A DNA stretch of 64,000 nucleotides from a virus (IMGVR_UViG_3300027759_003166), one strand, 5' to 3'; positions 1 to 64,000 are shown, counted from the first letter of the stretch. Numbers and translations are program-made. Notes: generated from the sequence alone by a model not told the origin.

Positions 1-7
1 CCTTATA

Positions 8-238
8 TTATTCTGCGGCTGCAGGCTGATCTTCAGTCTTTGGTGGTGCTATTGCATTTAGAAATGCATTTAATTTGTCATAGGTTGCGCCCACTGCTGA
101 AATTTCATTTGCAGCAAATACTCCACGGCGTACGGCAACATCTACAATTGACCGTAGATTACCTAGATCAGTAATTGTAAGTTCTGGTGTTTGTGGTGCT
201 TCTTGTGCTGCGGCTTCTTGTGTTTGATTTTCTTCCAT
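8..238 (-). CDS. hypothetical protein (76 aa)
   Basis: ORF with upstream AGGA-like RBS, in line with operon. Confidence 0.7.
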   Translation of the reverse strand: MEENQTQEAAAQEAPQTPELTITDLGNLRSIVDVAVRRGVFAANEISAVGATYDKLNAFLNAIAPPKTEDQPAAAE

Positions 239-249
239 TTTAAATATCC

Positions 250-531
250 TTATTTTTTATGTAAATGTTGGCATCCTATTGCCAGCATGGTTAGTTCCTT
301 CGGGTCTTCCATTCCTATTTCTGTGTAAGCAACGATTTTCCTATCACGATCTAAACCATATCCGTCTTTGATAGCATACCTGCCATCTAAGTTATATTCG
401 ATCCAATGCTCGATGTCCTTAACATCAAATCTATGCTCTATCGAAAGTTTGGTAAAATGATCTGGCATAAAGGATAGTTTCCTTAATCCTAATACTGACA
501 GAGCATTAACCGTTCCTCTATTAAGAGACAT
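250..531 (-). CDS. hypothetical protein (93 aa)
   Basis: ORF tightly packed in minus-strand operon. Confidence 0.7.
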   Translation of the reverse strand: MSLNRGTVNALSVLGLRKLSFMPDHFTKLSIEHRFDVKDIEHWIEYNLDGRYAIKDGYGLDRDRKIVAYTEIGMEDPKELTMLAIGCQHLHKK

Positions 532-543
532 TATATACCTACT

Positions 544-1806
544 TTATTTATAATAAGCTGTCTGGCCGAAGGGTGCAATTATGGTATCATTGCCGTGAAT
601 AACAAACAAACTTTCGCAATGGTCCTCATCTCCCCAGCTTCCGCAAGGATATCCATCTGTAAACATAATAAAACGCTTGGGATTAATATCTTCACGCTTC
701 ATAAATTCGTAGTTAGCATCAAAGTCTGTACCGCCACCGCCCTTAACTTCGTAGCTCATAATGTCATCTGCATTGTCTCCAGAGAACTGAGCATAGTTGT
801 ATACTTCTGTATCAAAGCACCATAGATTCAATTTAAAATCTTTATACTCATCCATAATACCTTTAACTTCACTGATAAAGTCTTTGGCCATTGTATCAGA
901 AATACTACCGCTCATATCAATGGCTACGGACACATCAATAGTTTCTTCATTCATCATTCCGGGCAGGATAGCACCGCAATGTTGGCTTTTACGATTTGGA
1001 CGAGAAAAGCTAAAATTGCTCTTGAAGATACTTTGGATATTCATACGCAGGATCTGACGCCAGTCCATTTTAGGCTCAGTAAAGTCACTGATCATACGAC
1101 GGATACCTGCTGGCACTCGTCCAGCACCTGCGGATTGAGCAGCAGCCATTACAGCTTCTTTGATCTCATCACGGATAGCTTTCTTTTCTTCAGCAGTTAA
1201 CTTTGGACGACCTTTGCCTTTACCGTTATCATCGCCATCTTCTCCGTCGCCGCCTTCACCATCTTCGCCATCCAAGTGTTCGTCTAGCAATTCGCCAAGT
1301 GAACCAATGTCAATCTTTTCTGCTTTCTCATAGAGCTCGTTATAAATTTCTTCATAGCTCTTTCCACGATACTTGTCATCTTGGAAGATCTTAATGAAAC
1401 TTGGCACTACACCAATACGTTCATCTTTTAGAATTTGATTAGCAGCATAGTCGGCAGCGATGTTTGACAATGTAGGATCACGACTATCACGCCGGCCCAT
1501 ATGATCAAATACATTATGCAGAACTTCGTGAGCAAAACCAAACTCTGCTTCTTTAGGATTCAATTTATTAACAAATCCATTGTTGTAATAAAAGGTACGT
1601 CCATCTGTGGCCAATGTATTACACCATTCACTGGCATCAACTAATTTCATACGTGTAGCAAGATTGCCGAAGAACGGATGCTTCAATAGTAAACCAACAC
1701 GAGCCGTAATCAGTTTTTCAAGAATCTTATTCTTTTCAGACGGGGTAAACTGTTTACTAGCCCAATCTTCTTTTTTACTTTTTTCGGCTTTCATTACTTT
1801 AGACAT
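544..1806 (-). CDS. metallopeptidase-like/VWA domain protein (DUF2201-type), partner of MoxR ATPase
   Basis: HEVLH (HExxH) motif, acidic Gly linker, C-terminal VWA MIDAS DMSGS...T...FTDG. Confidence 0.8.
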   Translation of the reverse strand: MSKVMKAEKSKKEDWASKQFTPSEKNKILEKLITARVGLLLKHPFFGNLATRMKLVDASEWCNTLATDGRTFYYNNGFVNKLNPKEAEFGFAHEVLHNVFDHMGRRDSRDPTLSNIAADYAANQILKDERIGVVPSFIKIFQDDKYRGKSYEEIYNELYEKAEKIDIGSLGELLDEHLDGEDGEGGDGEDGDDNGKGKGRPKLTAEEKKAIRDEIKEAVMAAAQSAGAGRVPAGIRRMISDFTEPKMDWRQILRMNIQSIFKSNFSFSRPNRKSQHCGAILPGMMNEETIDVSVAIDMSGSISDTMAKDFISEVKGIMDEYKDFKLNLWCFDTEVYNYAQFSGDNADDIMSYEVKGGGGTDFDANYEFMKREDINPKRFIMFTDGYPCGSWGDEDHCESLFVIHGNDTIIAPFGQTAYYK

Positions 1807-1834
1807 AGTGTATCCTTTTAGTGTTTAAGCATAT

Positions 1835-1863
1835 ATTATACATTAAATTTATCAAAAGAGCAA
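1835..1863 (-). promoter_or_regulatory. sigma70-type promoter TTGCTC-N17-TATAAT
   Basis: -10 at 1835-1840, -35 at 1858-1863, 17-bp spacer, upstream of VWA gene. Confidence 0.6.
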
Positions 1864-1865
1864 GC

Positions 1866-1890
1866 AAAAAGGCCCTTGCGGGCCCTTTTT
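1866..1890 (-). terminator. intrinsic terminator (GGCCC-GCAA-GGGCC + T run; A/T runs on both sides)
   Basis: GC stem with GNRA loop directly after the AAA ATPase stop. Confidence 0.8.
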
Positions 1891-2971
1891 AACTTTCCAT
1901 TGCAACCAAAATGTACTTACCGTACTTGTCGTGGAAACGATCGAAGTGTTTCAATTTGCTAGCATCAAACGGAAGATTGTAGCTAGTCAACGCAACCTTA
2001 GCAGCCATAACAGTTAGCTCAGTTGGGAAGTTATCCATAATGAACAAGAAGAAACGATCTGCCTGTGCATCCCAATCTTTGGCTTTCTTGTTAAAAGCGT
2101 CTTGGAGTTCATAGCAAAGGCTAATGCTCAAAGAGTACATCGCGGAGATTTCTTTAATCTCACATTTGGCAACCTTGCCAGACAAGATGTCTGTTGGGTT
2201 AGGCATTTGTTTAGCAACACGACGGTGTGCCATAAACTTAACAGCAAGTCCTTCACCGATTGCACCAGCAACTAAATCGGTCAATGTGCGCTCATCCAAG
2301 TCGTCGTCCTTGAGCAAATCGCTGACAAAGGACCAAGAACGTGGAGTTGCAAATGCACGGCTTGAAGATTTTGGATCAAAGTCATACAAATCTTGTTTGG
2401 CAAATCCAATATAACCAACAACTTGTTCGTGAAGTTTGTTGTTAACAGCCCACTCTTGCCAATCTTCAAAGTCAGATTTCAATTCGATGTGAACAAAGCG
2501 GTTAGCCAACGGTGCAGGCATACGATAAGTAACGCCTTTGTCAGTTTCACGGTTACCGGCAGCAACAATACTAACACCTTTTGGCAGTTGATAAGTACCA
2601 ACACGACGATTCAATACCAATTGAAAAGCAGCGGCCTGGGTAGCAGGAGCAGCAGAGTTCAATTCATCCAAGAATAGGATAGCAGTAGAATCTGGATCAG
2701 TGGGCAATTCTGCAGGAGGAGCCCAAGTCATAGTATTCTCATTGCTATTGTAATATGGAATACCTTTAATGTCAGTAGGTTCCCAAAGGCTCAAACGAAC
2801 GTCAATGACTTCTCGACCTTGTTCATCACCAATTTGTTTAACGATATCGGATTTGCCAATACCAGGAGGGCCCCACATGAATACAGGACGTTGGATCTTG
2901 ACACATTTACGGATACTGCGCTTGGCTTCGTTAGGAGTAACGGTACGATTAGCGCTCATTGCTTCTGCCAT
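1889..2971 (-). CDS. MoxR-like AAA+ ATPase
   Basis: Walker A GPPGIGKS, Walker B LFLDE, AAGN sensor, NRF arginine finger region. Confidence 0.85.
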   Translation of the reverse strand: MAEAMSANRTVTPNEAKRSIRKCVKIQRPVFMWGPPGIGKSDIVKQIGDEQGREVIDVRLSLWEPTDIKGIPYYNSNENTMTWAPPAELPTDPDSTAILFLDELNSAAPATQAAAFQLVLNRRVGTYQLPKGVSIVAAGNRETDKGVTYRMPAPLANRFVHIELKSDFEDWQEWAVNNKLHEQVVGYIGFAKQDLYDFDPKSSSRAFATPRSWSFVSDLLKDDDLDERTLTDLVAGAIGEGLAVKFMAHRRVAKQMPNPTDILSGKVAKCEIKEISAMYSLSISLCYELQDAFNKKAKDWDAQADRFFLFIMDNFPTELTVMAAKVALTSYNLPFDASKLKHFDRFHDKYGKYILVAMES

Positions 2972-3031
2972 AGTGTAATCTTTCTAAAAAGTTAAATTAA
3001 TATTGCGACGATTATCTGCTGCAATACGTTA

Positions 3032-3060
3032 ATTATACATACATTGTTACACTTTGTCAA
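3032..3060 (-). promoter_or_regulatory. consensus sigma70 promoter TTGACA-N17-TATAAT
   Basis: exact consensus hexamers (3055-3060, 3032-3037), 17-bp spacer. Confidence 0.85.
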
Positions 3061-3437
3061 GTGATTTCTGTATATCTCTTCTGGGCTCTTTGCAATTTTT
3101 GGATATTTCCAGCAAATAAAATGAGCTGTATAGCCATTTTTTCTCCAAAAAGATAGATTTCTTTATGGGTTAAGTAAAACGGACAGTCGACATTATTGTC
3201 AATCCATAGTAATAATGAATTGGTTAAGAACATTGGTTCTTCAAATGCTACTCTGTGATGCTTAATTTCAGCATTACAAAAACTTTCAAATCCCTTTTCG
3301 GTTAGTCCAAGACCGCCCTTTTTCTTTAATCTAGGATTACTCCAAAATACCTGACGTAGATTATCAATTGATCGATCGTCAGTGGTTAGCCCTAACTGCT
3401 CTGCTACTATTTTGGTGATTTTAAGTTTTTGGTTCAT
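3057..3437 (-). CDS. hypothetical protein
   Basis: ORF; ATG at 3437 overlaps the previous stop and is preferred over 3452. Confidence 0.65.
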   Translation of the reverse strand: MNQKLKITKIVAEQLGLTTDDRSIDNLRQVFWSNPRLKKKGGLGLTEKGFESFCNAEIKHHRVAFEEPMFLTNSLLLWIDNNVDCPFYLTHKEIYLFGEKMAIQLILFAGNIQKLQRAQKRYTEIT

Positions 3438-3720
3438 CGGTGATTTTCTCACCAGTAGTTAGTTTATAAACGGAAAATTCTTCTGTGTTAAACATTTTAT
3501 TTAATTTTTCCGCTAAGTTGAAAGCATGACCGCTGTTAGCAAAGGATACCTTCTTATATTTTGGTCCTACTTCTTGTGCAACTACACTACTAGTCTTTAA
3601 ATTAATAGGTTTATCTTTATAAAATACCGACCATACGGCGTCAGACTCTAAAACTTGATCTGTTTTATATGATTTTTTATTTGTTATCTCTAATAAGACG
3701 TTCGGTTTAGGTCTACTCAT
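3421..3720 (-). CDS. hypothetical protein (99 aa)
   Basis: ORF with GGAG RBS and TAAATA motif at 3748-3753. Confidence 0.7.
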   Translation of the reverse strand: MSRPKPNVLLEITNKKSYKTDQVLESDAVWSVFYKDKPINLKTSSVVAQEVGPKYKKVSFANSGHAFNLAEKLNKMFNTEEFSVYKLTTGEKITDEPKT

Positions 3721-3762
3721 TATACATACGCTCCAAATGTGCGTATATATTTACCTGTTTTT

Positions 3763-3978
3763 CTAAAAACGTCCGCCGTCCATTTTAACCTGTATGTTAG
3801 AAGATGCAGAAGCAATTTGATCTAACTGACCTGCTAACCTTGTCATTACTACTGCTAGACTATTTTGCAACTCTGTAGCCTCTGAAATGCTTAAAGTTAC
3901 TACTTTTTGATTGGTTTTTATAGCAATCTTAGTCTTATCCAAGAAGTTTTCAATAGGTATTGTGTTTAGTTGCTTCAT
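3763..3978 (-). CDS. hypothetical protein (71 aa)
   Basis: ORF, ATGA-coupled to upstream gene. Confidence 0.6.
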   Translation of the reverse strand: MKQLNTIPIENFLDKTKIAIKTNQKVVTLSISEATELQNSLAVVMTRLAGQLDQIASASSNIQVKMDGGRF

Positions 3979-4448
3979 ACCTTATTTAGGCTGTTTAATA
4001 CAGCTTTCATCTCCTGTGCAGTCTTAAATGGACCTTGATATGGATTACGTTCGAGTGTAATCAATTTAGGGCAATAACTTCTGAGCCACCCTTTTTGGAA
4101 TTGAATAACATAGTAGCCTGCACAATATCTACTCTTGCTTTTAAGATTTTTGGTGTATAAGGGTAGTCTTGATTTAACATTATACACAGGATTGTAGGGT
4201 TTGGTGCGGCAAGGATAGTTATAAATGGTATGATTAAGAGGTTCTATTTCAAATGTATTAGATTTCTTCCTATCCACGGTGGCTAATTGATCAACAATTT
4301 CTTTAAAACTTTTGATTTCCACTGCTTTGCCTTTACGTAAGAACACATATCCTTTTTTGTTCTTAGCAATAGATCCAATCTTCTTACCATTGCCTTCAAT
4401 GATCCATTCTTTATTGGGTATTAATACTTTAGAAATTACTGCGTTCAT
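3975..4448 (-). CDS. hypothetical protein (157 aa)
   Basis: ORF, ATGA-coupled to RNase H gene. Confidence 0.7.
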   Translation of the reverse strand: MNAVISKVLIPNKEWIIEGNGKKIGSIAKNKKGYVFLRKGKAVEIKSFKEIVDQLATVDRKKSNTFEIEPLNHTIYNYPCRTKPYNPVYNVKSRLPLYTKNLKSKSRYCAGYYVIQFQKGWLRSYCPKLITLERNPYQGPFKTAQEMKAVLNSLNKV

Positions 4449-5437
4449 GCTATATATCTCGCGTTAAGTGGTTCTGCATAACTTTGTATCTGTTCACTAA
4501 TCTTAATTAGATCGTATTCGGAACAAAGTTTAAGCAAACGTACTCCAACTTGTGGAATATTCTTTTCTGCCGTTGTGGCGGTGTTGATTGTTTCTTTAAT
4601 CAACTCTTTAATGTTATCCGGTTGTGCTGTTAGATCACATAGTAGTACATTGCGGGTGTAATCATCTAATACACGATGCTCAACACCTTCGTGGTCAGTC
4701 CAACGTTGCAACATGAGATTGTTCCAAGAATAGCCTTTGGATTCTCTGTCAGCAAACGCATCACGGAGACCAACTTTATTCTTTGTCCCTTTCTCACGTA
4801 CTCCTGGATAAGCACTAAAGATGTTGTCGGAGGTGTCGCCACGCATACACTTCTCAAATAGTAACCATTCTGGTTCAGGTGCACCTTTTGGTAAATTTGT
4901 TTTCTTATCCTTAATGTGCTTACCTCTTTCATCAAAATATCCTTCGTGTGTGGTTGTAATCTGCATCACACCATTATATTGTCGAACATTTGGTGCGATA
5001 AGTTGTGCAAAGTCTCCATCTGTTGAAATAATAATATGATTATCAGTAGGATGACTTTGAATCCAACCTGCAATTAAATCATCTGCTTCTAATTGCTGAT
5101 GCTGTAATACTGTACAGTTAGTCTTGTTTGTAATATAATCTTTAAACTGATCAAACGTTTCCCAAAATACACGATCTTCTTCTGCTTCTCTTGGACTTTG
5201 AGCAGCACGAGCTTCTGTGCGTTGCCGCTTGTAAGGAGCATATACATCCTTGCGCCAGCTACGCCCCTCTAAAAAGAAGATAACATGATCACCTTTAAAA
5301 TCTCGCCATGCTTTACGTACACTACCTAATACAGTAGCAAGACTCATACCAATCTTATCATTAAGATCACCACGAGTTGCATGACGAGCACGGAAAAATG
5401 TATTTGCTGTATCTACAAGAATATATGTTTTGTTCAT
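4445..5437 (-). CDS. rnh: T4 RNase H-like 5'-3' exonuclease/flap endonuclease
   Basis: ILVD N-terminal strand, EADD, ISTDGDFAQL, GDTSDNI PIN/FEN-family motifs. Confidence 0.85.
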   Translation of the reverse strand: MNKTYILVDTANTFFRARHATRGDLNDKIGMSLATVLGSVRKAWRDFKGDHVIFFLEGRSWRKDVYAPYKRQRTEARAAQSPREAEEDRVFWETFDQFKDYITNKTNCTVLQHQQLEADDLIAGWIQSHPTDNHIIISTDGDFAQLIAPNVRQYNGVMQITTTHEGYFDERGKHIKDKKTNLPKGAPEPEWLLFEKCMRGDTSDNIFSAYPGVREKGTKNKVGLRDAFADRESKGYSWNNLMLQRWTDHEGVEHRVLDDYTRNVLLCDLTAQPDNIKELIKETINTATTAEKNIPQVGVRLLKLCSEYDLIKISEQIQSYAEPLNARYIA

Positions 5438-5916
5438 TAAGAAATTTCCGATCTACCATCACCTAAATTATTAACATTAATATAACCACTACCACGTCGG
5501 TCCATATTTACACCAGCCTCGGATCCGATATTTCTGCATAAGTCCTGGAACCAAAGATCAACTACGGATTCATCTGTCTCACCTTGATATCCTTCTGTTC
5601 TTAATTGTAGCACAAAGTACTCGTTCCAGTCAAGTTCAAAGAAGCCATTGCGGATATTATCTTTATTAACGTGAGTGTCCATAACTGCTACCCAGGGTTC
5701 TTTCTTTTCTGTAGCAATCTCTTTGGCTGTTTTTTGTTTCTTTATCTTTGGAACCTTAGGTACTGCCACTGGTACATCTTTAACTTCTGGTACAGTTGGC
5801 TCTTCAACTTTTACCGGCTTGTCTTCGATGCCAAATAAATTTTTAATAAATTTTTTCATTGTATTTTCTTTAGTTGGTATAATTGCTTGATCAAGAATGC
5901 CCATTAAGTTCCCCAC
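5437..5916 (-). CDS. hypothetical protein (start uncertain)
   Basis: ORF between queE and rnh, TAATG overlap with rnh. Confidence 0.65.
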   Translation of the reverse strand: MGNLMGILDQAIIPTKENTMKKFIKNLFGIEDKPVKVEEPTVPEVKDVPVAVPKVPKIKKQKTAKEIATEKKEPWVAVMDTHVNKDNIRNGFFELDWNEYFVLQLRTEGYQGETDESVVDLWFQDLCRNIGSEAGVNMDRRGSGYINVNNLGDGRSEIS

Positions 5917-6767
5917 TCATTTTTAAAGAGCGGAACTTGTAAACGATCACTATAACGTAAACCGTGCTTCATTGCTAACAATGCTACATTACGATTGTTC
6001 ATTGCATACACACTTTCAACACCACCTACTGGCATTAGATAGATATGACCAATAAATCCTGCCTTGCGATAAGCAGCAATCGCACATTCGGCATCAGCAA
6101 AGTCTTGTTCTGTGGCAATAACAAACTTCAAATATGCTGTACCGTATTCTTCGTACTCGCAAACACGTTCTGGTTTAATAGCTTCATCCCACGGTTCACC
6201 ACTACACGGTAGTTTAGCACTAACACTAAATGTAACTTCTCTATGGAAATCGTAATCGTGATGATATTTCCAAGTATGTAGGTATTGTTTAAATGGTGCT
6301 GTTAACTGCATAGTACCATTTGTTTCAAACGTAATCTCTTTAAGACCTTGCATCTTAGGATGTTTCAACAAGTCTGGATATTGTTTTTGCCAACCTAACA
6401 ATGGCTCGCCACCGGTAATAACTAGATGTTCATCACGCCATTCACTAAATGGAAGGATCTCCATAATACGTTCTACAATTGCATCTGTAGTCAACATTGG
6501 ACTTAGATCTTTAAAACGTGGATCCCAACTTGCGTAACTATCACACCCTGTACTTACTAATGGCAATTTTTTATAGTCGTCGTAGTAATGAATACGTGCT
6601 GCAATATCTTCTACCTCACGACTTAGTTCGCCACGTGGCATACCAAATCCTTGACATTTAAAATTACAACCAAACGTTCTAAGGAACACGCTGGGCACTC
6701 CCATATAACGTCCTTCACCCTGCACACTATAAAACAATTCTGCTATTTTAATCTTCGACATGTTCAA
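5904..6767 (-). CDS. queE: 7-carboxy-7-deazaguanine synthase-like radical SAM enzyme
   Basis: IAELFYSVQGEG, FLRTFGCNFKC...CDS (Cys motif with long insert), ITGGEP, ETNGT, RLQV tail. Confidence 0.85.
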   Translation of the reverse strand: MNMSKIKIAELFYSVQGEGRYMGVPSVFLRTFGCNFKCQGFGMPRGELSREVEDIAARIHYYDDYKKLPLVSTGCDSYASWDPRFKDLSPMLTTDAIVERIMEILPFSEWRDEHLVITGGEPLLGWQKQYPDLLKHPKMQGLKEITFETNGTMQLTAPFKQYLHTWKYHHDYDFHREVTFSVSAKLPCSGEPWDEAIKPERVCEYEEYGTAYLKFVIATEQDFADAECAIAAYRKAGFIGHIYLMPVGGVESVYAMNNRNVALLAMKHGLRYSDRLQVPLFKNEWGT

Positions 6768-7758
6768 CCTTTATAATTTTAATAGTTTCCATCCAACTAA
6801 GAGTAGTTAATACAATGGTTTTTAATTGACTATATTTAGGTTGCCATTGAGTATCCGACATAAATTTAGTTGGATCTGCAATCAACTCATCTGGGTCACC
6901 TAATCTTCTCGGCCCTAATTCATAATCAACATCTAGACCGGTGGCAGATTCTACTGCTTTTACTATTTCTAGATTGCTAATACCTTGACCTGTTCCTAGA
7001 TTATACGCTTCAAATGTACCCTGGTCAAGTGTTTTAGCAAGATCAACAGCTTGTACGTGAGCACTAGCAATATCTGAAACGTGTAGATAATCTCGAATAC
7101 ACGTACCATCTTTGGTTAAAAAATCATTGCCGTTTAAAATTAATGTATTTTTTTCTAGCACACTTTGTATTACCTTTGGAATCAAATGTGTATCATTCCA
7201 ATTATTACCAAGTTCTACTTCTGGATCACATCCACAGGCATTAAAGTATCTTAGTGCAATACCTTTATATCCATGTGCTTGTACATGACTTTCAATGACG
7301 TATTCACACATCTTTTTACTATGACCGTATGGACTTACAGGTGTACCTTGTGCATATTCAGCAATAGGAACAGAACAATCATTGCCATAAGTTGCTGCAC
7401 TACTGCTAAAGATGATTGTACCTTTCCATCCTAACTTAGATAAGTCGTCTAACATACGATTAGTCTTGGCAACATTATTATCATAATATTCACCAGGATC
7501 AGCAATACTAGGACCAACTAAGCTAGTTCCAGCAATATGTATAATTGTGTCTACATTGTTTATGTTAGCAGCCGTTGCTGTAATGTTTACGAAGTCGTCA
7601 ATGATTAATTCGTTGACAAACATAGAAGCATTTGGAATAGTCCAAGTGCGGTCAATGCCAATTACATAATAGCCAGCCTGCTGAAAGGCCTTAGCGGTAT
7701 GACTACCGATAAAGCCCATCGCGCCTGTTATGATGACTCGTTTAGTATTTTGACTCAC
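6748..7758 (-). CDS. galE: UDP-glucose 4-epimerase-like extended SDR
   Basis: TGAMGFIG Rossmann motif, FSSSAATYG, YGHSK (YxxxK), LRYFN, CIRDYLHV; GTG start at 7758 inferred. Confidence 0.85.
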   Translation of the reverse strand: MSQNTKRVIITGAMGFIGSHTAKAFQQAGYYVIGIDRTWTIPNASMFVNELIIDDFVNITATAANINNVDTIIHIAGTSLVGPSIADPGEYYDNNVAKTNRMLDDLSKLGWKGTIIFSSSAATYGNDCSVPIAEYAQGTPVSPYGHSKKMCEYVIESHVQAHGYKGIALRYFNACGCDPEVELGNNWNDTHLIPKVIQSVLEKNTLILNGNDFLTKDGTCIRDYLHVSDIASAHVQAVDLAKTLDQGTFEAYNLGTGQGISNLEIVKAVESATGLDVDYELGPRRLGDPDELIADPTKFMSDTQWQPKYSQLKTIVLTTLSWMETIKIIKVEHVED

Positions 7759-8917
7759 GAGTATGTTTCCTATAGTCAGTGCCCATACGTAACATACTGT
7801 CACCTGTACCTTCTAATATATTACAAATACGGTCAATAGTACCGTCATTGTAATCACTAATCATACCTAACTTAGGATCTGGCCAAGTTAACAATACTTC
7901 TAATTTATTTAGAGCATCGTCAATAGACCAGGGAACATATAAGCGAGTGTGATCGTTGGCAAAAGTTTCAGGGAAGCTACGATAAGCAGGATACAATACA
8001 TTACAACCTAACGCATCGGCTTCACTGACTGTGTTTGATACCCAGTCTTGCAAAGCACAATTAAACACCACACGACTATCATTAACAATGTTGTAGTAGT
8101 CATTTTTTTCTAGATCCTGATAAATTTTTAGTATGCCCTTGGCCTCTAGATTGCGTGTACGTTCCATATAGCTTTCGCTATTTGATTTAAGTTTGCCACC
8201 ACTACATACACAGAATTCTGTGCTGTTACCTGGATGTCGTTTGTAGAACTCTTCAATGAGATCCATATAGAAGTCTGGTTGCTTCTCTTGATCCCACCGT
8301 GCTGAGAATACCACACGATTCTTGCGTTCAGCAAATGGTTTAATATTTCCTACACGACCTTGTACTTCACTCTTGCCAAATGCTAATCCACTGATATTGT
8401 AGATTGGACTTTTCCAACCTGCAATCTTCATATGCATTACCATTTCTTCATTAGTTGCAAGTACTCCGTCCACAAATGAGTCAACCATTTTTTCGTAGTG
8501 ACCCATGAAATCCTGCATACCCCATACATGAACAAAATCGTCAGGATCAATGGACTGAGCAAGACAGCGAACATAAATCCTAGGCCTGTGAATAGGATCA
8601 ATTTGCTTAAGAATATACGGAAGACTTTCGATTCCGGGCTGAAACATGTCTTCAAAGTAGACAACATCTTCATTATTCAATTCTCCTTGTTTCATCATCT
8701 TAATTAGATTCATTAGCTGTGACATACCAAAGTATGTACGACCATGTGCATCCAATACTTGACCTGTTACGATTGCTTGGTCATTGCTGAGTGTTTCGCC
8801 AGGCACAACAATATAGTCGATACCGCGACGATCGAATACAGCAGTATTCCAGTCTTGCAATTGATATGTATATCGGGCGACATATTTTTCTAACCCCATA
8901 TAATATAGTTTACGCAT
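7742..8917 (-). CDS. GT-B fold glycosyltransferase (GT4-like)
   Basis: FSARWDQEKQP, EADALGC..LYP..SFPE C-terminal nucleotide-sugar-binding pattern. Confidence 0.65.
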   Translation of the reverse strand: MRKLYYMGLEKYVARYTYQLQDWNTAVFDRRGIDYIVVPGETLSNDQAIVTGQVLDAHGRTYFGMSQLMNLIKMMKQGELNNEDVVYFEDMFQPGIESLPYILKQIDPIHRPRIYVRCLAQSIDPDDFVHVWGMQDFMGHYEKMVDSFVDGVLATNEEMVMHMKIAGWKSPIYNISGLAFGKSEVQGRVGNIKPFAERKNRVVFSARWDQEKQPDFYMDLIEEFYKRHPGNSTEFCVCSGGKLKSNSESYMERTRNLEAKGILKIYQDLEKNDYYNIVNDSRVVFNCALQDWVSNTVSEADALGCNVLYPAYRSFPETFANDHTRLYVPWSIDDALNKLEVLLTWPDPKLGMISDYNDGTIDRICNILEGTGDSMLRMGTDYRKHTRESKY

Positions 8918-9153
8918 TATTGATCCTGATATTCACGTTGGGGCTTTCCAGAAGCCTCGCGACGTGCCTTACGCTGCAAATACTCTTGTTCTTGTTGGAA
9001 CCTACGATAGTCATTGGAACGATAAAGATCCTTCTCATTGTAGGGGAGAAGATTAAATCTGCAATGATCTAACCAAGCATCGAGATCATCAAAGATCCGA
9101 TTAACTTCGGGTTTCATTTTAAGAGTTTTTTGAATGTAATTTGGCTGTGCCAT
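8917..9153 (-). CDS. hypothetical protein (78 aa)
   Basis: ORF coupled (TAATG) to the glycosyltransferase. Confidence 0.65.
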   Translation of the reverse strand: MAQPNYIQKTLKMKPEVNRIFDDLDAWLDHCRFNLLPYNEKDLYRSNDYRRFQQEQEYLQRKARREASGKPQREYQDQ

Positions 9154-9170
9154 TTAAGTTTTTCCTATTA

Positions 9171-9554
9171 TTAGGGTTGATTAACAAATGTAAGTGTGGC
9201 ACCATTCTCGCCATCTTCACTTACGTCAATGATGGTCTTACGACCAGGGTACCTTGCGGTAATTGTCGTGTTAAGTTCACGAGCAATCATTTCACAAGAT
9301 TTGTGGTTGAGTTCAAGAATGCCATCATTGTAGCACTTCTCAAGCCAACGCTTAAACTGGATAAATTCAATATCGCGGTCATCTTGGAAGACCTCAATAG
9401 AAACTTTAAAATGGAAAATGTGTCGATGTGGAGTTCCAAGGAAACTTACATCATATTCGTCGCCTGTGGCCAACTTAGGATCAGTTGCGGCTGCGGGATA
9501 GCAGTGAATACCTTCTTTTTGAAATTTCACCCAGATAACTGATAAATCGTTCAT
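9171..9554 (-). CDS. divergent QueD-like T-fold protein (possible DpdL-type CDG decarboxylase)
   Basis: LGTPHRHIF, DIEFIQFKRWL, SCEMIA motifs; lacks canonical CxxxHGH. Confidence 0.6.
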   Translation of the reverse strand: MNDLSVIWVKFQKEGIHCYPAAATDPKLATGDEYDVSFLGTPHRHIFHFKVSIEVFQDDRDIEFIQFKRWLEKCYNDGILELNHKSCEMIARELNTTITARYPGRKTIIDVSEDGENGATLTFVNQP

Positions 9555-10069
9555 TTAATTACTTCGTCTTTGGTATATTGAGACCAGTCTGTAAAGGTCT
9601 CACGGGTTAATAAATTGTGTAGGCTATGACACCACACACCGGGGTTTGTCGACTTGAAGTTGTTGTCGTCAAGTTTAATTATAGCATTATAACCTAGTTG
9701 TTGTAAATAGGGCAGTTTCACCGAAATCATTGGAATGAAATTATGATACTCAGCAAATCCAGTTTCTAACAATCCTTCTACACACTTAACATCTACGTCC
9801 AATGTACATTGATAATCTCTGTTAAGGAAATACTTGATCATATTTTCCCAGTCTACCCAACCACGAGCATTGGTGTCATAATTAGGAAAACTTTGATTAG
9901 CACCAAAGTAGATATGCTCGCAGCCGTTGAGTTTGGCAGCAATAGCATCTACATCTTGTACACCAACAACAAACAATGTTCTCTTACCGTATGCAGGAGT
10001 ATGTTCTACTTCCGTACCGTAGAAGAAGTCTGCGTTTTCGTGTCCTTCTCTTTCCATTTTATTCTCCAA
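9551..10069 (-). CDS. hypothetical protein in deazaguanine operon
   Basis: ORF overlapping both neighbours. Confidence 0.7.
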   Translation of the reverse strand: MENKMEREGHENADFFYGTEVEHTPAYGKRTLFVVGVQDVDAIAAKLNGCEHIYFGANQSFPNYDTNARGWVDWENMIKYFLNRDYQCTLDVDVKCVEGLLETGFAEYHNFIPMISVKLPYLQQLGYNAIIKLDDNNFKSTNPGVWCHSLHNLLTRETFTDWSQYTKDEVIK

Positions 10070-11618
10070 GGTCGTCGCTTAATTTCTGTAATGCTGAATC
10101 ATTAGCATCTGAAAGATCAATTTCATCAGCACGAGTAACTTCTTCAACATCAAATAATCCACCAAATAGATTATCATTCTGTCCGTTAGTGGTGTTACGA
10201 GCACCTGCAATACTGATCAAGAATGCCTTAGCAGTTGGATGCTCTAACATCTCCATGGCTTCTGTTAATGTTTTGGTATTAAACAATTCTTCAACAAAAC
10301 GATCAAAGTACAATACATTACGTGGCACCCATTCACTAAACTGATCACTGGCAAGTTCTTTGGCGTTAAGTTTCTTCCATGAACGCCAGTCTGGTTTGAA
10401 TCTTGCACTTTCGATGTCAGCATAATGATTAGCACGTTGTACTGCCTCAATATGACATTGTACATTATGTGCCATATACAATGAATAAGCAAAACTATCC
10501 CAAGAAGTTTTACCTTCTTTGCCAATCTTGTTTAACATTCCTGGAGCATAATGACAAATGTCGCCCATTACAAGTCTGCGGCCGATCTCTGATTCAAAGG
10601 GGAATGGGATATCGCTTCCTGCAAGTGCTTTGTTGTCTGGGGCTTTTTCCATAACAACACTGAACTTTTTCGAAGTGTGGATTGGGTTTGTGTAAACGAG
10701 TCCGTGTGCTGTTGCGACAAACGGTGAGGCGCAGTCAAAAGATATGGTAACTTCTTCATTAATATGTTTCCTGAGTTGTCGTTGAATTGAAGTTAGATAG
10801 CAAGCCCAATCTAACTGTGCTGTACCCAAGAAGTGGATCCAGTTCTTGCCTGTGAGCATGCCTTCCTCGCGCATGATCATCAAACGCTTTAAAGTGATGT
10901 CCATCTTACTCATATTGACACCACCCATTGCCCAACCCTCTGCTGCTTTATCTCCCCATACAGCAGGGTCACTATATTCTTTAACACCTTCATACCAAGA
11001 CTGTGCGCTATGCCAATCGCTGCCTTGTAAAACATTTAACCACTTGGTCTTACCTAACCGATTCTTTAAAAAGTAATCGTTATTGAAACGAGTTTTTTGT
11101 AAACAATCAGCAGGACTTGTTAATCCGGTTCTTGCTTGATTATTCTTATCACAGGCCCAAATAGGCACATCCAACATCATTGACCAGTCAGCAGTTAATT
11201 CTAACCAAGCAATAATAGAATCACGAGTTTTGTTGGCTGCTTTACCTTCAAAGTCTTGCCAATCAAACTTTAAAATGCCTTTACCAATCTGATATCCACC
11301 TGAGTCACCTAAGATCATAGTTTTAGCATGATTACGATCGTGTATCATGACTTCTTGTACCAAACTTTTTTCTATATCTAACTGTGCATGACCGGCAGAG
11401 TATAGACCATAATTATAAGTAAAGTATCCTTGCTCTTCGTTTAAGAAGTTCATACCTTCGATACCACGATCAAATCCTTTAGGGATACGATCCTTGGGTA
11501 CAAAATCACTTAGTCGTTGTTTGGCAACGTAGGTGCTGTAGAAACTGCTGATTGCTGGCAAATAGCAGGCATAATCCCTATTCAGGGGCGATAAATCAAC
11601 TGGTGGATTACTTTTCAT
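10059..11618 (-). CDS. tRNA-guanine-transglycosylase-like (DpdA-type) DNA transglycosylase
   Basis: TGT motifs in order: GDSGGYQ, MMLD.P, VLQG, WAMGG, HFLG, SFDCASP; start at ATG 11618 inferred. Confidence 0.75.
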   Translation of the reverse strand: MKSNPPVDLSPLNRDYACYLPAISSFYSTYVAKQRLSDFVPKDRIPKGFDRGIEGMNFLNEEQGYFTYNYGLYSAGHAQLDIEKSLVQEVMIHDRNHAKTMILGDSGGYQIGKGILKFDWQDFEGKAANKTRDSIIAWLELTADWSMMLDVPIWACDKNNQARTGLTSPADCLQKTRFNNDYFLKNRLGKTKWLNVLQGSDWHSAQSWYEGVKEYSDPAVWGDKAAEGWAMGGVNMSKMDITLKRLMIMREEGMLTGKNWIHFLGTAQLDWACYLTSIQRQLRKHINEEVTISFDCASPFVATAHGLVYTNPIHTSKKFSVVMEKAPDNKALAGSDIPFPFESEIGRRLVMGDICHYAPGMLNKIGKEGKTSWDSFAYSLYMAHNVQCHIEAVQRANHYADIESARFKPDWRSWKKLNAKELASDQFSEWVPRNVLYFDRFVEELFNTKTLTEAMEMLEHPTAKAFLISIAGARNTTNGQNDNLFGGLFDVEEVTRADEIDLSDANDSALQKLSDDLGE

Positions 11619-11622
11619 TTTA

Positions 11623-12357
11623 TCATGCCTGTGCTGGAATAATATATTTGTAAGTAGCAATGCCGCTATCTAAAGTGATCTGCATAGCACCTTCATCACT
11701 GAACCCAATCTTAGCATTGTTGGCATCAGCAATTTTTAAAATGCTTAATACGCTATTCACTGGCCAAGTCCATCCTTTAGTAAGATTACCAACAACGTCT
11801 GTAGCAAAAATAAATTCACCACCGTGACTGCTAACATCACCAAATGTAAACTTCAAATTACCACCATCTGTTTTGGCCAAGAAAGTTGTATGTTCTGTGT
11901 TAGCACCTGCTTGGAATTGAAAACGTTGAATAGCACTTACAGTAGGCTCAACTTCAACATGCCATTTAACACCACGGAACTTAACAGTTTTCAATTTCTC
12001 ATTGATAATGTCTTGATTCATAAAGCGATAGTCATTCTTAAAGTCGCCGTCTTTGTTTTCAAAGTGTAGACCAACTGGAATAGTTTCGCCATTACGTTCA
12101 GCGGTAACTACCTCAATTTTAGCATCGTCTTGATATTCTTTACCATCTAATAGATAGCGTAGTTTTTCAAGTTGTGGCATACCATATGTGCCAATCATGT
12201 CTGGATGCGGATTAGCAGTTTCAGCATACATGATAACGCTACGGTCATCTGCCATGGAGTCGATTAGAGTTTTTTGTTCTGTGCCTGTTACTTTAACAAT
12301 ATTTAGAAAGCCTAATTTGTTTGTATGTGCAACGATGTCTTGAAGAATAGATTTCAT
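11623..12357 (-). CDS. DNA sliding clamp (T4 gp45-like)
   Basis: 244-aa beta-rich protein adjacent to PolB, ends ATYKYIIPA; clamp loader present in window. Confidence 0.6.
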   Translation of the reverse strand: MKSILQDIVAHTNKLGFLNIVKVTGTEQKTLIDSMADDRSVIMYAETANPHPDMIGTYGMPQLEKLRYLLDGKEYQDDAKIEVVTAERNGETIPVGLHFENKDGDFKNDYRFMNQDIINEKLKTVKFRGVKWHVEVEPTVSAIQRFQFQAGANTEHTTFLAKTDGGNLKFTFGDVSSHGGEFIFATDVVGNLTKGWTWPVNSVLSILKIADANNAKIGFSDEGAMQITLDSGIATYKYIIPAQA

Positions 12358-12375
12358 AATAATTTCCTTTTAGTT

Positions 12376-12404
12376 AGTATATTTAGATTTAGGGAGAAAG
12401 TCAA
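12376..12404 (-). promoter_or_regulatory. sigma70 promoter TTGACT-N17-TATACT overlapping a TAAATA motif
   Basis: hexamers at 12399-12404 and 12376-12381. Confidence 0.7.
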
Positions 12405-12412
12405 CAAATATT

Positions 12413-15085
12413 TTATTCAAAGCTGAATAATGAACCAAAATTATTTGTTTGTGTAGTAGATTCTAGATCCCACTCTAGAACTCCGATAAGATTATCGAGT
12501 TTATTATTAATAATAACAGTTTCCATATCAGCGTGATCAAATGGTAAGTCTTGAAACCATTTAGGTAGTCGTAGTTCGTCAACCGGATATGCCACGCTGG
12601 TATAGCCAAGTGGATTATCTTTTAACTTACAAACAATTACTTTCATACCATCGACAATATTGGTGCTGTATTTGTCACCATTCATACGTTTAAGAGTATT
12701 CCAGTTGATACTAGCACGAACATGTCCGGGCATATTTGCTTTACCTGCCTTACGTTCTTTTTCTTGATATTCAGCAATGTTGTTGGCACGTTTAGGACTA
12801 CCCTTCTCCCATCCAGGTCGTGCTTTAAATTCAGTTCTAAATTCATTAATCATATCAAGAATTTCTTCTTCCTGACTACCATTTAGAACTTTGGTTAGTA
12901 CTTCTTCAAGAAACTTCTGCATGAATTCTGGAGTATCGCTACGTTTCAAATCTAAACCCATGGCTTTAATTTTGCCAGGTTTAGTATCACTGTCATATCT
13001 CTTGCCATCCTTGTCATAGTACAATACAGCATAACGCTTTTTGGTAATAAACAAGCCTTTGATAGCAACAATTTCACGTCCTGCTTTAATAACTTCACCA
13101 CGTGATTTTGGACAGTGGAATGTATCTAACATGAATTGTGGAAATGTAGCATTAACATTATCTGCAATTGTATTGTATAGTTGTATAGCAATATCTTTAT
13201 CCCAAGGTAGTAATTTCTTTTGAATATCAATCTTTAATGTATTGTAGGCAGAGAAGTAACAACTGTCTGTATCACCATATATAATACTTTTACCAACGTG
13301 ATCAAAATCACCTGTAATAACTTCATTAACTTTACCTGCCATATGGCGAGCAATGGCACGACCGGTAAGTGTGGTACTTTGTCCAATACGCTTGTCAAAG
13401 AATCTGCAACCTGGATTCAAAATAGCACCGTACAAACTATTCAAGTTAATCTTCTTAACCAGTTGTCGTTTGTCCCAGTATTCTTCTTCAATCTTATTGC
13501 CGGCATCGATTGCTGCTTTAAGTTTCTTCTGCATGTCTTTACGCTCACTGTACCAGCGAGCCAGCAAGCCGGGAATAATACCTTCTTGCTCATGGGTAAA
13601 GATTGTGCCATTTGCACTGAGCATCCATGGGTTATTACTTTCATATATTAATCTATAAGCCTCGGCACCGCTTAGTATATCATACTCGCCATTTTCCCAA
13701 TCAATGGTAATTTCAAATGCACGATCTTGTCGCATTACTGCTTCGAATTCTAAGCTGCCAAACATACCTTCCCATGCAGCCGCAAAGGATTTTTTATCCA
13801 ATGTTGTTTGTTTATGAATAAATTCATCGGTATTAGTTTGTCGTATTTGTCCAACAATGGTTTCTGGACCCATATTCAATGCACGAATAACACTGGGATA
13901 TAGACTGTTAATGTCCATGCTTCCGATGTAATCATGTAATCCTTTTTTAGGATATGCTACATAAGCACCTGCGGCTTGATTGTTTTCAGTCTCATCACGC
14001 TTGGCACGACTTGGAACAATTAACCCTCTGTGATGTGCTTCATTAACAATTGCTTGTTCTGTTACTGCCACGGCACCCATGGTGGTCTGTAGCAATACAG
14101 TACATTCGTGTGCTAGTGTATTGGCAAGATCTATAAACTTTAGTTTCTTATCTAACTTATCAAGTAGTGCGGTATCTTGTCTATTGTATTCAATGAACTT
14201 GCGGAAGTCTTTATTATAAAGTTGATCCAGTGTACCTTCGTAGACAGTCTTGCTCTCACCTACTTCCATCTCTCCAATGGCATCGAGCCTGTAGGTATGG
14301 CGTTCTTCGTAGGTGTATTTCCTGTACAGTTCGAGACTGTCCAAATGAACGCGACCAATAAGATCATAAGTAACAGCCTGTTTCCCATATTTCTCGTATT
14401 CTCTCTTTTTTGGAAATTGATCCCACAAACAAAATCTGCGTGTATCTTCTTTGCTCAATACCTTAGTGACTCTATTAACAGTATAAGGAATATCAAAACC
14501 TTCACTATTCCAACCGCTTAATACATCAGCATCTTCAATTAATGTTAGAAATGCATCTAACATCTCTGCTTCTGTTTCAAACAACACAGTATTAGGAAAG
14601 TCCTTGACCTGTTCCTTAGCCTGCTCCATGGTTAGAGTCTTGGGTGGAACAGCAAAACATACCAGTGTGTCTAACCATTGTAAGTGAACAGCGATCGCAG
14701 TGATGGGCATAAAAGCATCTTCAGGAGTGCTATAGCCACGTTCCGGATCAAAGTCTACCTCAATGTCAAAAAATGCTACGTGTAATTTTGGTGGATCAAT
14801 GCCGAGATAATGATCTTCCAAACAGCGGAATGCTGGTTTGATATCGCTTTCGTAGAGTCTACGTTCGCCGTGGATGCGTAGTTCTTTTTGAAAGTCCTTG
14901 TTATTTCTACAAGTAACTTTATTTAGATTCTCACCGTAGATTGATTTGTACTTACCCTTTTGATCAGGATAATAAAAGATAAATTTGGCAGGATATTCTT
15001 GATAGATTCTACCCTTCTTTGCATCGCGCTCAACTACCTTAACAATATCTTTGTCGCGATCCCACCATGCGTCAACATATGACAT
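12413..15085 (-). CDS. family B DNA polymerase (T4 gp43-like)
   Basis: Exo FFDIEVD, SGWN, YNRQD; Pol DINSLYPS, KINLNSLYG, YGDTDS, KKRY. Confidence 0.95.
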   Translation of the reverse strand: MSYVDAWWDRDKDIVKVVERDAKKGRIYQEYPAKFIFYYPDQKGKYKSIYGENLNKVTCRNNKDFQKELRIHGERRLYESDIKPAFRCLEDHYLGIDPPKLHVAFFDIEVDFDPERGYSTPEDAFMPITAIAVHLQWLDTLVCFAVPPKTLTMEQAKEQVKDFPNTVLFETEAEMLDAFLTLIEDADVLSGWNSEGFDIPYTVNRVTKVLSKEDTRRFCLWDQFPKKREYEKYGKQAVTYDLIGRVHLDSLELYRKYTYEERHTYRLDAIGEMEVGESKTVYEGTLDQLYNKDFRKFIEYNRQDTALLDKLDKKLKFIDLANTLAHECTVLLQTTMGAVAVTEQAIVNEAHHRGLIVPSRAKRDETENNQAAGAYVAYPKKGLHDYIGSMDINSLYPSVIRALNMGPETIVGQIRQTNTDEFIHKQTTLDKKSFAAAWEGMFGSLEFEAVMRQDRAFEITIDWENGEYDILSGAEAYRLIYESNNPWMLSANGTIFTHEQEGIIPGLLARWYSERKDMQKKLKAAIDAGNKIEEEYWDKRQLVKKINLNSLYGAILNPGCRFFDKRIGQSTTLTGRAIARHMAGKVNEVITGDFDHVGKSIIYGDTDSCYFSAYNTLKIDIQKKLLPWDKDIAIQLYNTIADNVNATFPQFMLDTFHCPKSRGEVIKAGREIVAIKGLFITKKRYAVLYYDKDGKRYDSDTKPGKIKAMGLDLKRSDTPEFMQKFLEEVLTKVLNGSQEEEILDMINEFRTEFKARPGWEKGSPKRANNIAEYQEKERKAGKANMPGHVRASINWNTLKRMNGDKYSTNIVDGMKVIVCKLKDNPLGYTSVAYPVDELRLPKWFQDLPFDHADMETVIINNKLDNLIGVLEWDLESTTQTNNFGSLFSFE

Positions 15086-15098
15086 ATAATTTTTCCTC

Positions 15099-15155
15099 CT
15101 CGTGATTTAATGGCTCACTGACCTTCTCGTGATCAATTATGGCTGATCTGACCTT
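15099..15155 (-). promoter_or_regulatory. tandem hairpin leader (candidate translational operator) of the polymerase
   Basis: two imperfect direct repeats AAGGTCA-stem-GCCAT(A/T)A-stem-..GAG abutting the GAGG RBS. Confidence 0.5.
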
Positions 15156-15157
15156 AC

Positions 15158-15451
15158 TCATAAATTATTTAGCATCCTGAATAAGCCGATGCTATCTATA
15201 GTGACTAACAATACGTAGTTCGCAAGCAGCCCAAAAGACTTACGGCTATAGCAAGCCCAACCATATAAAATACACTGGCTAATAAAAATAGGATAAAGAA
15301 TGATAAGAGGCGGATTTGGGACTGTGAGCGCCATAGTGACACTACATCCGATTGAAGTTGCCCAAGCCGTAATCTCCACGATAAAACGTAAAGGGTAAGT
15401 TTTATAGTCATCCTTGATCCAATTAATGACATTAGCTAATTTTTCATTCAT
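15158..15451 (-). CDS. small membrane protein
   Basis: three hydrophobic segments; ATG at 15451 inferred. Confidence 0.65.
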   Translation of the reverse strand: MNEKLANVINWIKDDYKTYPLRFIVEITAWATSIGCSVTMALTVPNPPLIILYPIFISQCILYGWACYSRKSFGLLANYVLLVTIDSIGLFRMLNNL

Positions 15452-15716
15452 CAGTACGACGATGCGAATGTCCGCTGATATCCACGATAGTTTCCAAATC
15501 GTCAAACTCTTTCCAAACGCTGTCCCATTGATCTTTCTGTGCAATCTTAATTGCTTTTTTGATCACGCTGGGTTTGACTTCGAGTTCTTCTGCTACTGCT
15601 TTGATTGTATCGTTAAGGCCTTCGGTAAGGTCTTGAATTTCCTGCAGAACGGTCATGCCTTCTGCTACTATCTGTTTAATTTTGGCCTGTTCAGGCGCCC
15701 CAAATGATTTACCCAT
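15444..15716 (-). CDS. small helical protein, possibly DNA-binding (GapR/DsbA-like)
   Basis: coiled-coil pattern LTEGLNDTIKAVAEELEVKPSVIKKAIKIA; own sigma70 promoter and AAGGAG RBS. Confidence 0.5.
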   Translation of the reverse strand: MGKSFGAPEQAKIKQIVAEGMTVLQEIQDLTEGLNDTIKAVAEELEVKPSVIKKAIKIAQKDQWDSVWKEFDDLETIVDISGHSHRRTDE

Positions 15717-15736
15717 AAAAAATCTCCTTGTAAGTA

Positions 15737-15765
15737 AGTATATACTACGCAAGGAGTTCTGTCAA
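15737..15765 (-). promoter_or_regulatory. sigma70 promoter TTGACA-N17-TATACT
   Basis: hexamers at 15760-15765 and 15737-15742. Confidence 0.8.
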
Positions 15766-15773
15766 GGTTTATT

Positions 15774-16316
15774 TTATAAACGAGCGTCTATAATGTTCCA
15801 ATTGATAATTTTCCAATGATTATTTAGATAACCTTTTTTATCGGCTTGGTAATCCAATGACCAAGCATGTTCCCAAGCATCAATTAAAACAATAATATCT
15901 TTCTTTATAGAATGATTGGGAATTATTTTTATATCACCATTGCTTGATAGATAGCACCAGCCACTTCCTTGAATGGACATAAACGATTTGGTAAATTCTT
16001 CTTTGAAGTTATCAAAAGATTTAAAATGTTGATCAATAAACTCTTTGGATGCACCAATTGGTGTATTTTCTTCATCTGGAATCTGTAGTTGTGGAAAGTA
16101 TATACTATGTAAGTAAGCACCTGCTTCATTAAAGTCTAGATCACCTTCGCCGCTGTTATAGCGATTAACATAGGTTCTGTATAGTTTGCCATAATGATAA
16201 TCTATAGCATCTTCACTTAACACAGGTTCTAATGCATCTCGGGCATAGGATAATTTCACTTGTTCAAGTGTTTTGATCTCTTTGCCTTCTACTACATATT
16301 TTATAAAATTAAACAT
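15774..16316 (-). CDS. sod: Fe/Mn superoxide dismutase
   Basis: LEP..S....YHY, AYLH, GSGW, DAWEHA metal-ligand motifs. Confidence 0.85.
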   Translation of the reverse strand: MFNFIKYVVEGKEIKTLEQVKLSYARDALEPVLSEDAIDYHYGKLYRTYVNRYNSGEGDLDFNEAGAYLHSIYFPQLQIPDEENTPIGASKEFIDQHFKSFDNFKEEFTKSFMSIQGSGWCYLSSNGDIKIIPNHSIKKDIIVLIDAWEHAWSLDYQADKKGYLNNHWKIINWNIIDARL

Positions 16317-16906
16317 TATTTCTTTTTACCTGCTTTCATATTAGCGGCCCAATGTGCTAATTGTGCTGCTCGTCCTGAATGACTTTTGGCAAACTTTCTC
16401 AAACTGCTAATACTAGCATGTTTAGGAATACCGTGCCTTGCACTATCACCTTTATCCTCGGGATGACGTCCGTCAGCAAAATTCTCTGCTACATCCTGCT
16501 GACCTTCCACAGTAAGCCTGTCTAATGCTATTGGATTTAATACAACATTCGGTTTCAAGCCTTTGGTGTTAGCATAGGCCACATACACTTGATCTGTGGG
16601 TTCTATAACAAAACTCACACAATGTTTACCGGGCCAGTCTGGTTTGCCCACACTAAACCAAATGCCTATCACAGGAATAAATGGATGTTCATCTGTGCTC
16701 AACCGACCATATTCCCGTTCGCCTGTGGCGTCACGCCGAGGTTTTAGTCCTCCACTTTTCTTAATTGCTTCTAGCCTATTGGTACAATGATAAACCCTTT
16801 GCCCCACTATGTCTTGTCCAGGAAATAGATTCGTACCAGGAACATTCTTAGGTGGTCTAACTCCCTGGTAGTTGGTAAAGTTTTCAACTAGTTCGTTGAT
16901 ACGCAT
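16316..16906 (-). CDS. putative internal head protein: ADP-ribosyltransferase-like domain + basic C-terminal module
   Basis: N-terminus MRINELVE; VYHCT...GGL.P and GIWFS motifs; QQDVAE linker. Confidence 0.5.
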   Translation of the reverse strand: MRINELVENFTNYQGVRPPKNVPGTNLFPGQDIVGQRVYHCTNRLEAIKKSGGLKPRRDATGEREYGRLSTDEHPFIPVIGIWFSVGKPDWPGKHCVSFVIEPTDQVYVAYANTKGLKPNVVLNPIALDRLTVEGQQDVAENFADGRHPEDKGDSARHGIPKHASISSLRKFAKSHSGRAAQLAHWAANMKAGKKK

Positions 16907-17689
16907 TTAGCAATTCCATTTACGTAATGCCAATGCCTTGCGTGTAGGTTCACCATTGGGCTTTTTCATAGGACCATCAACTCCACCCATTCTAGCACAG
17001 AATGATTTACGGCGTTTGGCGGATTTACTGCCAGCTTTTAATTTACTGGGTTTAGTGGTAACTGCCGTTTGTAGTTTGCTACCAGGGTGCTCTCTACGAT
17101 AACTAGCAACACCTTTGGCATTTAGTCCGCCAGACTTGCTTTTGCCGGCCTTACGATGCCACGCAGCAGATTCATTTAATTCATCTTCTAAAAACGTATC
17201 AGCAAACTTTTCGCATAGTGCTCTAATGTCTGAGTTGTTTGTTTCTTGTAGAGTAAATTCTCTTTCTTCGTGTTCGTCGTCACCTTGGCTTGGATCCATA
17301 TAACCGCAATATACTTTACGTATGATAGAATTATTGATTAGATCGGTACAACTATCTCCGTGCCTTTCTTGTGCAGTTTCATCACTAAATTCACTGCAAG
17401 GACTCAGCGTAGTAATAAGAATACTGCCTTCTGGAATGTCACCATATTTTCTATCATAGGCTTCCATGGCTGCTTTCTCTGCATGAACATGTAAATCGCC
17501 TTGCATATAATTCAATCCTAAAACTAAATTATTGTCAGGATCTAATACAGCAGCAGCAACCATGCCGTAACGTTCGCTATCCCTTTTCTGGCCTTCAATA
17601 ACCAGTTTGCAGAGTTTAACCAAGATACCGTCCAACTTGGTTAGATTGCGTATCTCGTAGTCAGTTTGGTCAAACTCTGTAAATCTCAT
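16907..17689 (-). CDS. zinc-dependent nucleotide deaminase domain fused to basic C-terminal module
   Basis: HAE...TLSPC..(insert)..C deaminase signature; ELNE junction; N-terminus MRFTEF. Confidence 0.7.
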   Translation of the reverse strand: MRFTEFDQTDYEIRNLTKLDGILVKLCKLVIEGQKRDSERYGMVAAAVLDPDNNLVLGLNYMQGDLHVHAEKAAMEAYDRKYGDIPEGSILITTLSPCSEFSDETAQERHGDSCTDLINNSIIRKVYCGYMDPSQGDDEHEEREFTLQETNNSDIRALCEKFADTFLEDELNESAAWHRKAGKSKSGGLNAKGVASYRREHPGSKLQTAVTTKPSKLKAGSKSAKRRKSFCARMGGVDGPMKKPNGEPTRKALALRKWNC

Positions 17690-17738
17690 TTCTTTTTCAC
17701 CTTAGGCTGTCTTGCTTTATATAAGGCCGCTGTGGCCA

Positions 17739-18725
17739 TTACTTTTTTTTTTCTGGGGTCTTATTTTTAAATTGGTGATACTTATTTGGATCAGCATTTT
17801 GGAAGTTATCAACCCAAGCATCTAAATCCATAGTAGGTTCCAATTGTCTCTCTACCATTTGCTGTAGTGATTCAAAGTATGGATCACCTTCCGCCACACC
17901 TTGCTTGCGACTTTGGATAACTGTTCCACTTTGTTTTAAATATTTTATTACTTGTTTTCTAATTTGATTTGGATCAGTTAAACCGCCATCTAAACAATTA
18001 TCAACTATTTCAATAGCCAATTGTTGATCCATATCATCAATTAAATTAAATTCTTTTATAAAATGATTTCCCATCTTAATTGCTTCTGGACTATACATTC
18101 CTTCATGATCACCCTCCTCCATACCTTGCTCTTCTTTTCTTTTACCAAATGTAGCATGTACAAGTTGATCTAATTTTGCATGGAAATTAGTTTCAGCATC
18201 TTTGCTAAGTCCTGCATCACCTTCCGCCACACCTTGCTGCTCACCGTTGATACTTTGTAGCACACTATTCAAGTAGTCTGCGGCTTTAGTAATTTTACTT
18301 TGTTGCCAAGCATCAAGTCCTTCTTGTTCGCTATAACGTTGTACCATGTCTAATAATGATTGAGCATTTTTAGCAATGCTCATTAGTTCGCTACTGGCCA
18401 TTTGTATTTCGTGATCAGGATGATCTCTGTCTTCCATAAAAGGTTTTTTATGTTTTTCTTTGCGTGGAATAGTTTTGCTTTTATCTTTGTGAGCACCGGC
18501 ACCTGCCGTTTTGGCATTCTTAGCAACAAAGTTTCTTGGAGTACTTGCTGGAACAGTTTTCTTATCTGCTTCTTGTGCAATTAGATTATTACCACGTTTG
18601 CGTGTACCGCCTATGGGCATACTAACACTGGCTACACTACCTGAACTGGTGCCGCCTCCACTAGCATTTTCTAATACATAACGAGTTACCTCGCCTTGTG
18701 ATAATTTTTTAAATTCGTTGTTCAT
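17739..18725 (-). CDS. modular putative internal head protein with QGVAEG linkers (C-terminus possibly frameshifted)
   Basis: two QGVAEG and one QGMEEG linker; A10 tract at the stop. Confidence 0.65.
   Translation of the reverse strand: MNNEFKKLSQGEVTRYVLENASGGGTSSGSVASVSMPIGGTRKRGNNLIAQEADKKTVPASTPRNFVAKNAKTAGAGAHKDKSKTIPRKEKHKKPFMEDRDHPDHEIQMASSELMSIAKNAQSLLDMVQRYSEQEGLDAWQQSKITKAADYLNSVLQSINGEQQGVAEGDAGLSKDAETNFHAKLDQLVHATFGKRKEEQGMEEGDHEGMYSPEAIKMGNHFIKEFNLIDDMDQQLAIEIVDNCLDGGLTDPNQIRKQVIKYLKQSGTVIQSRKQGVAEGDPYFESLQQMVERQLEPTMDLDAWVDNFQNADPNKYHQFKNKTPEKKK
17883..17905 (-). repeat. QGVAEG linker DNA repeat copy
   Basis: ATCACCTTCCGCCACACCTTGCT, identical to 18216-18238. Confidence 0.85.
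18216..18238 (-). repeat. QGVAEG linker DNA repeat copy
   Basis: 23-bp exact match to 17883-17905; related copies at 18108-18130, 19895-19910, 20066-20081. Confidence 0.85.
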
Positions 18726-19063
18726 TTTGTTTTCATCCAATTTGATACAGGGCTTACTGTATGTGTTCCTTTAGGTTCAAGACTACCTCGTTGAACAATT
18801 ACTTTATTTTTAAAACCCATCTTCTTAGCAGCATTGACAATCATTTCTTCATCGACATCTGAATATGCCCATGCTGCCGGAACATCTTTAGCAGGTCCTT
18901 CTGTAGGTGCATCATGATCTGGCATACCTGCAGACATTATACCTAATCTATAAAAATCGTAGTATTGATCAGCTCCGTGAAATTGTCGCCCGTGTGGTAG
19001 TGTACGTTGTGCCTGTTTATGCAGACCTTTCTTACGTTCTATGATAAACTCAGTTGCTCTCAT
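18722..19063 (-). CDS. putative internal head protein (paralogue A)
   Basis: N-terminus MRATEFIIE; ends VSPVSNWMK. Confidence 0.65.
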   Translation of the reverse strand: MRATEFIIERKKGLHKQAQRTLPHGRQFHGADQYYDFYRLGIMSAGMPDHDAPTEGPAKDVPAAWAYSDVDEEMIVNAAKKMGFKNKVIVQRGSLEPKGTHTVSPVSNWMKTK

Positions 19064-19430
19064 TTTTCATCCAATTTGCTACAGGACTAACGATATTAGT
19101 ATCATCGGGTTCTTTGCTCTTGCTACGCTTGGTTAATTCTTTACTATCTGTAGGAATAGTTGCCATTGCTTGTAATACCATCATATGTTCAATGTCTGTG
19201 TAAGGAAATGCTACATTGTATTTTTCCACAAAACTTGAACTATCCATATCTACTGCTTTTTTATTTGATCCATCTGCCATAGCAGTTGCCATCCAAATTC
19301 TATTCAGATGATAGGTGCGATCATACCCGCCAACATCTCGCATCCTGGTAGCACCTTGGTTGGCATTGTCCATATGATGGTGCATTTTGCCGCCCGGTGT
19401 TGCCTCTGAAATGAATTCTTTTGCTCTCAT
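19050..19430 (-). CDS. putative internal head protein (paralogue B)
   Basis: N-terminus MRAKEFISE (ATG 19430); ends VSPVANWMK. Confidence 0.65.
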   Translation of the reverse strand: MRAKEFISEATPGGKMHHHMDNANQGATRMRDVGGYDRTYHLNRIWMATAMADGSNKKAVDMDSSSFVEKYNVAFPYTDIEHMMVLQAMATIPTDSKELTKRSKSKEPDDTNIVSPVANWMKNESN

Positions 19431-19434
19431 AGTA

Positions 19435-22400
19435 TTATTTATTACTTTTGGATATTGCTTCATTAACAATAATCTTATTGATGAGAGCATCCATAATGTT
19501 TTCAATATCTTCACTTACTGGAATACAAATGTCTTTACCGTTTTTAGTACCAGCATAACGTTTACCTTTCCAGCAGGCCTTACCGTCAACCCCTTTGATC
19601 TTTTCTTCAATGGGTTTGTCATTGTGTTGAACGCTATCACCGCCAACTAAATCTCCAGCCTGAGCAGGTTTGTTTTTCTTAGGTCCAGTATTCTTCCATT
19701 GTCCAGCAGGTCCAAGTTTGTTCTTTTTACTACCTGCAAAGTTACTTGCTGGCATCATCTTTTCGGCAACTTTCTCATCCTTCTTAGGTTCTGGTTTAGG
19801 GATACTACTTGGAGTACGAGCAAGACTTGCGTCGCTCTTAGCACGTTGTTTCTGTTCAGCATTCCATAAACGTTGAGCAGCACTCATACGAGCCTCCGCC
19901 ACACCTTGCTTTGGTTCTGGTAAGCGTAACTTTTTACGCATCTCAGGGCTTGTATCTTTTAAACGTTTCTGTTGTTCTTTATCTTGTTTTGCTTTTGCTT
20001 CTGGACGATTTCTACGCTGTTCTTCACGATCACCGCTTGGTGTACGATTATCCATCTCTGCCAAGCCTTCCGCCACACCTTCGGCCATTTTAACGTGATG
20101 TCTATCCAACTCTTGTTTCAATGCTGCTAATTTGTTTGGAGCACGAGCAATAGCATTACGGATCTCCCCGGCAACGTTCTTTGGAATCTTACTTAATACA
20201 TCATTAACAATCTGATCAACCTGTGCATTCTGTTGTCCTACTGCTGTACTTTTAGGTGGCTTAATAGCTGGCTCATCCTGCTCATCACCTGATGCTTCGA
20301 GATCCATTAAGTATCTTTCGTATTCTGCTTTATTCTGCATCCAACGACGAGCATTTCTTGTCAGTTGTGGAGCATTGATTTGTTCGCCTAACTTGGCCAA
20401 TATTGGAGGTAGATTATTAGAGATGTTGCCAAATGATCTCTTCATTTCTAATTCGCCGTCTGCTTCTTCTCCACGTAAGAAGTCACGTAAATCTACGGTT
20501 CTACGAGTATTGTATTTGCATAGGTCGTGTAGTTCATTGTGTAGTCTACCTATGTACATATTTTGCACCCAACGGCCACCAACCCCTGCTGCTACCATTC
20601 TAAAGCCACGACCTAGTTCGCCATGATTCTCCATATACTTCTTAGCCTGGAATTTCATTGTTTCATAGACATTGGTAATAGGTTCTCCGATGTCGTTGAT
20701 AATGGATCGTAGTGTGCTGTCAATACTGGTACCTTCTACTAGGGCATTTAATATTCTTTGTTCTGCTATAGGAGCAGGTTCTGGTTGTGGCACAGGTGCC
20801 TTTGGTTGTTGTATTCCCATACCTTCCCTTGTTAAATCCATTAGGTGTTTAATCCAATTAACACCTAATTTTTGTACATCAAATCCTTGGCTCCAAACGG
20901 CTAATTGCTGTTGTTCAGTGGCGTTAGGATCTTTTAATATATTTCGTAGTTTAGTAAAACTCATACCAGTACCACGTGGTGTTATTTCTAAACTTACTTT
21001 AACATGTTCATAGCCTGGAAATTTATTAACACCCTTCATTAATGCCTGTGGCATAGTAAGACCTGCTTGATCTTCACCAACCATAATAATAACATTATCA
21101 TAGCGCGGCGGCTTGCCTGGTAGTGGATTAATTAATTCGTGCTTGATCTTTTGTAGTAATGATCCACCTGCTTCATTCACGGTACTAATATTCTTAGCAT
21201 ATTCTGGATATAGTTTGTGCCAAGTTTGTACTTTAACTGCCGGTGGTATTGGATCATCTTTACCCTGTGCATTGCCAATAAACAAATATGGATCCCCACC
21301 TACTGCTGCGGCTTTCTTTAATGTGTAATCAAATAATTGCTCATGACCAATATGTCCAACAAAACTACCAATAGCAACTACCGCTGTCTTAGCATCTCCT
21401 CTTGGACGTTCTGTTCTTGCATTTACCTTAGCAGCATTCTTAGCAGTGATAACATCACGTTGTTCCTGACTGGTAACTTTAATAGGACCTAGGCGACTAT
21501 TGATAACAATACCTTCGTAGTCTTTGCCCAACATATCTTTGCCAATGATGTTAGGGTCATTGATAATTGCTTTCTCTAATGCTGCGGCCACAGGTTCCAA
21601 TGCTGCCTTAACCTGACGTCGGGCTTCTAACTTGTTGCTGGCTAACATGGCTTTTAGTTCATCGATGTTCTCAACAGGTGGAACTAATGCTGTAACATCT
21701 AATGCTTCATTTTGTGTTAGACTATTATCAATAAACATAACACTGCCTGATTGTCCTACGCTGGTTAGCTCTTGAACAATTTTGTTTGAGTTAGGTAAAT
21801 CATCACCTGTGGTAGCATCTGTGATACGGAATGGAACCAATGCAAGTTTAACACCTGCTGGTAATTTGTCGTAGTGTATACCTACAAACTTTAGTTTACC
21901 TTCTGGAGTTTCTGTGGCAAATGGTAGATACAATACTTCACAGGTAACTTGTTTATTGACTAAAAATCCAGGTCCTAACTTGCTATCAACTAACTTAACA
22001 GCGTTCATCATTTCCGTAAATAGTTCATCAAATAGTTGAGCACGACCTAATACTTCTGGATCAGTAGTACCTTTCTTTTGATGATATGCTACAAAGCCTG
22101 GTTCGTATCTAGGTTCTGTTCTACTGGTGCCCATGAAAGGCTTACCTTCAGAATTCTTACCAAATCTGCCACCAAATCCGTCTACTTTGACGTTTAAAGG
22201 AATGTTTTGCAGTTTAAAATTGCCGTTTCCGTCGTGAATTTCGTCTAATAAATCTAACAAGTCAGCAGGCTTAAGATCGTGTAAGTGTGGCATACCTTTT
22301 CGGAATTGTGCCTTTACTTGTGCTTCTTCTTTTAATGGTTTAACAGCCTTGTTTTGAAATGCAGCAGCATAAGTAGTAGCCATTTCAATTGCTTGTTTTC

Positions 22401-23544
22401 TTAAACTAGCAGCATTGGCTAACTTCATATTTTCCAACATCCAATCTATGGCAGCAAATTTAATATCGCGGTCTCTTGCCGGATCATTTTTGGTGATCAT
22501 TTGACTACCTGGTTCAAAACATATACTAAAGAAACGTTGTGCTATTTCTTCTTTCTTTTGTTCGTTGAGATATTTGGCAATCAGTTGTACTGTACCGACA
22601 AAACTATTTTTAAGTTCTTGATCATTGCCTTTGGGTTTTCTACCAAAGAAGATTTCAAATTGTTGACCAAGATTTTGTATGTATTGTCTTGCACTAGGTT
22701 CAAGCAATTGCATTACAGGAATGCCATCCTTTTCCATAGGTTGCCCAGTAGCAGGATCCATGTAAGGAACATATTTCTGACTTACACCACCACCGCTTGG
22801 ACCGCTAACAGCAAAACTATAATCACTATCAGTTACAGGTGCATCAGATATCTTTGTACTTTTCTTTAATACACGAGCAACATATTTGGTACTGGCCTGA
22901 GAATAGGGTAATGCACGATCTAAAAATTTGTGGAATACACCTTTAATGTTTTGAGATATGTCATCCCAAGAACTGCTATGACTATATGATTGCCACTCTG
23001 TGGGTAATCCTGTTTCGGCTTCATGTGCTCCGTATTCAAAGTCAATTTGAATCTTAACAGGTAAATCTTTTAATTTGATCTCCCATAGGCTAACCCATTG
23101 ACTATTACCTGGAGTAAATCCCAACAACATGGCGTTGCTGAACATTTTACCTGTGTTATTTTGTAAGAATTGTCTAATTGTTTCAGCATGTTTGTCAGTT
23201 GCTTGTGTATCAATATCGCCTACCTTGGGTTTGACTCGGACAAATTCTTCATCAGATATTTTCTTATCCATGAATTGTAAAGTACTGCCGCTTAGAAACT
23301 TTTGAGTCTCTACAGAATTCTCATGCCAAAGCGGTTCTTTGAATTGCTGAGTAAATGCATCATTAATTGAATGTAGTGTTTGACTTACTACATCTTGTAC
23401 ATAACTACGGTCATGAACATGTAGATCTAATTCTTGTGCTTGATGATCACCTGGTACCCCTTGCCACCCTGGACTTTGGCTAGATACATTGCCACCTTCG
23501 GATAATGCTAGTTTAGGATTTCTAAATAGTTCAGATAAGTTCAC
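19435..23544 (-). CDS. 1369-aa multidomain protein: Pol-beta-like NTase + KxDG ligase-like + HIGH cytidylyltransferase-like domains + small modules
   Basis: SGS...GDID (23209-23220), VKVDG (22177-22188)...EGIV, GHIGH (21343-21354); GVAE linkers. Confidence 0.6.
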   Translation of the reverse strand: MNLSELFRNPKLALSEGGNVSSQSPGWQGVPGDHQAQELDLHVHDRSYVQDVVSQTLHSINDAFTQQFKEPLWHENSVETQKFLSGSTLQFMDKKISDEEFVRVKPKVGDIDTQATDKHAETIRQFLQNNTGKMFSNAMLLGFTPGNSQWVSLWEIKLKDLPVKIQIDFEYGAHEAETGLPTEWQSYSHSSSWDDISQNIKGVFHKFLDRALPYSQASTKYVARVLKKSTKISDAPVTDSDYSFAVSGPSGGGVSQKYVPYMDPATGQPMEKDGIPVMQLLEPSARQYIQNLGQQFEIFFGRKPKGNDQELKNSFVGTVQLIAKYLNEQKKEEIAQRFFSICFEPGSQMITKNDPARDRDIKFAAIDWMLENMKLANAASLRKQAIEMATTYAAAFQNKAVKPLKEEAQVKAQFRKGMPHLHDLKPADLLDLLDEIHDGNGNFKLQNIPLNVKVDGFGGRFGKNSEGKPFMGTSRTEPRYEPGFVAYHQKKGTTDPEVLGRAQLFDELFTEMMNAVKLVDSKLGPGFLVNKQVTCEVLYLPFATETPEGKLKFVGIHYDKLPAGVKLALVPFRITDATTGDDLPNSNKIVQELTSVGQSGSVMFIDNSLTQNEALDVTALVPPVENIDELKAMLASNKLEARRQVKAALEPVAAALEKAIINDPNIIGKDMLGKDYEGIVINSRLGPIKVTSQEQRDVITAKNAAKVNARTERPRGDAKTAVVAIGSFVGHIGHEQLFDYTLKKAAAVGGDPYLFIGNAQGKDDPIPPAVKVQTWHKLYPEYAKNISTVNEAGGSLLQKIKHELINPLPGKPPRYDNVIIMVGEDQAGLTMPQALMKGVNKFPGYEHVKVSLEITPRGTGMSFTKLRNILKDPNATEQQQLAVWSQGFDVQKLGVNWIKHLMDLTREGMGIQQPKAPVPQPEPAPIAEQRILNALVEGTSIDSTLRSIINDIGEPITNVYETMKFQAKKYMENHGELGRGFRMVAAGVGGRWVQNMYIGRLHNELHDLCKYNTRRTVDLRDFLRGEEADGELEMKRSFGNISNNLPPILAKLGEQINAPQLTRNARRWMQNKAEYERYLMDLEASGDEQDEPAIKPPKSTAVGQQNAQVDQIVNDVLSKIPKNVAGEIRNAIARAPNKLAALKQELDRHHVKMAEGVAEGLAEMDNRTPSGDREEQRRNRPEAKAKQDKEQQKRLKDTSPEMRKKLRLPEPKQGVAEARMSAAQRLWNAEQKQRAKSDASLARTPSSIPKPEPKKDEKVAEKMMPASNFAGSKKNKLGPAGQWKNTGPKKNKPAQAGDLVGGDSVQHNDKPIEEKIKGVDGKACWKGKRYAGTKNGKDICIPVSEDIENIMDALINKIIVNEAISKSNK

Positions 23545-23548
23545 AATA

Positions 23549-23908
23549 TTATCCTAACTTATATTTGTCTTTTTTAATATCTTCACGATAGTGATCATGA
23601 AGTCTATGGCACATATCATCTCTCATTTCTTTTGAAAACTCAGTGCCTAACTTGCCTTTTAATTCGTTATCGTGATAGTATTCTTTACAACCTTTAATTA
23701 CCATAGGCATATACATTTCTAATACTTGCTCAGGTGTACATTCATCTAAACTCTTTAGTTTACGAGCAATAGGATAGAAGTAATCTTTGTGTAGTTTATC
23801 GTGATCAATGATGTACCAAAATAATTCGTCGGCACGTTTATCATCGTCGGTGTCTTTGCCACGTTGGCTTATTTGTATAGGCTGATTAAAGAATTCTGTG
23901 AGTTTCAT
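23549..23908 (-). CDS. putative internal head protein
   Basis: N-terminus MKLTEFF; ATAAATA motif 7 nt upstream of ATG. Confidence 0.6.
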   Translation of the reverse strand: MKLTEFFNQPIQISQRGKDTDDDKRADELFWYIIDHDKLHKDYFYPIARKLKSLDECTPEQVLEMYMPMVIKGCKEYYHDNELKGKLGTEFSKEMRDDMCHRLHDHYREDIKKDKYKLG

Positions 23909-23922
23909 AATATGGTATTTAT

Positions 23923-24204
23923 TTAAGTTTGTTCTTCCAGATAATAACTACACCCTGGTATACCGTGTTGGCTATATCTCAAATTCCTCTCCATTGGATA
24001 AGTTCTGCACCCATCAGGCCTTGTTTCGTATATTTTGCATCGGCGAAATTCTTCATCAAAATGCTCGCACCATCGTGTAGTATACTCAACATTACCTGGT
24101 TTATAAACGCGAACTTTACAACATCCTGTATTACATCCGCCAAATGGATCACAAAAACCTTTGACCACAGGATTAATCCAAATAATCTCATTCATTATAC
24201 CCAC
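23923..24204 (-). CDS. YkgJ/CxxCxxCC-family Cys-cluster protein
   Basis: C....C..GCC...C......CKIYETRPDGCRTYP. Confidence 0.75.
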   Translation of the reverse strand: MGIMNEIIWINPVVKGFCDPFGGCNTGCCKVRVYKPGNVEYTTRWCEHFDEEFRRCKIYETRPDGCRTYPMERNLRYSQHGIPGCSYYLEEQT

Positions 24205-27200
24205 GCAAAGTATGTTAAATTAATTGCCGCAGCGTCAACAGCACCACCCCAGTTATGGAATGTTACACTTAATGTATTGGTACTACTTACCCATGCTGCT
24301 GCAACAAATACCCCTGCTGGTAATGTAGTACCAGGTGTAACTACTACTTTATGATTTGTGGTTAATCCTGTTACTGTAACAGTTTGTGTTCCGATAGACT
24401 GTTTTCCAAGGCTTGCAGGATCAATACTAACTTGTCCTGCTTTAATATTAGTTATACCTAAAAGTGAAACTGCTTGTGCCATCAATGTAGCAGTGTTAAG
24501 GCTAACTGTTACAGCACCTGTGGATGTTGTAACAAATATGCCAGTACCTGTGCTTATGCTGGTAACACCATTTATACCATAACTTCCTTGAATACCCTGA
24601 ACACCCTGACTACCGGTTATACCTTGAATACCCTGCGTACCTTGGTTACCAGTATTGCCTGTATTACCAGTGTTGCCTACATTACCTTGAATACCTTGAA
24701 TACCCTGCGTACCTTGGTTACCAGTATTGCCTGTATTACCAGTGTTGCCTGTATTACCTTGTATACCTTGAGTGCCCTGCGATCCGGTAATACCTTGTGC
24801 TCCGGTAATACCTTGTGCTCCGGTAATACCTTGTGCTCCGGTAATACCTTGTGCTCCGGTAATACCCTGCGTACCTTGACTGCCAGTATTGCCCTGATTT
24901 CCTTGGTTACCTTGGTTGCCTTGAATACCTTGACTACCAGCAGTACCTTGTGTACCCTGTATACCTTGTGGTCCTTGCGGTACAGCAGCACTGATTACAA
25001 TTGCACCTGTAGATGTTGATATGTAAATTCCGGATCCAGTAGTAATACTAGTAACACCGGTATTGCTAATTGTTGTACTTCCGCCTAAACTTGGACTTGC
25101 TACACTAACACCAATGCCTGCTCCAGCAGTAAATGTTATTTGACTAAATGCTAGTTTATTATTGGCAATACTGCCAGCCAACATATTGTTAGAGACTGTG
25201 CCAGTATCTGTGGTATAAACACCATTGGTCACTGTTGTTGCTAATGCTACTGCACCTGAAATCTTACTACCTGCCAACGAACCAATCCATGTAGGATTTG
25301 TATAAGTTTGATTAGCATAAACACCGTTGGTTACACTACCAGCATTACCAGATACAGTGCCAGTAACATTGCCAACCACATCACCAGTCAATGGTCCAAA
25401 GAAACCAGCACTAGTTACCGTATTAGCAACATTTAATCCATTAGCAGTAATAGTTGCTTCAATGTTTCCTGCCAGTGTTCCATTGGTGAAAAACACTATT
25501 CTATCTTCAGTAGTACCTATGGCTAGATTACCATCTTGTACAAATAGATATCCATCGTTGGCACCATTTACCTTCCAAGTGGATGTATTATAGTTACTAC
25601 CATTAATACCCATATCGATATAATAACTACCATCGTCGCCTATGTCATTGACTGCTACAAAATCAGATGATGATTGTGTTCCAGCGTTATGGTTAATGTT
25701 TACTACTTGCCCATAACTATTTAAATCATTATCAACTTGTAAAAGTGCGCCAGGGTAGAGATTATCTTCATTTAAAATACCAAACTTACCACCAGCAATA
25801 ACTCTTAAATTAGTTAATGTACTATAGGTAGCAATTAATTGTTGTGTGTTAATACCACTGCCATCAAAATCCCAATATTGTTTGGATCTATTCCATAGTA
25901 TAGAAGCAGCAAGATTAGTGCCTGTTCCTAATTGTATACCACCGCCATCAAGTTGTGATATATTAGATGCAGTTGTTCCTAATATGAGTATTGACCCTTC
26001 GACTGTATTTGGAATTAAATTAGTAAGATCACCAGTATAATTTAACGTACCATTGATATTAACATCGTTGAATGTAACATTACTTGAGGGAGCAAGGTCT
26101 TGTGGCAAACTTAATGTGATACTACCATTAGTTGATGCAGTTGCTCCGTTAACATTGATTTGATTTGCCGTACCTGCTAAGGATAAAACACCAGTACTAT
26201 CTAAACTGATAGAGTTGGCTAATCCACCACCGCTTAGACCGACACCGGCTATGACCTCAACTACGGCTACAGTGTCTAAATTATTAATCAAACTAACATC
26301 TACTGTACCAGTAAATGCTGTAGTTTGTCTTGAACGATCATAGAATGTAATACCACCATTAACATTACCATCAAAGTCTATACCTCGATCGTTGAATATA
26401 GTACTGGTTGTGATAACATTAGAACCATTGGGGGTAGTTTGTATTACTACCTGTGTGCCAGCAGTAGTATTGGTAAAGTCTTGTGTAGCCTCAACAGTAA
26501 TACGACCAATGCTTTGCACATATTGATTATCACCGTATCCTTGTGTAGAGAATCTAAGTAGGATGTCTTTGTTTTTAACGGCAGTAGGTGCTTGGACCGT
26601 TCCTCTTGCTGCACGACCTGCGATAACAGGGTAAGCACCAGTACCAAATGCATCAACACTAATCCGAGTTGCAATTCCATTCTGTCCTGTAATCTGCAAC
26701 ATTGTACCAGTAAAGTTGCGAGGTTGTTGGATACCCGCGGCATTACCAATAATGCTAAGTGCTGACTCTGATATAGAAATATTTTGTTTTGGAAATACGG
26801 TAACTAATCCCTCACGTGTAATTTCAAATACTTTATAACCATTAACATCATTCATCTTCACAGGGCGATTAAAATTAACATATCCTGTAGCAGTTGTACT
26901 ACCAACAATAATATCTCTGGCGTTATCAGCAATTATAATTTGGTTATCCTGAAATGTAAATTCACCGACCTTTAGCCCAGCAGATCCTATAATAGTAAGT
27001 ATATCATTTCTTGCGGTAATACCTACATCGTTGTCTTTAATTTCATCTTTAATAAAGATTGATCCACCGCCTAACCATAGATGTCTCCAACGATTAAGCA
27101 CCGATCCTAAACTTTGAACATTATTTTCTAAGGGTATAAGATCCTTGCCTAGAATAATATTACCATCTTGTCCAGGATTTAAGAACAGACTAGTATCATT

Positions 27201-27989
27201 GGGTGTATGTATATTAAATGACAATGTCTCTTTAGGACGAGCAATGGTCACTGTTTGTCCCGCTATTGGAAAAGTGGTACCACTGATATCACTAAAATCA
27301 CTCGATGTTATAACTATCGAGGTCCAAGTTCCTGTACCTGAGAATATAATAGGTGATGGTACAGGATATCCTGCTCCGGATATTATATCTCCTGCTAGTA
27401 ATTCAGCAGGTGGTGTAATTTCAAATTCTGTAACAGCATATGGGGCATTTATGATAGATTCATTTCCATATGTACCAATTGCTAGTTGATCAGTTGAAGT
27501 GGTGCTATAATTTATAACACCGTTTATTAATGCATCTGCTAAATTAACTACTACACTAGCGGTGGTATCGTTGAATATTGTACCTACTGGTAATGTAATT
27601 GTACCGTCTTCGGTAATTACCAATGTAGCAGTACCTGATGAGATACGATCTGTTTGTACATCAGTTACTACAGGATATGGTGGTAATGTTGCTGTAGTTA
27701 AATATCCAACATTGTTTTCAAAGTCACCAACATTGGTAGGTACTGTGGGATATGTGGGTAATGTACCAACTGTTAAATATCCAACATTGTTTTCAAATTC
27801 ACCTACATTGGTAGGAATAACTGGATAAGGAGGTAATGTATTAGTAGTTAAGTATCCTGCATTAATAATGCTATCAAAATTTGTGTAAACTTCATCAAAA
27901 TTATCATTGGTCTTTACCAATGCTGAACGTAGGCTTTCTCCATCACCTGTATATTCCCCTGATCCTACATTTATTGTTTGTTTTGCCAT
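24195..27989 (-). CDS. tail fibre/baseplate-associated protein with collagen-like segment
   Basis: MAKQTINVG...GDGESLRSAL.K.N.NF.E fibre N-terminus, beta-rich body, G-x-x repeats near C-terminus. Confidence 0.8.
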   Translation of the reverse strand: MAKQTINVGSGEYTGDGESLRSALVKTNDNFDEVYTNFDSIINAGYLTTNTLPPYPVIPTNVGEFENNVGYLTVGTLPTYPTVPTNVGDFENNVGYLTTATLPPYPVVTDVQTDRISSGTATLVITEDGTITLPVGTIFNDTTASVVVNLADALINGVINYSTTSTDQLAIGTYGNESIINAPYAVTEFEITPPAELLAGDIISGAGYPVPSPIIFSGTGTWTSIVITSSDFSDISGTTFPIAGQTVTIARPKETLSFNIHTPNDTSLFLNPGQDGNIILGKDLIPLENNVQSLGSVLNRWRHLWLGGGSIFIKDEIKDNDVGITARNDILTIIGSAGLKVGEFTFQDNQIIIADNARDIIVGSTTATGYVNFNRPVKMNDVNGYKVFEITREGLVTVFPKQNISISESALSIIGNAAGIQQPRNFTGTMLQITGQNGIATRISVDAFGTGAYPVIAGRAARGTVQAPTAVKNKDILLRFSTQGYGDNQYVQSIGRITVEATQDFTNTTAGTQVVIQTTPNGSNVITTSTIFNDRGIDFDGNVNGGITFYDRSRQTTAFTGTVDVSLINNLDTVAVVEVIAGVGLSGGGLANSISLDSTGVLSLAGTANQINVNGATASTNGSITLSLPQDLAPSSNVTFNDVNINGTLNYTGDLTNLIPNTVEGSILILGTTASNISQLDGGGIQLGTGTNLAASILWNRSKQYWDFDGSGINTQQLIATYSTLTNLRVIAGGKFGILNEDNLYPGALLQVDNDLNSYGQVVNINHNAGTQSSSDFVAVNDIGDDGSYYIDMGINGSNYNTSTWKVNGANDGYLFVQDGNLAIGTTEDRIVFFTNGTLAGNIEATITANGLNVANTVTSAGFFGPLTGDVVGNVTGTVSGNAGSVTNGVYANQTYTNPTWIGSLAGSKISGAVALATTVTNGVYTTDTGTVSNNMLAGSIANNKLAFSQITFTAGAGIGVSVASPSLGGSTTISNTGVTSITTGSGIYISTSTGAIVISAAVPQGPQGIQGTQGTAGSQGIQGNQGNQGNQGNTGSQGTQGITGAQGITGAQGITGAQGITGAQGITGSQGTQGIQGNTGNTGNTGNTGNQGTQGIQGIQGNVGNTGNTGNTGNQGTQGIQGITGSQGVQGIQGSYGINGVTSISTGTGIFVTTSTGAVTVSLNTATLMAQAVSLLGITNIKAGQVSIDPASLGKQSIGTQTVTVTGLTTNHKVVVTPGTTLPAGVFVAAAWVSSTNTLSVTFHNWGGAVDAAAINLTYFAWV
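24783..24866. repeat. perfect 18-bp tandem repeat (GITGAQ), 4 full copies plus a partial
   Basis: TCCGGTAATACCTTGTGC repeated from 24783. Confidence 0.9.
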
Positions 27990-27999
27990 AGTGATTCCA

Positions 28000-28452
28000 T
28001 TACCTGTTTATGCTTATACCATTCATTACACCCTGTGTAAATTCACTGATACGCCCCCTAATCCAAACAAAATTTCCAGTGAAATTATAAGATTTGTTGG
28101 CAGTAGTTTCTGTGGTATATCGAGTAGTGTCAACTCCTGCCACAGACACTGCGCCAGTACTATCTACAACATATCTGTTTCCGGGTGAGGTAAGTGTGAT
28201 TGTAGCCCAATCATCGTCGACAGGCGCAGATGCTAGTGTACCTTGTATCTCAATGGTACCTATGAAATCTGCTACGCTCCAAAATACAGTGTGTAACCCA
28301 TCGCTGCTGCCAAAGTAACCATCACCTTTGATGCGTTCACTTTGATAAATCAGCGCGGTAGTAGCAGTATTTGGGTAATCTACCTGTACAGAATTTGTAG
28401 TAGTATTACCGTTGGTGATTTTGAAAACAAGGTTTTGGCTTAATGCTGGCAT
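28000..28452 (-). CDS. probable virion structural protein
   Basis: beta-rich, Thr/Val-rich; late-type ATAAATA motif upstream; precedes fibre gene. Confidence 0.55.
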   Translation of the reverse strand: MPALSQNLVFKITNGNTTTNSVQVDYPNTATTALIYQSERIKGDGYFGSSDGLHTVFWSVADFIGTIEIQGTLASAPVDDDWATITLTSPGNRYVVDSTGAVSVAGVDTTRYTTETTANKSYNFTGNFVWIRGRISEFTQGVMNGISINR

Positions 28453-28462
28453 AATAAAGTAT

Positions 28463-29161
28463 TTATGCCGTCATTAAGTTCTCCCGTAGTATGAATTCTT
28501 CTACTCGTTTGACATTTCCGCTGGCAAACAGCCCAATCATAGTCAAAGTTTTCTCATCTTTGACATACATAAACGGATTGTATAACCATCTATGTTTAGA
28601 TTCTAACCACTTTTTAGAATTTTTACTAATGTTTATAGTATCAGGAAACTTAGCAGCCCATTCGGCAAATGCCAATCTACCCTCCATGGACCATGATTCT
28701 TTAAGATATACTTTATACTTGTATCCATCCTTGGGCAATATATCACGCAGAATCTTCTTATGCCCATTATCTAGCATATAATTAAGTTCTTCTTCTGTAG
28801 TAGGGCCAGATATTCTTTCTACCCAAGGTGCAACTGCTTTGTAGATATTCTCCAACAATACAGGATCTTTACAAAAGATATTATAATGCTTACCTTCTAC
28901 ACGAGTTTGTAGCTGATCTTTCAATGCTAGAAACGGCTCTAACCCTGTGGTAAATGCTAATAACTGGGCTTTGTTTTCTTTGCTCAATTTATCATTACTT
29001 TGCCAACGCCATAGAGCAGGAGCCGGTTCACCAAGACAGAAATCTTTAGTTTGATCAACACCGGCCCAGCGTAATCTACTGGCCCCACTGATATAGCATT
29101 CTATCTTGTAGGGCCATTTGTTATAGAATAACTTACTGGATGGTAGCTTCTGTATCTGCAT
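28463..29161 (-). CDS. hypothetical protein (232 aa)
   Basis: ORF overlapping clpA end. Confidence 0.7.
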   Translation of the reverse strand: MQIQKLPSSKLFYNKWPYKIECYISGASRLRWAGVDQTKDFCLGEPAPALWRWQSNDKLSKENKAQLLAFTTGLEPFLALKDQLQTRVEGKHYNIFCKDPVLLENIYKAVAPWVERISGPTTEEELNYMLDNGHKKILRDILPKDGYKYKVYLKESWSMEGRLAFAEWAAKFPDTINISKNSKKWLESKHRWLYNPFMYVKDEKTLTMIGLFASGNVKRVEEFILRENLMTA

Positions 29162-31409
29162 TTTTTTCTACCTTAACTACAGGCAATACTTCAACGATGT
29201 TGAGTTTAAGTTTGTCATCTTCTACTGATACTTCAACAACACCACCATTAACCAGCTTACCAAACAAGATTTCCTTGCTTAATGGCTTCTTAATGTATTC
29301 ATCAATAGTACGTTGTAGAGGACGAGCACCCATTTTGCTATCAAAGCCTTTCTTAATCAAATACTCAATAGATTCTGCGTTAGGTTTAACGTGTACATTC
29401 TTGTCTTTGATTAATGCGTTAAGTTCGTCAACAAACTTCTTAACAACTTTGGTCATACTTGTGTGATCCAACTTGCCAAACTTAATAATTCCATCTAAGC
29501 GATTACGGAACTCAGGTGCAAAGAATTTGTTAACAGCATCCTTAGGATCACCATCACGCTCTAAACTACCAAATCCAACACCATTCTTTTCAGCATCAGC
29601 AGCACCTAAGTTACTGGTCATAATGATAATAGCATTTCGACCATCTGCTTTCTTACCATTGCTGCCAGTAATAAAGCCATTATCCATTAATTGTAGCATA
29701 ACAGTAAGCACATCTGGATGAGCTTTTTCAACTTCGTCCAACAATAGAACACAGTTAGGGTGTTCTTGTAGATTAGTAATTAGCTGACCAGCATTATCTT
29801 CGAATCCTACGTATCCAGGAGGAGCACCGATGAACTTAGCCACACTGTGTTTCTCTTGATATTCGCTCATATCAAATCTAACCAGTTTAATACCCATATT
29901 GCCAGCAAGTTGTTTAGCAACTTCTGTCTTACCTACACCAGTTGGACCAACAAACAAGAAGCTACCTACTGGTTTATTGAATGCTTTTAGTCCTGCTTGG
30001 GCAATAAAGATCTTATCCAGTAGTGTTTCAATTGCTTTCTCTTGCCCAAACACTTTACCACGCATACTTTTTTCAAGTCCTGCAAGGTTAGAACCTTCTT
30101 TAGCACTAATTTGATCTAGTGGAAGATTGGCAATCTTTGCTACTTCGAATATAATCTCGTCGTGATCCACTACGCCGTTTTCTTCATCTTTGAGTTTAAA
30201 GCGAGCACTGGCACAATCAATAAGATCAATGGCCTTATCTGGCAATTTCTTATCACTCATATACTTGACAGAATATGTTACTGCGTCTGTAAGTGCTTGG
30301 TTAGTGATTTTAACATTATGATGTTTTTCGTAATACTTACGTAGACCTTTAAGAATCTTAATAGTAGTTGCTTCACTAGGCTCATCTATAGTAACACGTT
30401 GGAATCGACGCATCAATGCACGATCTTTCTCAAAATGTTTGCGATATTCTTCCCAGGTTGTGCTGGCTACAACTTTAATAGTACCTTTGCTCAATGCAGG
30501 TTTAAGCATATTTGCCATATCATTGCTGCTACCACTGTTAGCACCAGCACCACTCATCATGTGTGCCTCATCAATGAACAAGATACAGTTCTTTTTCTTT
30601 TCTAGAGCACCTAATACCATCTTTAAACGTTCTTCAAAGTCTCCACGATACTTACTACCTGCTAGCATAGCACTAATGTCTAGACTATAAACAGTATTAT
30701 CTTGAATAAATTTAGGAACACTACCTTCAACGATCTTACGTGCTAGTCCTTCTGCAATAGCAGTCTTACCTACACCTGGATCACCAATGAGCATTACGTT
30801 GGCTTTATTCCTACGTGCCAATACTAATTGAACTTCTTCAATCTCTGTTTCGCGTCCAATAACAGGATCAATCTTTTTAGATTTAGCACGAGCAGATAGA
30901 TTAACGCAGTACTGGTTAAGCATACGTTCAATTTGTGGATTTACAGGTTTCTCAACTTCTTCTTCCTGTTCTTCTTTATCAAACTCTTTCTGTACGTAGC
31001 TTAGAAACTTATCTTTGTCAATATTTGCCTTGCGTACAAAGTAAAATGCGTGACTTTTCTTTTCAGCAAACATACTAACAAAGCAGTCTACTGGTTCAAT
31101 AAGTAGTCTACCTGAAAACAATGCTGTTTGATATGCACGATGTAGCATACGATCAACAGTGGCAGTTTTCTTAGGGCGATCAAGGTCGTTAGTGACAATT
31201 TCATTAAGATCTGTGGTTATATATTTTTCTAAATCCTTAACCATTGAATTAACATCTGTACCAAAGTTAGTTAATAGTTTAGCAAATGGTTCATTTTTAA
31301 TCATACCGTACAAGAAGTGTTCCAGAGTAACATATTCATGACGATGTTCGTTGGCAAATCCAACGGCTGAATTGAAAATGTCTTCTAGGTCTTTGTTTGG
31401 TTGTAGCAT
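29133..31409 (-). CDS. clpA: ATP-dependent Clp protease ATP-binding subunit ClpA
   Basis: Clp-N (HEYVTLEH), DPVIGR, GDPGVGKT, GPTGVGKT, DMSEYQEKHSVAKFIGAPPGYVG, MGARPL. Confidence 0.92.
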   Translation of the reverse strand: MLQPNKDLEDIFNSAVGFANEHRHEYVTLEHFLYGMIKNEPFAKLLTNFGTDVNSMVKDLEKYITTDLNEIVTNDLDRPKKTATVDRMLHRAYQTALFSGRLLIEPVDCFVSMFAEKKSHAFYFVRKANIDKDKFLSYVQKEFDKEEQEEEVEKPVNPQIERMLNQYCVNLSARAKSKKIDPVIGRETEIEEVQLVLARRNKANVMLIGDPGVGKTAIAEGLARKIVEGSVPKFIQDNTVYSLDISAMLAGSKYRGDFEERLKMVLGALEKKKNCILFIDEAHMMSGAGANSGSSNDMANMLKPALSKGTIKVVASTTWEEYRKHFEKDRALMRRFQRVTIDEPSEATTIKILKGLRKYYEKHHNVKITNQALTDAVTYSVKYMSDKKLPDKAIDLIDCASARFKLKDEENGVVDHDEIIFEVAKIANLPLDQISAKEGSNLAGLEKSMRGKVFGQEKAIETLLDKIFIAQAGLKAFNKPVGSFLFVGPTGVGKTEVAKQLAGNMGIKLVRFDMSEYQEKHSVAKFIGAPPGYVGFEDNAGQLITNLQEHPNCVLLLDEVEKAHPDVLTVMLQLMDNGFITGSNGKKADGRNAIIIMTSNLGAADAEKNGVGFGSLERDGDPKDAVNKFFAPEFRNRLDGIIKFGKLDHTSMTKVVKKFVDELNALIKDKNVHVKPNAESIEYLIKKGFDSKMGARPLQRTIDEYIKKPLSKEILFGKLVNGGVVEVSVEDDKLKLNIVEVLPVVKVEKNADTEATIQ

Positions 31410-31912
31410 TATTTGTACTTTCTCTTTACTTTAGTTTTCTTAACTGCCATAGCCCATTTAAGGCTGCTGACTCGATCTTGGAATGTAATTCCCTCAAGAT
31501 GATCATATTCATGTAAGAAGCACTTACAGTTATAACCATCAAACTCTCCTTCTTCAAATTCTCCTCGGCTATTCTGCCAACGAGCCTTAATTGCTTTAGG
31601 TCGTTTAATATTAACATATATTCTTGGAAAACTCAAGCAACCTTCTTCCATATCAGCAATTTCTTCTGTATTACCAATTATAACAGGATTAAAGAATGCC
31701 TGAGCAGCTTCTGGATTTACTCTATGCCCCATAACAAACACACGGGCAGCAATGTTTACCTGATTAGCAGCAAGTCCAATGCCGTCAGCGGCAAACATAA
31801 TTTCTAACATTGCCTTTTCAAGTTCTACAGGATCCATTATAGGATTAGCAAAGTCAAAATCAGGCATACGTTGCCTAAGTATCGGGTCGGGGAATTTTAT
31901 AAGTGTCAACAT
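31409..31912 (-). CDS. def: peptide deformylase
   Basis: GIGLAANQV, EGCLS, HEYDHLEG. Confidence 0.92.
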   Translation of the reverse strand: MLTLIKFPDPILRQRMPDFDFANPIMDPVELEKAMLEIMFAADGIGLAANQVNIAARVFVMGHRVNPEAAQAFFNPVIIGNTEEIADMEEGCLSFPRIYVNIKRPKAIKARWQNSRGEFEEGEFDGYNCKCFLHEYDHLEGITFQDRVSSLKWAMAVKKTKVKRKYK

Positions 31913-31920
31913 AATAATAT

Positions 31921-32739
31921 TTACAAATTGATTTGTCTAAGCATTTGTTTTTGATATTCATTAAGATTAGTCGGTATAGTAATATTAATGTTCAATAATA
32001 GTCTGCCTTTCATGTATGCGTTAGATATATTTGGCATACCGTGTCCTTGCACAGCTAATGTTTGCCCATGTTGTGTACCAGGTGCAATGTTCACTTCTAA
32101 TGTACGACCATCTATAATAGTAAATGGTATATTTTTTCCTAGAATTGCATCTATACAATTAACCTGCAAGGTTTTAACTAAATCATCTCCCTGACGTTGA
32201 AATTCATGATGTGGCATAACGTGTACTGAAAGATGTATGTCACCCCTGGGTGCATTACTAACAGAATCGTCGCCCATTCCTGATAATCTCAGTGTAGTTC
32301 CGTCGACTACACCTGCTGGAATTTTAATTTCTAATACTTGATCTCTGCCCGACGGTAGAGTAATATTAGCAATAAGATCTTTTCCGTAATATGCTTCTTC
32401 TAAGGTAATTTGAGTTTGGAGATTTAGATTTCTATTTCTCATAGGTGGCCCACGCCTACCAAACATATCTCCAAAAGGATGTCCACCACCAAATGCATGA
32501 TGAAACATTTCTTCAAATCCCTGGGGTCCACCAAAGTGGAATCCCTGTGGTTGAGGATTATCGTATTGTTGTCTTCGTTGAGGGTCGCTTAATGTTTCGT
32601 AAGCTGCCTGTACTTCTTGAAACTTAGCTTTATCACCGCCGCGATCTGGATGATGTTGATTAGCCATTCGGCGATAAGCAAGTTTAATGTCGTCTGGTCT
32701 GGCGTTTCTATCCACGCCCAAAGTTGAGTAATGATCCAT
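31921..32739 (-). CDS. dnaJ: DnaJ/CbpA-type co-chaperone
   Basis: J domain with HPD, G/F-rich linker, C-terminal DnaJ_C, no Zn finger. Confidence 0.9.
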   Translation of the reverse strand: MDHYSTLGVDRNARPDDIKLAYRRMANQHHPDRGGDKAKFQEVQAAYETLSDPQRRQQYDNPQPQGFHFGGPQGFEEMFHHAFGGGHPFGDMFGRRGPPMRNRNLNLQTQITLEEAYYGKDLIANITLPSGRDQVLEIKIPAGVVDGTTLRLSGMGDDSVSNAPRGDIHLSVHVMPHHEFQRQGDDLVKTLQVNCIDAILGKNIPFTIIDGRTLEVNIAPGTQHGQTLAVQGHGMPNISNAYMKGRLLLNINITIPTNLNEYQKQMLRQINL

Positions 32740-32758
32740 AATTATATCCCTAATAGAA

Positions 32759-32801
32759 AAAAGGTATAGTAGATTATACTATACCTTTTAGGTGATGTCA
32801 A
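32759..32801 (-). terminator. 13-bp hairpin terminator overlapping consensus promoter TTGACA-N17-TATAAT
   Basis: arms 32759-32771 and 32777-32789; -35 at 32796-32801, -10 at 32773-32778. Confidence 0.75.
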
Positions 32802-32807
32802 GAGATT

Positions 32808-33011
32808 TTATTTCTTCTTAACTGGAACCTCAGTGCCTTCTAATTTTTTATGCACTTTGATTTTTTTACACACTTGAACCGGTTTTCCGGCCTTCATTAC
32901 AGGCTTGCCAGCCTTGTCTAATTTATCTTTACAAACTTCTTTTGTTTCCCCGCCAGCATATGCTGTGCTGGACATAATGCCTACAAGTAATACCGCTAAT
33001 AATTTATTCAT
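32808..33011 (-). CDS. small secreted basic protein
   Basis: signal peptide MNKLLAVLLVGIMSSTAYA, Cys pair. Confidence 0.65.
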   Translation of the reverse strand: MNKLLAVLLVGIMSSTAYAGGETKEVCKDKLDKAGKPVMKAGKPVQVCKKIKVHKKLEGTEVPVKKK

Positions 33012-33023
33012 TTTAATGTTCCT

Positions 33024-33596
33024 TTATAACATTGGTTGTTGTGGTTGTACAGGTGCGGGTTTGCCACCAAATCCTGTAACAACTGTTGAGGAGCCACCCG
33101 CTGGCGCTCCAAATCCTGAATTACCACCAAAGCCTGTTGGTGCTGGTGAACCAAAATTGCCGGAGTTACCAAAACTACCGGAGTTACCAAAGCCGCCTGC
33201 TGGTGAATTAAATCCGCCATTATTTGATCCTCCTACAGTAACTGTATTTTGTGCGCCTGGTGGAACATAAGTTGTTCCTAATCCTGGTTGACCTAACCCG
33301 CCGTTATTTGCACCATTTAATTTTTCTTGTGTGCGACCGTGTGCAGCAATACCAAGTACAGCGCCCATGGCAATGTGGAACAATCCTGCACCTTGTAGTG
33401 TTAATGGTTGCCATTGTGAATTAACTGCCCCATGGCTGAGACTTTGTAATAAACTCCAAAGTACTGGAAATACTACCATGTCCATGGTACAGATTAGCAT
33501 ATACATCCAACCCATCATTGGACGCCATTTACTGTTCATCCAATCTTCTTTTTTCTTCTCGCTTGCGCTGATTTTTTCTTCTTGCTCGTCTGCCAT
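33024..33596 (-). CDS. 3TM holin-like membrane protein with Gly/Phe-rich tail
   Basis: WMNSKWRPMMGW motif, hydrophobic helices, near endolysin/spanins. Confidence 0.6.
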   Translation of the reverse strand: MADEQEEKISASEKKKEDWMNSKWRPMMGWMYMLICTMDMVVFPVLWSLLQSLSHGAVNSQWQPLTLQGAGLFHIAMGAVLGIAAHGRTQEKLNGANNGGLGQPGLGTTYVPPGAQNTVTVGGSNNGGFNSPAGGFGNSGSFGNSGNFGSPAPTGFGGNSGFGAPAGGSSTVVTGFGGKPAPVQPQQPML

Positions 33597-33644
33597 GGGT
33601 TGCTCCGTTAAGTGTACTGATATTTATCAATTTTTCACGTAAAA

Positions 33645-34127
33645 CTATCTAACAAATATGAACTGCCAAAATAATGCACCAATTGGAACAATACATGCAA
33701 TAGCTGCAATAAACAACAGTGTGTTCATTATTAATTCACCCATTGTTTCACGCTGTCTTTGAATACGTTCTTCTTCTAATCTTTCCGCGTCTGCCCGTTC
33801 TTTGGCCATCCTAGTACGTTCGGCAATCATCTCATAATATACATCATCGTTGCCACTCCAGATTAACATATCTTTTAGATAACGTTCATCTTCACGTAAC
33901 TTCTTAGATGCCCAGGCAATTTGTAATGCTTCAGCAGCAATTTGGCTATCACTTTTCTTTATGCTTTCAATTTTCTTTTTGGTACTAGCAACGTGTACCT
34001 GATCTGCCATGCTGTAGAATTTACTAACTTCACCTATTAAATTATTAATATCTTTGCCCATAGCAATGGCACCTTTTATACCTGCTATAGTAGCTTGTGC
34101 TCCAGCGTAGATAGTTAGCGGATCCAT
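33645..34127 (-). CDS. coiled-coil protein with C-terminal TM helix
   Basis: ORF, hydrophobic C-terminus. Confidence 0.7.
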   Translation of the reverse strand: MDPLTIYAGAQATIAGIKGAIAMGKDINNLIGEVSKFYSMADQVHVASTKKKIESIKKSDSQIAAEALQIAWASKKLREDERYLKDMLIWSGNDDVYYEMIAERTRMAKERADAERLEEERIQRQRETMGELIMNTLLFIAAIACIVPIGALFWQFIFVR

Positions 34128-34366
34128 TATTTTTCTATACCTTTATCCTTGGGCCAATAAGGAATCATAGTCCAGCGGCATACTCTACCATTCTCTACGA
34201 ATTCATTTGCACCATACGTTTTTCTACCTTCTTCGCAAACTTTTTCAAGTTTACGCCAATGGTGGCTATCTTGTGGAGCAATTATAGGAGCATAAGGATC
34301 CGATGAAGCCGTAAGAATCAACAGCGAAAATGCGGATATCAGAATACCGGGTTTGAAAATCCACAT
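34127..34366 (-). CDS. small secreted/membrane protein
   Basis: N-terminal hydrophobic segment; GGAG RBS. Confidence 0.6.
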   Translation of the reverse strand: MWIFKPGILISAFSLLILTASSDPYAPIIAPQDSHHWRKLEKVCEEGRKTYGANEFVENGRVCRWTMIPYWPKDKGIEK

Positions 34367-34433
34367 TAGTACGCTCCATAATAGTGTACTATTATTTAAA
34401 GGAGCAGACTATTAAGTTAAGTATGTAGTTAAG

Positions 34434-34970
34434 TTAGAAGAAAAGCCAGAAGCCTTGTGCCATTAGTATTAATCCTACAGCACCAACACCTAGACTAGCT
34501 TTATACATCTTATTGTTAACTGCTAAGATACTTGCTGATAACAATACAATTGCAAGTTGGAATAACATACCTGAAAATGTTAGCCAAGGACCGTGTAACC
34601 TTGCTTCGTCACGGGCAGCTTCTAGTCCCTGTGCCTTTGCAAGTAATTCTTTCTTGCCTTCGCCTTTTTCAGGATCAGTTTCATAGCGAGCAATCTTTGC
34701 TTCTAGTTTAGCAATACGTTCTTTATCTTTACTTTGTTTAGCATCTTCTAATTGCCCTTCAGCAATAGTTTGCTTGATACTTTTAGATTGATAAAATCCA
34801 TAGGTGTTGCTGGCTTTTAGCAAATTAGTCTGTGCTATGCCGCTAAAGTTATTAGCAAGGTAAGTGTTGCCCGCTAAAAATAATGCCATAAAGACAATAA
34901 CTAATCCTGCCTTGTCTTTAATCTGTGCTTCACGTTCGCTACGTGATAAAGGTTTTGCTTCGTCTGCCAT
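34434..34970 (-). CDS. DUF4337-like membrane protein
   Basis: TM-coil-TM-TM layout, YGFYQSKSIK motif. Confidence 0.6.
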   Translation of the reverse strand: MADEAKPLSRSEREAQIKDKAGLVIVFMALFLAGNTYLANNFSGIAQTNLLKASNTYGFYQSKSIKQTIAEGQLEDAKQSKDKERIAKLEAKIARYETDPEKGEGKKELLAKAQGLEAARDEARLHGPWLTFSGMLFQLAIVLLSASILAVNNKMYKASLGVGAVGLILMAQGFWLFF

Positions 34971-34993
34971 CTTACGCTCCTCAGTGTGTTAAT

Positions 34994-35110
34994 TTATTCA
35001 GTTTTTTCTTTCTTTTGTAAAACAAATACTCCGGGTTTTTCTGGATCTTCAACCCATTCAGTGTCGTCGCCTTCTACCAACCCATTTAGAACTTTTACAA
35101 TTGGTTTCAT
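34994..35110 (-). CDS. small ORF MKPIVKVLNG... (38 aa), not in ORF track
   Basis: read manually; fills gap in operon. Confidence 0.45.
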   Translation of the reverse strand: MKPIVKVLNGLVEGDDTEWVEDPEKPGVFVLQKKEKTE

Positions 35111-35111
35111 A

Positions 35112-35249
35112 TTATGATCCTTCTGAGTTTTTGTTTTGTGCGGCAGCGGCAGCGGCCACAGCCTCGGCAGCGGCCAATACTTGTTTGACTAGTTTGTCAG
35201 CCGCATCGGCTAACTCTTTGTTGATCTTTTGTTGTTCTTCTGGTGTCAT
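35112..35249 (-). CDS. small Ala-rich ORF MTPEEQQKIN... (45 aa), not in ORF track
   Basis: read manually; starts immediately after endolysin stop. Confidence 0.5.
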   Translation of the reverse strand: MTPEEQQKINKELADAADKLVKQVLAAAEAVAAAAAAQNKNSEGS

Positions 35250-35250
35250 A

Positions 35251-35874
35251 TTATGCACCCATTACGTGTAATGCGTGTTGGTAGTGTTTAATACGATCAT
35301 CTAAGCCAATATAGCCGCCATTGATCTTACGTGTCATTGTTTTAATATCACCAGCATCTGCTTCGTTGTTTAGATTATTACTTTCCCAGAACCAGCAAGC
35401 ACTTTGTACAGCGCCTTCAAACGTAGCCAAATATTCTGGAATATCTTCTACAGGTGTTTCAATACTTTCGGCAAAACGTGTATAGTTATCTTTGCCTGTA
35501 AGTTGAATTAAACCACGTCCGCAATACTTGTAGCCATCGCCACTGTGTTCATCACCATTGCCCATACGACTAGCATATACACGATTAGCAATCATTTCTT
35601 GTTTGCCTGCATATGCACCAGCAATATCGTCATTGGGGAAATACTTAGGAAATACCTTACGCAATGTTACTGCTCTGTAGTTTAAGTTTTCTTTTAAGAA
35701 TACAAAACTACCGCTTTCGTGAGCGCATTGAGCTAGGAACGCTGCTACTCTGTTAGGAGTATTAATATCGTAATCAGGCAATGCTTGTTCTAATGCGTGA
35801 TACCAGTGATCAATATATGGATTACCTGGAAGTAATTGTGCCAATTGTTCTTGTGATAAAATAAAGTCTGACAT
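35251..35874 (-). CDS. glycoside hydrolase family 19 endolysin
   Basis: AAFLAQCAHES..F..LKENLNY, YCGRGLIQLTGKDNY, TRKINGG..GL.DR. Confidence 0.9.
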   Translation of the reverse strand: MSDFILSQEQLAQLLPGNPYIDHWYHALEQALPDYDINTPNRVAAFLAQCAHESGSFVFLKENLNYRAVTLRKVFPKYFPNDDIAGAYAGKQEMIANRVYASRMGNGDEHSGDGYKYCGRGLIQLTGKDNYTRFAESIETPVEDIPEYLATFEGAVQSACWFWESNNLNNEADAGDIKTMTRKINGGYIGLDDRIKHYQHALHVMGA

Positions 35875-35993
35875 TATTCCCCCTTGCGAAATACAGCAAC
35901 AACCTTCGTTTGAATGTTTTTAGCAAATTCAGGTTGTGGAAAATTCCATCCTACAAATGCTCCTAATGCTAACCAAAATAATGTTTCTAACAT
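35874..35993 (-). CDS. small membrane peptide MLETLFWLALGAFVGWNFP... (39 aa)
   Basis: read manually; AAGGAG RBS; TAATG overlap with endolysin start. Confidence 0.6.
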   Translation of the reverse strand: MLETLFWLALGAFVGWNFPQPEFAKNIQTKVVAVFRKGE

Positions 35994-36003
35994 AATATTC
36001 TCC

Positions 36004-36273
36004 TTATTTTATATTCTCAAATATCTCTTTTTGTTTATTATACCACAGTGTCCACGCCTCATTTTTTATCACACATTCGTGATATAATGTATAGTTGGTA
36101 GTGACTGCTTTTGTAAAATCAATGATACTTATGTGCTCACCTTCAATGGTTTTCAGTGGAGGACATTTTTCCATTAACACATCAGGTGCAATAGGAAACT
36201 TGGCTACTACAGGCACCGTTGTAGAACACGCTGTAAGAAATAATGCCAAACAAATTATTAATATTTTTTTCAT
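36004..36273 (-). CDS. o-spanin-like lipoprotein
   Basis: lipobox LTAC, Pro/Cys-rich, downstream of i-spanin. Confidence 0.75.
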   Translation of the reverse strand: MKKILIICLALFLTACSTTVPVVAKFPIAPDVLMEKCPPLKTIEGEHISIIDFTKAVTTNYTLYHECVIKNEAWTLWYNKQKEIFENIK

Positions 36274-37014
36274 TTATGCCTTTTTTATCACTGTAAGAAA
36301 TTCTACACCTACCCACCCTTGTTTATTACCTTTAACAAAAGCATATCCATTTTCCAACTTTAAAACATCCAAACGTGTGCCTGGTGCTAATTTTTCTATT
36401 TTTTCATCTTTAATATTTTTAGTTGATCTAATGTTAGCCCAGGTAATCACTGTAGCAGTTGCTACAATAACTGGTTGTTGTACCTCTGCTTGAACCTGTG
36501 GTGTTGTTTTTACTTCAGGTTCAGCTGGTGCCGCTTCAGGTTCTTTAGGAATTTCAATAGGTTGATTCAGTGCAGCAGCATTATGTGTTTTAATAATGAT
36601 ACCGGGTATAGGACAATTTTCTATAAACTTAACTACTTCTTTGTCTTTAACAACTTCTCGATCTATATAGTTAATAATGTTCTTGCCACGCTCGTGAACT
36701 ATCTTAGTTTTTTCAGCAATTATGGTGACAATTTTTACATTTTCTTCTTGACTTTTTGCCTCTGCTATGGCTACTTTTTCTTCCATCTCTTTAACTTTTG
36801 CCTGCCATTTTGCTTCGTTGGCAATACTGCCTTCCATCCATATACCAAGTAATAATGCTAGAACTCCGCCGTATTGTAATGGAATCCTATATGTACTAAT
36901 GAAAGGAATGCGTTTTAAAACTAGTGCAGATAATACCGCAATTAGACCACATATAGTTAAAAAATGCCAGAATATATTGGGTAAAAACGACAGCAACCAC
37001 ATAATTTGCCACAT
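36274..37014 (-). CDS. i-spanin-like protein with C-terminal SH3b-like domain
   Basis: N-terminal TM helices, coiled coil, Pro linker, ANIRS...L..G..L.V....GY..V....GWV. Confidence 0.6.
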   Translation of the reverse strand: MWQIMWLLSFLPNIFWHFLTICGLIAVLSALVLKRIPFISTYRIPLQYGGVLALLLGIWMEGSIANEAKWQAKVKEMEEKVAIAEAKSQEENVKIVTIIAEKTKIVHERGKNIINYIDREVVKDKEVVKFIENCPIPGIIIKTHNAAALNQPIEIPKEPEAAPAEPEVKTTPQVQAEVQQPVIVATATVITWANIRSTKNIKDEKIEKLAPGTRLDVLKLENGYAFVKGNKQGWVGVEFLTVIKKA

Positions 37015-37017
37015 ATT

Positions 37018-37758
37018 TTACCACCTGTCTTTTTCTATAACAACAGCACGGGTGCCGTTCCTAATTAAAAATTGTTTACCAATTTTATTAATTTCGTAAT
37101 TGCCCATATACTTGGTTAAGAAGAACATTTGGCTCTGACTGCTTTCGTCTAATGAAAGTGGACCAGGTACTGTTTTCTTAACATCTTCGTAGTCGCCAAT
37201 GGCAATAAATTTAGCAGAAATATCACCAGCATATGGTTTGCTAAATATCAAATTATTATCAGATTCGAGAGCAACATCCACTATACCTTGGTCAAAAAAT
37301 TCTCTAACATCAGTATTTTTAATTTCCATCACTTTACGTTCGTAGTCTTCTTTAGTCATTGGTATTGCCTCTGTAATATTGTCTTCATTAAATTCGAGGC
37401 TAGTTACTGCCTTTTGATAGCGGAATTTCCATTCACGGCAATCACATAGTTGTCCAACGCCGCCTAACAATTCTTTCAATTGTGTTTTTAATTCTGGAGT
37501 TCTTTGTATTTCTACAAATACTTGATATTGACCATCATTTTCTTCTCCAGCACTCATATCAGCATCAAGAATAAAGTCATAGCCTTTTTCGATAAATTCC
37601 ATCATATCTATGGCTGGATTCTTTTCACGTACACGGAAACCTAATACAATTACGTCCCCGTCCTCGCCCATTTTGCTTTTATATTGATCAACGGTGAACA
37701 GCTCTGATACATAGCTTCTTAGATCTCCGGATCTTAGTCCTTCATTAAGTTGTGGCAT
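37018..37758 (-). CDS. hypothetical protein (begins MPQLNEG)
   Basis: ORF; ATG 37758 preferred. Confidence 0.7.
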   Translation of the reverse strand: MPQLNEGLRSGDLRSYVSELFTVDQYKSKMGEDGDVIVLGFRVREKNPAIDMMEFIEKGYDFILDADMSAGEENDGQYQVFVEIQRTPELKTQLKELLGGVGQLCDCREWKFRYQKAVTSLEFNEDNITEAIPMTKEDYERKVMEIKNTDVREFFDQGIVDVALESDNNLIFSKPYAGDISAKFIAIGDYEDVKKTVPGPLSLDESSQSQMFFLTKYMGNYEINKIGKQFLIRNGTRAVVIEKDRW

Positions 37759-38272
37759 CTGCTGGAGCCTCCATTGGTTCTTCTTGTGCAACATTTTCTG
37801 TTTCAGCTGTATTATTGCTGTATTTCATTAGTTCAGCCATTCTGTTATTTTCTTGATTTTCTTTACCCACATACACATCCTGCATTAGTTTCTTAGGCAT
37901 AATAATGGTCACAGTCCAAATAGGATGTGCATCGATCTTACCTTTTTTAGTGCCAGGTCTGAAGTCGCCAGGGTCCTTGATCTTACGTGGTAGCATAACT
38001 ACTTCTTTGGCAAAAACTACTTGGCAACCGTAATCTACAAGTCGTTTGCCGCCTTTGGGATCTGGCATATTTTCACGCGACCACATAAATTTACATTCTA
38101 CATCATAGCGATTTACTTTAGGTCCAGAAATTAATTCGCCTTCTTCCCAATTTTTAAACACATATACATCTAATTCGTCAATAACACGTTCAAAGTCTTT
38201 TAATACTTTAAACGCACTATTGTTTTCACTAAGTGTTTGTAGATTCTTTATAACGTCTATAATGTCGTGCAT
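37745..38272 (-). CDS. hypothetical protein
   Basis: ORF; ATAAATA motif at 38292-38298. Confidence 0.7.
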   Translation of the reverse strand: MHDIIDVIKNLQTLSENNSAFKVLKDFERVIDELDVYVFKNWEEGELISGPKVNRYDVECKFMWSRENMPDPKGGKRLVDYGCQVVFAKEVVMLPRKIKDPGDFRPGTKKGKIDAHPIWTVTIIMPKKLMQDVYVGKENQENNRMAELMKYSNNTAETENVAQEEPMEAPADATT

Positions 38273-38417
38273 AGGCTTTCTCTTTATCAAATATTTATCC
38301 ATAACTGGCCGATATACTATGTTAAATTACAGTGGTCCAAAAATGGGTACTTTGAGCTGGTATTTTGAAATAAATTTTAAATATTATTGCAGGTCAATCT
38401 TCACCAAGGAGGTAAAA

Positions 38418-39179
38418 TTGCCTAGAGCCAATAGAAAGAACAGGGATATGAGTGAAAAACGAGATCCTAGATTCCACAAAGAATCAAATAGCAACTTAAT
38501 TCAAATTAAGCCATATTTGAAAAGAAGCCAGCAAGTCAATATAGTTCCACGAAACCTAAGCCAAGAGAACTATCTCGAATTGCTAAAAAACCCCAAGAAA
38601 TACATTGTTTTAGCCATCGGTCCAGCCGGTACGGGTAAAACAATGTTAGCCGTACAGATGGCAATTAAATTGTATAAGGAAGGGTCAATTAGTAAAATAA
38701 TAGTAACCCGCCCTGCTGTATCGGTAGATGAAGAACATGGGTTTTTGCCCGGGGATTTAAATGCCAAAATGGCACCCTGGACTAGACCTATATTTGACGT
38801 CTTTGAAGAATACTATCACCCTAAGGAGATAGCAGGTATGTTAGAAGATGGATCCATTGAGATCAGTCCACTAGCATATATGAGGGGGAGAACATTTAAG
38901 AATGCTTTTGTCATTGCTGACGAAATGCAAAATGCCACTCCGAGTCAGATGAAGATGTTATTAACTAGAATTGGCAATAATTCTAGAATGGTAGTTACTG
39001 GAGATTTAAACCAAGCCGACCGTCCTAGTGAAAACGGTCTCCTAGAGTTTTGCAGTTTGTTCGGACAAGGAGGTGATTCGCGAATGATTGCAATGGCGAG
39101 ATTTGAAACTCAAGATATTGAACGACACCCAGTCGTTAAGGAAGTGTTAAAAATCTATAAGGAACAAACTGACGATTAA
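38418..39179 (+). CDS. phoH: PhoH-family ATPase
   Basis: GPAGTGKT, TRPAV, GFLPG, PLAYMRGRTF, DEMQN, VTGDLNQ; TTG start after AAGGAGGT RBS. Confidence 0.92.
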   Translation: MPRANRKNRDMSEKRDPRFHKESNSNLIQIKPYLKRSQQVNIVPRNLSQENYLELLKNPKKYIVLAIGPAGTGKTMLAVQMAIKLYKEGSISKIIVTRPAVSVDEEHGFLPGDLNAKMAPWTRPIFDVFEEYYHPKEIAGMLEDGSIEISPLAYMRGRTFKNAFVIADEMQNATPSQMKMLLTRIGNNSRMVVTGDLNQADRPSENGLLEFCSLFGQGGDSRMIAMARFETQDIERHPVVKEVLKIYKEQTDD

Positions 39180-39202
39180 TTAACTTAACTAACTCAAACG
39201 AC

Positions 39203-39241
39203 AAACCGCATAGTACTGACCTGCAATCGACTATGCGGTTT
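39203..39241. terminator. bidirectional terminator between convergent genes
   Basis: 12-bp perfect inverted repeat AAACCGCATAGT/ACTATGCGGTTT. Confidence 0.8.
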
Positions 39242-39243
39242 TT

Positions 39244-39939
39244 CTATTCCCAAATATTATCCCATGATTCGGGATACGCTTCGTAGTCTAATGTTTCAAC
39301 TAATTTTATATTATTCAAACTAAGATGATAGGCCAGCAATCCTTCGGCATGAGGAGAAAAACCATTTTCCATATAACTGTTCATATGGTGTATCAAATTA
39401 GTATAGATCGTCATATTATCCGATGACGATATTGCAAGATGATCACTCATGCCATATCCATGTATGTAATGTTTATTTTTTGAAGGAGTATATATTACGT
39501 TTGTCTCTTGCTCTAAATGAAGTTTTATATCAGTTAAATTAACGTGAGAAATACAGTCATCTGGTCTTGCTCTTATAACCAAGTCATACTTGCCATGTAA
39601 TTTTTCACATTCTTGCCTCATACGGTCTGCTCTGTATAAACTACCAAATTGGGATAGCAATGGATCTTTATAGACTGGTTCACTAACATCTAACCCTGCA
39701 AGAATATTTGGAGGCCATACTAGTTTATTTCTGATAGTTTCTACAGCCCACTCTCTACTAGCTATATTCATCCACGGTGGAGGAACCAAGGGAATTGGTT
39801 CATAGTGTAATCTATGATAGCTATTATTCCAAAGATAAAAATACCAGTCTAGCTGGTCGTATCCGATTATATTCTTTACTAGATCGTCTAATGACTTTCT
39901 GAATCTAGGTTGTCCTGAAAATAATATTGCTACTCTCAT
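39244..39939 (-). CDS. putative GT-A-like glycosyltransferase
   Basis: RVAILFSGQPR, YDLVIRARPDD, SDHLAI motifs. Confidence 0.5.
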   Translation of the reverse strand: MRVAILFSGQPRFRKSLDDLVKNIIGYDQLDWYFYLWNNSYHRLHYEPIPLVPPPWMNIASREWAVETIRNKLVWPPNILAGLDVSEPVYKDPLLSQFGSLYRADRMRQECEKLHGKYDLVIRARPDDCISHVNLTDIKLHLEQETNVIYTPSKNKHYIHGYGMSDHLAISSSDNMTIYTNLIHHMNSYMENGFSPHAEGLLAYHLSLNNIKLVETLDYEAYPESWDNIWE

Positions 39940-39940
39940 T

Positions 39941-40861
39941 CTATTGTAAACGTGCTAATTTTACCAAAGTTGCCGCAAGGTTGATTTCTGGATCAGCAAT
40001 CAATGTGTGATCAACTAATCCTTGTTTAATGATCAACAATGCTTGATCTTTTTGTTCTTCAGTCTTGCCAAACAAATCTAAGTTGGTATACATCCATGTG
40101 TAAAGTTCTTCCATTTCCTCAGGGCGGGCACGACCACATAACAATGTACGTGCTTCTTTGATCTTGCCTTTCTTAAACAGCTCAACCATATCAACTTTAT
40201 AATCAGCAACACCTTCGTCTCCGGCACTAGGAGTTAATAATTTACCACCATTGACATTTTGTTGTACCATATTGATACACTTACGCAAATCGGGATAAGT
40301 TAGTTTAACATAGGTATCCAATACATCAAGATCAAAGTCTACATTTTCTTCTACAAGAATAGTTGCTACTCTGGCAGTAAATTCTGTTTGGTCGGTCTTG
40401 TCCACATGAAAGCCCTGACAACGACTATGAAGAGCAGGAATAATTCTATTTGGGTAATTGCAAGTAAGAATAAACCTACTATGGTTACTATAGGTCTCCA
40501 TAACTCCGCGAAGGATTGCCTGTGCGTTAGGCGTGAGATAATCTGCTTCATCTAATAGTACCACCTTAAAAGGACCAAATGGAATCATCTGTACAAAGTT
40601 GATGATCTTATCACGTACAGTATCTACATTGTTATCACGACTTGCGTTGATTTCAAGTACATCGTATTCTTCAATGTTTAGTTCATTACACAATACTTTG
40701 GCTAATGTAGTTTTACCAATACCGGCAGCACCACTTAGCAACAGATGTGGAATGCTGCCTTCTTTGATCCACGATTGTACCTGACGACGTTGTGCGTCAT
40801 CTTTGAACACATAATCGCCAACCTTTCTTGGACGATACTTTTCTACCCAGAGTTCAATCAT
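39941..40861 (-). CDS. clamp loader ATPase (RFC small subunit/T4 gp44-like)
   Basis: LWVEKYRP, GAAGIGKT, EINAS, LDEAD, SRC motif. Confidence 0.92.
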   Translation of the reverse strand: MIELWVEKYRPRKVGDYVFKDDAQRRQVQSWIKEGSIPHLLLSGAAGIGKTTLAKVLCNELNIEEYDVLEINASRDNNVDTVRDKIINFVQMIPFGPFKVVLLDEADYLTPNAQAILRGVMETYSNHSRFILTCNYPNRIIPALHSRCQGFHVDKTDQTEFTARVATILVEENVDFDLDVLDTYVKLTYPDLRKCINMVQQNVNGGKLLTPSAGDEGVADYKVDMVELFKKGKIKEARTLLCGRARPEEMEELYTWMYTNLDLFGKTEEQKDQALLIIKQGLVDHTLIADPEINLAATLVKLARLQ

Positions 40862-41034
40862 ACTAGTTCCTCAACAATACCAAGCATTTCTGCTATGATT
40901 AGACAATATCCTGCCATTAAAAAGTTTCCTCCAATTAAGCAAGCACCTGCTACGATGCGGATAGCACTCTTTACAAGGCTAACATAAAAATGTCCGCGAC
41001 TTGTATCTTTAGGTTGTACTTCAATATTATCCAC
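40858..41034 (-). CDS. small membrane protein (58 aa), not in ORF track
   Basis: read manually: MDNIEVQPKDTSRGHFYVSLVKS...EELV; ATGA overlap with clamp loader. Confidence 0.6.
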   Translation of the reverse strand: MDNIEVQPKDTSRGHFYVSLVKSAIRIVAGACLIGGNFLMAGYCLIIAEMLGIVEELV

Positions 41035-41323
41035 GCAATGACTCCATAGTAATAATCTTTGCTATGCTATGTCCAAGATCTTGATCATGTCCTACAATGT
41101 GTAGTTGATTTTGACTACGATCCTTCTGACGATCATACACACGAGTCTCAACAATAGTTCCACCGTTGGCACGATAGACGCTTAGACGCAAGGGTTCTGT
41201 ACTAAGAGTTTCTCCGGGTTCTGTGGATGTTATAGCAAGTCCTCTCGACACCTTATTTGCTCGTTGTGCCTCATCAGGCGGGAATATAAAATTGTGCATC
41301 TTATTTCGTAACCAGTTTTTCAT
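41027..41323 (-). CDS. hypothetical protein (98 aa)
   Basis: ORF in operon. Confidence 0.65.
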   Translation of the reverse strand: MKNWLRNKMHNFIFPPDEAQRANKVSRGLAITSTEPGETLSTEPLRLSVYRANGGTIVETRVYDRQKDRSQNQLHIVGHDQDLGHSIAKIITMESLRG

Positions 41324-41784
41324 TTTTTATTTCCTTCTGCTTCTGCTACACGTTTGCGTAGACTGCTGCTACTAAAGGAATGATCTCGTCCATTATAGAC
41401 AATTTCAATTCCACGTTTGAGACAAATATCTCTACCTGTAAAGTCCTTGTCTGCATACTCTATACCTAATATTCTAACATCAATAGGCAAAATAAGCAAG
41501 AGGTCTTCAAGATCTTTTTCTGTCTGATATACAACCACTTCATCTACATTACGATTTGTGCTAACTTGTATCTGACGCTCTACAATACTTTGTATCGGAG
41601 GATTCTTACTATCCGGGCGATCAATAGTTGGATCTGTTTGTAATGCTGCGATCAAATAATCACAATGATTTTTAGCCTCTGCTAACATAGCAATATGGCC
41701 AGCATGAAAAAGGTCCCATGCACTAAAAACAATACCAATTTTTTTATTTTGAGATTTAAGATCTTTGAGTTTGTTAAATATCAT
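41320..41784 (-). CDS. cytidylyltransferase (TagD-like)
   Basis: WDLFHAGH (HxGH), SSSSLRKR. Confidence 0.85.
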   Translation of the reverse strand: MIFNKLKDLKSQNKKIGIVFSAWDLFHAGHIAMLAEAKNHCDYLIAALQTDPTIDRPDSKNPPIQSIVERQIQVSTNRNVDEVVVYQTEKDLEDLLLILPIDVRILGIEYADKDFTGRDICLKRGIEIVYNGRDHSFSSSSLRKRVAEAEGNKK

Positions 41785-41911
41785 CTGTATATAATTCCTT
41801 TGAAAAGCATTCGTGTTTTCCTCCTATTTTTAAACTGGAAGGTATGTATGATACATGTTTATATTTTTTAAGTACATATTATACTCAGACATGTAATATC
41901 TCAAAAGTTAA

Positions 41912-42115
41912 TCACTTCCAGTCGTCCTCATCTCTAAATCCCATATGTGGCCAAATATTGTTATCAAATATTTGTGCCATTTGATTCCATAATGCCTTAC
42001 GTTCGGATCCTGTCATACCTGAGACAAACGGAGCATCGTCGGGATGTTTATCTAAACCATAATCGTGCCTAACAGTAAGACACATACTAGTAATAATTTG
42101 TTCACGTGTTTTCAT
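41912..42115 (-). CDS. hypothetical protein (67 aa)
   Basis: ORF behind consensus promoter. Confidence 0.65.
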   Translation of the reverse strand: MKTREQIITSMCLTVRHDYGLDKHPDDAPFVSGMTGSERKALWNQMAQIFDNNIWPHMGFRDEDDWK

Positions 42116-42120
42116 AGTAT

Positions 42121-42157
42121 ATTATAGTCGTAAAAAAAGGGCCTGTCAAGCCCTTTT
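42121..42157 (-). terminator. groES terminator whose loop contains the -35 of a TTGACA-N17-TATAAT promoter
   Basis: stem 42135-42142/42150-42157, T7 tail, -35 at 42144-42149, -10 at 42121-42126. Confidence 0.8.
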
Positions 42158-42491
42158 ATGCTCTTCTCATCCAACCTTCGGGTTTTTCATCAGCAGTAGC
42201 AAGTATTGCCTTTGTATCCACTCGCCGCAGTTCAATTATATCGTTGTCGTTTAATTCGAGTTCAACGGTTCTTCCCCAACGTCCATGTTCTACTAAAACC
42301 CATTCTCCGACCTGAACATCAGTTTGTTCTGGACCAATAGCCCATACACGACCCCAGCGTGGATAGATTCCTTCTGCCTTACCGTTATCACTAGTAAGTA
42401 CTATGCCAGCTTTGGTAGTTTGCATACCAAACTCCATATTAGAAACAATAACGGTATCCTTAATAGGAACAATTTTACCTTTAACTTTCAT
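42156..42491 (-). CDS. groES: GroES-like co-chaperonin
   Basis: PIKDTVIV...TKAGIVL...G.V.AIGP...V.VGE.VL. Confidence 0.8.
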   Translation of the reverse strand: MKVKGKIVPIKDTVIVSNMEFGMQTTKAGIVLTSDNGKAEGIYPRWGRVWAIGPEQTDVQVGEWVLVEHGRWGRTVELELNDNDIIELRRVDTKAILATADEKPEGWMRRA

Positions 42492-42774
42492 CTGCAACCT
42501 TGGTCTTTCTTGCTGGTGTGGTAGTGTCGACTACGTTTCGTGGACCCGCAGCCAATTTTGGTTCTACAGGTTGTGGTGTATCTGGAATAATTTTATTATT
42601 ACTCTGATAATATTCTGCCATTGCATCTTCACGTTTTTTAATAATTTTGCCGCCAGGTCCGAGTTCGTCTCCGCGAGCATTTACTCTAACATTACCTATA
42701 GCAGGCATGAGTTCATTTTGTCTCATTAATTTATCCATGTCAACTACTTTACCTTGCATTGATCTATGTACCAT
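42481..42774 (-). CDS. hypothetical protein (97 aa)
   Basis: ORF with AGGAG RBS. Confidence 0.7.
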   Translation of the reverse strand: MVHRSMQGKVVDMDKLMRQNELMPAIGNVRVNARGDELGPGGKIIKKREDAMAEYYQSNNKIIPDTPQPVEPKLAAGPRNVVDTTTPARKTKVADES

Positions 42775-42783
42775 ATTTTTCTC

Positions 42784-43308
42784 CTATTTTAAGAATTCTC
42801 TTATATCAAGCTCAAACTTTATTGAGTCTATTTTGTGAACACCTAGCAAGTATAGGCAATAACTGGCTACACTACTACCACGTCCTACACCCCATACTAG
42901 GCTATTTTCTCTCATTGTGTCTACTAAGTATTTAAGATAACCTAGTAGCTCAATCATGTCATATTGGACAAATAATTCCAGTTCTTCTAATACTCTATTA
43001 GTTTCCACATCCGTTTTACACAATGATAGCAAATGTTCTACTATATTTAATGATGTAGATTTATACTCTTCTGGCATAAACCAGTCATTTTGTAAATCTA
43101 AATCAAATTGCTTCAATGACGTATTTGGATCTTTGTAAGTGTTCAGATATTCAAAATTATCTCTATTTAGATCTTTGGCAGTATTAAATTGATCCACTGT
43201 AGTTTGATCCACGTGGATATTTTTAAATGTTTTTATTTTACCCGTATAAAGGGCATCAAACATTTCTGTAGAAGATACTAGAATAGCACCGTACTCATTT
43301 ATTGTCAT
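42784..43308 (-). CDS. stand-alone DnaE (Pol III alpha)-like fragment
   Basis: RVLEEL...Y..LVD......VWGVGRGSSVASYCLYLLGVHKIDSIKFELDIREFL. Confidence 0.75.
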   Translation of the reverse strand: MTINEYGAILVSSTEMFDALYTGKIKTFKNIHVDQTTVDQFNTAKDLNRDNFEYLNTYKDPNTSLKQFDLDLQNDWFMPEEYKSTSLNIVEHLLSLCKTDVETNRVLEELELFVQYDMIELLGYLKYLVDTMRENSLVWGVGRGSSVASYCLYLLGVHKIDSIKFELDIREFLK

Positions 43309-43314
43309 TTTGTT

Positions 43315-43343
43315 AGTTTACACTACTAACTGATTATTGTCAA
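43315..43343 (-). promoter_or_regulatory. sigma70 promoter TTGACA-N17-TAAACT
   Basis: hexamers at 43338-43343 and 43315-43320. Confidence 0.7.
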
Positions 43344-43585
43344 CGATCTATTTTAATAAATTCGTCTAAATCTTGATTTCTATTTTGGATAAGTTTCTTA
43401 TTAGCTTCTTGCTGTCTGCGAGATTGTTCATCTTTGTAAACTTGCAATATTACTGAAATTTGTTGCATAACTCCGCTTTGGCCAAATCTGGATGCTATAA
43501 AATATTTCTGCATTAATTCAGTTATTTTATTATCGACATCATCATTTTTTAATGTTGACAAATCTGGCAACAATGGATTAAACAT
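43340..43585 (-). CDS. hypothetical protein (81 aa)
   Basis: ORF in operon. Confidence 0.65.
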   Translation of the reverse strand: MFNPLLPDLSTLKNDDVDNKITELMQKYFIASRFGQSGVMQQISVILQVYKDEQSRRQQEANKKLIQNRNQDLDEFIKIDR

Positions 43586-43591
43586 ATGTTA

Positions 43592-44335
43592 TTATCCAAA
43601 CACCACGCCGTTATTTCCAATGCAGAACCATTTGCTGTTAATGTATTGTAATGTACATCCATCGCCGATAGCATCAAATGTCATAGTACCCGAACCTGAT
43701 GATTTCCAACCAGCGTTGGCAACAGTAATAACCATATCGCCATTATCGCCTACCATCATAAAAGTTTTAATTAAACCAATTCGATCGCCTGCTGCTAATG
43801 TAGCGGTACTTGCGGCCGCAGTAGTAAAATAACCCGCAGTTTTCTGTAAATTAGAAGCACCTCCATTAATCAATGCTTCATTGCTTTGAACAGCTAGCGT
43901 ACCTTGAATAATAGTATTTCCAGATACTCCTAATCCTACAGTTAGAATACTACCTGCACAACTAATATTACCTGCACAGTTAATATCACCTGTATCCGTT
44001 ACTGAACTACCATTTAAAACTACGGATGTTCCAGTAAATGTATACCATGTACTGCCAAAATAATATGCTGGTTTATTAACATCAGTTAAAAATACCATAG
44101 TTCCGTCGTTTACATCACCTAAATTATATAGTTCACTAGATGTATGATTGTTTAATGTAAGATTGCTAGGATCAGATGTGGTTAATTGTAAGTCGCTAAT
44201 TTCTGTACTGGCCACTGCTAGTGCAGATTGTACTTTGGCAAAATTTGTTCTAAATCCCTGACTATCATTATCAACTCCTGGTATTGGAAAATTGATATTA
44301 ATATCATCACTATAATTTGTAATTGTACTTGCCAC
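43592..44335 (-). CDS. probable virion structural protein
   Basis: FP..G.DNDSQGFR.NF N-terminus, beta-rich C-terminus, follows fibre gene. Confidence 0.6.
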   Translation of the reverse strand: MASTITNYSDDININFPIPGVDNDSQGFRTNFAKVQSALAVASTEISDLQLTTSDPSNLTLNNHTSSELYNLGDVNDGTMVFLTDVNKPAYYFGSTWYTFTGTSVVLNGSSVTDTGDINCAGNISCAGSILTVGLGVSGNTIIQGTLAVQSNEALINGGASNLQKTAGYFTTAAASTATLAAGDRIGLIKTFMMVGDNGDMVITVANAGWKSSGSGTMTFDAIGDGCTLQYINSKWFCIGNNGVVFG

Positions 44336-44368
44336 TGTTAACTCCGATTATTTTTATTATTTATTGGG

Positions 44369-47300
44369 TTAGATTTTAGCTAATTGTTTTTTGAGTTCTT
44401 TAACTTCTGCAGAAAGTTCTTTAATAGCCTCGACTAATAATGGAACAATTCTTTCATATTTAACAGCCATATATCCATCTTCTCTAGTAGTTACTACTTC
44501 GGGTAATACTGCTTCAACTTGTTGAGCCAGCAATCCTGCTTCTGTTAGAGTGGTATCTCTATCTCTGGCCAACTCATTCCAATTATATGTAATGCCGTCT
44601 AATTTATTAATTTTATCAACCGCATTGGTAATAGGTTTGATGTTAGTCTTTAATCTTTGGTCAGATGCAGAATATGCAATAACATCTCCGGTAACACTTA
44701 GATTATGAGTTCCACCATAACCAAAATACATCTCTCCTTTGGCCAAATAATAAGCAACAGGCCCAAAGCCAGAATCGCCATTGTAAAAAAGGTATTGATC
44801 CATGCCAGTTCCGAATCTTACTACACCACTGTTAGAATTGCTATTAAAATTTTGTAATCTTATCTCTCCGCTTGTTGCGGTGTATTTTGTTGAAGTAGTT
44901 TCTCCGGTAACTTTAAGATTTTTATTATTTCCTACAATTGTATCCATACCCGCAATAAACAATCCGGCACCTAGCCCACTAGAATTAGCGGCGTCATGGG
45001 CCATATAAGTTCCACTACCTGCGGCTCCAAAACGTAATACACCGGCAGCAGCGGTGCCTCCATAATTGTTAATGCTCACTACACTTTGTACAGCTAATCC
45101 ATTGTCTCCAGTTAAGTTCATTCTGGACAGACCTTGTACAGCAAACTCTAATTTATCCCCGTTAGAAGTTCCATCATAGATTGAACTATTTGTAGCAAAA
45201 TTAAATGATTTTGCAAACATTCCCCAACCATTAGTACCTGCTGTTCCACCAACATACAATGATCGTTTTGATCCAGCGCCACCATTCAATGCCCATAATA
45301 AGTTAGCATCGCCTGCTAGTGTTCCTGCATTATTATATATAACCTGCTGTGTAGTACCCGCCCCGGCAGTACCTGTTGCACCTTGAATACCTTGTACACC
45401 CTGAATACCTTGTAATCCTTGTACACCCTGAATACCTTGTAATCCTTGTAATCCTTGTGTGCCTTGATTACCTTGAGCACCGGTTATACCCTGACTACCT
45501 TGAGTACCTGACCCATTAGCACCTTGCGTACCAGCGCCCGCGGCACCGGTGGCACCTTGGGTAGCTGTACCAATAGCACCTTGCGTACCAGCACCAGTAG
45601 CACCTTGAGCAGCAGTAGCACCTGTTGAACCTTGAGCACCATTTGCTCCTTGAACATTACCTGCTTGTCCTTGAACACCCTGGCCGCCTTGAGCACCTTG
45701 AGCAGCAGTAGCACCTATTGAACCTTGAGCACCATTTGCTCCTTGCACATTACCTGCTTGTCCTTGAACGCCTTGATTACCTTGTATTCCAAGATTTCCT
45801 TGTGCGCCTTGTGCGCCTGATCCTTGAACACCCTGGCTACCTTGAATACCAATTACACCTTGACTACCTTGAGTACCATTAGCGCCTTGAGTACCTGTTG
45901 CATCCACTCCTGCTTGTCCTTGAATACCTCTAGTACCTTGATTACCAGTTACACCCTGACTACCTTGAGCACCATTAGCGCCTTGTGCTGTACCTGCCTG
46001 TCCTTGAACGCCTTGATTGCCTTGAATACCTAGAGAACCTATAGAACCCTGAGCACCTTGTACATTACCTGCTTGTCCTTGTACACCTTGATTACCTTGA
46101 ACACCATTAGCACCTTGAGCCGCAGTAGGACCCACTGGTCCGGTAGCACCCTGTGCTGTACCTGCTTGTCCCTGTACACCCTGACCGCCTTGAGCACCTT
46201 GTGTACCTTGACGTCCATTTGATCCTTGAATACCCTGTGCATCTACTCCTGCTTCTCCTTGTATACCCTGCCCGCCTTGAGCACCTTGTGTACCTTGACG
46301 TCCAGTTGATCCTTGTATACCTTGAGTACCAATTCCGTCTGCACCTTGAATACCTTGTCTTCCCTGAATACCTTGACTACCTTGACTACCTTGTGCAACA
46401 GCTGAGCCGTCCCTTCCTTGTACACCTTGATTACCTTGAGTACCAGTTCCTTGCGATCCTTGAGCACCAGATCCCTGTACACCCTGACCGCCTTGAGCAC
46501 CTTGTGTACCTTGACGTCCATTTGATCCTTGAATACCCTGTGAACCGCCACCACCTGTAAATAAAACACCATTTTGGTATAAATTTCCACCAAAATAAAT
46601 GTCTCTACCAACACCCAATCCACCTGCTACTACCATTGCAGCACTTGAAGTAGATGTTGCATTTGTATAATTATAAGTAGAAATTATATCGTCGGTTTTA
46701 ATTAATGTTGTAGTTACAGTTGTATATTGAATTACTAATTTTTCTGCAACAATTTGACCACCAACATATAAATCACCTTGTATACCAGCACCACCAGCTA
46801 CAGTTAATGCACCTGTTGTACTTGACACTGCCGCAGTTGACGTGGTAATAGTTACACTAGGCACTGATAATTTTTTATTAGTGGTACTATAGGACAAATC
46901 GCTAGAATTGTTTAATGGATAGTATCCACTAGTACCACTTGCCATTGTAATATACCAATTTCCCAAAACACTTGTAGCATTGGTAATATATTCGTTATCA
47001 CTATTTGATGAACTAGCTGCTTTGCCAACCATTAAAGTGGAAGTAGAGACCCATGTAGCAGTTGATCCAGAATATTGGAGAATATTTCCAGTACTACCAG
47101 TACTAATAAAAGAAGTTGAACTAGTACCATTTTGAATAGGAATACTTCCTCTTACCCCACCTGCAAGATTTGTTGATGTATTGGCCGTTAATGCCGCAGC
47201 AGCAGCAGGTCCTTGAACACCTTGTATACCTTGTGTACCTTGTATACCTTGAGATCCTCTAGCGCCCTGTACACCCTGACTACCTTGGGCACCATTGTAT

Positions 47301-47617
47301 CCTTGAGCACCTTGGCTTGCCTGTGTACCTTGAGCACCTCGAGTGCCTTGTATACCCTGAACACCAGAACCTTGAGTACCCTGGGCACCTTGAGCACCCT
47401 GAGGACCTTGTACACCTTGAATTCCCTGTATACCCTGTCTTCCTTGTGTGCCTTGTAATCCAACACTACCTGTATATCCTGCAACACCAAGCAATTGTCT
47501 TGCTACAACAGTTGGTAATAATCCTTCAATTCCGTCATTTTTTATAACAAATTGAGCAGAAGAGGGCGTGGCCCCGGGAATTACTGGTAATGTATTCAGT
47601 TCGGCTCTAATTGGCAT
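44369..47617 (-). CDS. collagen-like tail fibre with C-terminal intramolecular chaperone (peptidase S74)
   Basis: two long G-x-Q blocks; SDQRLKTNI...GLLAQQVEAVLPE...Y..IVPLLVEAIKEL. Confidence 0.88.
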   Translation of the reverse strand: MPIRAELNTLPVIPGATPSSAQFVIKNDGIEGLLPTVVARQLLGVAGYTGSVGLQGTQGRQGIQGIQGVQGPQGAQGAQGTQGSGVQGIQGTRGAQGTQASQGAQGYNGAQGSQGVQGARGSQGIQGTQGIQGVQGPAAAAALTANTSTNLAGGVRGSIPIQNGTSSTSFISTGSTGNILQYSGSTATWVSTSTLMVGKAASSSNSDNEYITNATSVLGNWYITMASGTSGYYPLNNSSDLSYSTTNKKLSVPSVTITTSTAAVSSTTGALTVAGGAGIQGDLYVGGQIVAEKLVIQYTTVTTTLIKTDDIISTYNYTNATSTSSAAMVVAGGLGVGRDIYFGGNLYQNGVLFTGGGGSQGIQGSNGRQGTQGAQGGQGVQGSGAQGSQGTGTQGNQGVQGRDGSAVAQGSQGSQGIQGRQGIQGADGIGTQGIQGSTGRQGTQGAQGGQGIQGEAGVDAQGIQGSNGRQGTQGAQGGQGVQGQAGTAQGATGPVGPTAAQGANGVQGNQGVQGQAGNVQGAQGSIGSLGIQGNQGVQGQAGTAQGANGAQGSQGVTGNQGTRGIQGQAGVDATGTQGANGTQGSQGVIGIQGSQGVQGSGAQGAQGNLGIQGNQGVQGQAGNVQGANGAQGSIGATAAQGAQGGQGVQGQAGNVQGANGAQGSTGATAAQGATGAGTQGAIGTATQGATGAAGAGTQGANGSGTQGSQGITGAQGNQGTQGLQGLQGIQGVQGLQGIQGVQGIQGATGTAGAGTTQQVIYNNAGTLAGDANLLWALNGGAGSKRSLYVGGTAGTNGWGMFAKSFNFATNSSIYDGTSNGDKLEFAVQGLSRMNLTGDNGLAVQSVVSINNYGGTAAAGVLRFGAAGSGTYMAHDAANSSGLGAGLFIAGMDTIVGNNKNLKVTGETTSTKYTATSGEIRLQNFNSNSNSGVVRFGTGMDQYLFYNGDSGFGPVAYYLAKGEMYFGYGGTHNLSVTGDVIAYSASDQRLKTNIKPITNAVDKINKLDGITYNWNELARDRDTTLTEAGLLAQQVEAVLPEVVTTREDGYMAVKYERIVPLLVEAIKELSAEVKELKKQLAKI
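46169..46542. repeat. 71-bp exact direct repeat inside the collagen block
   Basis: 46169-46239 equals 46472-46542; degenerate third copy at ~46261-46320. Confidence 0.8.
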
Positions 47618-47667
47618 AGGGTATTTCTCTCATATTATGATAATGTATTTATTACTTAGGTAACTAT

Positions 47668-47868
47668 TTAATGTAGAGTTTTTTCAGTAATCAAATTTAT
47701 ATCAGTTATGCCAAAGATTTTTAATATTTTTTTAATTGTTTTAGGAGGATCTTCCATTAAATCTTCTGGAAACATCATACTTTTTAGTTCTCCATTTGGA
47801 CTTATTATAAATCCATAATCACCTTCACAAAATTCTTCATCACTAAAATCTTCTTCTTCATTGATCAT
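47668..47868 (-). CDS. small acidic hypothetical protein
   Basis: ORF downstream of TATAAATA. Confidence 0.6.
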   Translation of the reverse strand: MINEEEDFSDEEFCEGDYGFIISPNGELKSMMFPEDLMEDPPKTIKKILKIFGITDINLITEKTLH

Positions 47869-47892
47869 TATATGTTCTTTTTATTAACTAGG

Positions 47893-47910
47893 TATTTATA
47901 GAGATAAATA
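47893..47910. promoter_or_regulatory. back-to-back T4-late-like promoters
   Basis: TATAAATA on minus (47893-47900), ATAAATA on plus (47904-47910) between divergent genes. Confidence 0.6.
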
Positions 47911-47943
47911 ATAGTATCATTTAATTCTTAAAGGAAATGAATC

Positions 47944-48408
47944 ATGTTTAAAAAAATTAAAGAATTCTTCGTAGGTAAGCCCGTAGAAGTAAGCACACCT
48001 GTTCCATATAAAGTAGAAACATATGTTCCTCCAGTAACGGTAGAACCACCTGTAGACGAACATCAACTAGCGGTTCAACTAGCACAGGATGGAGTAAATG
48101 CAGGTAAAACTAATGAACAAATGGCTGTTGAAATTAACAGTAAATATGGCAAAAGTTTTACTGCTCAAAATGTAGCTGATTTTATTGCAGCCAACAATAT
48201 TGTTGCATCTACACCTGTTGTAGATCAAGTGGCAGTAGTAAGTGCTGCCGAAGGTTCTGCTCTATCAGTTGAACCAGAAAAGAAAGCACGTAAACCACGT
48301 ACTCCTAAGGCAGAAACAGCGGTTAAAGAAAAAGCCCCAGCAAAAGCCAAGGCTCCTAAATTGACAGTTGTCAAAGCTGAAAAGAAGCCTAACTCAAAGA
48401 AAGCCTAA
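47944..48408 (+). CDS. hypothetical protein with Lys/Ala/Pro-rich basic tail
   Basis: AAGGA RBS; histone-H1-like C-terminus. Confidence 0.7.
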   Translation: MFKKIKEFFVGKPVEVSTPVPYKVETYVPPVTVEPPVDEHQLAVQLAQDGVNAGKTNEQMAVEINSKYGKSFTAQNVADFIAANNIVASTPVVDQVAVVSAAEGSALSVEPEKKARKPRTPKAETAVKEKAPAKAKAPKLTVVKAEKKPNSKKA

Positions 48409-49422
48409 TTGTTTAGCCTGCTCGTGTAATGCGAAGCTGGCTAAATTTTTACCTTTACTTTCGGCCATGATATCAAAGTGGTCTAAAAAACTCAGTGCCC
48501 ATTCGTTCACTGCTGTATTCCAGTAGAAATCAGAATGTGCTCTGAGTTTTCCTTTTTTGTGTCCGCTTTCTAAAAGGGTGCTAAGATCGGGTAATTGTGT
48601 TGTGGAATGGCCTGTGAGTATATCTTCGCGAGATATACTGTAGTGCATAGTAGGACGCACGCCACGCCAACTATCGATAATCCTCTTAACACGGTCGTCA
48701 GTTTTTTCAATGTATTCTCCTGTGTGTATATAATGGTGGTGTATATCTAACACCAAAGCGAGATCGTTGCAGAGTTCAAGACTTGAGTCAATTCCCCAGC
48801 TGATTTCGTCGTTTTCAATGGTGATGCAGTTTCTTGCCTCGGTGCTGAGTCGCTTGAGGGCAGCTTGGATACCGGCTGGACCGGCCCTACCTGAGATATG
48901 GACGTTGATTTTAAAGTCTTGAAACGATTTACCATAGCCCATGAACCTGGCCATATCTGCATGATATTCAAATTCCTCTATGCTCCTATTGACAATATCA
49001 GGATTATCAGAGGCAAGCACAGTAAACTGCCCAGGATGAAAAGAAAGACGTACATCACTGCTGCGAGCGATATCCCCAATAGATAGAAAATTGCGCTCAC
49101 AATAATCCCGAACATCAGTACGGCGCCAGAAATAAGCCCAATCAGATTGGGTATAAACAGGCAGCAAATCACTGCTAAGGCGAACCATCCTAAGATTCTG
49201 ATCAAGTTGTCCTACTCTTTCCACCAGCATTCTGGTGCTTTCAATATTACCCACCATTAAGTCCCAGAGTTTTTGCTCTGCAACATCTTTACTCTGTCTA
49301 TTTAACCAAGCAACAGTGGTAGCACCTGTATTATACTTTTTAGCATCATCTGTGGGTTTAATGCCATTTACCTGCTCTTTATGATCAATCCACTTACACG
49401 CAAATCCAATTCGTTTAGTCAC
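48394..49422 (-). CDS. uvsE: UV damage endonuclease
   Basis: RIGFAC, RLSSD, RLSFHPGQF.VL.S, IENDE, LVLDIHHH, HSD, MAESK.K; GTG start at 49422 inferred. Confidence 0.9.
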   Translation of the reverse strand: MTKRIGFACKWIDHKEQVNGIKPTDDAKKYNTGATTVAWLNRQSKDVAEQKLWDLMVGNIESTRMLVERVGQLDQNLRMVRLSSDLLPVYTQSDWAYFWRRTDVRDYCERNFLSIGDIARSSDVRLSFHPGQFTVLASDNPDIVNRSIEEFEYHADMARFMGYGKSFQDFKINVHISGRAGPAGIQAALKRLSTEARNCITIENDEISWGIDSSLELCNDLALVLDIHHHYIHTGEYIEKTDDRVKRIIDSWRGVRPTMHYSISREDILTGHSTTQLPDLSTLLESGHKKGKLRAHSDFYWNTAVNEWALSFLDHFDIMAESKGKNLASFALHEQAKQLGFL

Positions 49423-49597
49423 TTTTAGCTTTCGATAGAGTCCATGAACCGTTGTCACCTTCTTCCCAATTTAGGGTGTCGCCTTCTTTCCAGCCTTGTA
49501 AATCCAGCATTGCTTGGGGCAAGGGCATAACAAGATCTCCGCTGCCATCATCTGCTTCTTCTAATGTAACTGTCCAAGATGTTGTTGTAGTTGTCAT
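49415..49597 (-). CDS. AbrB/SpoVT-like small DNA-binding protein
   Basis: GDLVMPLPQAML..QGWKEGDTL.W. Confidence 0.65.
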   Translation of the reverse strand: MTTTTTSWTVTLEEADDGSGDLVMPLPQAMLDLQGWKEGDTLNWEEGDNGSWTLSKAKSD

Positions 49598-49719
49598 TGT
49601 ATATTCCTAATCATGTTAATAACTGTTAACGCTTCTGTAAAATCAGTAATTGGTAATTCAATAGGTTCCCAATTGTGATAAGATTGTTGCCAGCGAATAG
49701 TATATTTCATGTTATTATT

Positions 49720-50652
49720 TTACACGATATTACGGAAATAGTCAATTGTTTTTATCAGTCCTTGCTCCAAATTGATCTTTGGTTCCCAATTTAATAATTG
49801 TTTGGCTTTAGTAATATCTGGTCTACGTTGTTTTGGATCGTCTTGTGGTAACGGCATTTGTAGAATTTTGCTATCGGTTCCTGTAAGTTGGATAATTTTT
49901 TCAGCAAGTTCCCACATAGTGAATTCACCTGGGTTACCGATATTAATAGGACCTACAATATCGTCTTCTGTGGCCATAAGTGCCATCATACCATCTAACA
50001 AGTCGTCAACATAGCAGAAGCTACGTGTTTGCTGACCCGAACCGTAGATAGTAATATCTTTGCCTTGTAGAGCCTGTACAATGAAATTACTAACAACTCT
50101 ACCGTCATTTTCCGCCATTCTTGGACCGTACGTATTGAAAATACGCATGATCTTGGCATGAACACCGTGTACACGATAGTAATCCATAAACAATGTTTCC
50201 GCTGCACGTTTACCTTCGTCGTAACAACTACGTATACCAATCGGATTTACATTGCCCCAATATTCTTCCGGTTGTGGATGAACGTGTGGATCACCGTAGA
50301 CTTCGCTGGTACTGGCCTGCAATATTCGAGCACCTGTACGTTTAGCAAGACCTAGTAAGTTGTAACTTCCAATTACACTAGTTTTCATAGTTTGGATTGG
50401 ATCCCATTGATAGTAATATGGGCTTGCTGGGCAAGCAAGATTATAAATTTCATCTACTTCAACATAAAGAGGCAAGCAAATATCTTGTCTAATAACTTCA
50501 AAGTTTTTACAATCGAGTAAATGTTCAATATTCTTTTTACTTCCAGTAAAATAATTATCCACACAAAGAACATGATGTCCTTCTTTGACTAAACGATCGC
50601 ATAAGTGACTGCCAAGGAATCCAGCACCACCGGTTACTAGTATTTTTTTCAT
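49720..50652 (-). CDS. UDP-glucuronate decarboxylase (UDP-xylose synthase)
   Basis: [51 protein letters not shown]. Confidence 0.9.
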
Positions 50653-50681
50653 ATTTTTCTCTTTTTAAAATTATATATTAA

Positions 50682-51341
50682 TTACATTCGATGGTAAGTG
50701 TTTTTTCCAAGAAATTCTTCTTTGTATTCTCTTTTCATAAACATTATATCTATTTGTAATAGGAATTCTTCTGCTCTATGTATTTCTAATATATCTATAG
50801 GTAAAAAATCTTTAGATTTAAAATATTCTAAATAATCATTTATATTTGGAGAACCTAAATTATATTGAATAATTGGACATTCAGTATAGATCAATTTTGT
50901 AGTATCAATGATACTTGAAGATCCAGCCAATATATCAAGCTCTGATCCTTGCGTATCTAATTTGATAAAATCAGGTTTAGGTAAATTGTTTTCTAAAATT
51001 AATTGATCAAGTGTTGTGCAAGGATATTGTACACTGGTAATATTATCGTAATGTGCGGAATTTTCTTTATAATAACTATCTCCTGTACCATTACGTAGAT
51101 AAAAATTAACATATTCTCTTCCGGGATTTGATAATATAGATTGAAAATATTTAAATCCTGTATTTTTTAAGTAATCGGCATGGGCAGAATTAGCTTCAAA
51201 CAATATAAATTCGCTGTCAGGGAATACTGTATTCTTTATGTCTTGACTCCACGTTCCCTGGCAAGCACCAATATCATATATGGTATCAATAGTCAATCCA
51301 GCAGCTTTTAGTTTTATTAAAAATTCTGATAAAGTTTGCAT
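50682..51341 (-). CDS. FkbM-family methyltransferase
   Basis: YDIGACQG, FEAN, FIKLDTQGSELDIL. Confidence 0.8.
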   Translation of the reverse strand: MQTLSEFLIKLKAAGLTIDTIYDIGACQGTWSQDIKNTVFPDSEFILFEANSAHADYLKNTGFKYFQSILSNPGREYVNFYLRNGTGDSYYKENSAHYDNITSVQYPCTTLDQLILENNLPKPDFIKLDTQGSELDILAGSSSIIDTTKLIYTECPIIQYNLGSPNINDYLEYFKSKDFLPIDILEIHRAEEFLLQIDIMFMKREYKEEFLGKNTYHRM

Positions 51342-51342
51342 T

Positions 51343-51996
51343 TTATAATATTAATTGAAAAGTTTTATCAATAAAATTTTGATATTCTTTTATCACTGTG
51401 TCTACATTTGGTCCTAACCAGTTGTTCATGAATATTTTATATGGAATTGTATTATTCCACTCGTAGATTACTTCAGTTCTATTATATGTTGATACAGATG
51501 ATTTAACAATACTTTCTAAAAAATTTAATTTAGGAATAACAATCATTTCACCGTTTTCAGTTTTATCAAAAATATATCTATGATGTATATATCCTAACCA
51601 ATTAACATTTTCACATCTGGATAATTCTTGATATATAGATGGCATGGTAATAATACCTTGATGTGCAATCTTAGGAAGATATTCTAAAGCAGTAAATGGA
51701 TTATAAACATCTTCTAATGTATGTGTGCAAATAGCGTAATCAAATTTACCATCAATATTAACAATGTTCAACAACTTTTGCCATTCTGTTTCTCTACAGA
51801 TATCCATATTAATAAATTTTGATAAATCCTTTGATGGCACAAAATCAACTATTAGATCGCATACATTTGAACTCCAACCATCTGCTGACCCGCCGATATC
51901 TATAACTCTAAAAGAATTATTCAGTTGTTTTTGTTCAACGATATAATTTATTATATCAGCTCTGCTTTCGGCAATATTGCCATATTTAATTTTCAT
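51343..51996 (-). CDS. class I SAM-methyltransferase-like protein
   Basis: VIDIGGS, FDYAICTHTLED. Confidence 0.6.
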   Translation of the reverse strand: MKIKYGNIAESRADIINYIVEQKQLNNSFRVIDIGGSADGWSSNVCDLIVDFVPSKDLSKFINMDICRETEWQKLLNIVNIDGKFDYAICTHTLEDVYNPFTALEYLPKIAHQGIITMPSIYQELSRCENVNWLGYIHHRYIFDKTENGEMIVIPKLNFLESIVKSSVSTYNRTEVIYEWNNTIPYKIFMNNWLGPNVDTVIKEYQNFIDKTFQLIL

Positions 51997-52972
51997 TATT
52001 TAAAAATACCTTTTCAAATGTATATATCACATTTTTTGGAGAAAACTCTTGATTTAGATATTCTGTGTTAAATGGATTTGTTTTTTCTAAATTTAAAAGT
52101 ATATATTCAAGTTCGAGCTTGTTTCTATATTTGTGTACATTATCTTTTAAATGTAAAAAATGGGCCCTTCCTCCTAGAGGATGAGTTGTTTGCAATTCTT
52201 CATTATCGTATGATAGTATCTGTTTATTTTTGGAGGCAAATTCTAAAACAGCCATTCCAAATGTTTCTCCATAATCTCTGGCATGTAAAAATGCATCACA
52301 GGTATTAATAAATTTAGATTTATCTTCTAATTCAACAAGAGAGTTGAGATATATACATCTTTCATGTTTTATTGTTTTTTCTGTATTAACTAGTACAATC
52401 CACATATCTGTTCTAATATCAAGAATTTTCTCTATAGTAGAAGGTACAAAATTCACATTAAATGTTTCATATCCACCGTATCTTCCTAATACAATTGCAT
52501 CATTTGGTATTCCTAATTCATTTCTAATGTCTAAATTTGTTTCTGGAAAATTAACCATATAAGGAACATATGGTAATTGATTGCCAGATTGAATCTTCAT
52601 CCATTCAGATGTTACAGCATAAACTTCACCGTGTTTATAATTTGCATTATGTACAAATACCGAATGGATAAGATTCTTTGTATTTTGAACAATTATATTA
52701 TCTTGGTATCCAAATTTTTGTGTATAAAAATACTCAATATTATTCTTATCAACTAATTGCTGTACTTCGTTAAAATTAAAATAAGATACGGTACGGAATC
52801 TTTTTTTAAATTTCTGTAATACTTGTTTATTGGTTTGATTTTTTAAATCAAAACTAATGATTGTATTCAATCCTAATATTTCTTCACAATATAATGCATA
52901 ATCGTATATGGCTACAGTGGTGCCTCTGAGACCTAAAGAATTTTCGTGAAATATAATAGTTTTAGAAGACAC
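51986..52972 (-). CDS. GT-B glycosyltransferase-like protein
   Basis: LGRYGG, FINTCDAFLHAR..GETFGMAVLE. Confidence 0.7.
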   Translation of the reverse strand: MSSKTIIFHENSLGLRGTTVAIYDYALYCEEILGLNTIISFDLKNQTNKQVLQKFKKRFRTVSYFNFNEVQQLVDKNNIEYFYTQKFGYQDNIIVQNTKNLIHSVFVHNANYKHGEVYAVTSEWMKIQSGNQLPYVPYMVNFPETNLDIRNELGIPNDAIVLGRYGGYETFNVNFVPSTIEKILDIRTDMWIVLVNTEKTIKHERCIYLNSLVELEDKSKFINTCDAFLHARDYGETFGMAVLEFASKNKQILSYDNEELQTTHPLGGRAHFLHLKDNVHKYRNKLELEYILLNLEKTNPFNTEYLNQEFSPKNVIYTFEKVFLNNEN

Positions 52973-53840
52973 GAGTTTTACCTAACAGGAATTTTTGTAC
53001 TCGCTCTAATTCAAATACCTTAGCAGGCAATTTACTCAATGGATATTTTTTAAGTATATGATCCAGGCGTCCGAGTGGTTCAGTATCACCATCCTGCGGA
53101 ACGTATGTATCTAAAAATTTAACAATTTCTTCATTAGTGTTTTTTCCCTTAGCGGCACCGGCAATGGCGCCGTCGGAGTTATTAAAAGATAAAAATTTAG
53201 TTTTTAATCTTTCCTGATCTCCCATCCAGGTAAAATGCCATCCTGCTTCTTTAATTTCTCCATTGTCAAGTGTAAATATATCTTTATATATAATATCATT
53301 ACGTTGCAGAGTGTGTGATTCTCTAATCTTGCTCAATGTATAATTTTTTATATGATGTGGTAAACATACAAATCCTGCCGTCCATTTTCTTGGATTATTA
53401 TAATTATCGTGAATGCTAAAATCCGCTCTACCTGCTAAAAATGACATTGGTATATGTAGAATATTCTCAGGATTATTCTTTGCTACTTGGGCATAGTATT
53501 TTACAAATTTTGGATTGATAATCTCATCGCAATCAGTGCAAAAAATTATAGAATCATCGTCGATGTATTTTGCAGCTATATCTCTTTGTAAATTTTCTCT
53601 TTTTACATGACTTGGCTCTATGTTAATTCCAGGCAACTCTGTATCTATAATTTTAATTTTATCTGTGGGCAATCCTAGTTCTTGAATTATTTTACGGCAA
53701 GATAATTCTTTTGGAATACCACTGTGTGTGTGATCTGCATCGCAAATTATAAATTGATCAACCACATCGTATAACAACGATATTCTTAGTTCGAGCAATT
53801 CTTTCTCATTGAAATAAGGAAAACAATCAATAATTTTCAT
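52962..53840 (-). CDS. GT17-like (beta-1,4-GlcNAc transferase-like) glycosyltransferase
   Basis: IIDCFPYFNEKELLELR..L..VVD.F, RE..QR, DCDEI, AGWHFTW; ATG 53840. Confidence 0.75.
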   Translation of the reverse strand: MKIIDCFPYFNEKELLELRISLLYDVVDQFIICDADHTHSGIPKELSCRKIIQELGLPTDKIKIIDTELPGINIEPSHVKRENLQRDIAAKYIDDDSIIFCTDCDEIINPKFVKYYAQVAKNNPENILHIPMSFLAGRADFSIHDNYNNPRKWTAGFVCLPHHIKNYTLSKIRESHTLQRNDIIYKDIFTLDNGEIKEAGWHFTWMGDQERLKTKFLSFNNSDGAIAGAAKGKNTNEEIVKFLDTYVPQDGDTEPLGRLDHILKKYPLSKLPAKVFELERVQKFLLGKTRVF

Positions 53841-53844
53841 AATT

Positions 53845-54444
53845 TTAATCAAAGAAAAACATTTGCCACAGTCTACAATTTTCTTTACTGCTACCAAAAT
53901 AACCAGATGCAGCATGAATTAATCCAGCGTCAAAAATTACCAATCTATTGAACACATTACCTACAACATCCACAGGCTCGTAAGGAGTAGGATCTAAGAA
54001 TGTTCCATGATTAAAACATTCCATTATCTTTGATTCTCCATTATGGCGTACCCTAGTCTTTTTATGAGCATAAAAACTTGTACCACACGATACTGGCGCA
54101 TCGGGTGTAAGATATATCATTGCAGCCCATCTTTGATCGTCACAATGATATACTAATGGTTGACCAGAAACATTATATTGGAATCTGCCATTCATTCCAT
54201 ATTTTTCCCAATTATCCTCCATGGTCCAACCTGTAATTTTTATACCCATTATTTTTTCAAAGGCTTCTCGTGTACCTGGTATAAAACATTGTTTTCTTGT
54301 TCTATTTCCAATATATCCAGGATCGTCAAAAAATTCTTGCTCCAATGCATATTTTCTTACAGCATATGGATCATCAAAGAAATCATCAACAACATGAAGT
54401 CTTTTATTCATGTTTGGATTTGGAGTTAAAAACAAATTACTCAT
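53845..54444 (-). CDS. 2OG-Fe(II) oxygenase-like protein (DUF6445-type)
   Basis: VVDDFFDDP, HCD, IYLTPDAP..GT.F, FNRLVIF..IHA, R..Q.FFF. Confidence 0.7.
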   Translation of the reverse strand: MSNLFLTPNPNMNKRLHVVDDFFDDPYAVRKYALEQEFFDDPGYIGNRTRKQCFIPGTREAFEKIMGIKITGWTMEDNWEKYGMNGRFQYNVSGQPLVYHCDDQRWAAMIYLTPDAPVSCGTSFYAHKKTRVRHNGESKIMECFNHGTFLDPTPYEPVDVVGNVFNRLVIFDAGLIHAASGYFGSSKENCRLWQMFFFD

Positions 54445-54719
54445 ACTGGCATATAAATGTTAGACCATTGTTTAAGTTTTTCAATTTTGGCCTGTTTGGC
54501 AATTTCAAGATTGTCCATAGTTACTAGATTTAGTTCTAACATAATATCAATCATTGCCAGCATATCACCTAATTCTTCTTCGAGATGTTCCAGATTAGTT
54601 TTGGGTTTGCCAGGTTTCAAATTTCCAATACCAAATCGTCTAATCTTACTTACCGCTTGTATAACTTCAGCACATTCTTCTTGAAGAATGTCCAATACTT
54701 CTTTTTCTTTAGCGTTCAT
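54441..54719 (-). CDS. MazG-like nucleotide pyrophosphohydrolase
   Basis: LQEECAEV...LEEELGD. Confidence 0.75.
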   Translation of the reverse strand: MNAKEKEVLDILQEECAEVIQAVSKIRRFGIGNLKPGKPKTNLEHLEEELGDMLAMIDIMLELNLVTMDNLEIAKQAKIEKLKQWSNIYMPV

Positions 54720-54722
54720 ATT

Positions 54723-54887
54723 TTACCAATGCCTTATTACACCTGCTACGATAAACATATTTGTTATCACATAGCACAACACAATACAAGAACGGATGAA
54801 GGCAACACGATTTGCCTCTTCATCCGTGCTGCCTGCTTTTTCACCTAGGGCCTTGGCCCAAAGTCTCCAGGTTTTACTGAAACTCAT
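54723..54887 (-). CDS. small membrane protein MSFSKTWRLWAKALGEK... (54 aa), not in ORF track
   Basis: read manually; overlaps queD end. Confidence 0.6.
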   Translation of the reverse strand: MSFSKTWRLWAKALGEKAGSTDEEANRVAFIRSCIVLCYVITNMFIVAGVIRHW

Positions 54888-55353
54888 TATCTTCGCGATG
54901 TCCTTGTCTACCTGCCATATTAGAGTCAGTTTCGCGAACTTCTACTTTACAGCACCAAACTCTTGCAGCTTCTTCGCTGCCACAATTTGGTAAGAAGATT
55001 GTGTTTACATATTCATACAAGAAATCAGCAAGACCTTCGCAGCCTGTTTTTTCTACTTCTGTAATCTTAGCAAGTTTTAGTCTACCAAGCTCTAATAAGT
55101 GTTCACGCATTGGATCATCCTGTGCCACAAGCAATGTGTGATCAAACCAATCTTCTAAACAAGCCTTGAGTGGTTTTAATCCACCAAAGTCTGTACACCA
55201 ATTACGTGCGTCCAATGTATCGCATTCAAATTCAAAGTGGAAACTCATTGCGTATCCATGAATTAGATTACAATGACTTTGGGCACGCCATTGACGATAA
55301 GCTACAGGACCAATTTGTCTGTATGTTTTTGTACTAAAATATTTCTTTGCCAT
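54874..55353 (-). CDS. queD: 6-carboxy-5,6,7,8-tetrahydropterin synthase
   Basis: HCNLIHGY, DFGGLK, FDHT, GCEGLA. Confidence 0.8.
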   Translation of the reverse strand: MAKKYFSTKTYRQIGPVAYRQWRAQSHCNLIHGYAMSFHFEFECDTLDARNWCTDFGGLKPLKACLEDWFDHTLLVAQDDPMREHLLELGRLKLAKITEVEKTGCEGLADFLYEYVNTIFLPNCGSEEAARVWCCKVEVRETDSNMAGRQGHREDNEFQ

Positions 55354-55421
55354 TATTTTCTCCTATGTTATAGCATAGGCGGCAGAGTTTGTATACCGGG
55401 ATGAACGCCGAAGGCCGGTGT
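55354..55421 (-). promoter_or_regulatory. structured GC-rich 5' leader of queD (candidate riboswitch/operator)
   Basis: ACCGG/CCGGU stem, possible pseudoknot, CCUAUG/CAUAGG hairpin overlapping AGGAG SD; TAAATA at 55427-55432. Confidence 0.45.
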
Positions 55422-55434
55422 AATAATATTTAGT

Positions 55435-56019
55435 TTAACGCTTTTCAACGATCTTGTCAACCAGGCCATATGCCAATGCTTCTTCAGCACTCATAAATGT
55501 ATCACGATCCATATCTCGTTCAAAGTCAGCATAAGTTTTTCCTGCTGTATTGTGTTCGACATATAACTTGGTTAACATAGTTTTCATCTGTGTAATTTCT
55601 TTGTATTGTATCTCAATATCACTTTGCATACCACGAGCACCACCACTTGGTTGATGTATCATATGACGACTATGTGGCAACATATAACGCTTGCCAGGAT
55701 GACCCGCCTGTGCCAAGAAACTGCCCATACTACAGGCTTGACCCATAACATAAGTACAGACATCTGGTTTAACAAATTGCATAACATCATAAATGGCCAT
55801 ACCACTTGTAATTACACCACCGGGACTATTAATGTAAAAGTGAATATCTTTCTCAGAATCGGCACTCTCCAAATGTAGCATCTGTGCCACTACAAGATTG
55901 CTGCTATGATCATCAACTGGTCCATTTAGGAACACGATGCGCTCATTGAGCAAACGACTAAAGATGTCAAAAGCACGTTCGCCTTGACCAGTCTTTTCAA
56001 CCACCATTGGTACTAACAT
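55435..56019 (-). CDS. clpP: ATP-dependent Clp protease proteolytic subunit
   Basis: [41 protein letters not shown]. Confidence 0.95.
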
Positions 56020-56028
56020 AATATTTCC

Positions 56029-56484
56029 TTATTTTACTTCTTTATAGGTCTGTGGAAAGATTTCTTTCTTTACAGCACCGTAATCGCCTGTACCGTGACG
56101 TACAATATAATCATTACCTGTTGTATAGGTAAGGTCGCCCCAACTTGTGTGTAGCACGCCATCGTGATCCGCAAGTTTTACCTGTTTAGGAATAGACTTG
56201 GGACTAGCAGTGCTATCACCGTTGTCTGTTTTCAACTCATGGAAGGTTTTAGGATCATTGAGATATTCTTCACCTTCTGGACCAGTAATAACATAGTCAC
56301 CGACCCTTCCTTGTAAAGCCTTATTTTCTAGTGATTTAATAATTTCAGGCTCGGTTAAAATCCTAAATGGTTCAATCTTGTTTGCAATCTTAGCGGCAAC
56401 AAATGATCCTGTTTTAAACCATTCATCATTAACGCCGGTGCTTTCTACTAAGTTGATAATTTTTCTAATATCTTCGTTGCTCAT
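56029..56484 (-). CDS. PGDYG-like repeat protein
   Basis: two G.YV/I...G..G..Y-type repeats; N-terminus MSNEDIRKIINLVE. Confidence 0.5.
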   Translation of the reverse strand: MSNEDIRKIINLVESTGVNDEWFKTGSFVAAKIANKIEPFRILTEPEIIKSLENKALQGRVGDYVITGPEGEEYLNDPKTFHELKTDNGDSTASPKSIPKQVKLADHDGVLHTSWGDLTYTTGNDYIVRHGTGDYGAVKKEIFPQTYKEVK

Positions 56485-58446
56485 TATTGATAATCCTTAT
56501 CTAATTTTACATTGGTCAATCCTGCTACCACTTGGAATTTATCCCAAGCAATCTTTGCCGCTGGATTACGTTCTAACTCACTACTTGGCAAACAAGTCTC
56601 TAACCAAAACTCATCTCGACGTTGTGGATGTGCTCCAAATTTACGAGGTTGATGTAGTTTACCTTGATCCCAAAGATCACAACTTACACTGCGGAATTTA
56701 GCCTCATCTTCTTTACTGTTAAAACTATAATGTCCCCATTCTGGAGTACTCATTCCACCATAACAATAACCTTCCCAAATGCCTTTCCACTGCTCGTCAT
56801 CATTGGGATCAAATTTAGTACGGGCAATAATTACTAATACATCGTTGATATCTACTCGTTCTTCAACAATGTCAAGAACACATCTACTATAACTAAGTCC
56901 GATTTTCATTTTGTTCTTTCTTTTCTATGTCGTATTGTTTAACCATACGATAAAGTGGTTCCATCTTTTCTTGAAATACGTGTGGTGCTAATTCCGCCGC
57001 CGCATTCATATCCCATACACTAGGATAGTGTCGCAACATACTACGGGCGGTATCTCTTATAAGTTTTGGAATCCGAGGAGTGTGCGATGGATTACAGAGA
57101 TCAATTAAGAATCTCCGTGTCTCCACTATAGCACGATAGCGTTCATCAGGCAATGTCATTTGTGGCTTTCCAAAGTTCTGCACGAGCCTTGGAACCTTCT
57201 GGATCACGAGTATATTCGTTGATCATTTCACGCAATGCGTTATTGATATATTCGTTAAGAGTAATATCTTGACGATGTGCGTTTAATGCTGCTTCTAACA
57301 ATAACCCATCTGGCAAATCAATTGGAACACTTATATCAGTGCTGTAATCTTCACCTGCCTTAATAGACAACGCCTTTTGAATAAAGTCCTCATCAACTTC
57401 GAGATCAATAAACTCAACATCATCCCAGGCCATATTATCTACCCCGCGCTTCTCAGCTTCCTTTTCGTGTTTTTTAACATACTCGGGATTGATTATACGA
57501 TAAGCACGATCGTTAGTAAAGTCGCAAACTTCTACACTATAGACCTTATGGCTCTTGGTGCTGAATACAATATTAAAACTATATCCACCTTTGCCATGGA
57601 TGCCATTCCAACTAGACAGTTGATAACTATTTGAGCCAAAGCAACTCCAACCATAGTTATCACCTTCGGTAATTTTATAATCTACCAATTCCATCCATTC
57701 TTTCATATCAATCATGATTTGTTTCCTTAGTTAGTTCGCATAATAAAATAAAGTGATCGTAGGCTTTCTTCACTGCTGCATTAGAGTATAACACATCTGC
57801 TTCCTTTTGTAAAGCCTTTATAGCTGCTTCGGCTAAATCTCTTGCACTTCCGTGACTTAGTGGGCATAGTTCATCGCCAAACTCTTTAGCTAATTTTTCC
57901 CAAGCCTTTTTTTGCCCAGGAGTAATAGGAGTACTCACCGGTTTCAGTTCAGCCTGCTTGCGGATTTGTTCACAAACAGCATCTTCCGCCACACGTCCGG
58001 CAGCAATCAAAGCCGCATAGTTTGGGTCAATGTTAAAATAGCGAGACATGCCTCCGGGATAAACCATAACCAAATGATTACCTTTTGGAAAACTATCTAA
58101 TAGTTCGTTGTCGTATTCGGCTACTGGAACGTATTTACGTCCTACCTTTTCATAAAATATCTTCTTGGTCATTGTTCAATCCATTGCTACGTTTATCTGT
58201 TCTTGTATCTAAGTTTTGGTCAAAGCGTCGTTCAGTGATTGTCTTTTCCTTAAACACCTTCTCTCTGGAACAAAGTAGGCACTTTGGATTACCGCAATCT
58301 AATGCGTGATGTTTGGCCAATCGATGTGGTTCTTTAATATACTTTTCGTTGCCTGATTCTTTGGCAAGTTTTAATTGCTTGTTAATGGCATTCTCGTCTT
58401 TGAGCAGACGGCGGCTATGTTTGAATTTATCTTCTTCTGTGCTCAT
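56484..58446 (-). other. run of coupled hypothetical CDSs (56484-56909, 56893-57159, 57146-57715, 57708-58172, 58150-58446)
   Basis: overlapping start/stop ORFs; no recognisable family. Confidence 0.65.
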
Positions 58447-59698
58447 TCTTCTTCATCCTCTTCTTCGTAATCTTCTTTATTATCTACTAGATATCCAGGG
58501 CAATTAACATAGTCAGAATATTCACAATAAAAATATCCAAATAAAAGATGAGCACCAAAATATATAAGAGCCAATGCTCCAACTACTTGTAGAATGCTAA
58601 ATCTATTATAGAATCTGTTCATTCTTCAATGCCATATTCTTTATAAAGTTCATCCAATGCGTTACGAACCTGTTCGGCTACGGGACGATACTTCACAGGG
58701 TGGATAGGATGATAGTTCCATTCTGTGCCCTTCCATACTCGACTACCATTCAATAGTCGATCAACCTCTGATAGGATTTGAAAGCGTGGATCAGCCCACA
58801 TATTGATTTGATTATCAGGAACGATTGGGGTGTTCATTGTTCAACTCCTGTTGCTGGACAGAATGGGGTATGCCCATCCTTGTTGGGATTTCTTTGACAA
58901 TGCTTGCACCAGTTATAATCTTTAAGTTGGTTCATTAGTCATCTCCAATCACTTCAGTTGGATAATAGGATACATCACTGCTGGCTCCATCTCGCCGAAC
59001 CCATAATTTACCAGTGGGTTCGATATAATTAACTGTGCCCCTAGCACCAACATTGAATTTAGAGACAACTTTGATCCGGCTACCAACTTTGATTGATTTA
59101 TCTTCAACTCCGAAATGTTGTTTAATCAAATCATTGGCCTTGTACGGTTCTGCTTTGTCAGCAATGTCAGAACATTCTCTAATAATCAACTCGGCGAACT
59201 TTTTACAAAATTCATCAGAAATGTTCCAGGGACCAGAGGAAATGTCCTCAACAGCCTTGTCAGCAAGTTCTATAATTCGTTCGTTCATTCTTCAACTCCG
59301 AAATGTGCCATAATCTGATTACGAACCTCATACTCGCCACCCTCATACAGATGACCAATGTCAGCGCATTCCCGCACAATCAACTCGGCGAACTTTTCAA
59401 TGGCTTCTTGTTCATAAGTGCCTAACTCATCCCAGCAACCTGATGCTGTCAGTCCTGCTTGATATAATAGGTCTTCATATTTTTGGTTCATTCTTCAACT
59501 CCTATCAACATCTGTGTTATGCTCATAACAATCTAAACATACTGCGTCATAGCGTGGGCCCATACAATGATAGATAGAACCACGACAATACGTACAAAGT
59601 ATAAACGCTTGTGTGACTATACTACCTTTTGGTGGAGCATACAAGGGTAGAAACCCTGCGAAACTTTCAGTATATCCAATTAGTTCTTGGTCGTCCAT
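58443..59698 (-). other. array of small genes sharing GGAGTTGAAGAATGAAC junctions (58443-58622, 58619-58837, 58834-58935, 58935-59288, 59285-59491, 59495-59698)
   Basis: junction copies at 58617, 58832, 59283, 59486; two short ORFs read manually. Confidence 0.7.
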
Positions 59699-60054
59699 TA
59701 GTTATCCTTGATATCTTTGTCAAGATGACTATTTTTAATAGTCCTCATTAACTGACGATTGCGTTCATCTTGTTCTTTACGCTTACGCTTGTCATCCATC
59801 TTCCGATCAATGGTCATACGATCATATTCTCGTGCCCACAATACACCTTGCATAAACCTGTCGGCATGTTCTAATGAGCCAGCAAACAATTCAGCATCAC
59901 GGCTGTAGATAGGCAATGCGTCTCGATCTTTTGGAACCAACGCTACATTCTCGCCATACATATCATCATGCTTGTAAGCAGTAAATTTCATTCCAAGCAG
60001 ATCTGCACGTTCCTCTAATTTGCGAATTTGTCTAATATGATTCCAACCTGACAT
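59698..60054 (-). CDS. hypothetical protein (118 aa)
   Basis: ORF in operon. Confidence 0.65.
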   Translation of the reverse strand: MSGWNHIRQIRKLEERADLLGMKFTAYKHDDMYGENVALVPKDRDALPIYSRDAELFAGSLEHADRFMQGVLWAREYDRMTIDRKMDDKRKRKEQDERNRQLMRTIKNSHLDKDIKDN

Positions 60055-60063
60055 GATAACTCC

Positions 60064-61266
60064 TTACTTAAACACTTTTAAAATCATAATGTCTGCATTC
60101 ATTCTACCATTCAACATGGTATCAGTGGCCTTAATGGCACTCAACCAAGTCTCAACACGACGTTGCGTATTCTGCAATTTAAAGTCTTTCAACTGCTCTG
60201 CGGGCTTACGCAAAGTCTTTTGTATTGATTTGTCAGTAAAGTCAATGATACTTGTACCTTTAACATTAAGCCCTGCACTGGTTTTAGAAATATACATACC
60301 AATCTTGCGTGTCTTAGAGTTATATACAATAGCTGCCTGAGCACCAATCAAGCCTGCCGCTGGCACTGACGTCACACCCAACTTGTCATCGGTCATTTTA
60401 AACTTAATTTTCTTAACCAATTCTTCTGCGGGTTTAACTTTCTTAGCACGTGGCTTCTTCATTACTTTGGCTTCTGCGGCAATCTGCTCACAGGCCTGTG
60501 CAATGCTTTCGTAAAATTCAATCAACTTCTTAACATTCTTACGGCTTGCAAATTTGTAGCTTTCTTTCAATTGCTCATCTGCATTACCACTGGCAAGTTC
60601 TTGCAATTCTGCTAAACCACGAGCAAAGAATCCTTTGATATAGCGAGACTGTGCTGCTTTAGCACCCTTGCCACGCAAAAGGCTAACCATCTTAAACGCT
60701 TTAGGGTCAAATGCCTCTGGATCAACAATCCAAGAGTCAATAGCAGCATCAATCTCGTCACTCATACTAACTGCTTGCTCACGGATACGATCTTGAATAT
60801 TCATAACAGGTGCAGCAGACTTAGATGCCTTAATTACCTCAACTTCCTCAATATCCCACTTGCCTGCTTCCACTGTTTCGGCAATTTGCAATTTAAGCCA
60901 GTCTGCAGAACTTGCATTATTGTTCCAACCTTGTTTAGTTGCTGGCATACCTTTGAGCAAACAGGCAGCAATAGAACCCATGGTCAAATTACAACGCCAA
61001 TCTTTGGTTTTCTTAAATGCTTGGATTTGATCACGAGTGTAATCATTACGACCCATCCAATCAATAACTTTGGGTTTAAGTTCTTTGCTGGAACTTTCCA
61101 AACGGTAGTACTTCATTGCTTCGCGGAACATAGAAGTAAATTCTGTAGCAGACCAATCGTCAGCGCCGTCCCATTTTGGGCTCAGATCACGTTTAGCATT
61201 TTCGCGAATGCTTTGGCCCGTAATGCGGGTTTTCTTTACTGCTACTTTTTTTGTTGCTGTTGCCAT
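60064..61266 (-). CDS. hypothetical early protein (400 aa, basic)
   Basis: GGAG RBS, consensus sigma70 promoter upstream. Confidence 0.8.
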   Translation of the reverse strand: MATATKKVAVKKTRITGQSIRENAKRDLSPKWDGADDWSATEFTSMFREAMKYYRLESSSKELKPKVIDWMGRNDYTRDQIQAFKKTKDWRCNLTMGSIAACLLKGMPATKQGWNNNASSADWLKLQIAETVEAGKWDIEEVEVIKASKSAAPVMNIQDRIREQAVSMSDEIDAAIDSWIVDPEAFDPKAFKMVSLLRGKGAKAAQSRYIKGFFARGLAELQELASGNADEQLKESYKFASRKNVKKLIEFYESIAQACEQIAAEAKVMKKPRAKKVKPAEELVKKIKFKMTDDKLGVTSVPAAGLIGAQAAIVYNSKTRKIGMYISKTSAGLNVKGTSIIDFTDKSIQKTLRKPAEQLKDFKLQNTQRRVETWLSAIKATDTMLNGRMNADIMILKVFK

Positions 61267-61299
61267 AAATTGCTCCTGGTGTGCTGTTTATATGTATTA

Positions 61300-61328
61300 A
61301 TTATACAGGAATTATGGCTCAATGTCAA
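61300..61328 (-). promoter_or_regulatory. consensus sigma70 promoter TTGACA-N17-TATAAT
   Basis: hexamers at 61323-61328 and 61300-61305. Confidence 0.85.
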
Positions 61329-61345
61329 GTGTTGGTTTTACCAAA

Positions 61346-63137
61346 CTAAAATTTATTATGATCTCCGTCCCGAAATATCCAACCTAACTTCTTTAGGTCT
61401 TCCATAATTTCGTCAGTGATCATACCTTCTGGAACAGATGCTAGACTTTCTTTATAAGAGGTCTGTTGCTCAAGTGTCATTTGTTCCCATACTACGTCCT
61501 CGAAAGGATCCCTACTTTGAATACCACTACAGTACCAATCAATATAGTCACCTTCACCACGCATATGTGCCACAATGCCACCAGCATAACGCCAACTGGC
61601 ACCCCAGCGTTCGTCTTTGAGAATTGGAAATACTTCAAGTCGCTGGAAATCGTTATTACACATGGCAGCATAAAGATGTTGAGCATATATACGACTTTCA
61701 CGTACTTTGGCAACCATCCACTCGGAACTACGCATATCAAATTCCATATTGTTCTTTTGCCATTCTGTATCAGTTACGTTTTTTTCATCTTGTTCAATAG
61801 CATCTTCATGCATTTTAATCAATTCTTGAACATGTGGATCTTCTAGACTTTTTCCATTCTCAAGAGCAAGTTCAATATAAGCATCTTTTTGGAAACCATA
61901 TCGATTAGGGCTGCTGGATATTTTGGACATTTGGAGTTGCTGGTCTACGGGCGCAGTATTCGCAGTTAAGGTCAGAGCACATTTCTTCTAACCACTTATT
62001 ACATTTATCGCAGTAATAAGCATCGTAGCCGTTTGAATACGATTTCTTATTACCGCAATTGCATAAATCACTTAGTGTATTGATTAAGTCCATAGACTAT
62101 CACGAGCCTTAATCAAGCGAATCATCATAGCCTCATCTTCTTTATCGTAGGCCTGTTCAATCTTGGTAGTAAGTTTAAGAGCCTTCTTGCCTAGTTTTTC
62201 AGTTTCAGGATTCTTTGATTGTATGCCGATCCAACGATGTTCATCACCCGATTCCTTACGTAGAAGATCGCAGTACTCACTCCAACCACTGGCATCATGT
62301 GGATCTGGACGAGCGGGATACACAGTGGTCCACCACATGTAAAGTTCTTTGATTTCCTTGGCACGAACAGCCTGACCTGTTGGACGACCGTAGTTTTCGT
62401 CACCTTCTTCTACACCCATATCGTTACCAAGTGTAAGTGTCATTGCCCAGTCAAGATGGTCAAGTCCGGCCTGTGGGCAACGCCATGTGCGCCAACGCCA
62501 CCAACCTGTGGCCCAGAATGGAGGATTGTATTTGGCACGGGCTTCTTTATCGCCCCAGGCAATGTGATGCCATGCTTGTTCTACTTCAACAAAATCAACC
62601 AACTCATTGAATAGACAAGGCAAAAAGCGGTTCCCCACATCGCACCATTCACCCGGTTTAATATTCCGGGGATGAGCGGTAAGACCATGAGTGCGACTAA
62701 CCCAACGGTTGTTAATGTAGTACTTGATATCATAAATTTTCCTTACAGGCCAGGTTACAAAATCTTGGAGAAGGCCGAGTCCTTCTTCAGCAATCCACCA
62801 ACGGATGGGATAGTCGCGTTTGGCACGAGTTTCCCACTCATGCCATTCTTCGCTGGTACCAGATTTTAGTTTGGTAGTACCGCGAAGCCAGTCTGCAAAA
62901 GGAGTGCATGACCAATAATGTGTATGTTGTGCCATATCATTTCTTTCTTTGTTTAACGCTTAGTATAGCAGCATTTACTTCGTGTGTCAATGCTTTGTCG
63001 TCCCATTTTAGTTCAGTTCGACCATCTTCAAAATAGGTAACCGTTAAGTGACTACCTTGTACAACTCTTGGCCAAACTTCAGCCATTTCTGCTATATCGG
63101 CAGATTCAATTACTTTAGATTTCTTTTTAGTTGCCAT
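61346..63137 (-). other. run of hypothetical CDSs (61346-61930, 61905-62093 Cys-rich, 62084-62935 Trp-rich, 62937-63137)
   Basis: coupled ORFs; no recognisable family. Confidence 0.65.
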
Positions 63138-63496
63138 TATTCTTTCCTCTTCAAAAATGGAGACAAGTTTGGAGGAGTCCATCCAATGGGTTTAAGAACT
63201 TTTCCATCTTCACGTTTACGGACCTTACCTGTCTCTCGATCTATTTTGGCAAAGTTAGTTGCCATAACTTCTTTCCAAGCACCTTCACCATCTGCACCCA
63301 TGCTATGGATAGCACCAATGGTGACCACAAGAATATCAATAAGTGCATCTAATGTTTCTACATCGTCTTCTGCTTCTTGTAGTTCGTTAAATTCTTCTTC
63401 GATAAGACTAATGTACATATCGTATTGTTTTTGATCACCTGTAACACTTTGATCACAGGCCCGCATAAACGTTTCTTGATCTCTAAAAGGATTCAT
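63137..63496 (-). CDS. all-alpha NTP pyrophosphohydrolase (MazG/PRA-PH-like)
   Basis: LIEEEFNEL, DALIDILVV, EVMATNFAK, REDGKVLKP. Confidence 0.8.
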   Translation of the reverse strand: MNPFRDQETFMRACDQSVTGDQKQYDMYISLIEEEFNELQEAEDDVETLDALIDILVVTIGAIHSMGADGEGAWKEVMATNFAKIDRETGKVRKREDGKVLKPIGWTPPNLSPFLKRKE

Positions 63497-63684
63497 TATA
63501 CTGCTACCTTTAATTGGTTCTCATTATAAATGTGTAAAGCCCCTGCTACTTCTGGAGTAGTACATTCTACAACAACTCTACGTTCGCCGGCTAGTGTATC
63601 AAATACTGATACAACAATGCCAGGCCATTTATAGCCACTAACTTTTTCTACTTTATCACCTACTGCTAGTAATGCCATTTTCAT
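63496..63684 (-). CDS. small SH3-like hypothetical protein
   Basis: VGDKVEKVSGYKWPG.VV...RVVVE. Confidence 0.55.
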   Translation of the reverse strand: MKMALLAVGDKVEKVSGYKWPGIVVSVFDTLAGERRVVVECTTPEVAGALHIYNENQLKVAV

Positions 63685-63979
63685 TTCCCCATCTTAAATA
63701 ATATTCACTTAACTTTTTCATTTCTAACTCTGCTTCTATAGCATATAGATATCCGTATGTTGATTGATCTAATTGTCTATGCCATATGGGTTTATCTATA
63801 GCGTGTTCCATAACAAACTTACCCGGATCACTTTCTTGCCACTTATATAATGGTTCAGCAGCGTATAGATCAGGGTCTTCAACATCTCCCAATCGAAAAC
63901 GATGAACAATCACCTTGTGAATCTCTTTGACCACAAGTTGGTCACCTTCATAGGATTGTTCCCACCTCACCTTGCCCAT
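63656..63979 (-). CDS. hypothetical protein (107 aa)
   Basis: ORF at window end. Confidence 0.6.
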   Translation of the reverse strand: MGKVRWEQSYEGDQLVVKEIHKVIVHRFRLGDVEDPDLYAAEPLYKWQESDPGKFVMEHAIDKPIWHRQLDQSTYGYLYAIEAELEMKKLSEYYLRWGNENGITSSR

Positions 63980-64000
63980 TTTAATATAAACAATGTTTTA

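What the first reader, a model, noticed from the sequence alone, without database searches (positions are those of the whole stretch)
19435..23544. Three nucleotidyl-transfer chemistries in one 1369-aa putative ejected protein
Seen: Pol-beta-type GS...DxD (SGS...GDID), covalent-ligase-type KxDG with downstream EGIV, and a HIGH-motif Rossmann domain (GHIGH, VGEDQ, SFTKLR), followed by GVAE-linked small modules. Known: these motifs define the NTase, RNA/DNA ligase-capping and cytidylyl/adenylyltransferase superfamilies. Inference: a multi-enzyme unit for RNA end repair (countering tRNA/rRNA-cleaving defences), NAD or nucleotide-signal synthesis, or protein AMPylation, delivered with the DNA.
Basis: partly seen in the sequence, partly recalled or inferred. 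Interest (0 to 1): 0.7.

Follow-up and report, generated by a model that had tools for sequence, protein, structure and literature searches.

The report
Head-loaded phage polyprotein, three nucleotidyltransferases
A giant T4-like lake phage encodes one 1369-residue protein that strings a polymerase-beta-type enzyme, an RNA-ligase-type enzyme and an NMNAT-like adenylyltransferase behind a T4-style head-loading tag, so it is probably packed into the capsid, cut into separate enzymes and injected with the DNA, most likely to mend broken nucleic-acid ends, though its substrate is untested.

Summary
High-confidence models and fold searches confirm three unrelated nucleotidyl-transfer folds. Their catalytic motifs are invariant in diverged relatives.

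- D1 (17-406): Pol-beta superfamily, but not RlaP.
- D2 (407-700): ATP-dependent ligase fold, nearest to Rnl5 and Rnl2 RNA ligases, with no OB domain.
- D3 (701-928): HxGH nucleotidyltransferase, nearest to NMNAT, in the family of the cyanophage "cytidyltransferase".

After these come a helical module of unknown function and basic peptides.

"Delivered with the DNA" is supported indirectly:
- The N-terminus is a T4-like capsid-targeting leader ending in LxE|GGN.
- Six adjacent genes share this kind of leader.
- Conserved hydrophobic-x-Glu sites fall in the only disordered segments of the models.
- A 90%-identical relative's contig encodes a gp21-type prohead protease.
- A leader-bearing D1 homologue was detected by mass spectrometry in Campylobacter phage IBB_35 virions.

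A ligase-like enzyme recurs next to, or fused with, an HxGH transferase in four phage lineages, so the two probably work as one unit. The substrate is unknown: RNA repair, DNA repair or NAD-related.

This scan has reported the same protein family before on other genomes.

The parts
23497..23544 (-). Residues 1-16: N-terminal leader (M)NLSELFRNPKLALSE, read as a T4-like capsid-targeting propeptide ending in L-x-E before the invariant GGN
   Evidence: In 121 relatives P1 is Glu in 121/121, P3 is L/I/V in 120/121 and P1'-P3' is GGN. The model is disordered here. Leaderless homologues start exactly at M-GGN. The T4 CTS and the gp21 L/I-x-E rule are described in PMC9026906.
22327..23496 (-). Residues 17-406: D1, a Pol-beta-superfamily nucleotidyltransferase (G86-S87, D110-x-D112, D168/E170) with a C-terminal helical bundle
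   Evidence: phrog_19290 at E 5e-30. Catalytic residues are invariant in 71 sequences. pLDDT is above 90. VIA-align matches: TUT7 Z 8.2, TUT1 7.7, TdT 7.5, Pol beta 7.5, GLD-2/Trf4 7.4. No Pfam hit, including RlaP.
21445..22326 (-). Residues 407-700: D2, the nucleotidyltransferase domain of an ATP-dependent polynucleotide ligase (motif I K453-x-DG, III E536, IIIa F553/Y558, IV E677-G, V K689), with no OB domain
   Evidence: Foldseek: Rnl3 8uce at E 1e-4, REL1, NgrRnl. VIA-align: NgrRnl Z 11.4, REL1 10.3, T4 Rnl2 9.9, DNA ligases 8.8-9.5. Motif residues are invariant in 58 sequences. The conserved site [LVI]-x-E406|A precedes it, in a segment with pLDDT below 50.
20761..21444 (-). Residues 701-928: D3, an HxGH ('HIGH') Rossmann-type nucleotidyltransferase (H731-x-G-H734, S862-x-T-x-x-R867), joined to D2 by a helix with no conserved cleavage site
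   Evidence: phrog_3041 cytidyltransferase at E 5e-11. The profile hits the RibF HxGH region at E 1.5e-4. Foldseek finds FAD synthetase, PPAT and NMNAT. VIA-align: NMNAT/NaMNAT Z 11.8-12.0, PPAT 11.4. The D3 profile hits the cyanophage S-H9-1 cytidyltransferase at E 3e-22.
20068..20760 (-). Residues 929-1159: D4, an all-helical module of unknown function, bounded by V-A-E928 and G-V-A-E1159; it is mobile among cargo proteins and often follows an HxGH transferase
   Evidence: pLDDT is above 90, with disordered borders at 926-936 and 1157-1160. No sequence or fold assignment was found. It occurs in 90 of 265 collected proteins in many contexts.
19510..20067 (-). Residues 1160-1345: lysine/arginine-rich peptides (pI about 10) separated by GLAE and QGVAE junctions, ending at the conserved site V-S-E1345
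   Evidence: Fragment pI and charge. G[VIML][AESQ]E occurs 141 times in the tails of relatives and 12 times in their cores, about 28-fold more per residue. E1345 is conserved in 105/119.
19435..19509 (-). Residues 1346-1369 plus the stop codon: conserved acidic/hydrophobic C-terminal peptide, a possible C-terminal propeptide as in T4 Alt
   Evidence: This tail is conserved in relatives whose middle parts differ. C-terminal processing of Alt by gp21 is described in PMC9026906.
16316..19430 (-). Downstream genes with the same kind of leader (MRAKEFISE.., MRATEFIIE.., MRFTEF.., MRINELVE..), including a cytidine-deaminase+DUF6321 protein
   Evidence: The leader pattern occurs 7 times in the whole window on both strands, 6 of them in consecutive genes at 16316-23908.
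23549..23908 (-). Upstream 119-aa gene with the leader MKLTEFF..

Best explanation
The gene encodes a cargo polyprotein of a T4-like giant phage.

Proposed steps (all inferred):
1. [quoted passage not shown]
2. The gp21-type prohead protease then cuts after Glu at hydrophobic-x-Glu sites (E16, E406, E928, E1159/1163, E1217, E1345).
3. This releases four kinds of product: (i) a Pol-beta-type nucleotidyltransferase of about 44 kDa; (ii) a two-domain enzyme of about 57 kDa in which an RNA-ligase-type adenylyltransferase domain is rigidly joined to an NMNAT-like HxGH adenylyltransferase; (iii) a helical protein of about 26 kDa; and (iv) small basic peptides that probably sit on the packed DNA.
4. 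These products are ejected with the genome and act in the first moments of infection.

Most likely chemistry (inferred): D1 adds one or a few nucleotides to a 3'-OH end, and D2 seals 3'-OH/5'-phosphate breaks through a Lys453-AMP intermediate. Together they would be an end-repair pair for RNA (for example tRNA cut by host nucleases) or for nicked nucleic acid. D3 performs an ATP-dependent adenylyl transfer to a phosphorylated small molecule or end. That substrate is unknown, and NMN is the leading candidate.

Shown here: the three folds, the conservation of their catalytic residues, the leader and site conservation, and the recurrence of the ligase/HxGH pair.
For: Folds:
- Models have pLDDT 93.6 and 89.8.
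- D2 matches RNA and DNA ligases.
- D3 matches NMNAT, PPAT and FAD synthetase.
- D1 matches TUTases, TdT and Pol beta.
- Catalytic residues are invariant.

Packaging:
- The leader and L/I-x-E|GGN are conserved in 121/121 relatives.
- Stand-alone D1 proteins either carry such a leader or begin exactly at M-GGN.
- Six consecutive genes carry the leader, against one elsewhere in 64 kb.
- In 67 related loci the pattern occurs 163 times on the gene strand and 3 times on the other strand.
- The only model segments with pLDDT below 50 (1-9, 402-405, 926-936, 1157-1160) coincide with the conserved h-x-E sites.
- A Peptidase_S77 (gp21) gene lies in the 221-kb contig of a 90%-identical relative.
- The D1 homologue of Campylobacter phage IBB_35 (gene 1-56, leader MKLSELMFILE|GGN, profile E 4e-71) was found in virions by ESI-MS/MS at 17% coverage (PMC3322345).
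- Cytidyltransferases are repeatedly seen in cyanophage virion proteomes (PMC10665884).
- C-terminal modules in relatives include lysozyme, LysM and an HD_4 hydrolase, as expected of ejected cargo.

Functional linkage:
- Xanthomonas phage BUDD encodes D1, D2 and an HxGH transferase as adjacent separate genes.
- Vibrio phage Va1 has D1 near a KxDG+CTP_transf_like fusion and a CCA-adding enzyme.
- In cyanophage S-H9-1 a KxDG/EGYV protein abuts the D3-family cytidyltransferase.
Against: - There is no experimental datum for this protein or this phage.
- The window's own genome is not held, so its protease gene was not seen.
- D1 is not a detectable RlaP member.
- No kinase or phosphatase 'healing' domain is present in this polyprotein, so ends bearing 2',3'-cyclic phosphate could not be repaired by it alone.
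- D2 motif V has one Lys (K-V-T) instead of K-x-K.
- The structural preference for RNA over DNA ligases is only 1-2 Z units.
- D3 fits no obvious step of RNA repair.
- BUDD and Va1 homologues lack leaders, so the enzymes also work unpackaged.
- Conserved h-x-E triplets also occur inside the folded domains (E435, E511, E545, E824).
Confidence: 0.55

Rival explanations
1. DNA reading. The packaged D1 (Pol X-like) and D2 (ligase) fill and seal nicks or gaps in the phage's own injected, 7-deazaguanine-modified genome, or D2 is the phage's only DNA-joining enzyme. The target would be DNA, not RNA.
For: D1 aligns over 172-195 residues with Pol beta, TdT and Pol lambda (Z 7.1-7.5). D2 also matches DNA ligases (Z 8.8-9.5). 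No PF01068, PF01653, PF09414 or RtcB ligase was found in three 200-229 kb contigs of relatives. The gene lies between the DNA polymerase and a deazaguanine operon.
Against: D2 has no OB domain, and its top matches are RNA ligases. Those contigs are only 55-65% complete, so absences are weak. Va1 places D1 beside a CCA-adding enzyme. A replication ligase would not need a capsid leader.
Confidence: 0.2
2. NAD or cofactor reading. The key product is D3 acting as an NMN (or FMN/phosphopantetheine) adenylyltransferase. Injected, it would rebuild NAD+ against NAD-depleting defences or feed injected NAD-using enzymes, and D2 would be coupled to it through the AMP donor.
For: The five best structural matches of D3 are NMNAT/NaMNAT (Z 11.8-12.0), and NadR scores 10.2. 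The cyanophage literature calls this family an NMNAT homologue found in virions. Viral D3-like proteins are fused to AAA_33/Zeta-type kinases, as in NadR. A Nampt gene lies in one relative's contig.
Against: The Z scores are tied with PPAT, RfaE-like enzymes and FAD synthetase. No NMN source is delivered with it. This reading does not explain the conserved pairing with a ligase and a Pol-beta enzyme. Nampt was found in only 1 of 3 contigs.
Confidence: 0.15
3. Not packaged. The protein is an ordinary cytoplasmic multi-enzyme, and the N-terminal resemblance to a capsid-targeting sequence and the h-x-E sites are incidental.
For: BUDD, Va1 and several metagenomic homologues have no leader. Conserved h-x-E also occurs inside domains. 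There are no proteomics for this phage.
Against: The leader is conserved in 121/121 relatives with an invariant junction. Leader genes are clustered. The sites coincide with the disordered linkers. The IBB_35 homologue was detected in virions.
Confidence: 0.1
4. Protein AMPylation or nucleotide-signal synthesis: D1 modifies host proteins or makes or destroys a signalling nucleotide.
For: Pol-beta NTases in polyvalent phage proteins have been predicted to modify proteins (PMC5512222).
Against: The nearest folds of D1 are polynucleotide 3'-end transferases and Pol X, not Fic, SelO, cGAS or antibiotic NTases, within the 50 rows shown. D1 is linked to a ligase in several lineages.
Confidence: 0.05

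Closest known systems
Phage T4 internal proteins IPI-III and the packaged ADP-ribosyltransferase Alt (capsid-targeting sequence, gp21 processing, injection; PMC9026906, PMC3012670)
   Same: Both have a short N-terminal leader with a hydrophobic/Glu pattern ending in L/I-x-E. Both have cleavage sites after Glu. The genes are clustered and the cargo bodies are unrelated to each other. A C-terminal propeptide is likely, as in Alt. Basic DNA-associated fragments are present.
   Different: Here a single precursor of 1369 residues carries several enzymes plus basic peptides, with internal sites between the modules. The leader is 16 residues, not 10. The cargo is nucleotidyltransferases rather than an ART or restriction inhibitors. 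Neither cleavage nor injection has been shown.
Polyvalent proteins of phages and conjugative elements (Iyer, Burroughs, Anand, de Souza, Aravind 2017, PMC5512222)
   Same: Several unrelated effector domains sit in one polypeptide that is thought to travel with the invading DNA. Domain content is variable and shuffled, and includes Pol-beta NTases and peptidoglycan hydrolases.
   Different: Delivery here is by a T4-type leader and the prohead protease, not by MuF/portal fusion or an in-built zincin peptidase. In the passages I read, that survey reports that the 2H domains of polyvalent proteins are never associated with RNA ligases, and it predicts that their Pol-beta NTases act on proteins.
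RNA-repair pairs of RlaP (PF10127) with RNA ligases; T4 Rnl2, Naegleria NgrRnl (Rnl5), T. brucei REL1
   Same: A Pol-beta NTase is linked to an ATP-dependent RNA-ligase-type domain. The best structural matches of D2 are NgrRnl, REL1 and T4 Rnl2.
   Different: D1 gives no PF10127 match, and hhalign against T4 NrdC.11 gives 0.5% probability. D2 lacks the N- or C-terminal signature domains of Rnl5 and Rnl2 and carries an HxGH transferase instead. No kinase or phosphatase is present.
NMN/NaMN adenylyltransferases (NadM, NadD, NadR) and the 'cytidyltransferase' of T4-like cyanophages
   Same: They share the fold, the HxGH motif and an ISxTxxR-like motif. The D3 profile matches the S-H9-1 cytidyltransferase at E 3e-22. 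That gene class has been reported in cyanophage virion proteomes.
   Different: The substrate is unknown. D3 is fused to a ligase domain. Pfam PF01467 does not reach threshold on this protein.

Membership tests
Pol-beta nucleotidyltransferase superfamily (D1) | hG[GS] motif, DxD on the next strand, and a third carboxylate on a later strand | tested here: met
   G86-S87, D110/D112 and D168/E170 are invariant in 71 sequences and lie on H86-91, E110-116 and E161-172 of the model.
Pol-beta nucleotidyltransferase superfamily (D1) | Palm fold shared with solved members | tested here: met
   TUT7 Z 8.2 (104 residues, rmsd 3.4); Pol beta Z 7.5 (172 residues, rmsd 4.1); TdT Z 7.5; GLD-2 and Trf4 Z 7.4. 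These Z values are middling.
RlaP (PF10127) | Match to the family model or to a known member | tested here: not met
   None of 71 D1 sequences hits PF10127 at E<=0.1. hhalign of the D1 profile against T4 NrdC.11 gives probability 0.5%, E 0.11.
Covalent nucleotidyltransferases (ATP-dependent ligases and capping enzymes) (D2) | Motifs I (KxDG), III, IIIa, IV (EG) and V on the conserved strands | tested here: met
   K453/D455/G456, E536, F553/Y558, E677/G678 and K689 are invariant in 58 sequences and lie on strands 450-453, 531-539, 567-576, 678-683 and 686-691. Motif V has a single Lys.
Covalent nucleotidyltransferases (ATP-dependent ligases and capping enzymes) (D2) | Adenylyltransferase-domain fold | tested here: met
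   NgrRnl Z 11.4 (186 residues, rmsd 3.3); REL1 Z 10.3; T4 Rnl2 Z 9.9. Foldseek probability 1.00.
Covalent nucleotidyltransferases (ATP-dependent ligases and capping enzymes) (D2) | Formation of a lysyl-AMP intermediate | not testable with these tools
   Needs labelling with alpha-32P-ATP.
DNA ligases and capping enzymes | OB domain following the nucleotidyltransferase domain | tested here: not met
   A helix leads from D2 straight into the Rossmann-type D3. No Pfam PF01068 hit.
HxGH ('HIGH') nucleotidyltransferases, cytidylyltransferase-like (D3) | HxGH after strand 1 and an ISxTxxR-type motif | tested here: met
   H731/G733/H734 and R867 are invariant in 70 sequences. The profile aligns to the HxGH region of RibF.
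HxGH ('HIGH') nucleotidyltransferases, cytidylyltransferase-like (D3) | Fold | tested here: met
   NMNAT 1f9a Z 11.9 (152 residues, rmsd 3.1); NaMNAT 2h29 Z 11.8; PPAT Z 11.4. Foldseek probability 1.00.
HxGH ('HIGH') nucleotidyltransferases, cytidylyltransferase-like (D3) | Pfam PF01467 above its cut-off | tested here: not met
   There is no PF01467 hit on this protein; FAD_syn scores 13.5 bits, below its cut-off. Support from related families: phrog_3041 at 5e-11 and the cyanophage cytidyltransferase at 3e-22.
NMN adenylyltransferase | NMN or NaMN as substrate | not testable with these tools
   The structural ranking is tied within 1 Z unit with PPAT and RfaE-like enzymes.
T4-type capsid-targeted, gp21-processed head cargo | N-terminal leader ending in L/I-x-E | tested here: met
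T4-type capsid-targeted, gp21-processed head cargo | gp21-type prohead protease in the genome | tested here: inconclusive
   PF03420 was found in contigs of relatives (E 2.5e-26 and 9.6e-27). The window's own genome is not held.
T4-type capsid-targeted, gp21-processed head cargo | Presence in virions and actual cleavage | not testable with these tools
   The only data are from relatives: IBB_35 gene 1-56 by MS and cyanophage cytidyltransferases.

The most novel reading that the evidence does not exclude
The ligase-like domain and the NMNAT-like domain form one previously unrecognised two-step machine. It is conserved in at least four phage lineages as a fusion or as a gene pair. Its chemistry would not be plain ligation: possibilities are ligation driven through an NAD-like donor that it regenerates itself, or adenylylation/capping of nucleic-acid 5' ends. 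Together with a new Pol-beta enzyme it is pre-loaded into capsids, so that it acts before any phage gene is expressed and serves as a first-minute counter-defence.
Probability: 0.2. Interest if true: 0.85.

Novelty: new variant of a known kind. Interest (0 to 1): 0.65.

Why it matters
The known head-packaged effectors of T4-type phages are small inhibitors and an ADP-ribosyltransferase. If this reading holds, giant aquatic T4 relatives ship whole enzyme kits as protease-cut polyproteins, and that cargo includes nucleic-acid end-joining and end-extending enzymes. Repair or counter-defence could then start before any phage gene is expressed.

The family is large: more than 700 fused relatives were found in metagenomes. 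It would also explain why 'cytidyltransferases' keep turning up in cyanophage virion proteomes.

The leader and cleavage grammar gives a direct way to recognise injected cargo in uncultured phages. The recurring ligase/HxGH-transferase pair is a concrete and cheap biochemical target.

Tried and rejected
- Sequence searches of the whole protein against Pfam and PDB gave nothing significant.
- Profile searches of D1, D2 and D4 against PDB sequences gave only chance-level rows.
- D4 stayed unassigned after a PDB profile search, VIA-align, Atlas features and an Atlas shape search. It was never modelled alone, so a known fold is not excluded.
- I considered filing D1 as RlaP and rejected this as membership. 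The functional analogy remains possible.
- Megablast against cultured phages found no near relative.
- The window's own contig could not be fetched by exact protein look-up, and no whole genome is held. The protease and other genes were therefore sought in contigs of relatives only.
- My D2 and D3 profiles do not reach the Va1 484-aa protein or the BUDD HxGH protein. Those are analogous architectures shown by motifs and Pfam, not proven orthologues.
- No complex prediction was run.

Full report
**Observation.** The plus strand of 19435-23544 is full of stops. The minus strand is one open frame of 1369 codons. It starts with GTG at 23544, four bases after the stop of the upstream gene, with AGGA about 9 nt upstream. 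Close homologues start with ATG at the same place. The next gene really starts at ATG 19430, so the two genes do not overlap.

**Family and module map.** A word-indexed search found more than 724 proteins of comparable length. An exhaustive HMMER search of residues 1-1200 found 1074 representatives. Local comparison shows four features:
- a core (residues 1-936) present in nearly all of them;
- an optional module (937-1156);
- a highly variable stretch;
- a conserved C-terminal tail.

Across 265 collected proteins the modules occur as D1-D2-D3(-D4), D1-D2, D2-D3, D3-D4, and D1, D3 or D4 alone. They are therefore separable units. Contigs carrying the family are 170-340 kb long. The window itself has a T4-type family B DNA polymerase, tail fibres, a ClpA-like ATPase and a 7-deazaguanine operon.

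**Folds.** AlphaFold2 models were built on alignments of 111 and 101 relatives. Mean pLDDT was 93.6 for residues 1-700 and 89.8 for residues 700-1160.
- D2 (407-700): Foldseek returns only polynucleotide ligases. The best is Rnl3 8uce at E 1e-4, and REL1 and NgrRnl reach probability 1.00. VIA-align gives NgrRnl Z 11.4 (186 residues, rmsd 3.3), REL1 10.3, T4 Rnl2 9.9 and DNA ligases 8.8-9.5.
- D3 (701-928): Foldseek gives FAD synthetase, PPAT and NMNAT. In VIA-align the top five are NMN/NaMN adenylyltransferases at Z 11.8-12.0, tied within one unit with PPAT and an RfaE-like protein.
- D1 (17-406): this domain was hidden in the Foldseek list but appears in the wide search. TUT7 scores Z 8.2, TUT1 7.7, TdT and Pol beta 7.5, GLD-2 and Trf4 7.4. 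These Z values are middling, but the motifs sit on the right elements.

The catalytic residues are invariant in 58-71 diverged sequences: G86, S87, D110, D112, D168, E170; K453, D455, G456, E536, E677, G678, K689; H731, G733, H734, R867. D2 is followed by a helix and then D3, with no OB domain.

D1 is not RlaP. None of 71 members hits PF10127, and hhalign against T4 NrdC.11, the T4 RlaP named in the 2025 preprint, gives 0.5% probability.

D4 is helical and unassigned.

**Is it head cargo?** T4 loads IPI-III and Alt through a 10-residue N-terminal capsid-targeting sequence. Its protease gp21 cuts after Glu in L/I-x-E, and Alt is also trimmed at its C-terminus (PMC9026906; PMC3012670). The evidence here is as follows.
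1. The protein starts (M)NLSELFRNPKLALSE|GGN. In 121 relatives P1 is Glu in all, P3 is L/I/V in 120, and GGN follows.
2. Stand-alone D1 proteins either have such a leader or begin exactly at M-GGN. Leaderless examples are Xanthomonas phage BUDD, Vibrio phage Va1 and several metagenomic proteins. This marks G17 as the mature N-terminus.
3. The leader pattern occurs seven times in the 64-kb window on both strands. Six of these are the starts of consecutive genes at 16316-23908. In 67 related loci it occurs 163 times on the gene strand and 3 times on the other strand; this is a crude control.
4. Conserved h-x-E sites lie at E406 (121/124, then Ala), E928 (85/106) and E1345 (105/119). G-V-A-E-type junctions are about 28-fold enriched per residue in the variable tails.
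5. The only segments with pLDDT below 50 are 1-9, 402-405, 926-936 and 1157-1160, which are these same sites. No conserved site lies at the D2/D3 border.
6. A Peptidase_S77 gene is present in the 221-kb contig whose homologue is 90% identical, and in a second relative.
7. The IBB_35 homologue of D1 (gene 1-56, leader MKLSELMFILE|GGN, profile E 4e-71) is listed among virion proteins identified by ESI-MS/MS, at 17% coverage (PMC3322345 supplement).
8. A cyanophage study notes that cytidyltransferases are frequently detected in virion proteomes (PMC10665884). The D3 profile matches the S-H9-1 cytidyltransferase at E 3e-22.

The predicted products are about 44 kDa (D1), 57 kDa (D2-D3) and 26 kDa (D4), two basic peptides of pI about 10, and a 24-residue C-terminal peptide. 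None of this has been shown for this phage.

**Functional linkage.**
- In BUDD, D1, an unknown gene, D2 and an HxGH transferase are adjacent and leaderless.
- In Va1, D1 lies near a CCA-adding enzyme. It also lies near a 484-aa protein with KxDG and EGVIL in its N-terminal half and a Pfam CTP_transf_like domain in its C-terminal half.
- In cyanophage S-H9-1, a 410-aa protein with KxDG and EGYVA...KAVK ends four bases inside the D3-family gene.

A ligase-like enzyme therefore recurs next to, or fused with, an HxGH transferase in four lineages. D1 accompanies it in three of them: this family, BUDD and Va1. The enzymes also work unpackaged. Atlas shape matches show D3-like domains fused in viral proteins to NTP_transf_2, AAA_33/Zeta kinases and PAP2 phosphatases. 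Those fusions fit either end-healing or NadR-like chemistry.

Other cargo modules in relatives are lysozyme, LysM, PG_binding, HD_4, amidoligase and DUF6321. This resembles the 'polyvalent protein' theme (PMC5512222).

No PF01068, PF01653, PF09414, RtcB or RlaP gene was found in three long contigs of relatives. Nampt was found in one. Those contigs are only 55-65% complete, so the absences are weak evidence.

**Reading.**
- Three active nucleotidyltransferases: about 0.9.
- Head loading and processing: about 0.7.
- Nucleic-acid end repair: about 0.4.
- RNA as the specific target: about 0.3.

Jumbo-phage surveys link Pol-beta NTases with RNA ligases in tRNA repair (PMC7824862). RlaP adds one or two nucleotides to damaged RNA (preprint 10.64898/2025.12.29.696909). 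D1 is only an analogue of RlaP. The role of D3 is the main gap.

**Earlier work in this scan.** Follow-ups on other genomes reached the same general reading. I re-derived it here. The points I did not take from those summaries are:
- leaderless forms that start at M-GGN;
- the coincidence of the sites with the disordered segments;
- the IBB_35 table entry;
- the negative RlaP tests;
- the four-lineage ligase/HxGH pairing.

Noticed in passing
window 17883-17906, 18216-18239, 19888-19911, 20062-20085 (minus strand): The Q/E-G-V-A-E junctions in two different genes use the same DNA. The 11-mer GGTGTGGCGGA occurs only at these four in-frame sites in the whole window. A fifth copy, at 18108-18131, is diverged (QGMEEG). 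This may be a recombination handle for shuffling cargo modules, or simply recent duplication.
   Followed up: partly
window 15774-16316 (minus strand): A 180-aa Fe/Mn superoxide-dismutase homologue (Sod_Fe_C 1e-22, Sod_Fe_N 2.5e-11) sits at the end of the leader-gene cluster. Its N-terminus is MFNFIKYVVE|G. Around the usual metal-binding His positions it reads DYHYGKLYRTYV, so it may not bind metal.
   Followed up: no
window 16907-17689 (minus strand): A leader-bearing 260-aa protein combines a cytidine/dCMP-deaminase domain (PF00383, 5e-9) with a C-terminal DUF6321 (1e-21). DUF6321 also ends some relatives of the polyprotein. It may be a shared cargo tail.
   Followed up: partly
proteins P0173, P0174, P0180, P0197, P0204, P0211, P0218, P0229, P0233: A recurrent smaller cargo architecture: leader MLLRQLFE.., followed directly by an HxGH transferase (GWGRGMGHKGH or GRFNPPHMGH), then the helical D4 module. 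D4 may therefore be a partner of the HxGH enzyme.
   Followed up: no
L003 (Vibrio phage Va1) 7472-8926; L074 (Synechococcus phage S-H9-1) 3727-4959: Unannotated proteins with ligase motifs (KxDG, EG-h-h, K-x-K) lie next to, or are fused with, cytidyltransferase-like domains in cultured phages. In S-H9-1 a small neighbouring gene is labelled ribonucleotide reductase, probably wrongly.
   Followed up: partly
window 23923-24204 (minus strand): A 93-aa Cys-rich protein (CxxCxxCC family, PF03692, 3e-5) lies between the tail-fibre gene and the leader-gene cluster.
   Followed up: no
relatives P0081 and P0154: Some polyproteins of this family carry an HD_4 (RelA/SpoT-hydrolase-type) domain. Others carry a second NTP_transf_2 plus Amidoligase_2 and DUF6934 after the core. 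Alarmone hydrolysis may be another injected activity.
   Followed up: no
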